Part shown: piece by piece, positions 1 through 35,326 of the stretch
Layout: every line of letters starts with the position of its first letter
Numbering within the stretch: position 1 is the first letter of the stretch
From: Thermoleophilia bacterium
GTDB lineage: Bacteria; Actinomycetota; Thermoleophilia; BMS3ABIN01
Reading direction: 5' to 3'
Assembly (NCBI GenBank): GCA_030650885.1
Contig: JAUSDE010000014.1
Span: forward strand, 1-35,326
Length of the DNA: 35,326 bases
Translations under genes and position numbers: made by a program
The notes under the pieces: generated by a model
What the model was told of the DNA's origin: nothing
Seen by the model: the letters and a program-made list of their open reading frames with translations, nothing else
Databases searched by the model: none

Positions 1-1300
<1,300 letters not shown>

Positions 1301-1311
1301 TCACCGGCGAT

Positions 1312-1320
1312 ATTATAGCA
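1312..1320 (-). promoter_or_regulatory. Extended -10 promoter of tRNA-fMet
   Basis: TGCTATAAT on the minus strand, 11 nt upstream of the mature tRNA 5' end. Confidence 0.7.
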
Positions 1321-1439
1321 CAAAGAAATTTCAGACTGCAGATCGCCATTTATGCCAGTCCTGATTAAATCTTATTTTTTGCAGGGATTTCTTTTCCTTT
1401 AGGGATCGGTTCATTTTCCGATAGGGGTGGGTATAAATC

Positions 1440-2570
1440 GTGGGGATGACTTCTATGATGAAAGCGAGTTTCATGTTGCGCATATTTATCACGGCCTTTC
1501 TGGGCATGCTGATACTTCTGGTTCCCGCCGGGCTGGTCATGGCTGAACCTGAAAATGACCCCGCCGGCATCGCACAGCAACAGATTCAGACCATTGAATC
1601 ACAGGCTGAGGCCGTGAAAGCGGAAATGGCTGTCCTGAACCATCAGCTTGAAGGCATAGTCGAGCAGCACAACGCCACCAAAGTCCAGCTGGAACGGTTG
1701 ACACTGGATCTGGCGGACAGCCGGGTCCGGCTTGATAACGCCCTGGCGCAGCATGGCAAACAGGAAAGACTGGTTTCCGGGCGCCTGGCCGCGGTTTACA
1801 AGGCGGGTGAGATAAATCTCATGAGCGTACTGATGAACAGCAACAGCCTCACCGACTTCTACGAGCAGAGCCGCTATATCGCAAAAATCAACGAGCAGGA
1901 CAACAAGCTGGAGCAGCAGTTCCGTGTGAGCGCTGAGACTGTTCAGGCTCTTACAGACGAAATCGATCAGAAGCGGTCCATGCAACTGCAACTTGAACGC
2001 CAGCTCGACGATCAGCAAGCCCAGATCGAGACCAGGATCAGGGAGCGCCAGACCAGGCTTGATCGACTTGACGGTCAGGTACAGGAGATCTTTGCAAGGG
2101 AGGCAGAGCGGCTGCGGGTCGAGCAGGAGCGCGCTGCAGCCGAGACAGCGGCAATGCTCCGCGACCTCGAGATAAGTGACGCCGTGCAGGCACAGGTCGT
2201 GCAGACAGCGCTTCAGTATCTCGGAGTTCCTTATGTGTGGGGTGGAGAAAGTCCCTCAGGGTTTGACTGCTCGGGTCTGGTCAAATATGTTTACAAACAG
2301 CATGGGGTAGAGCTCCCACACGCGTCTTCCATCCAGTTCGGAATGGGCGCACCGGTCCCGCCTGATAAGTTACAGCCCGGTGACCTGGTATTCTTTTATG
2401 GCTCGACTGCGCCGCAGCATGTAGGCATGTATGTCGGCAAGGGAAAATATATCGAGGCTCCCAACTTCGGCGAGGTGGTAAAAATTTCCACTCTCAGCTT
2501 TGACAGCGATTACGCGGGCGCCAGGCGATATCCGCTCAAATCGAGGACCGCATTACCTCAAAACCGATGA
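1440..2570 (+). CDS. Secreted coiled-coil + NlpC/P60 peptidoglycan endopeptidase (CwlO/RipA-like)
   Basis: Signal peptide, long coiled coil, YLGVPYVWGG..GFDCSGL, PGDLVFF, HVGMYVG. The true start may be a downstream ATG. Confidence 0.92.
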   Translation: MGMTSMMKASFMLRIFITAFLGMLILLVPAGLVMAEPENDPAGIAQQQIQTIESQAEAVKAEMAVLNHQLEGIVEQHNATKVQLERLTLDLADSRVRLDNALAQHGKQERLVSGRLAAVYKAGEINLMSVLMNSNSLTDFYEQSRYIAKINEQDNKLEQQFRVSAETVQALTDEIDQKRSMQLQLERQLDDQQAQIETRIRERQTRLDRLDGQVQEIFAREAERLRVEQERAAAETAAMLRDLEISDAVQAQVVQTALQYLGVPYVWGGESPSGFDCSGLVKYVYKQHGVELPHASSIQFGMGAPVPPDKLQPGDLVFFYGSTAPQHVGMYVGKGKYIEAPNFGEVVKISTLSFDSDYAGARRYPLKSRTALPQNR

Positions 2571-2896
2571 CTATGATACTGGTAATTGAAATACTCTTCG
2601 TGATCACCGCTTTCATACTCCTGGTAATGTCAGGATTGAAGATGGTCAAAAAAGCCGCGGGTTTTGGCAGATCGGCAAAGGCCATGAACGAACATACCCA
2701 GCCTCTTATCATGGCACTGGTCTCCCAAAGCGATATGGCTCAGCAGCGGGTTTTTTCCATCACCGGAAACGCTGATCTGCTTCAGCGCAAGATGGAATCA
2801 CTGAGGATCGCTATCGGCAGGATATTAATCGTGTTCGGCGCAATCCGTGAAGTTTCCGACAGGGCTTCCAGAGGCATACGGATTATCGGTTTTTAA
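2567..2896 (+). CDS. Small membrane-anchored hypothetical protein
   Basis: ATGA overlap with the upstream gene; N-terminal TM helix followed by an amphipathic helical region. Confidence 0.7.
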   Translation: MTMILVIEILFVITAFILLVMSGLKMVKKAAGFGRSAKAMNEHTQPLIMALVSQSDMAQQRVFSITGNADLLQRKMESLRIAIGRILIVFGAIREVSDRASRGIRIIGF

Positions 2897-3753
2897 AGAG
2901 ACCTCTGCGCATGCAGCGGCGATGGAGCCTGCATGCCGGAGACGTCAGATCCGATAAGCAGCTGCGAATATGGGTGTGACGGCGTGCTTGTCAGCTTCTC
3001 TGTCGGCCCTTGTTCGACTATGGCTCCCCGCTTCATGACTACCAGCTCCCTTGTGATCCTTCTGACCAGGGTCAGGTCGTGAGCAATCACCATCAGAGCC
3101 AGATTCCTCTCAGCCCGCAGCCTCAGCAACAGTTCGGATACCTGGAGTTTTGCATGGGCGTCCAGTGACGCAGCCGGCTCGTCACATATCAATAACCTGG
3201 GGCTGACCGCCAGCGCCCTCGCGATCACAACACGTTGCAGCTCGCCGCCGCTGAGTTCATGGGGATAACGATCGGCAAGCTTGCCAGGGAGTCCGACTTC
3301 ACTAAGCAGACCGGCGATATTATCATGAGCTTCGTTCTTTCCTGACAGGCCATGAATACTCAATGGCTCCCCGATGATATCGCCGGCTTTAATCCGCGGA
3401 TCGACTGAACCGGCGGTATCCTGCCAGATAAGCTGAATGATGCGGGCATTTCGCAAGCGTGTCTTTCCTGGTGCCGACAGCTCTTCGCCATCGACACGGA
3501 TACTGCCGGAGTCAGGCTTCATCAGACCTGTGGCGAGAGCAGCGAGAGTGGTCTTACCGGCGCCGCTTTCTCCTATGATGCCAACGGATGCGCCCGCTTC
3601 TATGGCGAGGCTGAACTCACGCAGAGCCTGGATGCCCTGGCTGGTATTTTCTTCCAGCGGCATTTGATCCTCCTCAGCCCTGGCCGGGGTACTGTGGCCT
3701 CGTCCGCGGACTTTATAAAGCTTGCTGACTTTTTCGAATTCAAGCAGGGGCAA
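2893..3753 (-). CDS. Peptide/nickel ABC transporter ATP-binding protein (OppF/DppF-like)
   Basis: GESGAGKTT, ELSGGELQR, ICDEP. Start reassigned to TTG at 3753 behind AGGGGG, overlapping the end of the upstream ATPase gene. Confidence 0.9.
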   Translation of the reverse strand: MPLLEFEKVSKLYKVRGRGHSTPARAEEDQMPLEENTSQGIQALREFSLAIEAGASVGIIGESGAGKTTLAALATGLMKPDSGSIRVDGEELSAPGKTRLRNARIIQLIWQDTAGSVDPRIKAGDIIGEPLSIHGLSGKNEAHDNIAGLLSEVGLPGKLADRYPHELSGGELQRVVIARALAVSPRLLICDEPAASLDAHAKLQVSELLLRLRAERNLALMVIAHDLTLVRRITRELVVMKRGAIVEQGPTEKLTSTPSHPYSQLLIGSDVSGMQAPSPLHAQRSL

Positions 3754-4555
3754 CAGCTTTTTCCCCCTTTTGGCCGGACTGTCCCCAGACTCCGACCAGG
3801 CTTTTTGTGTAAGCATGAGACGGTTTGTTGAGGATGTCCGCGCATTTGCCGCTCTCCACCGTTGCCCCTTCATGCAGAACCATGATGTCGTCAGCGAATC
3901 TGGAGACCAGGCCCAGATCGTGGGAGATGAATACGATCGACAGGCCTGTTGACCTGCGCCGCTCATTCAGAAGCGCGATTATCTGTGCCTGCAATCGAAG
4001 ATCGAGCGAACTGGTCGGTTCGTCAGCGATGAGAACTTCCGGATTGCAGGCGAGGGCCATGGCAATCATTGCCCGCTGGCATAGGCCTCCACTCAACTGG
4101 TAGGCGTGTGGCGCCGCCGCCAGAATATCTCCCGCTATACCGACACGCTCCAAATGCTGGATGGCCAGCAGTCGTGACTCCCCACGGCTGGCCGATTCGC
4201 GCATGCGAATGACCTCGGCTAACTGGTCGACAACCTTCATCGATGGATCTAGAGCCCCCATGGAATCCTGAAAAATCATGCCGATTCCAGAGCCGCGCAC
4301 TTTGCAGAGGTCACCCTCGCTGTAATCAAGCAGGTTTTTTCCCTGAAAGGTGACCTCGCCGCCGATTTTGACCTCTCGACTGTCATGAAGGCCAAGAAGC
4401 GCCATTGCGAGACTGGACTTGCCGGCGCCGGATTCGCCGATGATGCCGAAAACCGAAGCGGGACGGAGTTTAAAGCTGACGTTGCTCACCGCAGCCGAAG
4501 GCTGGCCGCGAAACCTGACCGAGAGGTTCTTCACATTCAACAGATATTCGCTCAC
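3740..4555 (-). CDS. Peptide/nickel ABC transporter ATP-binding protein (OppD/DppD-like)
   Basis: GESGAGKS, QLSGGLCQR, IADEPT, SHDL. Confidence 0.92.
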   Translation of the reverse strand: MSEYLLNVKNLSVRFRGQPSAAVSNVSFKLRPASVFGIIGESGAGKSSLAMALLGLHDSREVKIGGEVTFQGKNLLDYSEGDLCKVRGSGIGMIFQDSMGALDPSMKVVDQLAEVIRMRESASRGESRLLAIQHLERVGIAGDILAAAPHAYQLSGGLCQRAMIAMALACNPEVLIADEPTSSLDLRLQAQIIALLNERRRSTGLSIVFISHDLGLVSRFADDIMVLHEGATVESGKCADILNKPSHAYTKSLVGVWGQSGQKGEKAVAPA

Positions 4556-4556
4556 G

Positions 4557-5465
4557 TCATCCAGCCTTTTTAATGCGCGGGTTCAAGGCTCTGGTGGCAG
4601 AGTTACCGATGAGGATGAATATCAGCACCATCAGAGTCACAGCGATTCCAGGCACGATGACAAGCCACGGTGCGGGCTCGAACTGCCCCATCGACTCAGA
4701 GAGCATCATGCCGAGGCTCGGATCAGGCCGCTGCACTCCAAGGTTTATGAAACTCAATCCGGCTTCGGCCAGAATCGCGCCGCCGGTGGCCACAGCCGTA
4801 TAGGAAATCAGCGGTGGTATTGAATTTGGCAGGACATGACGGAAAAAGATCCTCGACTCGCCGGCTCCCAGGACTTTCGCTGCCTTGATGTATGTTTTTT
4901 CCCTGATTGAAATAAGTGATGACCTGAAGACCCTGGCGAAGATCGGCCAGCCGAAAAAAGCTATCGCAATGAATACATTACGACGGCCTGGACCCATAAC
5001 CGCCATGATGGCTATTGCACCCAGGACAACCGGGAATGACAGGAAGACATCCGCCGTCCGCATGAAAATGGCATCAGTAATGCGACCGCCGTACACCGCT
5101 ACCGTAGCTGCAGCCATCCCTGCCGTCAACGCCAGGCCCGTAGCGGCGACACCGACGATCATGGATGTCCTGATCGCCCAGAGGACCCGCGAAAGCTCAT
5201 CCCGGCCGTGGAGGTCAGTTCCCAGCGGGTGCTCGAACCCAGGGGCCTCGGCGATGCGGTCATAATCCGGCTCGACGGGGTCTGCGAGAGGCAATAGCGG
5301 AACGATCAGCGAAATGGCCAGCAGAATAGCCGCAAGGGTAATAGCAAAGATCAATGTGTGATGTTTACGGCGCGGGGAATCATAGCCGAAATTCGTGTTG
5401 GCGACACCGAGCTCTGCTCCGGCGGCGGCCATTTCAGAGGCCGCATCGAGACCCGCCCTAGCCAT
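4557..5465 (-). CDS. Peptide ABC transporter permease (OppC/DppC-like)
   Basis: HPLGTDLHGRD, YIKAAKVLGA, RHVLPN, EAGLSFINLG. Start taken at ATG 5465, overlapping the upstream permease stop. Confidence 0.92.
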   Translation of the reverse strand: MARAGLDAASEMAAAGAELGVANTNFGYDSPRRKHHTLIFAITLAAILLAISLIVPLLPLADPVEPDYDRIAEAPGFEHPLGTDLHGRDELSRVLWAIRTSMIVGVAATGLALTAGMAAATVAVYGGRITDAIFMRTADVFLSFPVVLGAIAIMAVMGPGRRNVFIAIAFFGWPIFARVFRSSLISIREKTYIKAAKVLGAGESRIFFRHVLPNSIPPLISYTAVATGGAILAEAGLSFINLGVQRPDPSLGMMLSESMGQFEPAPWLVIVPGIAVTLMVLIFILIGNSATRALNPRIKKAG

Positions 5466-6408
5466 TGGCCTGCTCGCCTGCTCTGACTCGTGGATCCAGC
5501 CAGCCATAAAGGATATCCACAATGGTATTGATAACCACGAAGATAATCACCAGTACGAGGACAGTGCCGATTACCAGCGGCACATCGCGGAAAAGGGCGG
5601 CATTATATACCATCCTTCCCATACCAGGCCATGAAAAGACGATTTCTGTGATCATGGCGCCGCCAAGCAGCGTTCCCAGGTCGATGGCAAGAATCGTGAC
5701 AACAGGCCCGGATACATTTCGCAAACCGTGTTTCAACATCGCCTGCGCCCTGGTAAGCCCTCTGGCCCTCGCCGCTAGTATGTATGGCTTATCCATTTCC
5801 TGGGAGAGAGATGATTGTGTCACTGCGGCGATTATGGCTGTCTGCGCGGCAGCCAGCGTGATGGCCGGTAAAACCAGGTTCAGGGGATTCCAGCCGCCGG
5901 TGCCGGAAATCGGCAATATGCCCAGGCGGCTTGCAAATACATACTGCAATAACATGCCCAGAAAAAAAACAGGAAGAGCGAGCAGCAACGCGCTGGTGAC
6001 TGATGAGAGCGCTTCCAGCCGCGGCCAGCGGCGCAGGGCCATCAGCATGCCCCAGCCGACGCCAAATAAGGTCTCGAGCGTCAGCGCCGCCAGTGTCAGA
6101 TAGATTGTCGCCGGCAGATATTCGAGAATGATGCCGCCGACACCTCGCTGGAGCTCCTGGGATGTGCCCAGGTCGAATTGGGCCAGATGTTGCAGGTATA
6201 TTCCGTACTGGACCCATACCGGGCGGTCGAGACCGAGTTCGCGGCGCAGATTTTCAAGCGCCTCGGGAGTCGCATGATTGCCGAGCGCCGCCTGTGCCGC
6301 ATCTCCGGGAACGAGCAGGTAAATGACAAAGAAGAGCACCGTGACAGTGCCGAACAGCACCAATAACATCTGGAGCAGGCGGTAGAAGATGAAACGGGTT
6401 GTCGGCAT
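5458..6408 (-). CDS. Peptide ABC transporter permease (OppB/DppB-like)
   Basis: LGLDRPVWVQY, FDLGTS, YILAARARGL, TEIVFSWPGMG, YGWLDPRVR. Confidence 0.93.
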   Translation of the reverse strand: MPTTRFIFYRLLQMLLVLFGTVTVLFFVIYLLVPGDAAQAALGNHATPEALENLRRELGLDRPVWVQYGIYLQHLAQFDLGTSQELQRGVGGIILEYLPATIYLTLAALTLETLFGVGWGMLMALRRWPRLEALSSVTSALLLALPVFFLGMLLQYVFASRLGILPISGTGGWNPLNLVLPAITLAAAQTAIIAAVTQSSLSQEMDKPYILAARARGLTRAQAMLKHGLRNVSGPVVTILAIDLGTLLGGAMITEIVFSWPGMGRMVYNAALFRDVPLVIGTVLVLVIIFVVINTIVDILYGWLDPRVRAGEQANG

Positions 6409-6475
6409 ATTTACCCCAGGCCGCCCCGGCCTTTATGAGGGCGCCTGATAAGCGGGCTCCCTCTACCGGCGCCGC

Positions 6476-8083
6476 CTATGTTTGAGACACGGTTATTTTA
6501 TCGAGGGCGATGTCGCCCAAAGATGTGTGGACAAAATTGGTAACCCTGGGTGAATAAACCATGGCGTCCTGGCCAAAGGTGATGGGCACCATCGGCATGT
6601 CGGCCAGGATCTTCCTTTCGGCTTCGTTGTAGAATCCGGTCCTCTGATTCACGTCCGGAGCGGACCGCGCCTTGCCCAGCAGCTCGTCGACTTCAGGATT
6701 CGCATACTGGAATACATCAGTGGCTCCGATGTTGCTCGACTCGAAGAGCGGGAACAGGAAAGAGTCGATGCTTGGAGCGTCCGCCTGCCAGGAGATCAGG
6801 AATAGTGACATGCCACCACTGAGCATCTGGTCACGAAACGCTCCTTCGTCCATGCCGGTGATCTCAACCTGTATACCCGATTTTTTCAGGTCAGACTGAA
6901 TCGCCTGGGCTGTGTCAGCTGCGGGACCAACACCTGGGTAATAAAGGGTCATCGGAGGCAGTCCTGCCCCTCCCGGGAAACCGGCTTCCTCCAACCGCTT
7001 TGCGGTTTGCTCCGGATCAAAACTGTACGGCATGACATCTGCCTGGTGCCCGGGTATCGATGTGGGCACGATGCCGTCGGCGGGGTATTCCTGTCCCTGC
7101 AGCACCTTGTCGGCGATCTTGATGCTATCCATGTCCCACGCAAAAGCTTCTCTTACTTTCTGATTGTCAAAAGGCGGTTTGGTGACGTCGAAGGCAAGGA
7201 AGCGGACAGCGTTAGCCGGCCCCTGGAAGAATTTAACAGACGTATCATTGCGAAGCGCTTCGGTCTGGCCGGCGGGAATCGTCCTGACCGCGTCGACGTT
7301 GCCGGCCTTGAGCTCGGCGACCGCTGTCGCGGGATTAGGGATTATCCTGGCCACCGCCTGGTCGATACTTGCGTCTTGCCCATAATAATCAGGGTTCTTT
7401 TCCAGGACTACCTGATCATCGTGCTTCCATTCTGTAAGGATGAACGGGCCGTTACCCACGGGATGCTCGGCGAATCGGAATTGAGCGTTCTCGACCTCAT
7501 CTTTAGGCACGGGAGCCGCTACTGGGTGCCCGAGCAGTGATACAAAATCGGCCATGGGGAATTCCAGAGTCACTTTAAGCGTGTAATCATCGGCAGCTTC
7601 GACACCTGTCAGTTTGTCGGTTTTCCCATCCGCGAGGTCTGTAGCGCCCATTACAGGCTGCAGTATTGCATAAGCTGTCGAGGACATGGTGTCCGGCGCG
7701 AGAGCCCTGCTCCATGCATAAACGAAGTCGCCCGCTTTGACTTCGGAGCCATTACTGAACCTGACGCCTTTACGCAGATGGAAGGTAAATTCGGTTGCGT
7801 CACTGTTCGACTCCCAGCTTTCCGCCACAGCCGGCACGACTTCGCTCGTTTCCGTGTCGTAGCCCACCAGGCCATCAAAGAGATACCTGGCTATATTTAT
7901 TGCGACGACCTCATCTACCTGGGCTGGATCCAGAGACGCTGGATCGCTGGATTCCGCATATGTAAAAACATTGCTGGATGATGTTTCCTCGCCACAGCCC
8001 ATAATAATCACCGGGGCGACGGCAACCGCGAATAACATGGCCAGCCACACAAATTTTGTCGACCTTTTTCTAAAAATCCCCAC
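6476..8083 (-). CDS. Peptide ABC transporter substrate-binding lipoprotein (OppA/DppA, family 5)
   Basis: GTG start behind GGAGG, lipobox IMGC, SLDPA, FTFHLRKGVRFSNG, PVGNGPF. Confidence 0.93.
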   Translation of the reverse strand: MGIFRKRSTKFVWLAMLFAVAVAPVIIMGCGEETSSSNVFTYAESSDPASLDPAQVDEVVAINIARYLFDGLVGYDTETSEVVPAVAESWESNSDATEFTFHLRKGVRFSNGSEVKAGDFVYAWSRALAPDTMSSTAYAILQPVMGATDLADGKTDKLTGVEAADDYTLKVTLEFPMADFVSLLGHPVAAPVPKDEVENAQFRFAEHPVGNGPFILTEWKHDDQVVLEKNPDYYGQDASIDQAVARIIPNPATAVAELKAGNVDAVRTIPAGQTEALRNDTSVKFFQGPANAVRFLAFDVTKPPFDNQKVREAFAWDMDSIKIADKVLQGQEYPADGIVPTSIPGHQADVMPYSFDPEQTAKRLEEAGFPGGAGLPPMTLYYPGVGPAADTAQAIQSDLKKSGIQVEITGMDEGAFRDQMLSGGMSLFLISWQADAPSIDSFLFPLFESSNIGATDVFQYANPEVDELLGKARSAPDVNQRTGFYNEAERKILADMPMVPITFGQDAMVYSPRVTNFVHTSLGDIALDKITVSQT

Positions 8084-8542
8084 AATACCTCCAGCCTGGT
8101 TTGAGTAAGCGGACGAGCGGAAAAGCGAGTGAGATTACTACTGGAACTCGAGGGCTCACCCGGTCGGGGGTTAATTAGACAAAGTGAATGCGAATCCTGC
8201 TAATTAAACAGCTTTACTGCCGTTTGAAATGAATGCGCTGGAGCCCATCCGAACGGATAGGCAGCATATATTATTCGACATCCAGCATCAGTTATCCTGC
8301 CATTTTATGCTCAAAAACACGCGAATCAAGGCAACTTTCAGGCCCCAACCCGGCCGAAACTACTGCGCCGGAATTGTAAAGGTGCCACCCCGGTAGTAAA
8401 ATTGCCTTTAATATCAGGTTTTTTTATTCCCCAGGATGAGCGTTATGAGGCTGGCCATGGCAATAAAGATTGCGAACTTGCTCTACTTCAGCCGAATATG
8501 CGGTTGGCTTGAGGCGCTACCTCTCCGCTGAGCTGCTTCCAC

Positions 8543-10408
8543 GTGACCCCTTACAATTTTGAACACCCTGATCCTCCGATGACCGGCGATTCCTCTCCAG
8601 GCTCTCAACTGTTCATATACAGATTGCTGCACCTGGCAATCAACCAGGAGTCTCCCGACGGCAGCGTAATGCCCTCGTCTTATCTGGCAGCCAAGAATCT
8701 CGCAAGGCAGCTGGAGATCACGGGTGCAGGGGAACTAAAGGCACTTTTTCGGGATCTGGGGCTCGGGGAACTTCAGATCGATATCACCCGCGATCGTATT
8801 TCGGTATCGATGACCGCAAAATCCCCTGCGTTCCGGGGAGCAGATGAGACTGGCGCTCCCCTCGAACTCGAGCGCGGCCTTGTTGATGGTGCACTTGAGA
8901 TAATCACCGGACTTTCGGTAGAGACGCTTGAAAACACTGGCAGGCTCAGTGATGAGGATGCCCGCTGCTTCGAAGCGGTGCGCGAAGTTATCGGCGGCCA
9001 ACAGCGTTTTATCGCCAGTCTGGCCACAAACCCTGGTGGCTTTACCGGACTCGGCACCAGCAAAACTGGCATTCTCGAGGGTTTTGCTGAAGGTAATGGG
9101 CTCGGGCAGAAAAGCCTCAAATCCTGGTTCATGGACCTGGCCATGCGTGAAGTAGCCCGGGCTCGCCGCCATGGACGCCAGCTTACAGTGATGTATGTGG
9201 ACCTGGATGATCTCGGGCAGATCAACACGGCCCATGGCAGAGCAGCTGGGGACCGGGTGATTCGTGCGGTGGGGACAGCCCTCAGCAAGAGTTGCCGATC
9301 CGAAGACTTTTTGTGGCACCAGGGAGAGGATGAGTTCGCCATCCTGCTCTCGGAGACGGATGCAGATGGCGCCAGCATTGTTGCCAGCAGACTGTCCACC
9401 GAGGTGCTATCCGCAGCTGAATATATAGATATAGCCGCCAAAGTCTCTGCCAGCATTGGTTTTTCGACATTCCCCGTAAATGCGGACAGTGTTCCCGGAC
9501 TATTCGATAGTGCCCGATCAGCTGTCTACCTGGCAAAATCCTTAGGTAAAGGAAGGGCCCAGAGGGCGAGATCCAGCACGGGCATGAATTCAGAAGATAG
9601 CGATAAGGACGTTTCTGGCCTTGATGAGGGGTTGCGGGATTCTACTGCTGGTTCTGGTTCAGGCGCCTCCCGCAGGAGCTCAGGTTTGAGTTCTGATACA
9701 GATACAAAGGAATCCAGGCCATCTGAAATCGTAGAATTGCAGGCAGCCTCCAGGAGTGCACCGGTAGCTTCAGTGATAATCGCGAGCAGCAGCCCGTTGC
9801 TGATAGCGGGAATGCGCCAGGTGCTCATCGATTCGGATAGCTTTCAGATCGTTGCTGAAATATTGGACAACCGCAAATTGTTGTCAGAAATCGCCGACCA
9901 GCGGCCCGATTTGATCTTTGCGGATCTGGAAATGTCGAGAACTGATGATTTCGCAGTTATGAAATTGCTGCGCGGGCATAACCTGCCCTGCAAATATGCG
10001 GTATTCTCCTCTGAGGTAGACCAGGACGTAATCAAGCTCGCAGCTGATTACTCTATCGATGGAGTAATCCTCCAGGAATCTGCTTCTGAAGACGTGATTG
10101 CTGCCTTGCAGGCAGTATTTCGAGGCAAGACTGTACTCCCCGTTGCTGTTGCAGATGCAATGAAGGAACTAACCAAAAACCGTCGGCTGCTTGAAGAGCT
10201 GTCGGAGCGCGAGATCGAGGTACTGCGACTGATAGCCGAAGGAAAGTCCAATTCCCAGATTTCCAATGAACTTTTTATCACGGTGAACACTGTGAGATTC
10301 CACCTTGCAAACATCTACCAGAAGTTGAGTGTTTCGAATCGCACCGAAGCCGCCAATTACTATCTTCGCCAGGATCTGGCTCCGGACGGCCAAACACGTC
10401 TGTTATAG
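8543..10408 (+). CDS. Multidomain regulator: V4R-like + degenerate GGDEF + atypical receiver + LuxR HTH
   Basis: V4R-like segment (LGLGELQI..ERGLVDGALE..ENTG..RCFE); GGDEF fold (VMYVDLDDLGQIN..GD, RSED-x5-GEDEF, SASIG); receiver (PDLIFADLEM); LuxR HTH (LSEREIEVLRLIAEGKSNSQISNELFITVNTVRFHLANIYQKL). Confidence 0.88.
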   Translation: MTPYNFEHPDPPMTGDSSPGSQLFIYRLLHLAINQESPDGSVMPSSYLAAKNLARQLEITGAGELKALFRDLGLGELQIDITRDRISVSMTAKSPAFRGADETGAPLELERGLVDGALEIITGLSVETLENTGRLSDEDARCFEAVREVIGGQQRFIASLATNPGGFTGLGTSKTGILEGFAEGNGLGQKSLKSWFMDLAMREVARARRHGRQLTVMYVDLDDLGQINTAHGRAAGDRVIRAVGTALSKSCRSEDFLWHQGEDEFAILLSETDADGASIVASRLSTEVLSAAEYIDIAAKVSASIGFSTFPVNADSVPGLFDSARSAVYLAKSLGKGRAQRARSSTGMNSEDSDKDVSGLDEGLRDSTAGSGSGASRRSSGLSSDTDTKESRPSEIVELQAASRSAPVASVIIASSSPLLIAGMRQVLIDSDSFQIVAEILDNRKLLSEIADQRPDLIFADLEMSRTDDFAVMKLLRGHNLPCKYAVFSSEVDQDVIKLAADYSIDGVILQESASEDVIAALQAVFRGKTVLPVAVADAMKELTKNRRLLEELSEREIEVLRLIAEGKSNSQISNELFITVNTVRFHLANIYQKLSVSNRTEAANYYLRQDLAPDGQTRLL

Positions 10409-10708
10409 CGGGTTCCGAGCTTATTGATTTTCCGGAAGCTGGGTTTCGAAGTTAATTGTCGCCTGACTTGCCGTAAATCTTCTGCTTTTACTTAGCTCAT
10501 TCGCGCGCTCGATTTTCGCTTCCGGTTTGTATGTATGAAGTAGACATTGAGACTCTGTAATTTCCCTTCTTCCCGATCTCCTGCAGCAAAGCGCCTGCAA
10601 TTGATCGGAATAGTCGTTCACCTTTGCATTCCTATCTCTCATTCAAACCGTCCTTTACCCCATCCCTTGACTATCACTTCATACGTACCAAACTAATTCA
10701 CCCCGATT

Positions 10709-10714
10709 TAGAAT
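10709..10714 (+). promoter_or_regulatory. Candidate -10 element (TAGAAT) for the small-peptide transcript
   Basis: TAGAAT about 9 nt before the first leader hairpin; no good -35, so it may depend on an activator. Confidence 0.4.
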
Positions 10715-10870
10715 CTTTGCATACGTCCCATCAGGACCACTCGGATTTGATGGGACGATCCGCTCCAGATCGGGGGAAGAGCGGAAAAAACGGAGGCTGA
10801 GGGCACCCAAGCCCTTTATCAGCCACGTTTTCCGGGGTTAAAGCTGGGCAACTGGTAGGAGGTGAGCACC

Positions 10871-10951
10871 ATGAGAGCAAAGCTTTTTGGAGCCATGACC
10901 GCATTGGTGATGTTGCTGGCAGCAGGTGGAGGTAGGTGGTGGTGGAGGTAG
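10871..10951 (+). CDS. Unannotated 26-aa peptide MRAKLFGAMTALVMLLAAGGGRWWWR
   Basis: Near-perfect RBS AGGAGGTGA 5 nt before ATG; basic N-terminus, hydrophobic core, GGG, aromatic/basic tail; followed by an intrinsic terminator. Too short for the ORF track. Confidence 0.8.
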   Translation: MRAKLFGAMTALVMLLAAGGGRWWWR

Positions 10952-10970
10952 TCACCTTCATTTATTTTTT
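10943..10970 (+). terminator. Intrinsic terminator closing the peptide gene
   Basis: Stem TGGAGGT / loop AGTC / ACCTTCA (7 bp, one G-U) followed by TTTATTTTTT. Confidence 0.6.
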
Positions 10971-10999
10971 ATAATAACCTTCCAGTCGATGGTTAGGGT

Positions 11000-11008
11000 T
11001 GCTATAAT
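11000..11008 (+). promoter_or_regulatory. Extended -10 promoter for the HD-GYP gene
   Basis: TGCTATAAT about 80 nt upstream of the probable start at 11087. Confidence 0.6.
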
Positions 11009-11086
11009 GCGACCACTTGGCCGCGCGGGCTGTCCATGTGTGTAGGGTGCGGCGTCGCTTTCATCGACTACTTGGGGAGGGTACCG

Positions 11087-12490
11087 ATGGCAGACAGAGA
11101 TCAAGCCAGGCAAAAAGCTCTGGTTGTGCTGACTGCTGTATTAAGCCTCTCGGCTGGTGCCATCTTCTATTATCTTTCCTCGAGATCTTCTTGGTCTAAT
11201 GAAGTAATTTCCCAAACTATTCTTTTGACCATAATTGCCTGGATTGCAGAAGTTCAAGCAGTACAATTCTCAAACCGCGTCCAAGTTAGTAGTGCTAATC
11301 TCCCCGTCCTTCTAGGAATATTTTTTCTCGGTCCTGCGCAAGCTGCCTTAATCGCATGTTTGAGTATATTAGCTGTAAGTCGTGGAAAAGATTACTTACG
11401 AATAATTTTCATAGTTGCTTCGAGTGCTGTTTCAGTGATGACGGTCGGAGCACTTTTTGAATATCTAAGCAGCATTCTTGGTTTCGGAGTGCCGGCTTCA
11501 TTTATTTCCGTTGGCTTTGTCGTCGCTGGCGTTCTCGTTGGCATTATTTGGGAAATAGCAGATTTTTCGTTTACATCCATTGGGATCGCGCTTAGATACA
11601 AGCAAAAGATTATTTCCCTATGGAAAAATAATTTTTTCCCCGCGCTGCCCTCTCAATTAATGATCCTGGGCGTAGGCATAGTTATCGCAGCCGTTTATAT
11701 AAGCGCCGGGATTGCAGCGGCATCCCTGTTCTTCGTGCCAATATTTGCAAGTCAGCACGTATACAAATTACTTGTGCAACAAAAAGAACTACTGGCTGAG
11801 CAGACCAATTTATCTGAAGACCTGATGGATATGAACATTGGCTTGGCGGGAGCCATGATAATGCTGTTGGATAGTAAAGATCATTACACTGCTAGCCATT
11901 CTGCCGGAGTTGCTATGTACTGTCGTGATATGGCCAGAATGATGGGCATGTCCGAGGATGAGCAGCGAATTGCTCATATGGCCGGTCTACTCCATGACCT
12001 GGGAAAAGTCGGTACTCCCGATGCTATTCTTAAGAAGGATGGTGAACTAACAGCGAGAGAATGGGAGCAGATCAAAGAACATCCCACTACAGCAGCAGAG
12101 GTGCTTTCTCAGCTGGCAACACATACAGAAATCGCTGATATAATCCGTCACCACCAGGAGCATTTCGACGGCTCAGGCTATCCTTATGGTATAAGTGGTG
12201 AAGAAATCCCAGAAATGAGTCGGATGCTTTCCGTGGCCGATACATACCATGCCTTGACCTCAGATAGGCCATATCGAGCCGCAAAGAGCCCCTTTGAGGC
12301 ACTAATAATCCTTAGAAAAGTTGCTGGTACACAACTTGATCCCAAGTACGTTGAAGTGATGGCTCAAGTACTAAAGAACGAGGACCTGAGTTACAGGGAG
12401 GGAAGCAAGGCCGACTTTCTCAGTGAATTCCGAAAAGGCCGGCCCGGCCTTAAGTTGGACGATCTCCGCACAACTGCGGATGAAGCCTAA
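11087..12490 (+). CDS. Membrane-sensor HD-GYP cyclic dinucleotide phosphodiesterase
   Basis: ATG 11087 behind GGGGAGG; multi-TM N-terminus (resembles MASE9-type sensors, inference); YTASHS, GLLHDLGK, IKEHP, HHQEHFDGSGYP, VADTYHALTSDRPYR. Confidence 0.92.
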   Translation: MADRDQARQKALVVLTAVLSLSAGAIFYYLSSRSSWSNEVISQTILLTIIAWIAEVQAVQFSNRVQVSSANLPVLLGIFFLGPAQAALIACLSILAVSRGKDYLRIIFIVASSAVSVMTVGALFEYLSSILGFGVPASFISVGFVVAGVLVGIIWEIADFSFTSIGIALRYKQKIISLWKNNFFPALPSQLMILGVGIVIAAVYISAGIAAASLFFVPIFASQHVYKLLVQQKELLAEQTNLSEDLMDMNIGLAGAMIMLLDSKDHYTASHSAGVAMYCRDMARMMGMSEDEQRIAHMAGLLHDLGKVGTPDAILKKDGELTAREWEQIKEHPTTAAEVLSQLATHTEIADIIRHHQEHFDGSGYPYGISGEEIPEMSRMLSVADTYHALTSDRPYRAAKSPFEALIILRKVAGTQLDPKYVEVMAQVLKNEDLSYREGSKADFLSEFRKGRPGLKLDDLRTTADEA

Positions 12491-12769
12491 GATACACCCC
12501 GGTTGATCTACTCTCTCCCACTCATCATCTCACTTCCGCTGTTTGGTAGTTCCCCACTCTCACCGTTCCCCACTGCAGAAGCGTAGATCAACCTCCCCGA
12601 GAATTGAAAACCGCTGGGCGAAGTTTCCAATCGTTCTCAAGACCCACTACCCTATCGTATCTTTTGTCCTTCTTGCTCCTCCCTCGTTATCCAACGCTAC
12701 CGTGGACAACATCAACATCATGACTCTAGCAGGCATTATCTTTCATGTAATCATCCTTTGGATGTATTT

Positions 12770-15604
12770 TTAATCAAGAAAAGTTGTATCTTTTTCAGCT
12801 TGTTTTTGAAAATATAAGGCTGCATCGAGGCGGTTCGTAAAACCCATCTTCCTGAAAATTTTTACTACGTGAGTTTTCACTGTTCGCTCTGAGATATAGA
12901 GCATTTGTGCAATTTGGTTATTTGTTAATCCAAGTGAAAGCTTTTCAAGGACTTCAACTTCCCTCATTGTTAGCAGATCTGAAGGACTCTTTAAATTCTT
13001 GCGAAGTTTATACAGGGATTTTCTCACAATTTCTTGTACACTAACTTCGCTGTCATGTCGCATTCTCCTCAAAAGGGCGAGCGCACCGGTCGAACCTATT
13101 CCGCATAACAATTTCGCAATTTTTTCTCTAATTATTTTGTCATCATGTTTTAGTAACGGTTCGATTGAATCCAGCGACCCTTGACCAATTTGCTCGAGAA
13201 TCCAAAAGACATAATCACTCTTTATACCAATTTCCAGGGCAGCCGTAAAAAGGGGTAAGGAAATTCTGCCTTCTTGAATAATGTAATGGTTATGCTGAAA
13301 TTTATCAGCACGTTGTAAAGCTCTAGTTAGATAATATTTCATCTTAAGTTCGTCACTATTCGTGTAACTAGCCCAGGCTCGACTAAAGTCAATTTGAGTA
13401 TTTACATAATTAAGGCCGTATTTTTTTGCGTAGCATTTAGCTGTATTGAAATATTCTTCCGCCTCATCAAATTTATATAGACGTAAAAGATCGGCTGCTA
13501 TATTCGCATTACTCATTGCGACTTCATAAAGTTCATCTGTCAATAAAGCTTCCGACAAGCTGCTCTTATGGAATTTTAATGCTTCACTGGGGTTACCTTG
13601 CCGTCTTGATAAAGTCCCCAGGTGGCAGAGAGAGTCGGCAGTAACATCACTTCGTTTCTGATCAATCCTCAGGGAAACCTCAAGTGCCTCTTCCAATAGT
13701 TGCTTCCCCTTTTTTGCCTCTCCATTGGCGATATGAATGCATCCCAATGTATCTAGAATGGAGGGCAACAATTTGAGTTCATGTCGTTTCTTGATGCCAT
13801 CTTCACAAAGCAAGGCTAATCGTAAAGCTTCATCATATTTACCAAGCATCATCAGACAAGATGCTAAATTGTTTTCGTAGAAATACTGTTGGCTATTTGA
13901 TAACCCATCCCTCGAGCAATACTTAGATAGCGATTTGTATGCAATTTGAAAAATTCCCTGACGCATATTCTGCATTTCCGCTATATTTGTAAAACAAGTT
14001 TTTTGGATACTGTCATCTTCACAAAGAACTGAGTTTGCCATATCGCAACATAATTGAATGCCGTGTTGGTCAAAACTAATCCAATAACTAATAGCTAATT
14101 GAGAAATTACCTCTAGCCTTAGTTCTGGCGATAAGCATCGCAATAAATGGTCCTTTAGTATTTCTATAGCTTCATGTTTATTTCCCAATTCGTTGAGGCA
14201 TTCGCACTCTGCAATTAGTGACTTTGATAGCATCACAAGATTACTTGGGTTCAGAAGTTTTTTGACTTTTTTTAAATCGTTCAGCGCCTTACGAAACTTC
14301 CCAGCTGACATCAGGATCATGGCCTTCTGGATCTGCAAGGTGGGGGTAATGAATATCTCCGGCAGGGAATCGATCCATTTTTCCAGTGTTGCGTACTCTG
14401 CGGAGTTGAGCATTTGATCGCCTGCTTTTTCGATCAGTGCTGCAGCATCGGAGTATTTTTCAGCCGATAGATATTGTTCGATGGCTTTCCATTCCTTCCC
14501 CGCATCCACAAATGCTTTCGCATAATCGTTCCTGATGCGGTTTATGTCCTCCTGTTCATTCTGTTGAAGCAACCGTGAATTAAGGAAGTCACGAAAAAGT
14601 GGGTGATACCGATACATAGCCGCTTCGTCGAGCCTGTTAGTGAAAAGGTTGCGTTGTTCCGCCTCCGCCAGCAATTTTCCTGTACCTGCTAATCCCAGAG
14701 CCTTTTCGCATATAGTCGGATCCACGGGGTCGATCAACGCTGACTTTATCAAAAGCTCCTGCATTTCGACCGGCTGGTTGTTGAGAACTTCCTCTGCAAG
14801 ATATTCATATACATTTTGCTGCATGCGGCTTTGAGAGAATAGATCAGGCATATCGCTACCAGACCTGAGATAGTTCTCAGTCAGCACCAGCCCAGCCGCC
14901 CATCCCTCCGTGCTTCTATGCACTTTGTTCAGAACCGCCGGAGAAGCCTGGATTTCCCAGATATCAGTCAGGCTGGATAATTCGTCCAGGGAAAATTGAA
15001 GGTCCTCATCATTCACGTCCAAGATCAAGCCCTGAGTACGCAAACGGCCAAGGCTGAGTTCAGGGTAATTACGAGTGGCGATGACTAGCTGGGAATTTTC
15101 TGAAAGATTCCGTACCAGATACTCAGCAATGCGAGACCCATGATCAAATTCGTCAAATAGATGAAAATCATCAAAACAAAGCATGAGTGGAGAATCGCCG
15201 TTTTCACGAAGTTCATCGATCAGTACGGCCAGAACGCTCTCAATCTCTACTGAAAATTCAGTGACATCGCCCAGACGCGAGCGGGCTCGGGCTCTTTCGA
15301 ATCCACACGCGTGAGTTATTCCGGCGATAAGGTGCCGCAGGAACACGGCAGGGTCGCGATCCAGATCGTCTACTTGATACCAGACACTGAAACCGGTGAA
15401 TTCCCGGAGCATCTGCGCCATCAGAGTCGTCTTGCCAAAACCCGGGCCTGCGCAGATACTTATTAAGCGCGGAGCGCCGTTTGATCCCGGCCACATTAAG
15501 AGTCGCGGTCGTTCCAGAACCTGGCGCAATCTTGGCGGCCTTAGTTTACCTTCAAGAATATATTTCGAATTTTTGTCCGGCCCTACGACTTCCCGCGGCT
15601 GCAC
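12770..15604 (-). CDS. MalT/LAL-type regulator: STAND ATPase + TPR + HEAT + LuxR HTH
   Basis: KLRPPR, Walker A CAGPGFGKTT, Walker B LCFDDFH, TEGWAAGL, YRYHPLFRDFL, TPR region, HEAT-like pair, LTMREVEVL..ISERTVKTHV. Confidence 0.92.
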   Translation of the reverse strand: MQPREVVGPDKNSKYILEGKLRPPRLRQVLERPRLLMWPGSNGAPRLISICAGPGFGKTTLMAQMLREFTGFSVWYQVDDLDRDPAVFLRHLIAGITHACGFERARARSRLGDVTEFSVEIESVLAVLIDELRENGDSPLMLCFDDFHLFDEFDHGSRIAEYLVRNLSENSQLVIATRNYPELSLGRLRTQGLILDVNDEDLQFSLDELSSLTDIWEIQASPAVLNKVHRSTEGWAAGLVLTENYLRSGSDMPDLFSQSRMQQNVYEYLAEEVLNNQPVEMQELLIKSALIDPVDPTICEKALGLAGTGKLLAEAEQRNLFTNRLDEAAMYRYHPLFRDFLNSRLLQQNEQEDINRIRNDYAKAFVDAGKEWKAIEQYLSAEKYSDAAALIEKAGDQMLNSAEYATLEKWIDSLPEIFITPTLQIQKAMILMSAGKFRKALNDLKKVKKLLNPSNLVMLSKSLIAECECLNELGNKHEAIEILKDHLLRCLSPELRLEVISQLAISYWISFDQHGIQLCCDMANSVLCEDDSIQKTCFTNIAEMQNMRQGIFQIAYKSLSKYCSRDGLSNSQQYFYENNLASCLMMLGKYDEALRLALLCEDGIKKRHELKLLPSILDTLGCIHIANGEAKKGKQLLEEALEVSLRIDQKRSDVTADSLCHLGTLSRRQGNPSEALKFHKSSLSEALLTDELYEVAMSNANIAADLLRLYKFDEAEEYFNTAKCYAKKYGLNYVNTQIDFSRAWASYTNSDELKMKYYLTRALQRADKFQHNHYIIQEGRISLPLFTAALEIGIKSDYVFWILEQIGQGSLDSIEPLLKHDDKIIREKIAKLLCGIGSTGALALLRRMRHDSEVSVQEIVRKSLYKLRKNLKSPSDLLTMREVEVLEKLSLGLTNNQIAQMLYISERTVKTHVVKIFRKMGFTNRLDAALYFQKQAEKDTTFLD

Positions 15605-15708
15605 TTTCCCTCATTTCCCCACCCCGTGTTTTATGCACTCTGACCTAACAAGAACGCCAATTCAGGGCATAAATGTTCGATCACAGCATGTGAATATGTC
15701 ACTCAAAT

Positions 15709-18549
15709 CTAATTACCTCTTCCCGACTCGTCACTTCCTGCACAATTATTATTCTTCTGGTATATGGCCGCAACTTGCGAGCGGCTGGTCAAGCCCAGTT
15801 TTCTGAATATGCTGCTGATATGAGTTTTCGCGGTCGGCTCGCTGATATACAGGCGCTCGGCGAGCTCGGCGTTGCTCATGCCCTCGGCCATGAGTTCCAT
15901 CACCTGATTCTCGCGACGGGTCAGAATCTCTTCCGGAGCATCAATCGTAGACCGCAGACAACGCAGCTCTGCATTAGCTGCCCGCCGAACCGAAACATCC
16001 TGGTCACGGAGCACCCGCCTTATGTAGGGCGCAGCCGCAACGCCACCCGAGGCTGTCAGGGCGGTGATCGCCGCAGCTTTGATCTGAGGCGAACCACTAT
16101 TTAGTAGTGATGCAAAGTCCTCCAGCGCTATCGGGCCTATTGATGGAAGGATTCCTATCATGTACTCGCGTTCGATGTCATGCATGAAAGCAAGTGCCAA
16201 AAGACCTGTGCTAATCCTGCCCTCCTGAATTATGAAGTTATTATGCTGGTATAGAGCGGCAAGTTGCAGAGATTTGCCTATTTCCACGAGCGCCCGTTCC
16301 TCATCCCCGTCCTCGAAAGCAGAACAGGCAAAAATATAATGGACCTGCGTGGAAATATATTTATAGCCGTGCCTCACCGCCAGAATTTGAGCTTCTTCAA
16401 GGTCGTTGATGCCTTGCGGGTCATCATGTTTCCGCCTGAGCCTGTCCGCGCCAAGATTAACCAGGCAGCTCGCGGCCGAATACTGATTTCCCCCGTCACG
16501 ATGATGCAGATACATCGAATGTGCTTCGATCGCCTTATCCAGATCGCCCTGGCGCCGGAAGTGAGATCCCAGATATTTTGGACTGTAGAAGGGGCCAAGA
16601 ACCCTGGAGTCACCAACCTCCCTGTCGAGCGCCTCTATGATCTTTTGGCCGGTATCGCCGTCTTCAATGTTAAGCAGAACAACTCCCCTCAGGAATTCGT
16701 ACCCCATCCTTAGTTGCTGATCCTCATCGCCAAGATATTCGCTCCGCTCAGCGATCGCAGCCAGGGCTTCCTCGTATCTGCCCATCTCATAAAGTGAAAA
16801 TATTTTCCAGGTAAGGATATAGAACCTGATGAGCATCGGCGAGCGCATGCTTGATTCCCCCTGCAGCTCGACGGCTTTATCCTGCAGCAACTGGAACTCT
16901 CCGGCAAACCAGCTGGAAGCCATCCCGTTTGTCGCGAGCACGAAGCGCGTCTCAACCATCGTTACATCACACAAGTCTGTCGCCTGCTCCATAAGTTCCA
17001 ACGCCTCCTGCCCGAACCCCAACAGCAGATTCTGCGTTGCCATGCGGGAAAGAGCCGCCACCTTCTGCTCTGGAGTCATGGCCCATTTCAGGGACTCGGC
17101 AGCGTTTTCCAGGCTTTGGGCGTGCATGTCCCTCATAAAGAAGAATTCAGCTTGGGACAATGCACAGGCGAACAGGCCATCAGAGTCACCATCCCGGGCG
17201 AAGCCATCAGCTGCAGCTTTATACCAGCGCACCGCCAGTTCCACATCCCCCTTATGCTCGCTGGTTCTCGCGGAGTAATACGACATCCAGGGCCTGACCA
17301 TGATGGTATCTTCCGGAATCTGGGAGAGCCATTCCGCCACCGTATCGTAGTGGCCTGCCTCCAGAATCGCTCCGCCCTTTGTCTCGATTATGTCCACAGC
17401 CAGAGCGGGAGATCGCGATTCAAGGAAATGATGAATGGCGAAGTCATATTGTTCATGATCCGCATATGCCTTTCCATAGCGTCCATTCAATGCGTCTATA
17501 TCAGAAATCGGCATGCTTTGTTCGAGCTTGTTCTTAAGAAACTGGCGGACGAGCGGTTGATAAATATAGCTTTTGCCTTCTTCCAGACAGGTTATCATCA
17601 GGTTACGCGTTTCCAGTTCCCGAAGATGCCTGGCCGAGTTCGGTTTTCCATCACCGGCCGTCAAAGCCTGGTCGCAGATTCGAACCTCGACTGCTTCAAG
17701 AATTGAGGTCTCTATAAGGAACTGCTGCAATTCATCGCTCAGCTCTGACCAGACTTCCTCAGCGAGGTAACCGGCTATTGCGCCATGCACACCCAGCAAT
17801 TCCGGATTTACATGAATTGGCAATCGCCGATCAACAGTCAGCAGATTTCTGGCAAGAACGATGGCCACCGGCCATCCCTCAGTGGCGGCGTACCATACCT
17901 TCAGCTCCTCTTCATCCAGTTCCCTGCCGCAACAGCCGTTGAAAATCTCTGCCATCTCTTCGATTGTGAACCTGAGGTCTTCCGTGTCGATTTCCTTCAG
18001 ATTCCTCTGCGTTCGAAGCCGCCCAAGTGACAGAGATGGCTTTCCCCTGCTGGCGATGACGACACGGAAATCTGGGGGCAGATGCGTGATCAGGAATTGC
18101 ACAGCGCCGGCAATATACTCGAAATCCTTCACCAGCTGGAACTCATCGAAAAAAAATACAAACGGCGCTGTTGCGGCGCCGCTGATCTCATTGATGAATA
18201 CCGTCAGGTAACTCTCACATTTGTCAGCATCGTCCATCTTGCCTGGCAGGGCCCTCTCCAGTGAAACACCGAATTCGGGTAAGTGCCGGTTCACGCCCTC
18301 AACCATATGAGCCAGAAATACTGCCAGAGCTCTGTCTGCCGAACTGAACTGATACCAGATTCCCTGACTGTCACGCAGAGACTGGTAGAACTGGCCCATG
18401 AGTGTGGTCTTGCCATATCCCGCGTCGGCGCAGAGGACGGTCAGACGCTCATCGCTCGAACTGAAATCGTCCACGAGCCTGATTCTGGGCAGCATGCGGC
18501 TGCAATCCGGCGGAATCAGCTTGGTTTCAAGGATCAACGGTTTCTTCAT
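15709..18549 (-). CDS. Second MalT/LAL-type regulator: STAND ATPase + TPR + HEAT + LuxR HTH
   Basis: TKLIPP, CADAGYGKTT, FFFDEFQ, TEGWPVAI, HEAT-like pair, LTRRENQVM..ISEPTAKTHI. Confidence 0.92.
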   Translation of the reverse strand: MKKPLILETKLIPPDCSRMLPRIRLVDDFSSSDERLTVLCADAGYGKTTLMGQFYQSLRDSQGIWYQFSSADRALAVFLAHMVEGVNRHLPEFGVSLERALPGKMDDADKCESYLTVFINEISGAATAPFVFFFDEFQLVKDFEYIAGAVQFLITHLPPDFRVVIASRGKPSLSLGRLRTQRNLKEIDTEDLRFTIEEMAEIFNGCCGRELDEEELKVWYAATEGWPVAIVLARNLLTVDRRLPIHVNPELLGVHGAIAGYLAEEVWSELSDELQQFLIETSILEAVEVRICDQALTAGDGKPNSARHLRELETRNLMITCLEEGKSYIYQPLVRQFLKNKLEQSMPISDIDALNGRYGKAYADHEQYDFAIHHFLESRSPALAVDIIETKGGAILEAGHYDTVAEWLSQIPEDTIMVRPWMSYYSARTSEHKGDVELAVRWYKAAADGFARDGDSDGLFACALSQAEFFFMRDMHAQSLENAAESLKWAMTPEQKVAALSRMATQNLLLGFGQEALELMEQATDLCDVTMVETRFVLATNGMASSWFAGEFQLLQDKAVELQGESSMRSPMLIRFYILTWKIFSLYEMGRYEEALAAIAERSEYLGDEDQQLRMGYEFLRGVVLLNIEDGDTGQKIIEALDREVGDSRVLGPFYSPKYLGSHFRRQGDLDKAIEAHSMYLHHRDGGNQYSAASCLVNLGADRLRRKHDDPQGINDLEEAQILAVRHGYKYISTQVHYIFACSAFEDGDEERALVEIGKSLQLAALYQHNNFIIQEGRISTGLLALAFMHDIEREYMIGILPSIGPIALEDFASLLNSGSPQIKAAAITALTASGGVAAAPYIRRVLRDQDVSVRRAANAELRCLRSTIDAPEEILTRRENQVMELMAEGMSNAELAERLYISEPTAKTHISSIFRKLGLTSRSQVAAIYQKNNNCAGSDESGRGN

Positions 18550-18729
18550 CGCTTCTTACTCTATTGTGGGAAAAATGTACCCAATAACAGTGACCGTACA
18601 GAAAAACGTGGTGTTTCTGTTTGGCATACAACTATAGGGTGATTCGGTCATGATGTCTATCATACTTTGGTTGTATATTGCTTGGTAAAAAGTCGTAGTT
18701 TTATCGATTGTTAATATCCCCCAAGGCAT

Positions 18730-18767
18730 AAAAAAAGAACCCCGTCGTCGTTCGACCACGGGGTTCT
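18730..18767 (-). terminator. Intrinsic terminator of the cold-shock gene
   Basis: Minus strand AGAACCCCGTGGTCGAACGACGACGGGGTTCT followed by a T run. Confidence 0.85.
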
Positions 18768-18789
18768 CAAGCTTCGATTTTCGTGAAAA

Positions 18790-18990
18790 CTATTGCGGGA
18801 CGACGTTGGAAGCCTGCAGGCCCTTCGCCCCTTCAGTAACTTCGAATTCGACTTTCTGGCCCTCGTTGAGGGTCTTGTAACCCTCTACCTGGATCTCGGA
18901 GAAGTGGACGAAGAGATCTTCGCCGTCTTCCCTCTCGATAAAGCCGTAACCCTTTTCGTTACTGAACCATTTTACGGTTCCGTCTGACAA
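18790..18990 (-). CDS. cspA: Cold-shock protein (CspA family)
   Basis: [30 protein letters not shown]; TTG start. Confidence 0.97.
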
Positions 18991-19095
18991 CCTTCTACCC
19001 TCCCATCTGCTTGCCCATACAACCGCGGGGCCGCTGTACTTTTCTCACTGCCCGAAAAGCTTTTTAACCGCCGCAGGCAGATCTGATACGGGAAA

Positions 19096-19124
19096 ACAGT
19101 ACTACAACATCAAGGGGTTGTAAA
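19096..19124 (-). promoter_or_regulatory. sigma70-type promoter of the cold-shock gene
   Basis: TTTACA-17 nt-TACTGT, giving a 5' UTR of about 100 nt as is typical for csp genes. Confidence 0.6.
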
Positions 19125-19236
19125 GTAGTAAAGCCGCGATTTTCAGGGTCCTGTTTTATTGTAAATATGCGGACCTGTGGGTATGGTTAATCCGCGTGAA
19201 GCTATCTATGGCGGGGCTGTTCCCCGCGAGATTTTC

Positions 19237-20733
19237 ATGGAGGATGCTATCAATACCAGCCGCAACCGGTATATTGCCCTTTCCGTGCTCTGCGCCGGCA
19301 TATTCCTGGCAGCTATAGATCAGACAGTTGTGGTGACTGTGCTGCCGCGTATCATCGATGACCTCGAAGGAGGCTTCAGCCCTGCCGGTGTGGAACGTGC
19401 CGGGTGGATCATCACCGCTTACCTGTTCGGCTTCGCGGTCGTGCTGCCGCTGATGGGGCGCGTGGCGGATCTCTACGGCCATCGACGGACTTACGGGCTG
19501 GCGATGGTTATCTTCGCCCTTGGCTCTTTGCTCTGCGCGTTCAGCGACAGCCTTTACGCACTTGTGGGTTTTCGGGCGCTGCAGGCGGTCGGCGGTGGCG
19601 CCATGGTTCCAATCGCGATGGCCGTGGTCGGCCACAATTTCCCTGCTGGCAAGCGAGCCCTGGCTCTAGGCATCATCGGCGCATCCGGGGAAGCAGGCGG
19701 AGTGCTTGGTCCGCTATACGGTTCATTAATCGGCCAGTACATCGGCTGGCGCGCTATTTTCTATCTTAACATCCCCCTGGTGCTGGTGATCGTCTGGTTG
19801 TTATGGCGATACGTGGATGAGAGCAAAAGGTATAAGGTCGCCATCGATTACAGAAGCGCCGCACTGATGGCCCTGGGGTTGGGACTCACTACCCTTGGCG
19901 TCTCAGGAGGCCGGGAGGCGGGATGGTATGGCTTCGGTTTGCCGCTTGTGGGCTTGGGCCTGGCTTTGATCATTGCATTTATCTTCAGCGACCTGCGTTC
20001 GGAGCACCCTCTGGTGAATTTTCAGCTTTTCTCCAACCGATCATTCGCTTCGGCGAATATCGCCCATTTCCTGGTGGGGATCGCGCTGATCACTGCTCTG
20101 GTGCAGGTGCCATCCTTCGCATATAGCTCCGGCTGGCCCGCGTCCTCCTATAGCGATCCGATGACCGGAGGCCTGCTGCTGATCCGGCTGACACTGATGA
20201 TCCCGGCAGGAGCGATCGTCGGCGGGCTTCTTTGCGGCCGTGTGGGCGGACGGCTGCCGGCGGTTTTCGGTTTTGTTCTCTCGGCGTTCGGCCTTTGGCG
20301 GATGAGCCTCTGGGATGCCGATGTCGGAGCTATGAGGCAGACCCTGGACCTGCTGATAGCGGGGTTCGGATTCGGCCTGGTGATCGCCCCGATTAGCCTG
20401 GCAGTTGTGAATTCGGTCAAGCGCCGCAGGATGGCTTCAGCGTCAGCAGTGCTTACCACCAGCCGGATCATCGGCATGATGGTCGGCCTGGCGGCTCTCA
20501 ACAGCTGGGGAATCAGCAAATTTCAACAGGCCCAGGAAGCGGATCCGGCACCGGTACCGCGCCGCGGTATGAGCGTCACAGAATACCTGGAAGAACTGAA
20601 GTTATGGGAGCACCACAGCGTTGAAACGATCCTTGGGGTTCTCAGCGATTTCTTTCTGATCGCGGCGGTCGTCTGCGTGATCGCTATCATCCCGTCACTG
20701 CTGCTTTTCCGGAAAGACAGTGAACCGTACTAG
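19237..20733 (+). CDS. MFS drug:H+ antiporter (DHA2-like)
   Basis: FLAAIDQTVV, WIITAYL, GRVADLYGHRR, FRALQAVGGG, GWRAIFYLNIP. The start is uncertain (19177-19237). Confidence 0.9.
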   Translation: MEDAINTSRNRYIALSVLCAGIFLAAIDQTVVVTVLPRIIDDLEGGFSPAGVERAGWIITAYLFGFAVVLPLMGRVADLYGHRRTYGLAMVIFALGSLLCAFSDSLYALVGFRALQAVGGGAMVPIAMAVVGHNFPAGKRALALGIIGASGEAGGVLGPLYGSLIGQYIGWRAIFYLNIPLVLVIVWLLWRYVDESKRYKVAIDYRSAALMALGLGLTTLGVSGGREAGWYGFGLPLVGLGLALIIAFIFSDLRSEHPLVNFQLFSNRSFASANIAHFLVGIALITALVQVPSFAYSSGWPASSYSDPMTGGLLLIRLTLMIPAGAIVGGLLCGRVGGRLPAVFGFVLSAFGLWRMSLWDADVGAMRQTLDLLIAGFGFGLVIAPISLAVVNSVKRRRMASASAVLTTSRIIGMMVGLAALNSWGISKFQQAQEADPAPVPRRGMSVTEYLEELKLWEHHSVETILGVLSDFFLIAAVVCVIAIIPSLLLFRKDSEPY

Positions 20734-21362
20734 GGCTTGGTGATATCCACTACTATTCTTCCAGGCGAACCCAGACCGGCAAGTGAATATGTGGATGGCG
20801 ACGCCAGCTCGATGGAATATGCAAGTGACTGGTCATCGCTTTGCTGAAGCCGCTTGAGCGTTGTTACCACCGGATCTCCCAGATCAAGTGAGCTGGAAGT
20901 TACGCTCTCATTTGTGCCGATGGACCTGATTCCGCCGAGAACTACTTTTATCTGTGTGCCGTCGGCTGACATGGTGGCATCGGCATGCGGGACCTGCAGT
21001 ACCTGATCTCCTTCAGGAGTCCCCATCTCGAAGACGATGCGATAATAGGTGCCGTGATCGGACCATCTAATATCACGAAGCTGCAGACCATCAACCAGGG
21101 TCCCAACTGACTGGCTTCCCGTAAGTCCGGCACCATAGGGTGACGGCTGCTCCTCGGGTACAGTCTGGGTCTGATCAGCTGCGATGAAGGGTACCGGCGC
21201 CTCCACGGGGGTTGTCAAAGTCGTGATACTGCCACCGGCTGCATTTGTGTTTGCGTCGCTGGATGATTCATCACCACAGCCACCCATGAACGTCAGCGAC
21301 TGCAGCGCAATCAAAATAAGCGCAGCGGCAGCCACGAGCATACGAATCCTTGTCAGTCGCAT
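20730..21362 (-). CDS. Lipoprotein with AMIN-like C-terminal domain
   Basis: RBS GGAGG, signal peptide with GGC lipobox, Thr/Pro-rich linker, DIRWSDHGTYYRIVFE ... LGSPGRIVVDI. Confidence 0.75.
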   Translation of the reverse strand: MRLTRIRMLVAAAALILIALQSLTFMGGCGDESSSDANTNAAGGSITTLTTPVEAPVPFIAADQTQTVPEEQPSPYGAGLTGSQSVGTLVDGLQLRDIRWSDHGTYYRIVFEMGTPEGDQVLQVPHADATMSADGTQIKVVLGGIRSIGTNESVTSSSLDLGDPVVTTLKRLQQSDDQSLAYSIELASPSTYSLAGLGSPGRIVVDITKP

Positions 21363-21401
21363 CGCGCTCCTCCGAATGGGGCAAGTGAGGAAATCTGCAG
21401 A

Positions 21402-21553
21402 AGTCCCAAGGAACCTTCGGAAAAATCATTCCCCATCGCGAATGGGAAAGCCCTGGCTGGCTCCGTAATACGCGGGCTCATGGCGCCGCGTTTCCGTACC
21501 AGGGAAGTCTCCCGGAGTAACCCGGGATTGCCATCGTCCGATTCCTTGGGACC
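21402..21553 (-). ncRNA. Candidate structured ncRNA, copy 1 (152 nt; family unknown)
   Basis: Terminal 11-bp stem GTCCCAAGGAA/TTCCTTGGGAC, nested stems CCCTGG/CCAGGG and ACGCGG/CCGCGT, two side hairpins. It starts 7 nt after a -10 box and has a paralog at 21664-21804. Confidence 0.75.
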
Positions 21554-21560
21554 ATCAATG

Positions 21561-21589
21561 ATTCTAGTCCACCAGAAATGCATCGGCAA
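21561..21589 (-). promoter_or_regulatory. sigma70-type promoter of ncRNA copy 1
   Basis: TTGCCG-17 nt-TAGAAT-7 nt-GGTCCCAAG. Confidence 0.75.
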
Positions 21590-21663
21590 TAGCATCTGCC
21601 GCAGATTCAAAGATTTTCAGCGGAATTTGCGAGGATTTTCTCAGGTGCTTCCGGGCATAGAAA

Positions 21664-21804
21664 AGTCCCAAGAAACCTTCTTTGCCTGCCTTCTCAGAGC
21701 CTGCTTCACCTGATTTCCCCGTACTTTGCGGCTTTTTACTTCCGCATTTCCTCTATCAGGCTTCTTTGCAGTTCTCCAGCGAGCCTTTCCGACTTCTTGG
21801 GACC
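21664..21804 (-). ncRNA. Candidate structured ncRNA, copy 2 (141 nt; family unknown)
   Basis: Terminal stem GTCCCAAGAA/TTCTTGGGAC, nested CCTGAT/ATCAGG and TGCGG/CCGCA, followed by a short T run. It starts 7 nt after TATAAT. Confidence 0.75.
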
Positions 21805-21811
21805 TATATAT

Positions 21812-21839
21812 ATTATAAACCTATCCCTCAGGATAGCAA
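21812..21839 (-). promoter_or_regulatory. sigma70-type promoter of ncRNA copy 2
   Basis: TTGCTA-16 nt-TATAAT-7 nt-GGTCCCAAG. Confidence 0.75.
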
Positions 21840-21956
21840 GGTAATCCGCTAGGGGTTTTTACTGAAATTACTGGATTTTGCGGCTTTTTTGTTTCGGTTG
21901 GAATGGCTGGTGGTAGGTATCGTCAACTCCATTTAACCACCAGGGAAGGATGCCTG

Positions 21957-23267
21957 ATGAGCCGATTCTCGTCGACAGCTGTTATGACGCTGCTCTTGTA
22001 TCTGATGTCATTTTCGATGGCAGCCTGCGGGGATTCGGGACCCTCATCAACAGCTGCGGAAACCGCCGTAACCTCGACTTCAGAAATAAAGCCCTTGTTT
22101 AAATCTACCGATTTCACTGACCCGTCGACCTGCGGTAGCTGTCATAGCGATATTTTCGCCCAGTGGCAGGGCTCTATGCATAACAACGCATTCCAGGACA
22201 AGTTTTACCTGAAGATGCATGATGAAGCCAGTAAAGATACGAACGGAGCTGTGGATGCCTATTGCACGTTTTGTCACACCCCGATAGGCACGATGTCCGG
22301 TGAGGTGCCCCCGACATCCGGTCCCCAGATCAGCGAAATCTCGAAGAAGGGCGTTCAGTGCGATCTCTGTCACACGGTAACGAGCGCGAATTTTACTTTC
22401 GCGCCCAGCAAGATAAAACAGGGGCCTTTCACGGACTCCATCTCCACCTTCCATGAGACTGCATATAACGAGCTGTTTACCAAGTCGGAATTCTGCGGCA
22501 TGTGCCACGACGTCAACCATCCGGATAATAATCTTGCCCTTGAAGCCACCTATACGGAATGGAAATCGAGCCCGTATGCAGCCCAGGGAATCCAGTGCCA
22601 GGATTGCCATATGACACCAGGCCCGGGCGTCACCAAACCGAACCCCGGGAAGGCGGCGACTGGAGGCCCCGAGCGGACTCATATCTATACTCACCAGTTC
22701 GTAGGTGGCAATGCCACCTCGCTGGCGTCGCCCGAACATCAGAAGCTGGCAGTCGCACAGTTACAGGCTGCGGCAAGCCTGTCGATCTCTTCGCCCCCAA
22801 GCGTTGTTCCGGGAGGCGACATGGAGTTGCAGGTGACCGTGAACAACAGGGGAGCCGGGCATTACCTGCCGACCGGTCTGACAGAGGTCAGGGAGATGTG
22901 GCTGGATATTGATATTACCGATGCGAACGGCAAGACAATATACCGTTCTGGCGCTGTTGGGGAGAACGGCTCTGTGGATCCGAAGGCTGTCATGTATCAG
23001 ACGCTGTTCAGTGACAAGGACGGCCAGCCGACCCACAAGCCGTGGCTGGCCGTGGCGACCCTTTCCGACAATCGGATTCCGCCCATGGGCAGCGCGACTG
23101 AAAAATACAGCGTTACCGTGCCTGCCGGCACATCGATGCCGCTGACTGTCAAAGCCGGTTTGCGCTATCGCACAGCTTCGCAATCATTTGTGGACGAGTT
23201 GATGGGAGTGGACGCAGTCGAAATGCCGGTCATCGACATGGCAAACGCGACAGCCGAGGCGAAGTAA
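21957..23267 (+). CDS. Pentaheme c-type cytochrome lipoprotein with C-terminal beta-sandwich
   Basis: Lipobox MAAC; five CxxCH motifs (CGSCH, CTFCH, CDLCH, CGMCH, CQDCH); WQGSMH, GAGHYLPTG, DNRIPP. ATG 21957 behind GGAAGGA. Confidence 0.9.
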   Translation: MSRFSSTAVMTLLLYLMSFSMAACGDSGPSSTAAETAVTSTSEIKPLFKSTDFTDPSTCGSCHSDIFAQWQGSMHNNAFQDKFYLKMHDEASKDTNGAVDAYCTFCHTPIGTMSGEVPPTSGPQISEISKKGVQCDLCHTVTSANFTFAPSKIKQGPFTDSISTFHETAYNELFTKSEFCGMCHDVNHPDNNLALEATYTEWKSSPYAAQGIQCQDCHMTPGPGVTKPNPGKAATGGPERTHIYTHQFVGGNATSLASPEHQKLAVAQLQAAASLSISSPPSVVPGGDMELQVTVNNRGAGHYLPTGLTEVREMWLDIDITDANGKTIYRSGAVGENGSVDPKAVMYQTLFSDKDGQPTHKPWLAVATLSDNRIPPMGSATEKYSVTVPAGTSMPLTVKAGLRYRTASQSFVDELMGVDAVEMPVIDMANATAEAK

Positions 23268-23293
23268 CCGCCGGACGCTGTCAGGCCTGTTTT

Positions 23294-24475
23294 TCAGGCA
23301 TCCTGTAAAACGGCTATGCCGGGCAGCTCTTTACCTTCAAGGAATTCCATTGAGGCGCCGCCGCCTGTGGATACGTGGTCGAGGTTATCGGCGAGTCCGT
23401 AGCGATTGAGCGCGGCTACGGTATCGCCACCTCCGGAGACTGTAAGGGCATCGTCTGCATTGGCCACCGCGGAGGCGACAGCACGGGTGCCGGATGAGAA
23501 TGGTTCCATCTCGAAGGCGCCCATCGGTCCGTTCCAGAAGATGGTACGCGCCATCTGGATCTCCCTGACATAATGAGCCGATGTGGCCGGGCCGATGTCG
23601 AGGCCCATCCAGCCTTCGGGTATCTGCTCGACGCGCACTATCTGCGCGTGGGCCTCAGCTGCAAATTCATCCGCTACCACCAGGTCGACCGGCAGCATAA
23701 TGCGGCATTTTGAACTTTTCGCTTTCTCAAGGGCCGCAGCGGCAACTCCGATGGCTTCTTCCTCAACCTTTGAAGCGCCGATATCGATGCCCTGAGCTTT
23801 CAGAAAACCGAAGCACATGGCGCCGCCGATGATGATGGCGTCAGCGAAATCCAGAAAACGGTCGATGACGCCGATCTTGTCCGACACCTTGACGCCACCG
23901 AGGATAGTCACGAACGGGTGCTTCGGATGCGCGATCAGGTGATTGAGCTGCAGCAGTTCGTTCTCGAGGAGAAATCCTGCCACTGAGGGTAGAAGAGCCG
24001 CAACTCCGGCGGTAGATGCGTGAGCCCGGTGAGCGGTGCCGAAGGCGTCGTTGACGAAGACGTCTGCGAGGCGCGCCAGAGCTGCTGCGAATTCCGGGTC
24101 GTTCTTCTTTTCTTCCGGATGAAAGCGGCTGTTCTCCAGAAGCGCCACGCCGCCGCTGGGAAGTTCGGCAAGCCTGGCCTCGACCTCGGGCCCGATGCAA
24201 TCGTTAAGTTTCATGACCTCCACACCTAACAGATCAGAGAGACGAGCCGCTATCGGGTCCATCCGCAAAGCATCGTCGGGACCATCCTTGGGCCTTCCCA
24301 GATGAGAGATAAGGATGACCCTGCTCCCGGCCTGCCGCAGGTAATTGATAGTGCCCAAAGCCGCGCGAATGCGCGTGTCATCTACAACCGCGCCATTTTC
24401 CAGGGGAACATTGAAATCAACGCGCACAAGCACGCGCTTGCCGACGACATCTATTTCTTTGACAGTCTTTTTCAT
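23294..24475 (-). CDS. pgk: Phosphoglycerate kinase
   Basis: VLVRVDFNVP, SHLGRP, VNDAFGTAHRAHAS, WNGPMG, HVSTGGGAS. Start at MKKTVK (24475) behind AGGGGA. Confidence 0.97.
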   Translation of the reverse strand: MKKTVKEIDVVGKRVLVRVDFNVPLENGAVVDDTRIRAALGTINYLRQAGSRVILISHLGRPKDGPDDALRMDPIAARLSDLLGVEVMKLNDCIGPEVEARLAELPSGGVALLENSRFHPEEKKNDPEFAAALARLADVFVNDAFGTAHRAHASTAGVAALLPSVAGFLLENELLQLNHLIAHPKHPFVTILGGVKVSDKIGVIDRFLDFADAIIIGGAMCFGFLKAQGIDIGASKVEEEAIGVAAAALEKAKSSKCRIMLPVDLVVADEFAAEAHAQIVRVEQIPEGWMGLDIGPATSAHYVREIQMARTIFWNGPMGAFEMEPFSSGTRAVASAVANADDALTVSGGGDTVAALNRYGLADNLDHVSTGGGASMEFLEGKELPGIAVLQDA

Positions 24476-24669
24476 GGAGTCCCCTATAGTATGACGCGGA
24501 TCGGCGGCGCTGTTCAGCGGGCGGCCAGTAAAGTATCTAAAACCGGGATGAGATGTTTCCGACGAAGCGTCTTGTCGAAGACGCTTAAGCGAAGGAGGGA
24601 ACATCTCATCCCGGATTCTGCACAATCGTTCGCCAGGGTTGTATCGACCCCAGGTTCTGCGCTGATTGC

Positions 24670-25731
<1,062 letters not shown>

Positions 25732-25832
25732 TATAGCGGGGGTTTCGTAACCCGGAGGGCTGTTGAGGAGACTGCCTGACATGGTATGTGGCTGGACCGG
25801 TGAACAAAAGCGTGACGACTAAAGCAAAATGT

Positions 25833-26150
25833 TCAGCTGGCGGTGTTTCCATAACGAAAGATGCGCCAGACTGTTTTAAATACGTGTTTCCTGGGTGTAT
25901 TTTTAATTATCCCGGCAGTTTCCTTTCCGGCCAGATATGCGCCGAACAGCCCGATGATCGTTTGTATTGTCATGATGACCACAGTGACCACGGCTGTTAA
26001 CGATTCCTCGTTTGAAGGGTTGATGAGCGAAGCGATGTAGGGTGATAGCAGCCAGAAAGGCAGAAACCACAGCATCAGCATCATCACGCCGACGCGCAGT
26101 CGGAGCCTTGATTTGTCGGCTCCATTTTTTTGTGTCAGGTCTTCGGTGAT
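25833..26150 (-). CDS. Small two-TM membrane protein (start uncertain: GTG 26087 or ATC 26150)
   Basis: Two hydrophobic helices then LFGAYLAGKE and a basic tail. The frame stays open upstream to an ATC preceded by AGAAGGGA. Confidence 0.6.
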   Translation of the reverse strand: MTEDLTQKNGADKSRLRLRVGVMMLMLWFLPFWLLSPYIASLINPSNEESLTAVVTVVIMTIQTIIGLFGAYLAGKETAGIIKNTPRKHVFKTVWRIFRYGNTAS

Positions 26151-26193
26151 GAAAATCCCTTCTTTTCAGAAACTAGCTGGATTTAGACTCGAG

Positions 26194-27117
26194 TTACCCG
26201 TCCGCCAGGGCCACCAGCCGCCTCAATCTGTGGTTTACCGCCGACTTGCCCAGCGGCGGGTCGGCCATCTGACCGAGATCGGCGATAGTGGTCGAAGGAT
26301 GAGCCAGACGCAATTCGGCTATTTCGATAAGGCTACTGCTGAGCCTATCCCATCCACCACTCCGCTGCAGCTTCTCGATCGCGCTTATCTGTCTCGCGGC
26401 GGCGCGAGTGCAGCGAGCGGCGTTGGCCTGGTCACAGTTGGCGCGGCGGTTGGCTTCCTCGCGAATGCCGCTCATGACCGAGCGCTCCTCGAACTTGAGG
26501 GCAGCCTGATGACCACCGGTGGCGACCAGGAAATCTGTGATTGCTCCAAGGTTCTTGGAATAGACTGCCGGGTGGCGCTTTCGATGGGCCAGTGAAAGTC
26601 TGAGCCCCAGGCCGGCCGCCGCTTCGCGCACCGTTTCGAGGAAGGGCTCGCTGTCAGAATAGATCTCGAGGTGCGCAGAAGAACCCGGCTCGCTGACCGA
26701 GCCTGAAGCGATAAAAGCGCCGCGCAGGAACGAGGACTGGCAACAAGGTTTCCGGATGATCCGTAGCGGCAGCTTCTCCTGCAGCGACATGGAGTCTGAA
26801 AGCACACCGATCTCGTTGAGGAACTGCACCAGGCGAACCCCGCCTTCGATATGGACCTCATAGCGTTTATGTGGTCCAAGACGGCGCTCGTCGAGAACCC
26901 TGACTTCCAGAGGAAGGTCGAATGACCTCACCAGCGATACCGCAGTGCGGGCCGTGGCTGATAGGCCGAAGGAGGCGTGCAGGCCGTATTCACCCCGGGC
27001 TTTGATGTGGAAACTGCCAGCGGCGCGGAAGAGAGCGGCTAGCTCGGCCGTGCGGCAGCATTGGCGCTTGCGGGCGACGCGGTTGAGTTCCTGTTTTACC
27101 TCGGTGGTGAAAGACAT
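26194..27117 (-). CDS. whiA: DNA-binding protein WhiA
   Basis: MSFTTEVKQEL, FLRGAFIASGSVSEP, NRRANCDQAN, KSAVNHRLRRL; follows yvcK. Confidence 0.95.
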   Translation of the reverse strand: MSFTTEVKQELNRVARKRQCCRTAELAALFRAAGSFHIKARGEYGLHASFGLSATARTAVSLVRSFDLPLEVRVLDERRLGPHKRYEVHIEGGVRLVQFLNEIGVLSDSMSLQEKLPLRIIRKPCCQSSFLRGAFIASGSVSEPGSSAHLEIYSDSEPFLETVREAAAGLGLRLSLAHRKRHPAVYSKNLGAITDFLVATGGHQAALKFEERSVMSGIREEANRRANCDQANAARCTRAAARQISAIEKLQRSGGWDRLSSSLIEIAELRLAHPSTTIADLGQMADPPLGKSAVNHRLRRLVALADG

Positions 27118-27118
27118 T

Positions 27119-28075
27119 TCAAAGCAGCGACACGACCGCGGCCGCGAGTTTGTCACTGTCATGGCGGAAGTAGTTGCCGCCCGAGGCCACTCCATCGTAG
27201 ATGATGTTGACGCCAAAACTATCCAGGCGCTCCCGGTCGATCACGACCGGAAGCGCTCCCTTGTCCCGGTAGAATTCAATCAACGGCGCCGGCGGCTCGG
27301 CTGTGTTGACGATCATGTTGTTGACGATGCCGGGCTGAGTGTGCCGGACCAGCGCCTCCAGGTGATCTGCCGCCGAGAAACCCATGGTCTCGCCCGGCTG
27401 TGTCATCACATTACAGATGAAGACGCGGGGGCAATCGGCTCCTGCCACAGCTTCCGCGATCTCCCTGATCAGCAGGTTGGGAAGGATGCTGGTAAAAAGG
27501 CTGCCCGGTCCGGCGACGATGACGTCGGCCGCGGCGATAGCGTCGAGCACGGCGCTGGTGGGACGAGCGTCTTCCGGTTCCAGCCAGATATGGCTACAGC
27601 AGCGGTTGGAACCGGCGATGGCCGACTGCCCCTCGACCATCCTGCCGTTGTCGAGTTCAGCCTTGAGCCAGACCAGGTCCAGGGATGCCGGTAGCACCGT
27701 ACCGCGGGTCTTGAGGATCTTGCTGGAGAGGCGCACGGCTTCCTCGAAATCGTCCGTAACTTTCGTAAGCGCTGCGAGGAAAAGATTACCGAAGCTGTGC
27801 CCGGAAAGGGAGCCTTCCCCTTCCTCGAAACGGTACTGGAACAGGCGACCCATGAGCGATTCATCCTCGGCCAGGGCCACCAGGCAGTTGCGGATGTCGC
27901 CGGGAGGCAGAATGCCCATCTCGCGGCGCAGGCGGCCGGAGCTGCCGCCGTCGTCGGCGACGGTGACCACTGCGGTGAGGTTCGTTGTGAAATGCTTGAG
28001 CCCGCTGAGTAGCGTCGCCAGGCCGGTGCCGCCACCCATGACCACAATAGCCGGATTTCCCTCAGACTTTCCCAA
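27119..28075 (-). CDS. yvcK: Gluconeogenesis factor YvcK/CuvA (UDP-GlcNAc-binding)
   Basis: GGGTGL, VTVADDGGSSGRLR, PPGDIRNCL, GHSFGNL, GPGSLFTSI, RHDSDKLA. Confidence 0.95.
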   Translation of the reverse strand: MGKSEGNPAIVVMGGGTGLATLLSGLKHFTTNLTAVVTVADDGGSSGRLRREMGILPPGDIRNCLVALAEDESLMGRLFQYRFEEGEGSLSGHSFGNLFLAALTKVTDDFEEAVRLSSKILKTRGTVLPASLDLVWLKAELDNGRMVEGQSAIAGSNRCCSHIWLEPEDARPTSAVLDAIAAADVIVAGPGSLFTSILPNLLIREIAEAVAGADCPRVFICNVMTQPGETMGFSAADHLEALVRHTQPGIVNNMIVNTAEPPAPLIEFYRDKGALPVVIDRERLDSFGVNIIYDGVASGGNYFRHDSDKLAAAVVSLL

Positions 28076-28940
28076 TATCCCGATGCCTGGTGATCACGTT
28101 GTAGTTGTATTTTTTATTCCGGTAGCGCTTTGCCAGCCACTCGGCGATGGCCACTGAACGGTGGCGTCCACCGGTGCAGCCGATGCCGATGACCAGGTTC
28201 GATTTTCCTTCGGCCACATATCGCGGCAGCAGGTAGTCAAGTAGCGGCGTCAGCCGGTCAAAGAACTCTTTGGCTTCTTTCTTCTGAACGACATAGTGGC
28301 TGACGGCAGCGTCGAGGCCAGAAAGCGGCTTGAGCTCCGGCTCGAAGTGAGGGTTCGGCAGGAAGCGGACATCGAAGACCAGGTCGGCGTCCAGCGGTGT
28401 GCCGTACTTGAATCCGAAAGAGACAAAGGTGACGATGAACTCGCCGGAGCCCTCGGGCACGACATCCTTGACGATGTCCGCCCGGAGTTCATGGATATTA
28501 AGCTCGCTGGTGTCGATGGCCCAGTCGGCCCGCTCTTTGAGTGCCGAAAGCATCTCCCGCTCGCGGCGGATGCCCTCGGGGATATCGCCCGACGCCGACA
28601 GCGGATGCGGCCGGCGCGTCTCCTTGAAGCGGCGCAACAGTACCTCGTCGGATGCCTCCATGTAAAGCAGGCGATAGCTGATGCCCTTCTTGTCCAGCTC
28701 ATTGAGACAGCCGTCGATCTCATCGAAATATTTGCCGCCGCGGACGTCACTGACCACGGCCACGCGCCGGACCTTGCTGCCTTCGAGAGCAAAAAGATCT
28801 GCGGCGGCAGGGATCATCTGGGGCGGCAGGTTATCGATGCAGAAGAAACCGGCGTCCTCAAACGCGGCCATGGCGTGGGACTTGCCCGCGCCGGAGAGGC
28901 CGGTGATGATGGTGAATTCTATTTGGTGGTCTGTTTCCAT
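28062..28940 (-). CDS. rapZ: RNase adapter RapZ
   Basis: ITGLSGAGKS, CIDNLP, RRFKETRRPHPL, SFGFKYG, DVRFLPNP, GCTGGRHRSV. Confidence 0.96.
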   Translation of the reverse strand: METDHQIEFTIITGLSGAGKSHAMAAFEDAGFFCIDNLPPQMIPAAADLFALEGSKVRRVAVVSDVRGGKYFDEIDGCLNELDKKGISYRLLYMEASDEVLLRRFKETRRPHPLSASGDIPEGIRREREMLSALKERADWAIDTSELNIHELRADIVKDVVPEGSGEFIVTFVSFGFKYGTPLDADLVFDVRFLPNPHFEPELKPLSGLDAAVSHYVVQKKEAKEFFDRLTPLLDYLLPRYVAEGKSNLVIGIGCTGGRHRSVAIAEWLAKRYRNKKYNYNVITRHRDIGKV

Positions 28941-29027
28941 GATGTTGGTGGCCGTATCGGCCGCGCTTCTATCATTCTGGAGTCTATTGGATTAGCTCGC
29001 ATCGCGGAAGGGCAAGCGCTCATCAAC

Positions 29028-29606
29028 TCACTCCGAAAAAGGCAGGCCTTCGAGACTCAGCAGCCTGGCCTTCCATCCGCGGCCCGCGGAGAACTTTCCC
29101 AGACTGCCGTCGCTTCTAACCACGCGATGGCAGGGGATGATCACCGGATAGGGATTCGCCGCCATGCAGTTGCCCACGGCTCGGCTGGCCCGGGGATGTC
29201 CGGCGACCATCGCCAGTTCTGCGTAGCTGATGGTCGTGCCATAGCGGACAGCGGCCAGTGCGTCGGCAACGCGGGACTGGAAAAGTTTCCATCCTGTGCG
29301 GTCGATCGGTATCTTGCGCAGGTCGAAGGCCGTTTTCTTCCCGGCGAAATAGTTTTCGAGCTGGCGAACGAGCTTTTTCTCGGCTGTGGTTCGCGGGATA
29401 TCCGAGTCCAGGCCTGCAGATGATATACGGGCCGACGATGATTCATGTTTTGATGTTATCAGGGTGAAAGATGAAAAAAGATTGTCCGCCACTTTTGACC
29501 CCGGAAGGCCATGGGCGATCAACAGCTCCCCGCGCCAAACAAGAACTCCTGGCCCATACGGGCTCTTATATGTAATCCGCCGGAGTCTGTCCGAATTTGT
29601 GGACAA
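29028..29606 (-). CDS. ogt: Methylated-DNA-protein-cysteine methyltransferase
   Basis: YGTTISYAELA, SRAVG, IIPCHRVV. TTG start at 29606 behind GGAGGTG, overlapping the end of uvrC. Confidence 0.92.
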   Translation of the reverse strand: MSTNSDRLRRITYKSPYGPGVLVWRGELLIAHGLPGSKVADNLFSSFTLITSKHESSSARISSAGLDSDIPRTTAEKKLVRQLENYFAGKKTAFDLRKIPIDRTGWKLFQSRVADALAAVRYGTTISYAELAMVAGHPRASRAVGNCMAANPYPVIIPCHRVVRSDGSLGKFSAGRGWKARLLSLEGLPFSE

Positions 29607-31521
29607 AGGCGTACACCTCCCTGGCGACCTTTGGCGGAAGCCCAGGCACAGCTTCCAGCTCATCTCGGCTGGCGGCCAGAAAACGTTCCGGTGAGCCGAA
29701 GTGCGCCAGGATCGCGCGTTTGCGGGCTGGCCCGATGCCGGGAAGGCTGTCGAGGATGGAACCGGTCATGGCGCGACCACGCTTCTGCCGGTGGAAAGTG
29801 ATGGCAAACCGGTGCGCCTCGTCGCGAATCCTTTGCAGCAGGCCGAGAGCCGGTGAGTCGCCCGGAAGTCGCAGCGGACGAGGCTGGCCCTTGATATATA
29901 TTTCTTCAAACCGCTTTGCGAGGCCGATCACCGGTATGTCCTTGTTGCCTGCCGCGGCCAACGCGCCCGCCGCAGCCGACACCTGGCCGGCGCCGCCGTC
30001 GACGATGATGAGATCCGGGCGGGCGGAAAAACTTGGATCTTCGCTTGGAAATGATTGTTCGATGGTTCTGGTGGCTCCAGCTGATCTGGTGACCTCGTCG
30101 CGGGTCACAGATACGGCGCCGCGCTTGAACCGCCGGCGGAGCACCTCCGCCATACTGGCGAAATCATCCGGCCCTTCTACATCCCTGATCGCGAATTTGC
30201 GGTAATGGGCAGGCACCGGCAATCCTTCTTCGAAGACGACCATCGAACCGACGGGATGCTCGCCGGCGGTGTTGGAGATATCGTAGCACTCGATCCGCCG
30301 GGGGATCCGTTTCAGGCCAAGCTCCTGCTTCAAGCCTGCCAGAGCTTTTACCGGACGTGACTTTATCTCCTCTTCGCGCAACCGGTCCTGCTCGAATGCG
30401 AGCACGGCATTCTGTTCGGCCATCGTCTGCAGCTCCCGACGCCTGCCTCGGACAGCCGGCCGGACTTCTACCCGTGAACCCTTCAGTCCGGAAAGCATCT
30501 CGCTCACGGAGTCAGCGCGCTCGAACTGCAGAGGGACCACAACTTCCACCGGCAGTCCGATGGGAGAGGAATAATAGTGGATCATGAACTGTTCGAGTAT
30601 GTCAGCCCCTTCTTCGCCAGCCGTGTTCTTGAGGAAAAAACTCTGGCGGTCGCTCATGGAACCGTCGCGGATCTGCAAGACCTGGACGCTGGCGGAATCG
30701 CCTTCCGTATGAATACCGATGACATCGAGGCTGTCGAGGCCGGTGGCAGTGGCCTGCTGCTTTTCGAGCAGGTGTTCGAGAGCGCGCAGGCGGTTGCGAA
30801 GGGCGGCGGCTTCCTCATATTGCTGGCCGGCGGCGGCCACTTCCATTGCCTCCTGTATCTCTTCCGCCATGCCATCAGATTTGCCCGACAGCAGCAGCTC
30901 GACCCGTTTGATCATCTGGCGGTAGGTGGCTTCGTCGACTTTGCCGGCACACGGAGCCAGACACAGGCCGATGTGATAGTTGAGACATGGCGTCCCGGTC
31001 CGCCTGCCCGGTTCCGGTCCGCGGCACTTGCGATAGGGATAGATCTTGCCCAGAAGCTCGATGATCTCACGCACCATGCCGGCATTGGCAAAGGGTCCGA
31101 AGTACACAACCCCGGGACGGTGCGACTTGCGGGTTATCATCACTCGCGGAAATCTCTCGTTGATGGTGATAGCTACATACGGGTAGGATTTGTCATCGCG
31201 GAGCATGACGTTGAATGGCGGGCGATGATGCTTGATGAAGTTCGATTCCAGGAGCAGCGCTTCAGTCTCGCTGGAAGTCACGACGAAGTCGAAGTCACGC
31301 ATTCGTTTCAGCATGCGGGTGATGCGAAGATTGTCGACGGTCGGCCCAGCCTTGCGAAAATATGACATGACCCTCTTGCGCAGCGACTTGGCCTTGCCTA
31401 CGTAGAGGACCTTTCCGGCGCCGTCGCGGAAAACATAGATGCCGGGACTGTCCGGCAGGGAAGCCAGCAGGTGTCTGGTGCGCTCGGTTGTTGTGGGTTC
31501 GGTCATGGCCGGTTGATCCAT
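29566..31521 (-). CDS. uvrC: Excinuclease ABC subunit C
   Basis: GIY-YIG (PGIYVF..YVGKAKSLRKRV), DDKSYPY, RIECYDIS, IVDGG, RDEAHRFA, HhH (LPGIGP). Confidence 0.97.
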   Translation of the reverse strand: MDQPAMTEPTTTERTRHLLASLPDSPGIYVFRDGAGKVLYVGKAKSLRKRVMSYFRKAGPTVDNLRITRMLKRMRDFDFVVTSSETEALLLESNFIKHHRPPFNVMLRDDKSYPYVAITINERFPRVMITRKSHRPGVVYFGPFANAGMVREIIELLGKIYPYRKCRGPEPGRRTGTPCLNYHIGLCLAPCAGKVDEATYRQMIKRVELLLSGKSDGMAEEIQEAMEVAAAGQQYEEAAALRNRLRALEHLLEKQQATATGLDSLDVIGIHTEGDSASVQVLQIRDGSMSDRQSFFLKNTAGEEGADILEQFMIHYYSSPIGLPVEVVVPLQFERADSVSEMLSGLKGSRVEVRPAVRGRRRELQTMAEQNAVLAFEQDRLREEEIKSRPVKALAGLKQELGLKRIPRRIECYDISNTAGEHPVGSMVVFEEGLPVPAHYRKFAIRDVEGPDDFASMAEVLRRRFKRGAVSVTRDEVTRSAGATRTIEQSFPSEDPSFSARPDLIIVDGGAGQVSAAAGALAAAGNKDIPVIGLAKRFEEIYIKGQPRPLRLPGDSPALGLLQRIRDEAHRFAITFHRQKRGRAMTGSILDSLPGIGPARKRAILAHFGSPERFLAASRDELEAVPGLPPKVAREVYAFVHKFGQTPADYI

Positions 31522-31566
31522 AGTTATTCGTGAAACGCCGCCTGTGCAGGTTCTTTATGCTGTTTA

Positions 31567-31575
31567 ATGATAGCA
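31567..31575 (-). promoter_or_regulatory. Extended -10 promoter of uvrC
   Basis: TGCTATCAT on the minus strand, about 45 nt upstream of the start. Confidence 0.5.
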
Positions 31576-31652
31576 CTGGAAAGCGGCTTTCGAGAGGCCT
31601 TGGTTTCAGGGACACGTTTGGGGTCGGTCTTAAAGCAGTCGTCTGTGAAGCA

Positions 31653-31684
31653 GCGAAAGGGGAGCCGGATGGCTCCCCTTTCGC
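31653..31684. terminator. Strong GC-rich hairpin, probable terminator
   Basis: GCGAAAGGGGAGCC-GGAT-GGCTCCCCTTTCGC, a 14-bp perfect stem without a long U tract. Confidence 0.6.
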
Positions 31685-32013
31685 GGAGGTGGATCAACTC
31701 TAAATTGCTGCGCATCCGTCTGCGGAGAACGGGAGGTACGGCCGCCGTAGCAAAGCAGTTGGCATTAAAGCCTTGGCCGCACTGGTCTCTCTTACCTGCA
31801 CAACATGTTAAGCAATTTCGTCACCGTGAGGGCAAACCCTTCGACGCTTAACAATAAGTTTCAGCGGCTGACGGGCGCGCCTGCCAGCGCCGAATTCCAC
31901 ACTGATAATTAGACGAGAAACCGTGGCTTTGGATTCAGATTTCCGTTGAGCCAAATGGACTGAATCATGGACTGAATCAGGGGCATTCAGCTGATTCTGA
32001 CAGCCAGCCAGCC

Positions 32014-32190
32014 TCAGACCGGCAGTTTCCTGATTATCTTGTCGGAGATCGCGTCAAGGGTCTCGCTGCCGGGTTTGGGCGCGAATAGAAGACCCAGCAC
32101 CAGTCCCACCAGCATCCCGAAAAGCATGAGCTTCATGCCGCCGTGATGTTTTCCGCTTCCTCCTGCTTTGTGCCGCTTACAACAACTCAT
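32014..32190 (-). CDS. YtxH-like small protein
   Basis: ATG 32190 behind GGGAGG; FGMLVGLVLGLLFAPKPGSET matches the YtxH-type GxxxGxxxGLLFAPKxG motif. Confidence 0.75.
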   Translation of the reverse strand: MSCCKRHKAGGSGKHHGGMKLMLFGMLVGLVLGLLFAPKPGSETLDAISDKIIRKLPV

Positions 32191-32279
32191 ATGGATCTGC
32201 CTCCCGATTCTATGTTGAATAAACAACGGAGACCATGCGGCCTCCGTTGTCAGAGCTTAAATGCATGGCCGATCGGCGT

Positions 32280-32933
32280 CTAGCGCTTTGCTTTAGCCTT
32301 TGCCTTCGGCTTTGCTTTGGCCTTCGGCTTTGCCTTGGCCTTAACCGCGGCCTTCTTCGGCTTGGCGGCGGCCTTTTTTGCGACTGCCTTTGCCTTCGGC
32401 TTGGTCTTAACGGCCTTGGCCGCTTCCTTCTCCTTCAGATTCTTGTCGATATCGCGCTTGAAGGCCTTCCAGTCACGGCCGTAGAGCCGGTAAGGGTTCC
32501 AGGCGGTGACTGTCTTGGTGTAGCGGTTGAACTCGTGGAAGTTCGGCGCGCGGCCGAGCTTGCGAGCGATGCGAGTGCCTTCGTCGATATAGCGTTCACG
32601 CGTTGGTTTGCGGGGCTTTTCCAGTCCCACGGAGACCTTGAGCTCGCGCACACTCATGCCCATGCGAAGTGCCGGATACTTGGCGTCGACCTTGCCGAGC
32701 TTTACCAGCTTCTTCATCTCGTCCTTGGTGCGGCGAGCCGCCGGGATCATGCCGGCTTTGCGGACTGCAGTAGTCCAGCCGCCGAACCGGGCCCTGATCG
32801 CCTCTGCGCTCGGCTTGTTCTTGCCGGCGAGATATCCATGATATGTGGGGCCCATCATCCCGTCTTTGTCATGCTTCTTGCCCTCACGCTTGAGAGCGTC
32901 CAACAGGTCCTGATCAGAATAGATTTGCTGCAT
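32280..32933 (-). CDS. Basic protein with two homing-endonuclease-associated-like repeats and a histone H1-like Lys/Ala/Pro tail
   Basis: RBS GGTAGGAG; YSDQDLLDALK..PTYHGY..PSAEAIRARFGGWTTAVRKAG and TRERYIDE..LGRAPNFHEF..YGRDW; tail KAKPKAKAKPKAKAKAKR. Confidence 0.8.
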   Translation of the reverse strand: MQQIYSDQDLLDALKREGKKHDKDGMMGPTYHGYLAGKNKPSAEAIRARFGGWTTAVRKAGMIPAARRTKDEMKKLVKLGKVDAKYPALRMGMSVRELKVSVGLEKPRKPTRERYIDEGTRIARKLGRAPNFHEFNRYTKTVTAWNPYRLYGRDWKAFKRDIDKNLKEKEAAKAVKTKPKAKAVAKKAAAKPKKAAVKAKAKPKAKAKPKAKAKAKR

Positions 32934-33130
32934 TCTCCTACCTCTCTTTTTATGGCCCCGTCCTACCGGGGTCAGGAATTGAGACCCTTGCGGGTCTCCC
33001 CTACCGTTTTTGCCGGCCTTGCCGGCTGCCCGATCAGTCCCCCGAGACTGTTGTTACCATTCCGTTTTTTATCACTATGTCCCCCTTGCGTCGCTGTCCC
33101 TGCCATCAAGTGATAAAACTTTCCTCAAAT

Positions 33131-34393
33131 TCAGGCGATAAGAGTCTCCACCTGGTCCATTATCCGTTCGGCGCATTCCCGCTTGGTGGTCTTTTCAACA
33201 AAAATATCATCTCGGCCGGGAGCCATGATGGTTATCTCGTTATCACTGGATTCGAAACCGATATCCGCCCGGGATATGTCGTTGAAAACGATCATGTCCA
33301 ACCCCTTGTCCAGCAGCTTCCGCCTTGCGCGTTCGCGATTTTCTTCTCCGTGCTCTGCTGCAAATCCTATCCGAACCCTGCCGTTTCCATTATTCTTCAA
33401 ATTAGCGACAATATCACTTGTTGGCACCAGCTTCAAGTTACTAACTGATTCCTCCCTCTCAATCTTTCCCATTGTCATGATGTCTGAAACTTTGTAGTCA
33501 GAGACGGCTGCGGCCATCAACAGGACATCACAACTTTCATATTCACTCTCAACTGCGGTTTCCAGTTCCTCGGCGGTCTCCACATCGATCTGAGTAATAC
33601 CAGGAATCCGCGTGGTTGAGCAGTTAGCGGCTACAATCGTGACCCTGGCGCCGCGGTCCAGGGCGGCTTCGGCCAGCTCCATGCCCATTCTGCCACTTGA
33701 CCGGTTTGTGATATATCTCACCGAGTCGATCGGCTCGCGGGTGCCGCCGGCGGTCACCAGGACTCGAACCCCGGCGAGGCTGCCAGACCTGTTGATATCG
33801 CCATGGACGTCAGCCTTGCTGGTCGGGACATCGGCGAGATGCTGTCGCACCCGCTCGAAGATCTCGCGAGGCTCCGCCATGCGGCCAACACCCTCATCCC
33901 CACAGGCGAGTTCGCCGGAACCAGGCTCGATGATAAGTGCTCCCCGACGCTTAAGAGTATCGATATTCTCGCGTACGGCTGGATGGTTCCACATTTGTTG
34001 ATTCATCGCGGGGCAGATCATCACCTTGGCTTTGGTGGCCAGGTAACTGGATAGCAGCAGATTGTCCGCCAGGCCAGCAGCCATCTTTCCAATGGTCCCG
34101 GCTGTAGCCGGCGCCACCAGCATGATGTCAGCCGAAGCAAGATCGATATGGCTGAAAACGGATTCGGAGCGGGGGTCGAACTGGTCGATAACGACCGGAT
34201 GGCCGCTGAGCGCCTGGAATGTCAACTCGCCGACAAAGCGAAGACTGGCTTCAGTCTGCAAAACGCGTACATCGTGGCCTGCGGACGTAAGCAACCGCAG
34301 CAGGTCCACAGCCTTGTAAGCCGCGATGCTGCCAGTGACCCCCAGGATGATGCTTTTGCGGGAATTATTCATGCCAATGCTGATGAATGCCAA
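33131..34393 (-). CDS. coaBC: Bifunctional phosphopantothenoylcysteine decarboxylase/synthase
   Basis: GVTGSIAAYKA, VAPATA, PAMN, LACGDEGVGRM, VTAGGTREPIDSVRYITNRSSGRMG, GFAAE. Confidence 0.97.
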   Translation of the reverse strand: MAFISIGMNNSRKSIILGVTGSIAAYKAVDLLRLLTSAGHDVRVLQTEASLRFVGELTFQALSGHPVVIDQFDPRSESVFSHIDLASADIMLVAPATAGTIGKMAAGLADNLLLSSYLATKAKVMICPAMNQQMWNHPAVRENIDTLKRRGALIIEPGSGELACGDEGVGRMAEPREIFERVRQHLADVPTSKADVHGDINRSGSLAGVRVLVTAGGTREPIDSVRYITNRSSGRMGMELAEAALDRGARVTIVAANCSTTRIPGITQIDVETAEELETAVESEYESCDVLLMAAAVSDYKVSDIMTMGKIEREESVSNLKLVPTSDIVANLKNNGNGRVRIGFAAEHGEENRERARRKLLDKGLDMIVFNDISRADIGFESSDNEITIMAPGRDDIFVEKTTKRECAERIMDQVETLIA

Positions 34394-34437
34394 CAGGCCC
34401 TAACAATGCCATCGAATCTAACGGGAAGCGGGTTGTT

Positions 34438-34668
34438 TCAGGCGCGGTAGCGGTAAGAGATCCGGCCCGCCGCGATCTCTTCGAGGGCGACGGTGAGGAT
34501 ATTCCTGCTCCGTGTATCAATCATCGGCGGCGGGATATCGTCGATACTGCCTTCGTCACGGTTGCGGTAATAGTTGTTTATCTGACGCGCGCGCTTGGCT
34601 GCGATCGTAACCAGTGCATACTTGGAGTCGACCTTCTCAAGCAGCGCGTCTATTCTGGGCTTGTTCAA
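34438..34668 (-). CDS. rpoZ: RNA polymerase omega subunit
   Basis: SKYALVTIAAKRARQIN, VALEEI; TTG start behind AGGAGG; lies between gmk and coaBC. Confidence 0.96.
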   Translation of the reverse strand: MNKPRIDALLEKVDSKYALVTIAAKRARQINNYYRNRDEGSIDDIPPPMIDTRSRNILTVALEEIAAGRISYRYRA

Positions 34669-34677
34669 CCTGGCCTC

Positions 34678-35232
34678 CTAAAGGCTGGACTTGATTAACC
34701 GTTCGAGTTCTTCGGCCGCCTGTACGACAGCCTTGTTAACTACAATGTAGTCAAATTCATGCTGTGACGCAAGTTCTTCCTCCGCCCGCTCCAGCCGCAC
34801 TTTCCTTTCAGCGTCGGCCTCGGTATTCCTGCCGGCGAGCCTTGACCTCAGTTCGTCGACGCTTGGCGGGGAGATAAATACCAATATCGCCTCCGGCATC
34901 TTCTGCTTTATATTGCGGGCGCCCTCCAGCTCGATCTCCAGTACCACGTTCCTGCCCGATTCCAGCTGTCGGACAACCTCGCTGCGCAAAGTTCCATATC
35001 TGTTGGAGCCATAAGTCACGTATTCCAGAAAATCCCCATGGGCGATCCGCTGATCGAATTCGTCGGGGGTGAGGAAAAAGTATTCGCGCCCTTCCTGCTC
35101 GCCGGCGCGCATGGGGCGGGTTGTGGCGGACCTGGAAAGTGCGGTGTCTTCCAGCCTGGGCAAGATCTCGTTTATCAGAGTGCCCTTGCCAACACCGGAC
35201 GGGCCTGAGATTACGAAGAGATGGCCGCGGAT
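34678..35232 (-). CDS. gmk: Guanylate kinase
   Basis: The frame extends upstream of the tracked ORF to (I)RGHLFVISGPSGVGKGT (P-loop); SATTRPMRAGE..GREYFF, YGT. No ATG/GTG/TTG precedes the P-loop in frame. Confidence 0.93.
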   Translation of the reverse strand: MRGHLFVISGPSGVGKGTLINEILPRLEDTALSRSATTRPMRAGEQEGREYFFLTPDEFDQRIAHGDFLEYVTYGSNRYGTLRSEVVRQLESGRNVVLEIELEGARNIKQKMPEAILVFISPPSVDELRSRLAGRNTEADAERKVRLERAEEELASQHEFDYIVVNKAVVQAAEELERLIKSSL

Positions 35233-35260
35233 GGCTGAATCGCCATCATGACCTGATGGT

Positions 35261-35326
35261 CTAGGGGCGAAAAAAAGTCACCAGCTCCCGGCGCTGCCTT
35301 TCAGAGAGGCCGCCGACCGTCTTGTT
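35261..35326 (-). CDS. mihF: Actinobacterial integration host factor (mIHF/sIHF), C-terminus only
   Basis: NKTVGGLSERQRRELVTFFRP* directly upstream of gmk-rpoZ-coaBC, the usual actinobacterial synteny. Confidence 0.8.
   Translation of the reverse strand, partial: NKTVGGLSERQRRELVTFFRP

Follow-up and report, generated by a model that had tools for sequence, protein, structure and literature searches.

In the window, the 35,326-nt stretch of Thermoleophilia DNA that was analysed here, a very short open reading frame (ORF) precedes the gene of a multi-pass HD-GYP protein, and the two are separated by 135 nt on the same strand. The first-pass annotation had described a 26-codon ORF with a strong ribosome-binding site upstream of such a gene, and each of these elements was confirmed at its position (Table 1).

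Table 1. Genes and sequence elements around the mini-gene (positions are those of the window)
Feature	Position	Strand	Basis or remark
-10-like hexamer TAGAAT, candidate mini-gene promoter	10709..10714	+	inferred
5'-UTR hairpin, predicted 10-bp stem (10724-10733 with 10748-10757)	10724..10757	+	RNAalifold, 9 members
Mini-gene Shine-Dalgarno AGGAGGTGA	10857..10865	+	5 nt ahead of ATG
Mini-gene, 26 codons + stop (ATG 10871, TAG 10949-10951), product MRAKLFGAMTALVMLLAAGGGRWWWR	10871..10951	+	in-frame conservation, coding-type substitutions
Terminator-like hairpin followed by U-rich tract, overlapping the 3' end of the mini-gene	10931..10966	+	weak
CCTTCC block, complementary to the HD-GYP ribosome-binding site	10978..10983	+	RNAalifold
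Extended -10-like TGCTATAAT, between mini-gene and HD-GYP gene	11000..11008	+	TATAAT kept in 9/9 family members
HD-GYP gene Shine-Dalgarno GGGGAGGG	11074..11081	+	5 nt ahead of ATG 11087; conserved
Multi-pass HD-GYP gene, 467 aa	11087..12490	+	
MASE9-type membrane sensor domain, residues 1-245	11087..11821	+	Pfam sub-threshold, AF2 fold
HD-GYP phosphodiesterase domain, residues 257-420	11855..12346	+	Pfam HD_5 1.6e-42

The frame of the short ORF and its length (25-26 codons) are maintained 5' of the orthologues, and the GGAGGTG of its Shine-Dalgarno sequence shows no variation in an alignment of nine sequences. Third codon positions are the most variable ones: the variable columns at codon positions 1, 2 and 3 number 15, 12 and 21 in an alignment of 12 sequences and 12, 5 and 21 in one of four sequences, and in most of the aligned sequences neither of the other forward frames is open. 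According to a search with a peptide HMM, the ORF is the sole match in a genome-wide set of 55,786 segments (E 3.8e-12; next 3.4), so that the 1.9 Mb host genome, with about ten HD-GYP matches, has a single copy of the mini-gene. These sequence comparisons show that the 26-codon ORF is a genuine gene, conserved and coding for a very small peptide of membrane type. Pfam gave no match for the window peptide, and NCBIfam none for it or for its relative from L126; the peptides of L100 and L044 had sub-threshold signal-peptide matches only in NCBIfam. All weak library matches were with signal-peptide models and lay far under the cut-offs (Phr_nterm, E 0.085 and 13.4 bits against a cut-off of 25; lipoprotein signals, E 0.1). 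Within the window's family, no micro-ORF is conserved 5' of the mini-gene.

The window peptide starts with a basic N-terminus, continues with an uncharged core of 17 residues and a Gly cluster, and ends in a basic-aromatic tail. As read from the sequences of 37 aligned members, the family is 23-32 residues long (median 25) with an uncharged core of 12-22 residues (median 17) and a basic N-terminus throughout, which corresponds to a protein of at most 50 residues with one predicted membrane helix. All 37 members have at least two Lys or Arg at positions 2-7 and an aromatic residue or His within the last six, and in most of them an n-h-c layout with small residues ahead of the tail is seen. Conservation spans the whole peptide (basic head, hydrophobic core and Gly cluster) beyond the last residues, while the distance from the aromatic residue to the stop codon is not fixed. 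The search motif L-A-x-G-[AG]-x-x-W that had been put forward for the family comes close to its real consensus. A special role of the Trp-rich tail, assumed in the same place, found no support, as the tails are specific to lineages (Trp-rich, Ser-Trp-Lys-Phe or Lys-hydrophobic-His) and the peptides of the sister lineages end in Lys-hydrophobic-His instead; in the alignment, the Trp-rich tail is one of several forms that a basic-aromatic C-terminus takes. The 17-residue core is compatible with a signal peptide as well. We rejected a lipoprotein reading of the Cys-containing variants, since the Cys is not general and is preceded by lipobox-fitting residues in some of them only.

In the enzyme, His-303, Asp-304, His-332, His-356, Glu-358, Gly-362, Gly-364, Tyr-365 and Asp-385 are invariant in 28 sequences, and both the HD and the GYP motifs are intact. 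For the HD-GYP domain, Foldseek returned PA4781 (PDB-code: 4r8z), DvhD (PDB-code: 9rbz) and PmGH at E-values of 5e-10 to 2e-9. By profile, motifs and predicted fold, the enzyme is an HD-GYP c-di-GMP phosphodiesterase with putative hydrolytic activity. The N-terminal domain of the window protein scores 20.1 bits alone, and 19.1 bits within the full-length protein, against the MASE9 profile (PF20972), whose cut-off is 24.3 bits; 12 of 17 orthologues match this profile at E <= 0.01, with a best value of 6e-7, and the L063 orthologue reaches 34 bits. MASE9 has been described as having eight predicted membrane segments, two of which are short, and binding of a ligand within the membrane has been proposed for it (10.1101/2021.11.05.467447). 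The AF2 model of the window protein (pLDDT 86.8, pTM 0.82) features long helices, two short helices (residues 71-80 and 83-97) and then the HD-GYP domain, and thereby reproduces the MASE9 architecture of a polytopic N-terminal domain with two short segments as a re-entrant hairpin and a signalling output.

Superposition of the modeled sensor domain with known structures by VIA-align gave the S-component RibU as the best match (PDB-code: 5kbw; Z 16.0, r.m.s.d. of 2.9, 157 of 170 residues), followed by FolT (5d0y, Z 15.7), NikM2 (4m5c, Z 15.2), ThiT (4tkr, Z 14.9) and BioY (4dve, Z 14.6). The top 15 matches are all S-components (Z 16.0 to 9.1); next come MreD with 8.4 and unrelated proteins with 7.5 or less. 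RibU, FolT and ThiT were also returned by Foldseek for the full model, at E-values of 0.05-0.2. A profile of 17 sequences had no match at E <= 10 among all PDB sequences. Judged by the model, the sensor domain has the six-helix fold of ECF-transporter S-components.

Putative expression elements of the locus

At the columns of the -10-like hexamer ahead of the mini-gene, TAGAAT or TAGACT is found in five of nine family members, L022 having TAAGCT; a simple promoter scan made no call at 10709..10714. For the 5'-UTR hairpin, RNAalifold gave 11 pairs in nine family members, six of which show compensation in one sequence or more. Rfam returned tRNA only at gathering thresholds, with no family match for this hairpin, and at E <= 1 it gave two chance-level matches over 10400-11120 and none in a sister leader. 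In 46 5' regions of the sister lineages RNAalifold did not recover the hairpin, and we therefore make no claim of covariation for a sister hairpin.

The mini-gene had been credited with a terminator of its own. The hairpin in question has a free energy of -12.4 kcal/mol with a z-score of -1.37, was equalled in stability by 17 of 200 shuffled sequences, and its stem is not conserved in the orthologues, which have in common an AT-rich stretch only; the claim is not supported. A terminator pattern scan of the region found five sites, with 2.3 +/- 1.5 expected.

Further downstream, the CCTTCC block pairs with 11075-11080 in nine of nine sequences according to RNAalifold; two of the pairs are compensatory, both in L022, and the rest are mostly invariant. 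As the block is located 27 nt beyond the stop codon of the mini-gene, we infer that it lies outside the footprint of a terminating ribosome. Its position is also that expected for a -35 site of the TATAAT box. The separate extended -10 that the first-pass annotation had assigned to the HD-GYP gene is indeed in place, with its TATAAT in all nine aligned members of the family; for want of a -35 match, it was passed over by the simple promoter scan. The promoter-like box and the anti-Shine-Dalgarno block suggest, at the level of sequence, that the enzyme gene of the window's family has its own expression control.

Linkage of the mini-gene to the MASE9 domain

The absence of a conserved small ORF upstream of the orthologous genes had been named in the first-pass annotation as a ground for refuting its reading, and this refutation clearly fails: the ORF is present 5' of 20 of 22 orthologous loci, a count that takes in L007, which is cut by a contig end, with L014 and L020 being without it. 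In 69 further Thermoleophilia loci (10,128 six-frame segments), the peptide HMM detected the mini-gene at E <= 1e-3 in 60 cases, always on the strand of the sensor gene and with the stop codon 68-677 nt ahead of the start of the sensor-domain match. Six more loci have a weak match at the same place, which brings the number to 66 of 69.

The association extends to other Actinomycetota, where 25 of 30 MASE9 loci have the mini-gene. Sorted by output, it accompanies 18 of 19 HD-GYP proteins, five of nine histidine kinases and both proteins that consist of MASE9 only. The five loci without it are L117 (at a contig edge), L118 and those of three 773-aa PAS-kinases; the partner is thus not obligatory for every MASE9 protein. 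In four loci (L105, L110, L111 and L120) the mini-gene is encoded on the strand opposite the MASE9 gene, at a distance of 151-221 nt from the start of that gene, and has a strong Shine-Dalgarno sequence of its own; L024 and L025 contain weak candidates for such a divergent arrangement. Two to three tandem copies, each with its own Shine-Dalgarno sequence, are found in L107, L109 and L116. The kinase-linked and divergent members have weak HMM scores (E 0.006 to 2.5), and they are convincing mainly because they score above every one of the 55,786 background segments and are all located immediately upstream of a MASE9 gene.

The flanking genes vary by lineage, and among the Pfam-scanned neighbours the sensor gene is the sole shared element. 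In the window the neighbours are a GGDEF-REC-LuxR protein, MalT-like regulators, an SBP_bac_5 binding protein and an MFS transporter, and at sister loci MFS_3, BioY, BirA and LuxR-type proteins. By this sequence survey the mini-gene tracks the sensor domain and not the output or the neighbourhood, a relation newly recognised here, and its linkage to MASE9 genes is exclusive. The earlier idea that the peptide is tied to the membrane sensor domain is strengthened, as the mini-gene is found with MASE9 irrespective of its orientation and of whether the output is HD-GYP or a histidine kinase. The accompanying idea of a second-messenger output instead of phosphorelay is not supported, because the same mini-gene stands beside MASE9 histidine kinases too. 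A literature search over the main texts of papers outside subscription journals turned up no report of a small ORF next to MASE9 or HD-GYP genes, nor of an S-component-like fold of MASE9.

Possible roles of the peptide

We hypothesize, with a probability of about 0.55, that the mini-gene encodes a miniprotein with a single helix, which acts in trans and pairs with the MASE9 domain inside the membrane. Its basic N-terminus would be cytoplasmic, followed by one short membrane helix, by a Gly/Ala cluster and by a basic-aromatic tail of 3-6 residues at the outer face. The miniprotein would act in trans, either as a dedicated accessory or as a tethered ligand of the MASE9-type domain of the adjacent enzyme, and its binding in or at the membrane would decide whether the cytoplasmic domain hydrolyses c-di-GMP. 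We favour action in trans because four members lie on the strand opposite the MASE9 gene, with strong Shine-Dalgarno sequences of their own, and because the tandem copies each have their own Shine-Dalgarno sequence. A complex prediction for sensor domain and peptide scored 0.16 and 0.08, where the mark is 0.32, with a tool that is uncalibrated for chains of fewer than 30 residues, so that these values are no evidence either way. The sensor domain appears to be built for binding within the membrane, given its predicted S-component fold and the proposal made by the authors of the MASE9 description (10.1101/2021.11.05.467447). In the window's family an additional effect in cis on HD-GYP expression may exist, considering the same orientation, the distance of 135 nt and the predicted pairing of the anti-Shine-Dalgarno block with the Shine-Dalgarno sequence.

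The input of membrane-embedded MASE-type domains is a long-standing gap in c-di-GMP signalling. HdgA of Streptomyces venezuelae, the one MASE9 protein that has been studied, had no phenotype, and its authors suspected that an activating signal was missing (PMC6205966). The mini-gene product is a strong candidate for the missing input of MASE9 enzymes that degrade c-di-GMP: the 25-codon gene is conserved, lacks annotation and goes with MASE9, which makes the candidate concrete and testable. Gene callers miss such mini-genes, and expression constructs may have omitted them; the case illustrates how much signalling biology may hide in ORFs of fewer than 30 codons. The predicted S-component fold also offers a structural hypothesis for the ligand site. 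Tentatively, one could go further and regard MASE9 domains as ECF S-components that were turned into receptors, with the 25-residue miniprotein as a genetically encoded ligand that is tethered to the membrane. The helix of the miniprotein would bind alongside the domain, its basic-aromatic C-terminus would block the vitamin-type pocket at the outer face, external cues would displace or modify the tail, and one peptide family would gate both c-di-GMP hydrolysis and phosphorelay across Actinomycetota; we consider this extended picture possible but rather doubtful.

Could the peptide instead be an exported signal? The mini-gene would then encode a bare signal peptide with a cargo of 4-7 residues, and cleavage after the A-x-A-like cluster of small residues would free a basic-aromatic pheromone or autocrine cue that is sensed by the MASE9 pocket. 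The n-h-c layout of most members fits this reading, as do the signal-peptide models that gave the sole weak library matches, tails that vary by lineage like those of pheromones, and the tandem copies in three loci. The S-component fold, as in RibU and ThiT, also has a pocket that is open to the outside. However, the Pfam-scanned neighbours, which differ by lineage, include no conserved processing or export gene, and the quorum-sensing analogy drawn in the first-pass annotation lacks support on the same point. Moreover, we know of no precedent for a cargo of 4-5 residues behind a signal peptide, the mini-gene has a single genomic copy, and no diversity of pherotypes was seen within a lineage. 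An exported signal is therefore improbable in our view. Sensing of the peptide by the MalT-like TPR regulators, or its import by the Opp-type binding protein, was discarded, since loci beyond the window's family do not retain these neighbours.

Equally improbable is a role as a leader peptide. Here the act of translating the ORF, possibly with ribosomes stalling at its Trp-rich or Lys-x-His end, would reshape the leader RNA and control how the HD-GYP gene is transcribed or translated, while the peptide would have no function of its own. The window provides the necessary geometry, with the ORF upstream on the same strand and, by position, on the same transcript, a structured 5' UTR with compensatory pairs, and a CCTTCC block that can pair with the HD-GYP ribosome-binding site in all nine sequences. 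In 51 of 51 sister-lineage loci, the leader contains a second ORF of 8-9 codons whose final three residues are the same (the background holds four such tails in 639,750 nt), and conserved complementary motifs flank both ORFs. The arrangement fails for the family, however: with the mini-gene on the strand opposite the MASE9 gene in four clear members, a leader role is impossible there, and whatever function the family has conserved cannot be a cis-regulatory one. The ORF also accompanies MASE9 kinases as well as HD-GYP enzymes, its entire peptide is conserved and not the last residues alone, the spacing between aromatic residue and stop codon varies, a conserved TATAAT box lies between ORF and gene in the window's family, and the 5' hairpin was not recovered in the 46 sister leaders.

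Less probable still is a small membrane protein that lies near MASE9 for another reason, helping the polytopic domain to insert into the membrane or to remain stable, or serving as a minor, non-regulatory subunit. Such a helper would share the linkage evidence of a membrane partner, and the sequence gives no sign of regulation, but some MASE9 proteins lack the mini-gene, and selection on the basic-aromatic end in 37 of 37 members favours a specific contact over a generic helper role.

The second, non-hydrophobic micro-ORF of the sister Thermoleophilia, which shares the tail motif of the mini-gene in all 51 loci, is a separate observation that a membrane partner of MASE9 leaves unexplained.

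Comparison with known systems

In TnaC, a leader peptide of about 25 codons, a Trp residue lies near the C-terminus and a structured leader precedes the regulated gene. The mini-gene resembles TnaC and the trp leader in its number of codons, the Trp near the C-terminus and its upstream position, but members of its family also occur on the strand opposite the sensor gene and next to outputs of different kinds, and are conserved over the whole peptide.

A signal-peptide-like mini-ORF of 20-45 codons beside a receptor gene is also typical of Firmicutes pheromones (SHP/Rgg, Phr/Rap and the enterococcal iCF10-type). In these precursors the active part consists of the C-terminal few residues, the receptors are cytoplasmic TPR proteins that are reached after re-import, and dedicated processing and export are known. 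At the MASE9 loci, in contrast, no conserved processing or export function is seen, and Phr_nterm, below its cut-off, is the sole match to this group.

MgrB is a 47-residue membrane protein that inhibits PhoQ (10.1101/438515; 10.1101/2022.12.22.521624). Like MgrB and SafA acting on PhoQ, the mini-gene product would be a single-helix protein of fewer than 50 residues for the membrane part of a signalling protein, binding being a proposal here. In comparison to these two, however, it has half the size and no sequence relation (Pfam, NCBIfam), its gene adjoins that of the presumed target while theirs are located elsewhere in the regulon, and the target is MASE9 with, in most cases, c-di-GMP hydrolysis as output.

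With regard to the enzyme, the same architecture is found in the MASE9-HD-GYP proteins TM1467 of T. maritima and HdgA of S. venezuelae. The section that describes MASE9 (10.1101/2021.11.05.467447) and the passages on HdgA (PMC6205966) make no mention of an adjacent mini-gene or of an S-component-like fold.

The arrangement has a further counterpart in ECF transporters, where a small membrane protein is likewise encoded beside a protein with the S-component fold. CbiN and NikN are encoded beside the metal S-components CbiM and NikM and are required for their function; CbiN is about four times longer than the mini-gene product and has two helices. Whereas CbiM and NikM couple to an ABC module, MASE9 has no such coupling and is fused to a signalling enzyme. 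The modeled sensor domain aligns with NikM2 over 190 residues and with CbiM (PDB-code: 5x3x; Z 12.3) over 184 residues, including the extra N-terminal helix of these two proteins.

The mini-gene and the HD-GYP enzyme gene

The first-pass annotation had proposed a hidden peptide gene directly upstream of a multi-helix HD-GYP gene, and both were found as described. The mini-gene, a 26-codon ORF running from ATG to TAG, encodes MRAKLFGAMTALVMLLAAGGGRWWWR and carries the Shine-Dalgarno sequence (SD) AGGAGGTGA 5 nt before its start. In the enzyme gene an HD_5/HD-GYP domain (1.6e-42) follows the multi-helix N-terminal half; its start is the ATG preceded by GGGGAGGG rather than the earlier, first in-frame ATG (11036). 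The extended −10-like element TGCTATAAT is also present, while the terminator attributed to the mini-gene itself turned out to be weak (−12.4 kcal/mol, z −1.37; 17 of 200 shuffles fold equally well). A pattern scan of the region counted 5 terminator-like sites against an expectation of 2.3 ± 1.5, which is no clear enrichment.

Coordinates of the features in the window and in loci (L-numbers) of other genomes
Feature	Position	Strand	Remark
tRNA gene	1227-1300	-	sole Rfam match in the window at gathering threshold
GGDEF-REC-LuxR protein	8543-10408	+	weak DUF2507 match; V4R match in the L032 and L036 counterparts
5' UTR hairpin	10724-10757		
Mini-gene	10871-10951	+	
CCTTCC	10978-10983		
Extended −10-like element	11000-11008		
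Enzyme SD	11074-11081 (predicted pairing with CCTTCC: 11075-11080)		
Enzyme gene	11087-12490	+	
Sensor domain	11087-11821	+	residues 1-245
MalT-like AAA-TPR-LuxR regulator	12770-15604	-	Pfam neighbour scan
MalT-like AAA-TPR-LuxR regulator	15709-18549	-	Pfam neighbour scan
Second micro-ORF, example	L044:2700-2930		
Mini-gene tail frameshifted	L082:2730-2900		
Mini-gene tail frameshifted	L084:2677-2811		
Mini-gene fused to enzyme gene	L093:2716-4200		

A search of 61 related genomes gave 22 loci with clear enzyme orthologues (44–100% identity), and 20 of these, counting L007 (ORF cut by the contig end) and L021, carry an SD-led ORF of 25–26 codons about 60–170 nt upstream of the enzyme; L005 has 28 codons and a TTG start, and no upstream mini-ORF was found at L014 and L020. 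Variable columns at codon positions 1/2/3 number 15/12/21 among 12 sequences of the window's family and 12/5/21 among four sequences of one sister family, and the remaining two forward frames are interrupted by stops in most sequences. By comparative sequence evidence, the mini-ORF is a real gene. Among the 55,786 segments of the assembly that holds the window (198 contigs, 94% complete), the peptide profile finds this ORF alone (E 3.8e-12; next segment 3.4); about ten HD-GYP matches occur in this genome.

Linkage to the MASE9 domain

An alignment covering residues 1–245 of the enzyme together with 16 orthologues, scanned against one genome per species, gave 69 loci, all of them in MAGs whose record titles read Thermoleophilia, Actinomycetes or Actinomycetota. 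Translated in six frames, these loci yield 10,128 segments; searched with an 18-peptide profile, 60 of the 69 loci matched at E ≤ 1e-3, always on the enzyme's strand and with the ORF stop 68–677 nt (median 177) ahead of the sensor-domain match. Six more matched weakly at the equivalent place (E 0.007–0.53), two of them with shifted tails and one fused in frame to the enzyme. The frameshifts in L082 and L084 and the read-through in L093 may be assembly indel errors or real variants. Three loci, short or at an edge, gave nothing with this profile, and elsewhere in the segments the sole match under E 1 was one at 0.66. In most of these lineages the peptide ends in Lys-hydrophobic-His and not in Trp.

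The N-terminal half of the window's enzyme scores 19.1 bits against the MASE9 profile (PF20972), below the cut-off of 24.3; among 17 orthologues, 12 reach E ≤ 0.01, and L063 scores 34 bits. On these profile matches, the N-terminal domain of the enzyme family is of MASE9 type. PF20972 was found in 81 of 251 Actinomycetota genomes searched, a tally that counts three unpublished genomes (G077, G222 and G282) used for it alone. The best 30 PF20972 loci comprise 19 MASE9-HD-GYP proteins, 9 MASE9-histidine kinases and 2 MASE9 domains alone. A same-strand upstream mini-ORF with the family features occurs in 21 of them, namely 18 of the 19 HD-GYP loci and the kinases L104, L122 and L124. In L105, L110, L111 and L120 the gap (151–221 nt) preceding the MASE9 gene holds a mini-gene encoded on the other strand, with a strong SD 5–8 nt before its ATG; in L110 this mini-gene shares sequence with the last part of a long antisense frame of uncertain gene status. 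A second profile, built from HD-GYP-linked peptides only and run on 58,279 segments, placed L111, L105, L120, L124, L122 and L110 (E 0.006–2.5) after the clear members and above all 55,786 background segments. The kinase-linked and divergent mini-genes are assigned to the family by weak profile scores plus position, which brings the putative members to 25 of the best 30 loci, both strands counted. None was found at L117 (contig edge), L118 and three 773-aa PAS-kinases. Upstream of the MASE9-HD-GYP genes of L107, L109 and L116 there are two to three tandem near-identical copies, each with an SD, and one weak divergent candidate precedes each of the distant relatives L024 and L025.

The flanking genes vary from lineage to lineage. 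The window's family has a GGDEF-REC-LuxR gene upstream and MalT-like regulators downstream; the former and one MalT-like gene are shared with L032 and L036 and absent from the sister lineages (other Thermoleophilia). There, the leader is in most scanned loci preceded by a divergent MFS_3 gene (L039, L044, L048, L079, L092) or an MFS_1 gene (L042), and a BirA-type biotin ligase (6 of 7 scanned loci) and a LuxR-type gene (five) follow downstream.

A literature search returned no paper in which MASE9 or HD-GYP genes are linked to a small ORF, and neither the section on MASE9 in 10.1101/2021.11.05.467447 nor the passages on HdgA in PMC6205966 mention an adjoining one. The tie of the mini-gene to MASE9 across output types and its putative divergent arrangement are new.

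Possible roles of the miniprotein and its leader

In all 37 aligned family members, positions 2–7 include two or more Lys/Arg, and the last six residues include an aromatic residue or His; Trp occurs among these six in 26 members and Lys/Arg in 32. The uncharged core spans 12–22 residues (median 17). This composition is compatible with one short helix in the membrane, its basic head on the cytoplasmic side and its basic-aromatic tail at the interface. Because the mini-gene is single-copy in a genome and always adjoins a MASE9 gene, whatever the output domain, neighbours or strand, its product probably works in trans with MASE9. Together with the composition, this leads us to favour a miniprotein that would be a trans-acting membrane partner or tethered ligand of the MASE9 sensor (probability roughly 0.55).

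That the tail is instead cleaved off and exported seems unlikely to us. A cis-acting leader function of the ORF, against which the indications of action in trans weigh, is about equally improbable; it could be a further layer in lineages where both genes run the same way. The twin micro-ORF of the sister lineages, for which the membrane-partner model does not account, agrees best with this leader reading. In 51 of 51 distinct sister loci a second ORF ending in Lys/Arg-hydrophobic-His-stop lies at most 220 nt upstream of the mini-gene, compared with 4 tails of this kind in 639,750 nt of background. It has its own SD and the same end as the mini-gene (L044, L063, L066 and L079 are examples), measures 8–9 codons from the start codon adjoining the SD, and in several clades is made up of units of 5, 6 or 8 codons repeated in tandem and in frame. 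Invariant motifs border the ORF pair: GTCAAC and TCGGC, spaced 9–10 nt, in 46 of 46 sister leaders (L042–L096) about 200–300 nt upstream of the enzyme, and in most leaders the complementary GCCGATA between mini-gene and enzyme start. No local hairpin emerged from RNAalifold on these 46 leaders, and the motifs could represent long-range pairing or a protein site.

The window's family has no conserved second micro-ORF. Its mini-gene 5' UTR of roughly 150 nt contains a hairpin in which 6 of the 11 pairs show compensatory changes among nine members; it has no Rfam match. The gap to the enzyme holds an AT-rich stretch, a conserved CCTTCC, TATAAT (9/9) and the enzyme SD. RNAalifold pairs CCTTCC with this SD in 9/9 sequences, and the role of CCTTCC is ambiguous between such pairing and a −35 position relative to TATAAT. 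Least probable of all is a non-regulatory helper of the sensor.

Predicted fold of the sensor domain

The full-length enzyme model (28-row alignment, pLDDT 84) resembles the solved HD-GYP domains PA4781, DvhD and PmGH (E 5e-10 to 2e-9). The sensor domain was modelled alone (pLDDT 86.8, pTM 0.82) and aligned to 48,161 representative chains, and the top 15 rows are all ECF-transporter S-components: RibU (Z 16.0), FolT (15.7), NikM2 (15.2), ThiT (14.9) and BioY (14.6), down to BtuM (9.1). Below them come MreD (8.4) and, from 7.5 down, unrelated helical proteins. The S-components are matched over nearly their full length, and NikM2 and CbiM (7-helix form) also cover the extra N-terminal helix. A sensor sequence profile gave no match at E ≤ 10 among PDB sequences. 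The MASE9-type domain is therefore predicted to have the S-component fold, a shared fold alone being no proof of shared function. S-components hold small ligands in a pocket embedded in the membrane, and for this reason the predicted fold agrees with an earlier proposal for MASE9. That proposal, ligand binding within the membrane, is made in the section on MASE9 in 10.1101/2021.11.05.467447. No paper linking MASE9 or HD-GYP to the S-component or ECF transporter fold emerged from the literature search, and the predicted assignment is new. BioY was matched downstream in the sister loci L042 and L063; that this S-component adjoins an S-component-like sensor may be coincidence.

Follow-up and report, generated by a model that had tools for sequence, protein, structure and literature searches.

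Paralogous structured RNAs encoded upstream of a lipoprotein gene in Thermoleophilia form a family absent from Rfam 15

Bacteria commonly have sibling sRNAs that occur in several copies and carry conserved loops, and homologous sRNAs built on a single scaffold can diverge in function, as in the case of GlmY and GlmZ, one of which acts as a protein decoy. Larger stable RNAs include Ms1, which is about 300 nt long. Actinobacteria are reported to have extra RNA polymerase (RNAP)-binding RNAs, Ms1 and CoRP (PMC9130861, PMC11077062), and the first of these sources describes conserved genes for a HAD-IB hydrolase and an oxidoreductase as neighbours of Ms1 (PMC9130861). Sarcin-ricin motifs occur in the raiA motif RNA and in further large structured RNAs of orphan status, and four such motifs are noted for the Dictyoglomi-1 family (PMC13085918).

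The stretch of DNA analysed here (the window; 35,326 nt) belongs to a 1.89-Mb assembly of a Thermoleophilia bacterium that is estimated to be 94% complete. Both soil and the subsurface harbour Thermoleophilia and their relatives with small genomes in abundance; these bacteria remain almost uncultured, and to our knowledge no regulatory RNAs have been described in them. In this window, the gap between a cytochrome gene (21903–23267, plus strand) and a lipoprotein gene (20730–21362, minus strand) holds two minus-strand units. Unit A (21664–21804) is predicted to encode a 141-nt rod-shaped RNA with a closing stem P1, helices P2–P5 and a 10-nt apical loop, and unit B (21402–21553) a 152-nt branched paralog with P1, a 5' hairpin, a central hairpin and a 3' hairpin. 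The two share the 5' end GGUCCCAAG and the 3' end GAAGGUU(U/C)CUUGGGACU, and in each of them the ends are joined by P1, a stem of ~14 bp. Reading of the minus strand and a promoter scan reproduced the coordinates, promoters, helices and loop positions that the initial annotation, made from the sequence alone, had given for the two units.

No family in Rfam 15 accounts for any of these RNAs, which was the outcome that the initial annotation had taken as a sign of novelty. At the gathering thresholds, the whole window matched tRNA only, and 15 loci of relatives matched only RNase P RNA and the c-di-GMP-I riboswitch, neither of them on the RNAs in question. At E ≤ 10, there were two matches in the gap, to the hairpin ribozyme (19.1 bits) and to Dictyoglomi-1 (18.5 bits). 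The former lies on the wrong strand and is absent from the relatives, and we regard it as chance or a likeness of design. Dictyoglomi-1 (RF01703) is the sole Rfam model that aligns with unit A from end to end (E 0.089 in a 651-nt search); the two have in common a GGAAA-stem-AAGUAC arrangement and a similar closing region, and both are rod-like RNAs with sarcin-ricin internal loops whose function is not known. However, Dictyoglomi-1 comes from another phylum and is 236 positions long, its score against unit A falls far below the gathering score of 150, and the match does not recur in unit B, in the paralogs C and D found elsewhere in the genome, in two loci of a second family (L067 and L073) or in the ~170-nt RNAs of another class described below (22 relatives' loci in all). 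Membership in this family was accordingly rejected in favour of a likeness of design. The raiA motif RNA is likewise well conserved, known from comparative analysis, equipped with sarcin-ricin motifs and of no known function, but its model (RF03072) and similar ones gave no match at E ≤ 10 and the RNAs described here are smaller. No description of these RNAs was found in the literature searched; candidates may be present in the supplementary files of PMC2864571 and PMC9130861. Thus, the family is new both to Rfam 15 and to that literature.

Likeness to 6S RNA, which the initial annotation had raised, did not withstand comparison. A second, divergent promoter mimic that binds RNAP in the manner of 6S or Ms1 would fit the rod shape, the paired 5' and 3' ends, a size near that of 6S RNA and the existence of Ms1 and CoRP in Actinobacteria; predicted stability, own promoters and paralogs within one genome are further points of resemblance. 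Nevertheless, we consider such a role highly improbable. The genome has a 6S RNA of its own (contig C24:5558–5714, 77.6 bits) and the canonical form is present in all five genomes tested in the second class discussed below, whereas the 6S model (RF00013, threshold 46.4 bits) has no match at E ≤ 10 in 21300–21950. The internal loops of A have at the largest a few bases per side in the predicted, covariation-supported structure, which has no large central bubble. The hydrolase and oxidoreductase genes reported next to Ms1 (PMC9130861) are missing here. The actual neighbours are pgk, the cytochrome gene and the lipoprotein gene, the units are 141–152 nt long, and identity with Ms1 was rejected on both counts.

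The other early suggestion, Y-like RNAs, fared no better. Y RNA and YrlA resemble the present RNAs in having several paralogs and a sequence-conserved terminal stem formed by both ends, with a distal part that differs, but here there is no tRNA-like domain, no Rfam match and no Ro gene: a search for TROVE/Ro (PF05731) gave no matches in the 94%-complete genome, with Deinococcus and Bacteroides controls positive. The small SRP RNA (RF00169) is encoded elsewhere (C132:10900–10999, 77.8 bits), without a match in the gap. GlmY and GlmZ have no known sequence or structural relation to units A and B and serve only as a model for the way in which paralogs may divide their labour.

The promoter scan of 21200–22000 detected exactly two sigma-70-like sites, both on the minus strand (0.6 ± 0.6 in shuffled sequences). 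The promoter of A (21812–21839) has a -35 box TTGCTA, a 16-nt spacer and a -10 box TATAAT, and the promoter of B (21561–21589) has TTGCCG, a 17-nt spacer and TAGAAT; the -10 boxes end at 21812 and 21561, respectively, each 7 nt before the first G of its unit. These sites were compared across genomes by aligning the 70 nt upstream of every copy (17 A-type and 13 B rows). Among the A-type copies, most of the 17 rows have a TATAAT or TATACT box whose end is 7 nt away from the first base; in two rows (L032 and L043) the box is shifted or weaker. The B rows all (13 of 13) carry TTGCC-17-TA(G/A/C)AAT (that is, TAGAAT, TAAAAT or TACAAT) at the same 7-nt distance, and the promoters in the second family, which we refer to as f5, the window's own family being f1, are near-consensus TTGACA-17-TA(G/C)AAT. 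The claim that each unit has its own promoter was borne out, and the promoters are conserved across genera. At the other end, the 3' strand of P1 in A followed by UUUUCUAU (21657–21677, minus strand) looks like an intrinsic terminator. A U-rich stretch comes straight after P1 in 17 of 17 A-type rows; the U-run is good in A, C and the f5 copies and weaker and interrupted in B. From these sequence features we infer that both units are transcribed, probably from the first base of P1 to the U-run past its 3' strand. Of the eight sequencing runs listed for the sequence, none is an RNA run. Given the 7-nt spacing from the -10 box and the U-run after P1, the predicted primary transcript is the closed structure itself.

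Both units are predicted to fold stably, A at -47.9 kcal/mol (z -3.87, with none of 200 shuffles as good) and B at -69.5 kcal/mol (z -3.08, one of 200). They differ from each other by compensatory changes in three helices, every one of which had been listed in the initial annotation and is present: position 10 of the closing stem is A-U in A and G-C in B, CCUGA/UCAGG in A corresponds to CCUGG/CCAGG in B, and UGCGG/CCGCA to CGCGG/CCGCG. Covariation was evaluated in 34 distinct A-type sequences (f1 and f5 copies), which represent two orders and were aligned with MAFFT without being fitted to any structure. Of the 30 predicted pairs, 23 changed on both sides, a count that overstates independence because the sequences are related, as do the counts that follow. 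Pairing was found in 96.5% of the cells as against 80.4% in column shuffles, none of 500 shuffles reached any of the five measures, and the value dropped to 33–44% when the partner was slid by 1–3 columns. In an alignment of 15 type A sequences, to which the f5 copies had not yet been added, 16 of 34 predicted pairs changed on both sides. The 13 B sequences had compensatory changes in 10 of 34 pairs (4.5 in shuffles) and pairing in 95.6% of the cells versus 90.7%, values that were reached by none of 500 shuffles on four measures and by two of 500 on the fifth. Helices P2, P4 and P5 show three to six different pair types each. The view that the two units represent a family of non-coding RNAs that has been duplicated and is subject to structural selection is therefore upheld by the covariation in both the A and B types. 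No conserved ORF was found over A and B in the 13 orthologous loci. The stop-free stretches change strand and length from locus to locus and the unit lengths differ by non-multiples of three, so that the region is not a conserved ORF. We conclude that A and B are almost certainly real RNA genes.

The pair in the window is only part of a larger set, contrary to the initial description. A search with the broad model R3 showed four paralogs, A to D, in the window's genome. Paralog C (contig C31:6555–6674) is a shorter form with an extra covarying 5' hairpin and a promoter ~55 nt further upstream, and paralog D (contig C61:8765–8905) combines a CCCGGGAG.../...CACCCGGGG stem with a separate terminator hairpin. 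For comparison, unit A scored 152.7 bits with the model R1 and unit B 80.9 bits with R3, and the 3' P1 motif (with up to two mismatches) accompanied by the 5' motif occurs in only three places in the genome. All four paralogs share the sequence-conserved P1 and the adjoining purine-rich internal loop, and a central hairpin with a loop of the GAA/AGUA (sarcin-ricin) type recurs in A, B and D. Units A and B are found in the interval from pgk to the lipoprotein gene, C precedes a DAHP-synthase operon and D stands beside a UPF0182 gene; these differing genomic contexts support a role in trans. Repeated terminator hairpins or a REP/MITE-like repeat with no function could produce a closing stem followed by a U-run, which does resemble a terminator, and could be duplicated intact, as happened in two f5 genomes where the unit of promoter, RNA and terminator occurs twice at 100% identity (289 and 266 nt). 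However, four copies in 1.89 Mb, a conserved promoter for every copy, extensive covariation in five internal helices and orthologous positions across genera make this explanation scarcely credible, and the MITE or REP behaviour against which the initial annotation had cautioned was not seen.

Analysis of the phylogenetic distribution showed that the RNAs are widespread in two families of the class, in both of which the covariance-model search of relatives, an early suggestion, found homologs. In the search of 151 genomes of the class, R1 matched A-type RNAs in 47, namely the window's genome, 21 of the 23 other members of f1 and all 25 members of f5, and it had no match in 102 genomes from nine other families. 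Within the window's order, which consists of f1 only, 22 of 24 genomes were matched, the two exceptions being assemblies that are 86% and 89% complete. With a pattern based on both ends of P1, 16 of 41 genomes gave matches (that of the window and 15 of the 23 others in f1), as against none of 17 that represent six other families; there were no matches to the reversed control pattern. The pattern matches sort into type A (orthologs of unit A), type B (orthologs of unit B), always 100–300 nt downstream of type A, and type C, which is shorter and found elsewhere. Members of f5 have one to six copies per genome, several of which, in a rough ORF listing, are followed by ORFs on the opposite strand. 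Among public contigs, there were 14 pattern matches, assigned by their titles to Thermoleophilia (five), Gaiellales (three), Actinomycetes (four), an 'uncultured bacterium' (one) and Gammaproteobacteria (one); the last of these, having no R3 match and no structure, was set aside as chance.

In A, the central hairpin (21709–21760, minus strand) consists of P4 (CCUGA/UCAGG), a GGAAA/AAGUAC internal loop of the sarcin-ricin type, P5 (UGCGG/CCGCA) and the apical loop at 21732–21741; the corresponding loop of B was counted on the sequence at 21476–21485. In a sequence-level test of the A-type RNAs, GAA was present in 34 of 34 and AGUA in 31 of 34, flanked by the covarying P4 and P5. The proposed loop E match is thus canonical in A (GAA/AGUA), but the window's B reads AUUA in its place, while AGUA is found in nine of the 10 B orthologs that could be parsed (three of 13 could not). 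Unit A carries one such canonical loop, and two further loops read GAA/AGAA by eye. The apical loops of the two units had been described as exactly 10 nt long. Among the A-type RNAs, 31 of 34 have a loop of this length and the other three have one of 11 nt; for the B orthologs, a script gave 9–12 nt (10 of 13 parsed). In sequence, the A-type loop is kept as NNNYAAAWRN across two orders, from the window's family to f5, and the B loop differs from it. The outer GC...GC bases of the B loop can pair in 12 of 13 sequences, so its 10 nt in the window probably pair internally and leave about five bases unpaired. In these alignments the loops are paralog-specific and conserved, not hypervariable, and the idea that a variable loop of fixed length acts as a guide is at odds with the conserved sequence of A's loop and with the variable length and partial pairing of B's. 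The apical loop of A could make a kissing contact of five pairs with the 5'-hairpin loop of B in the window's genome; by eye, this contact was not kept in the other genomes compared, and it was dropped.

The conserved A-type loop, the differences between the loops of paralogs and the general frequency of multi-copy sibling sRNAs with conserved loops would all be expected of base-pairing sRNAs, in which the NNNYAAAWRN loop and the GGAG-rich internal loops pair with mRNAs and the paralogs have different sets of targets. Against this reading, most of the conserved unpaired bases are located in the internal loops of the rod (GAA/AGUA), where they look motif-like rather than like an accessible seed, and the standout conservation is that of the double-stranded closing stem. 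Base-pairing sRNAs are accordingly a rather doubtful interpretation, if a better one than RNAP binding.

The gene order gap-pgk-(cytochrome gene, present or absent)-A-(B)-lipoprotein gene is maintained across f1. The gene that follows B encodes a 210-aa lipoprotein with a weak AMIN-like match (25.2 bits versus a cut-off of 27); together with its GGAGG ribosome-binding site (21369–21373) it occupies 20730–21373 on the minus strand and starts 40 nt past B. It is present in 18 of the 23 other f1 genomes, and in f5 there is one weak match in 25. Since the lipoprotein is confined to f1, it cannot explain the whole RNA family and was rejected as its general partner. The constant position of A and B beside the same gene across all f1 genera also fits a cis-acting role.

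At the level of B, the association with the lipoprotein gene is tight. In 13 of 13 B loci, the GGAGG site and the start codon of this gene come ~25–70 nt past B, and the promoter scan of 21200–22000 found no promoter-like site between the two. The genomes without B (G009, G022 and G010) have promoter-like sites of their own before the lipoprotein gene. A constant place upstream of one functional class of genes, as in riboswitches and other cis-regulatory leaders, is seen for B but not for C, D and the f5 copies. With B 25–70 nt before the lipoprotein gene in every genome that has it, B probably doubles as the 5' leader of this gene.

One could go further and regard A and B together, or B alone, as a cis-acting leader or attenuator, that is, a riboswitch-like or protein-responsive 5' UTR of the AMIN-like lipoprotein gene in which P1 and the U-run terminate transcription. 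This would be consistent with the location of A, with or without B, directly upstream of the gene and co-oriented with it in each f1 genome in which RNA and gene are both assembled, with the short promoterless distance from B to the GGAGG site and with the weaker U-run of B, which makes read-through plausible. However, the RNA family is present in all f5 genomes, where the lipoprotein is practically confined to the one weak match; C, D and the f5 copies precede unrelated or convergent genes; A is bounded by a promoter of its own and a good terminator, after which comes the promoter of B; and the lipoprotein gene has its own promoter-like sites where B is missing. The possible switch, an alternative 5' hairpin, was rejected, as it pairs in 81.5% of the cells without covariation, a value reached by 342 of 500 shuffles. 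A purely cis-acting role thus seems unlikely, although less so than base pairing with mRNAs.

The reading that we prefer, with the balance of confidence about even, is that these are trans-acting protein-binding RNAs and that B serves as a leader in addition. The gap would then hold two separately promoted genes for paralogous, stable and highly structured small RNAs, the finished forms of which would be a closed rod (A) and a branched rod (B), each with both ends buried in a helix. The loop adjacent to P1 and the GAA/AGUA loop, as non-Watson–Crick modules, might constitute a docking platform for protein, and the RNAs would function in trans, serving a putative protein as scaffold or decoy. 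B would have arisen within f1 as a tandem copy of A that landed between the promoter region of the lipoprotein gene and the gene itself, and leaky termination at the P1 of B would allow read-through into that gene.

Relatives of these RNAs extend beyond the class. In a sample of 151 genomes of the phylum, R3 had nine matches, of which six were in members of the class (the window's genome included) and three, all weak, were outside it, in G212, G250 and G151; the last of these is an unpublished genome and no claim made here rests on it. Of 40 relatives of G250, which have low-GC genomes of 0.8–2.8 Mb and belong to another actinobacterial class, 11 were matched by R3. The RNAs of this lineage are ~135–173 nt long (the ~170-nt form), start with [A/U/G]GUCCCAAGAAGUCCUA..., end with ...GGAAGGYUUCUUGGGAC and have TTGACA-type promoters upstream. 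A strict pattern for this form matched 11 of 48 genomes of the second class, with no control matches, and in eight of the ~170-nt RNAs 20 of 43 pairs were compensatory.

What stands out most among the conserved features is the sequence of P1, which is near-identical across the classes, beyond what pairing needs. Part of this conservation could be due to promoter-proximal and terminator constraints and not to recognition. We tentatively suggest that A and B belong to an ancient, uncatalogued actinobacterial RNA family that is found in at least two classes and is defined by P1 and the adjacent purine-rich loop (GYCCCRAG...C-GGAA / GAAGG...CUYGGGRC), through which it may bind a conserved protein, with A to D tuning or partitioning this activity and B coupling it to the expression of an envelope gene. 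If so, the family would be the RNA half of a new ribonucleoprotein with a standing comparable to that of 6S–RNAP or Y RNA–Ro, and its partner protein, once found, would add that ribonucleoprotein to bacterial biology. Four separately promoted copies of a single RNA in a genome of 1.9 Mb, textbook covariation and a P1 that is near-invariant across classes form a pattern that usually signifies an RNA central to housekeeping or global regulation. The quality of the present alignments already suffices for seeding an Rfam family and for the design of probes and baits. The case of G212 stands alone, its 21 nearest relatives having given no R3 match; the RNA in this genome is a mini form of 73 nt that shares the closing stem and has TTGACA-17-TAGATT as its promoter.

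Two paralogs of the structured RNAs A and B are encoded elsewhere in the genome, outside the window. Paralog C (locus L044, plus strand of contig C31, 6504–6676; fold z-score −8.45) has the closing stem common to the family, i.e. the helix formed by the two RNA ends, but differs in its interior and has an additional, covarying 5′ hairpin. Contig C31 stops ∼ 100 nt past this gene; in a genome of the same genus (L045), an operon for DAHP synthase, prephenate dehydrogenase and EPSP synthase lies ∼ 250 nt downstream of paralog C. Paralog D (locus L099, minus strand of contig C61, 8765–8905) carries the stem CCCGGGAG/CACCCGGGG as well as a separate GC-rich hairpin that serves as its terminator; a UPF0182 gene converges on it from the other side. 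A UPF0182 gene is also found ∼ 800 nt downstream of one RNA copy at L085, in a genome of f5, the second carrier family in the same class, a position that may be ancestral.

At L085 and at another f5 locus (L089), the RNA gene is part of duplicated units of 289 and 266 nt, respectively, which are 100% identical and spaced 3.6 and 1.4 kb apart. Given this identity and the location of several f5 copies at contig ends, recent duplication or gene conversion among the copies is suggested.

In the window, an inverted gene for a multihaem cytochrome c (21903–23267, plus strand) separates the phosphoglycerate kinase gene pgk from unit A (21664–21804, minus strand). Some relatives (e.g. L031) have no such gene and their unit A follows pgk after ∼ 80 nt; thus, in an otherwise conserved gene order, the cytochrome c gene has been either inserted or lost. 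The pgk ORF itself (23294–24625, minus strand) is listed with a TTG start, from which ∼ 54 residues precede the Pfam PGK domain, and its true start probably lies further downstream. The window's sole Rfam match at the gathering score is a tRNA gene (1227–1300, minus strand; 65.4 bits).

At L059 (genome G018), a stretch with GGAGUAAAAAGCCCGC and GUCGUAC, found ∼ 200 nt past unit A, resembles an additional, degenerate version of the central hairpin, the part that bears the apical loop. In the gap between A and the AMIN-like lipoprotein gene (window 20730–21362, minus strand) at L061 (genome G009), a TAGAAT box is seen just ∼ 8 nt upstream of the lipoprotein ATG, a distance that suggests a leaderless lipoprotein mRNA in genomes without unit B.

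In the second actinobacterial class, some of whose members carry an RNA form of ∼ 170 nt, five loci (L115, L116, L118, L122 and L123) from four or five families have a conserved element of ∼ 48 nt located within ∼ 10–20 nt downstream of this RNA. The element is closed by a C-run paired with a G-run and has no match in Rfam. Two of the five loci also have a cobalamin-adenosyltransferase-like ORF that converges on this element, together with an upstream RNase P RNA gene in divergent orientation.
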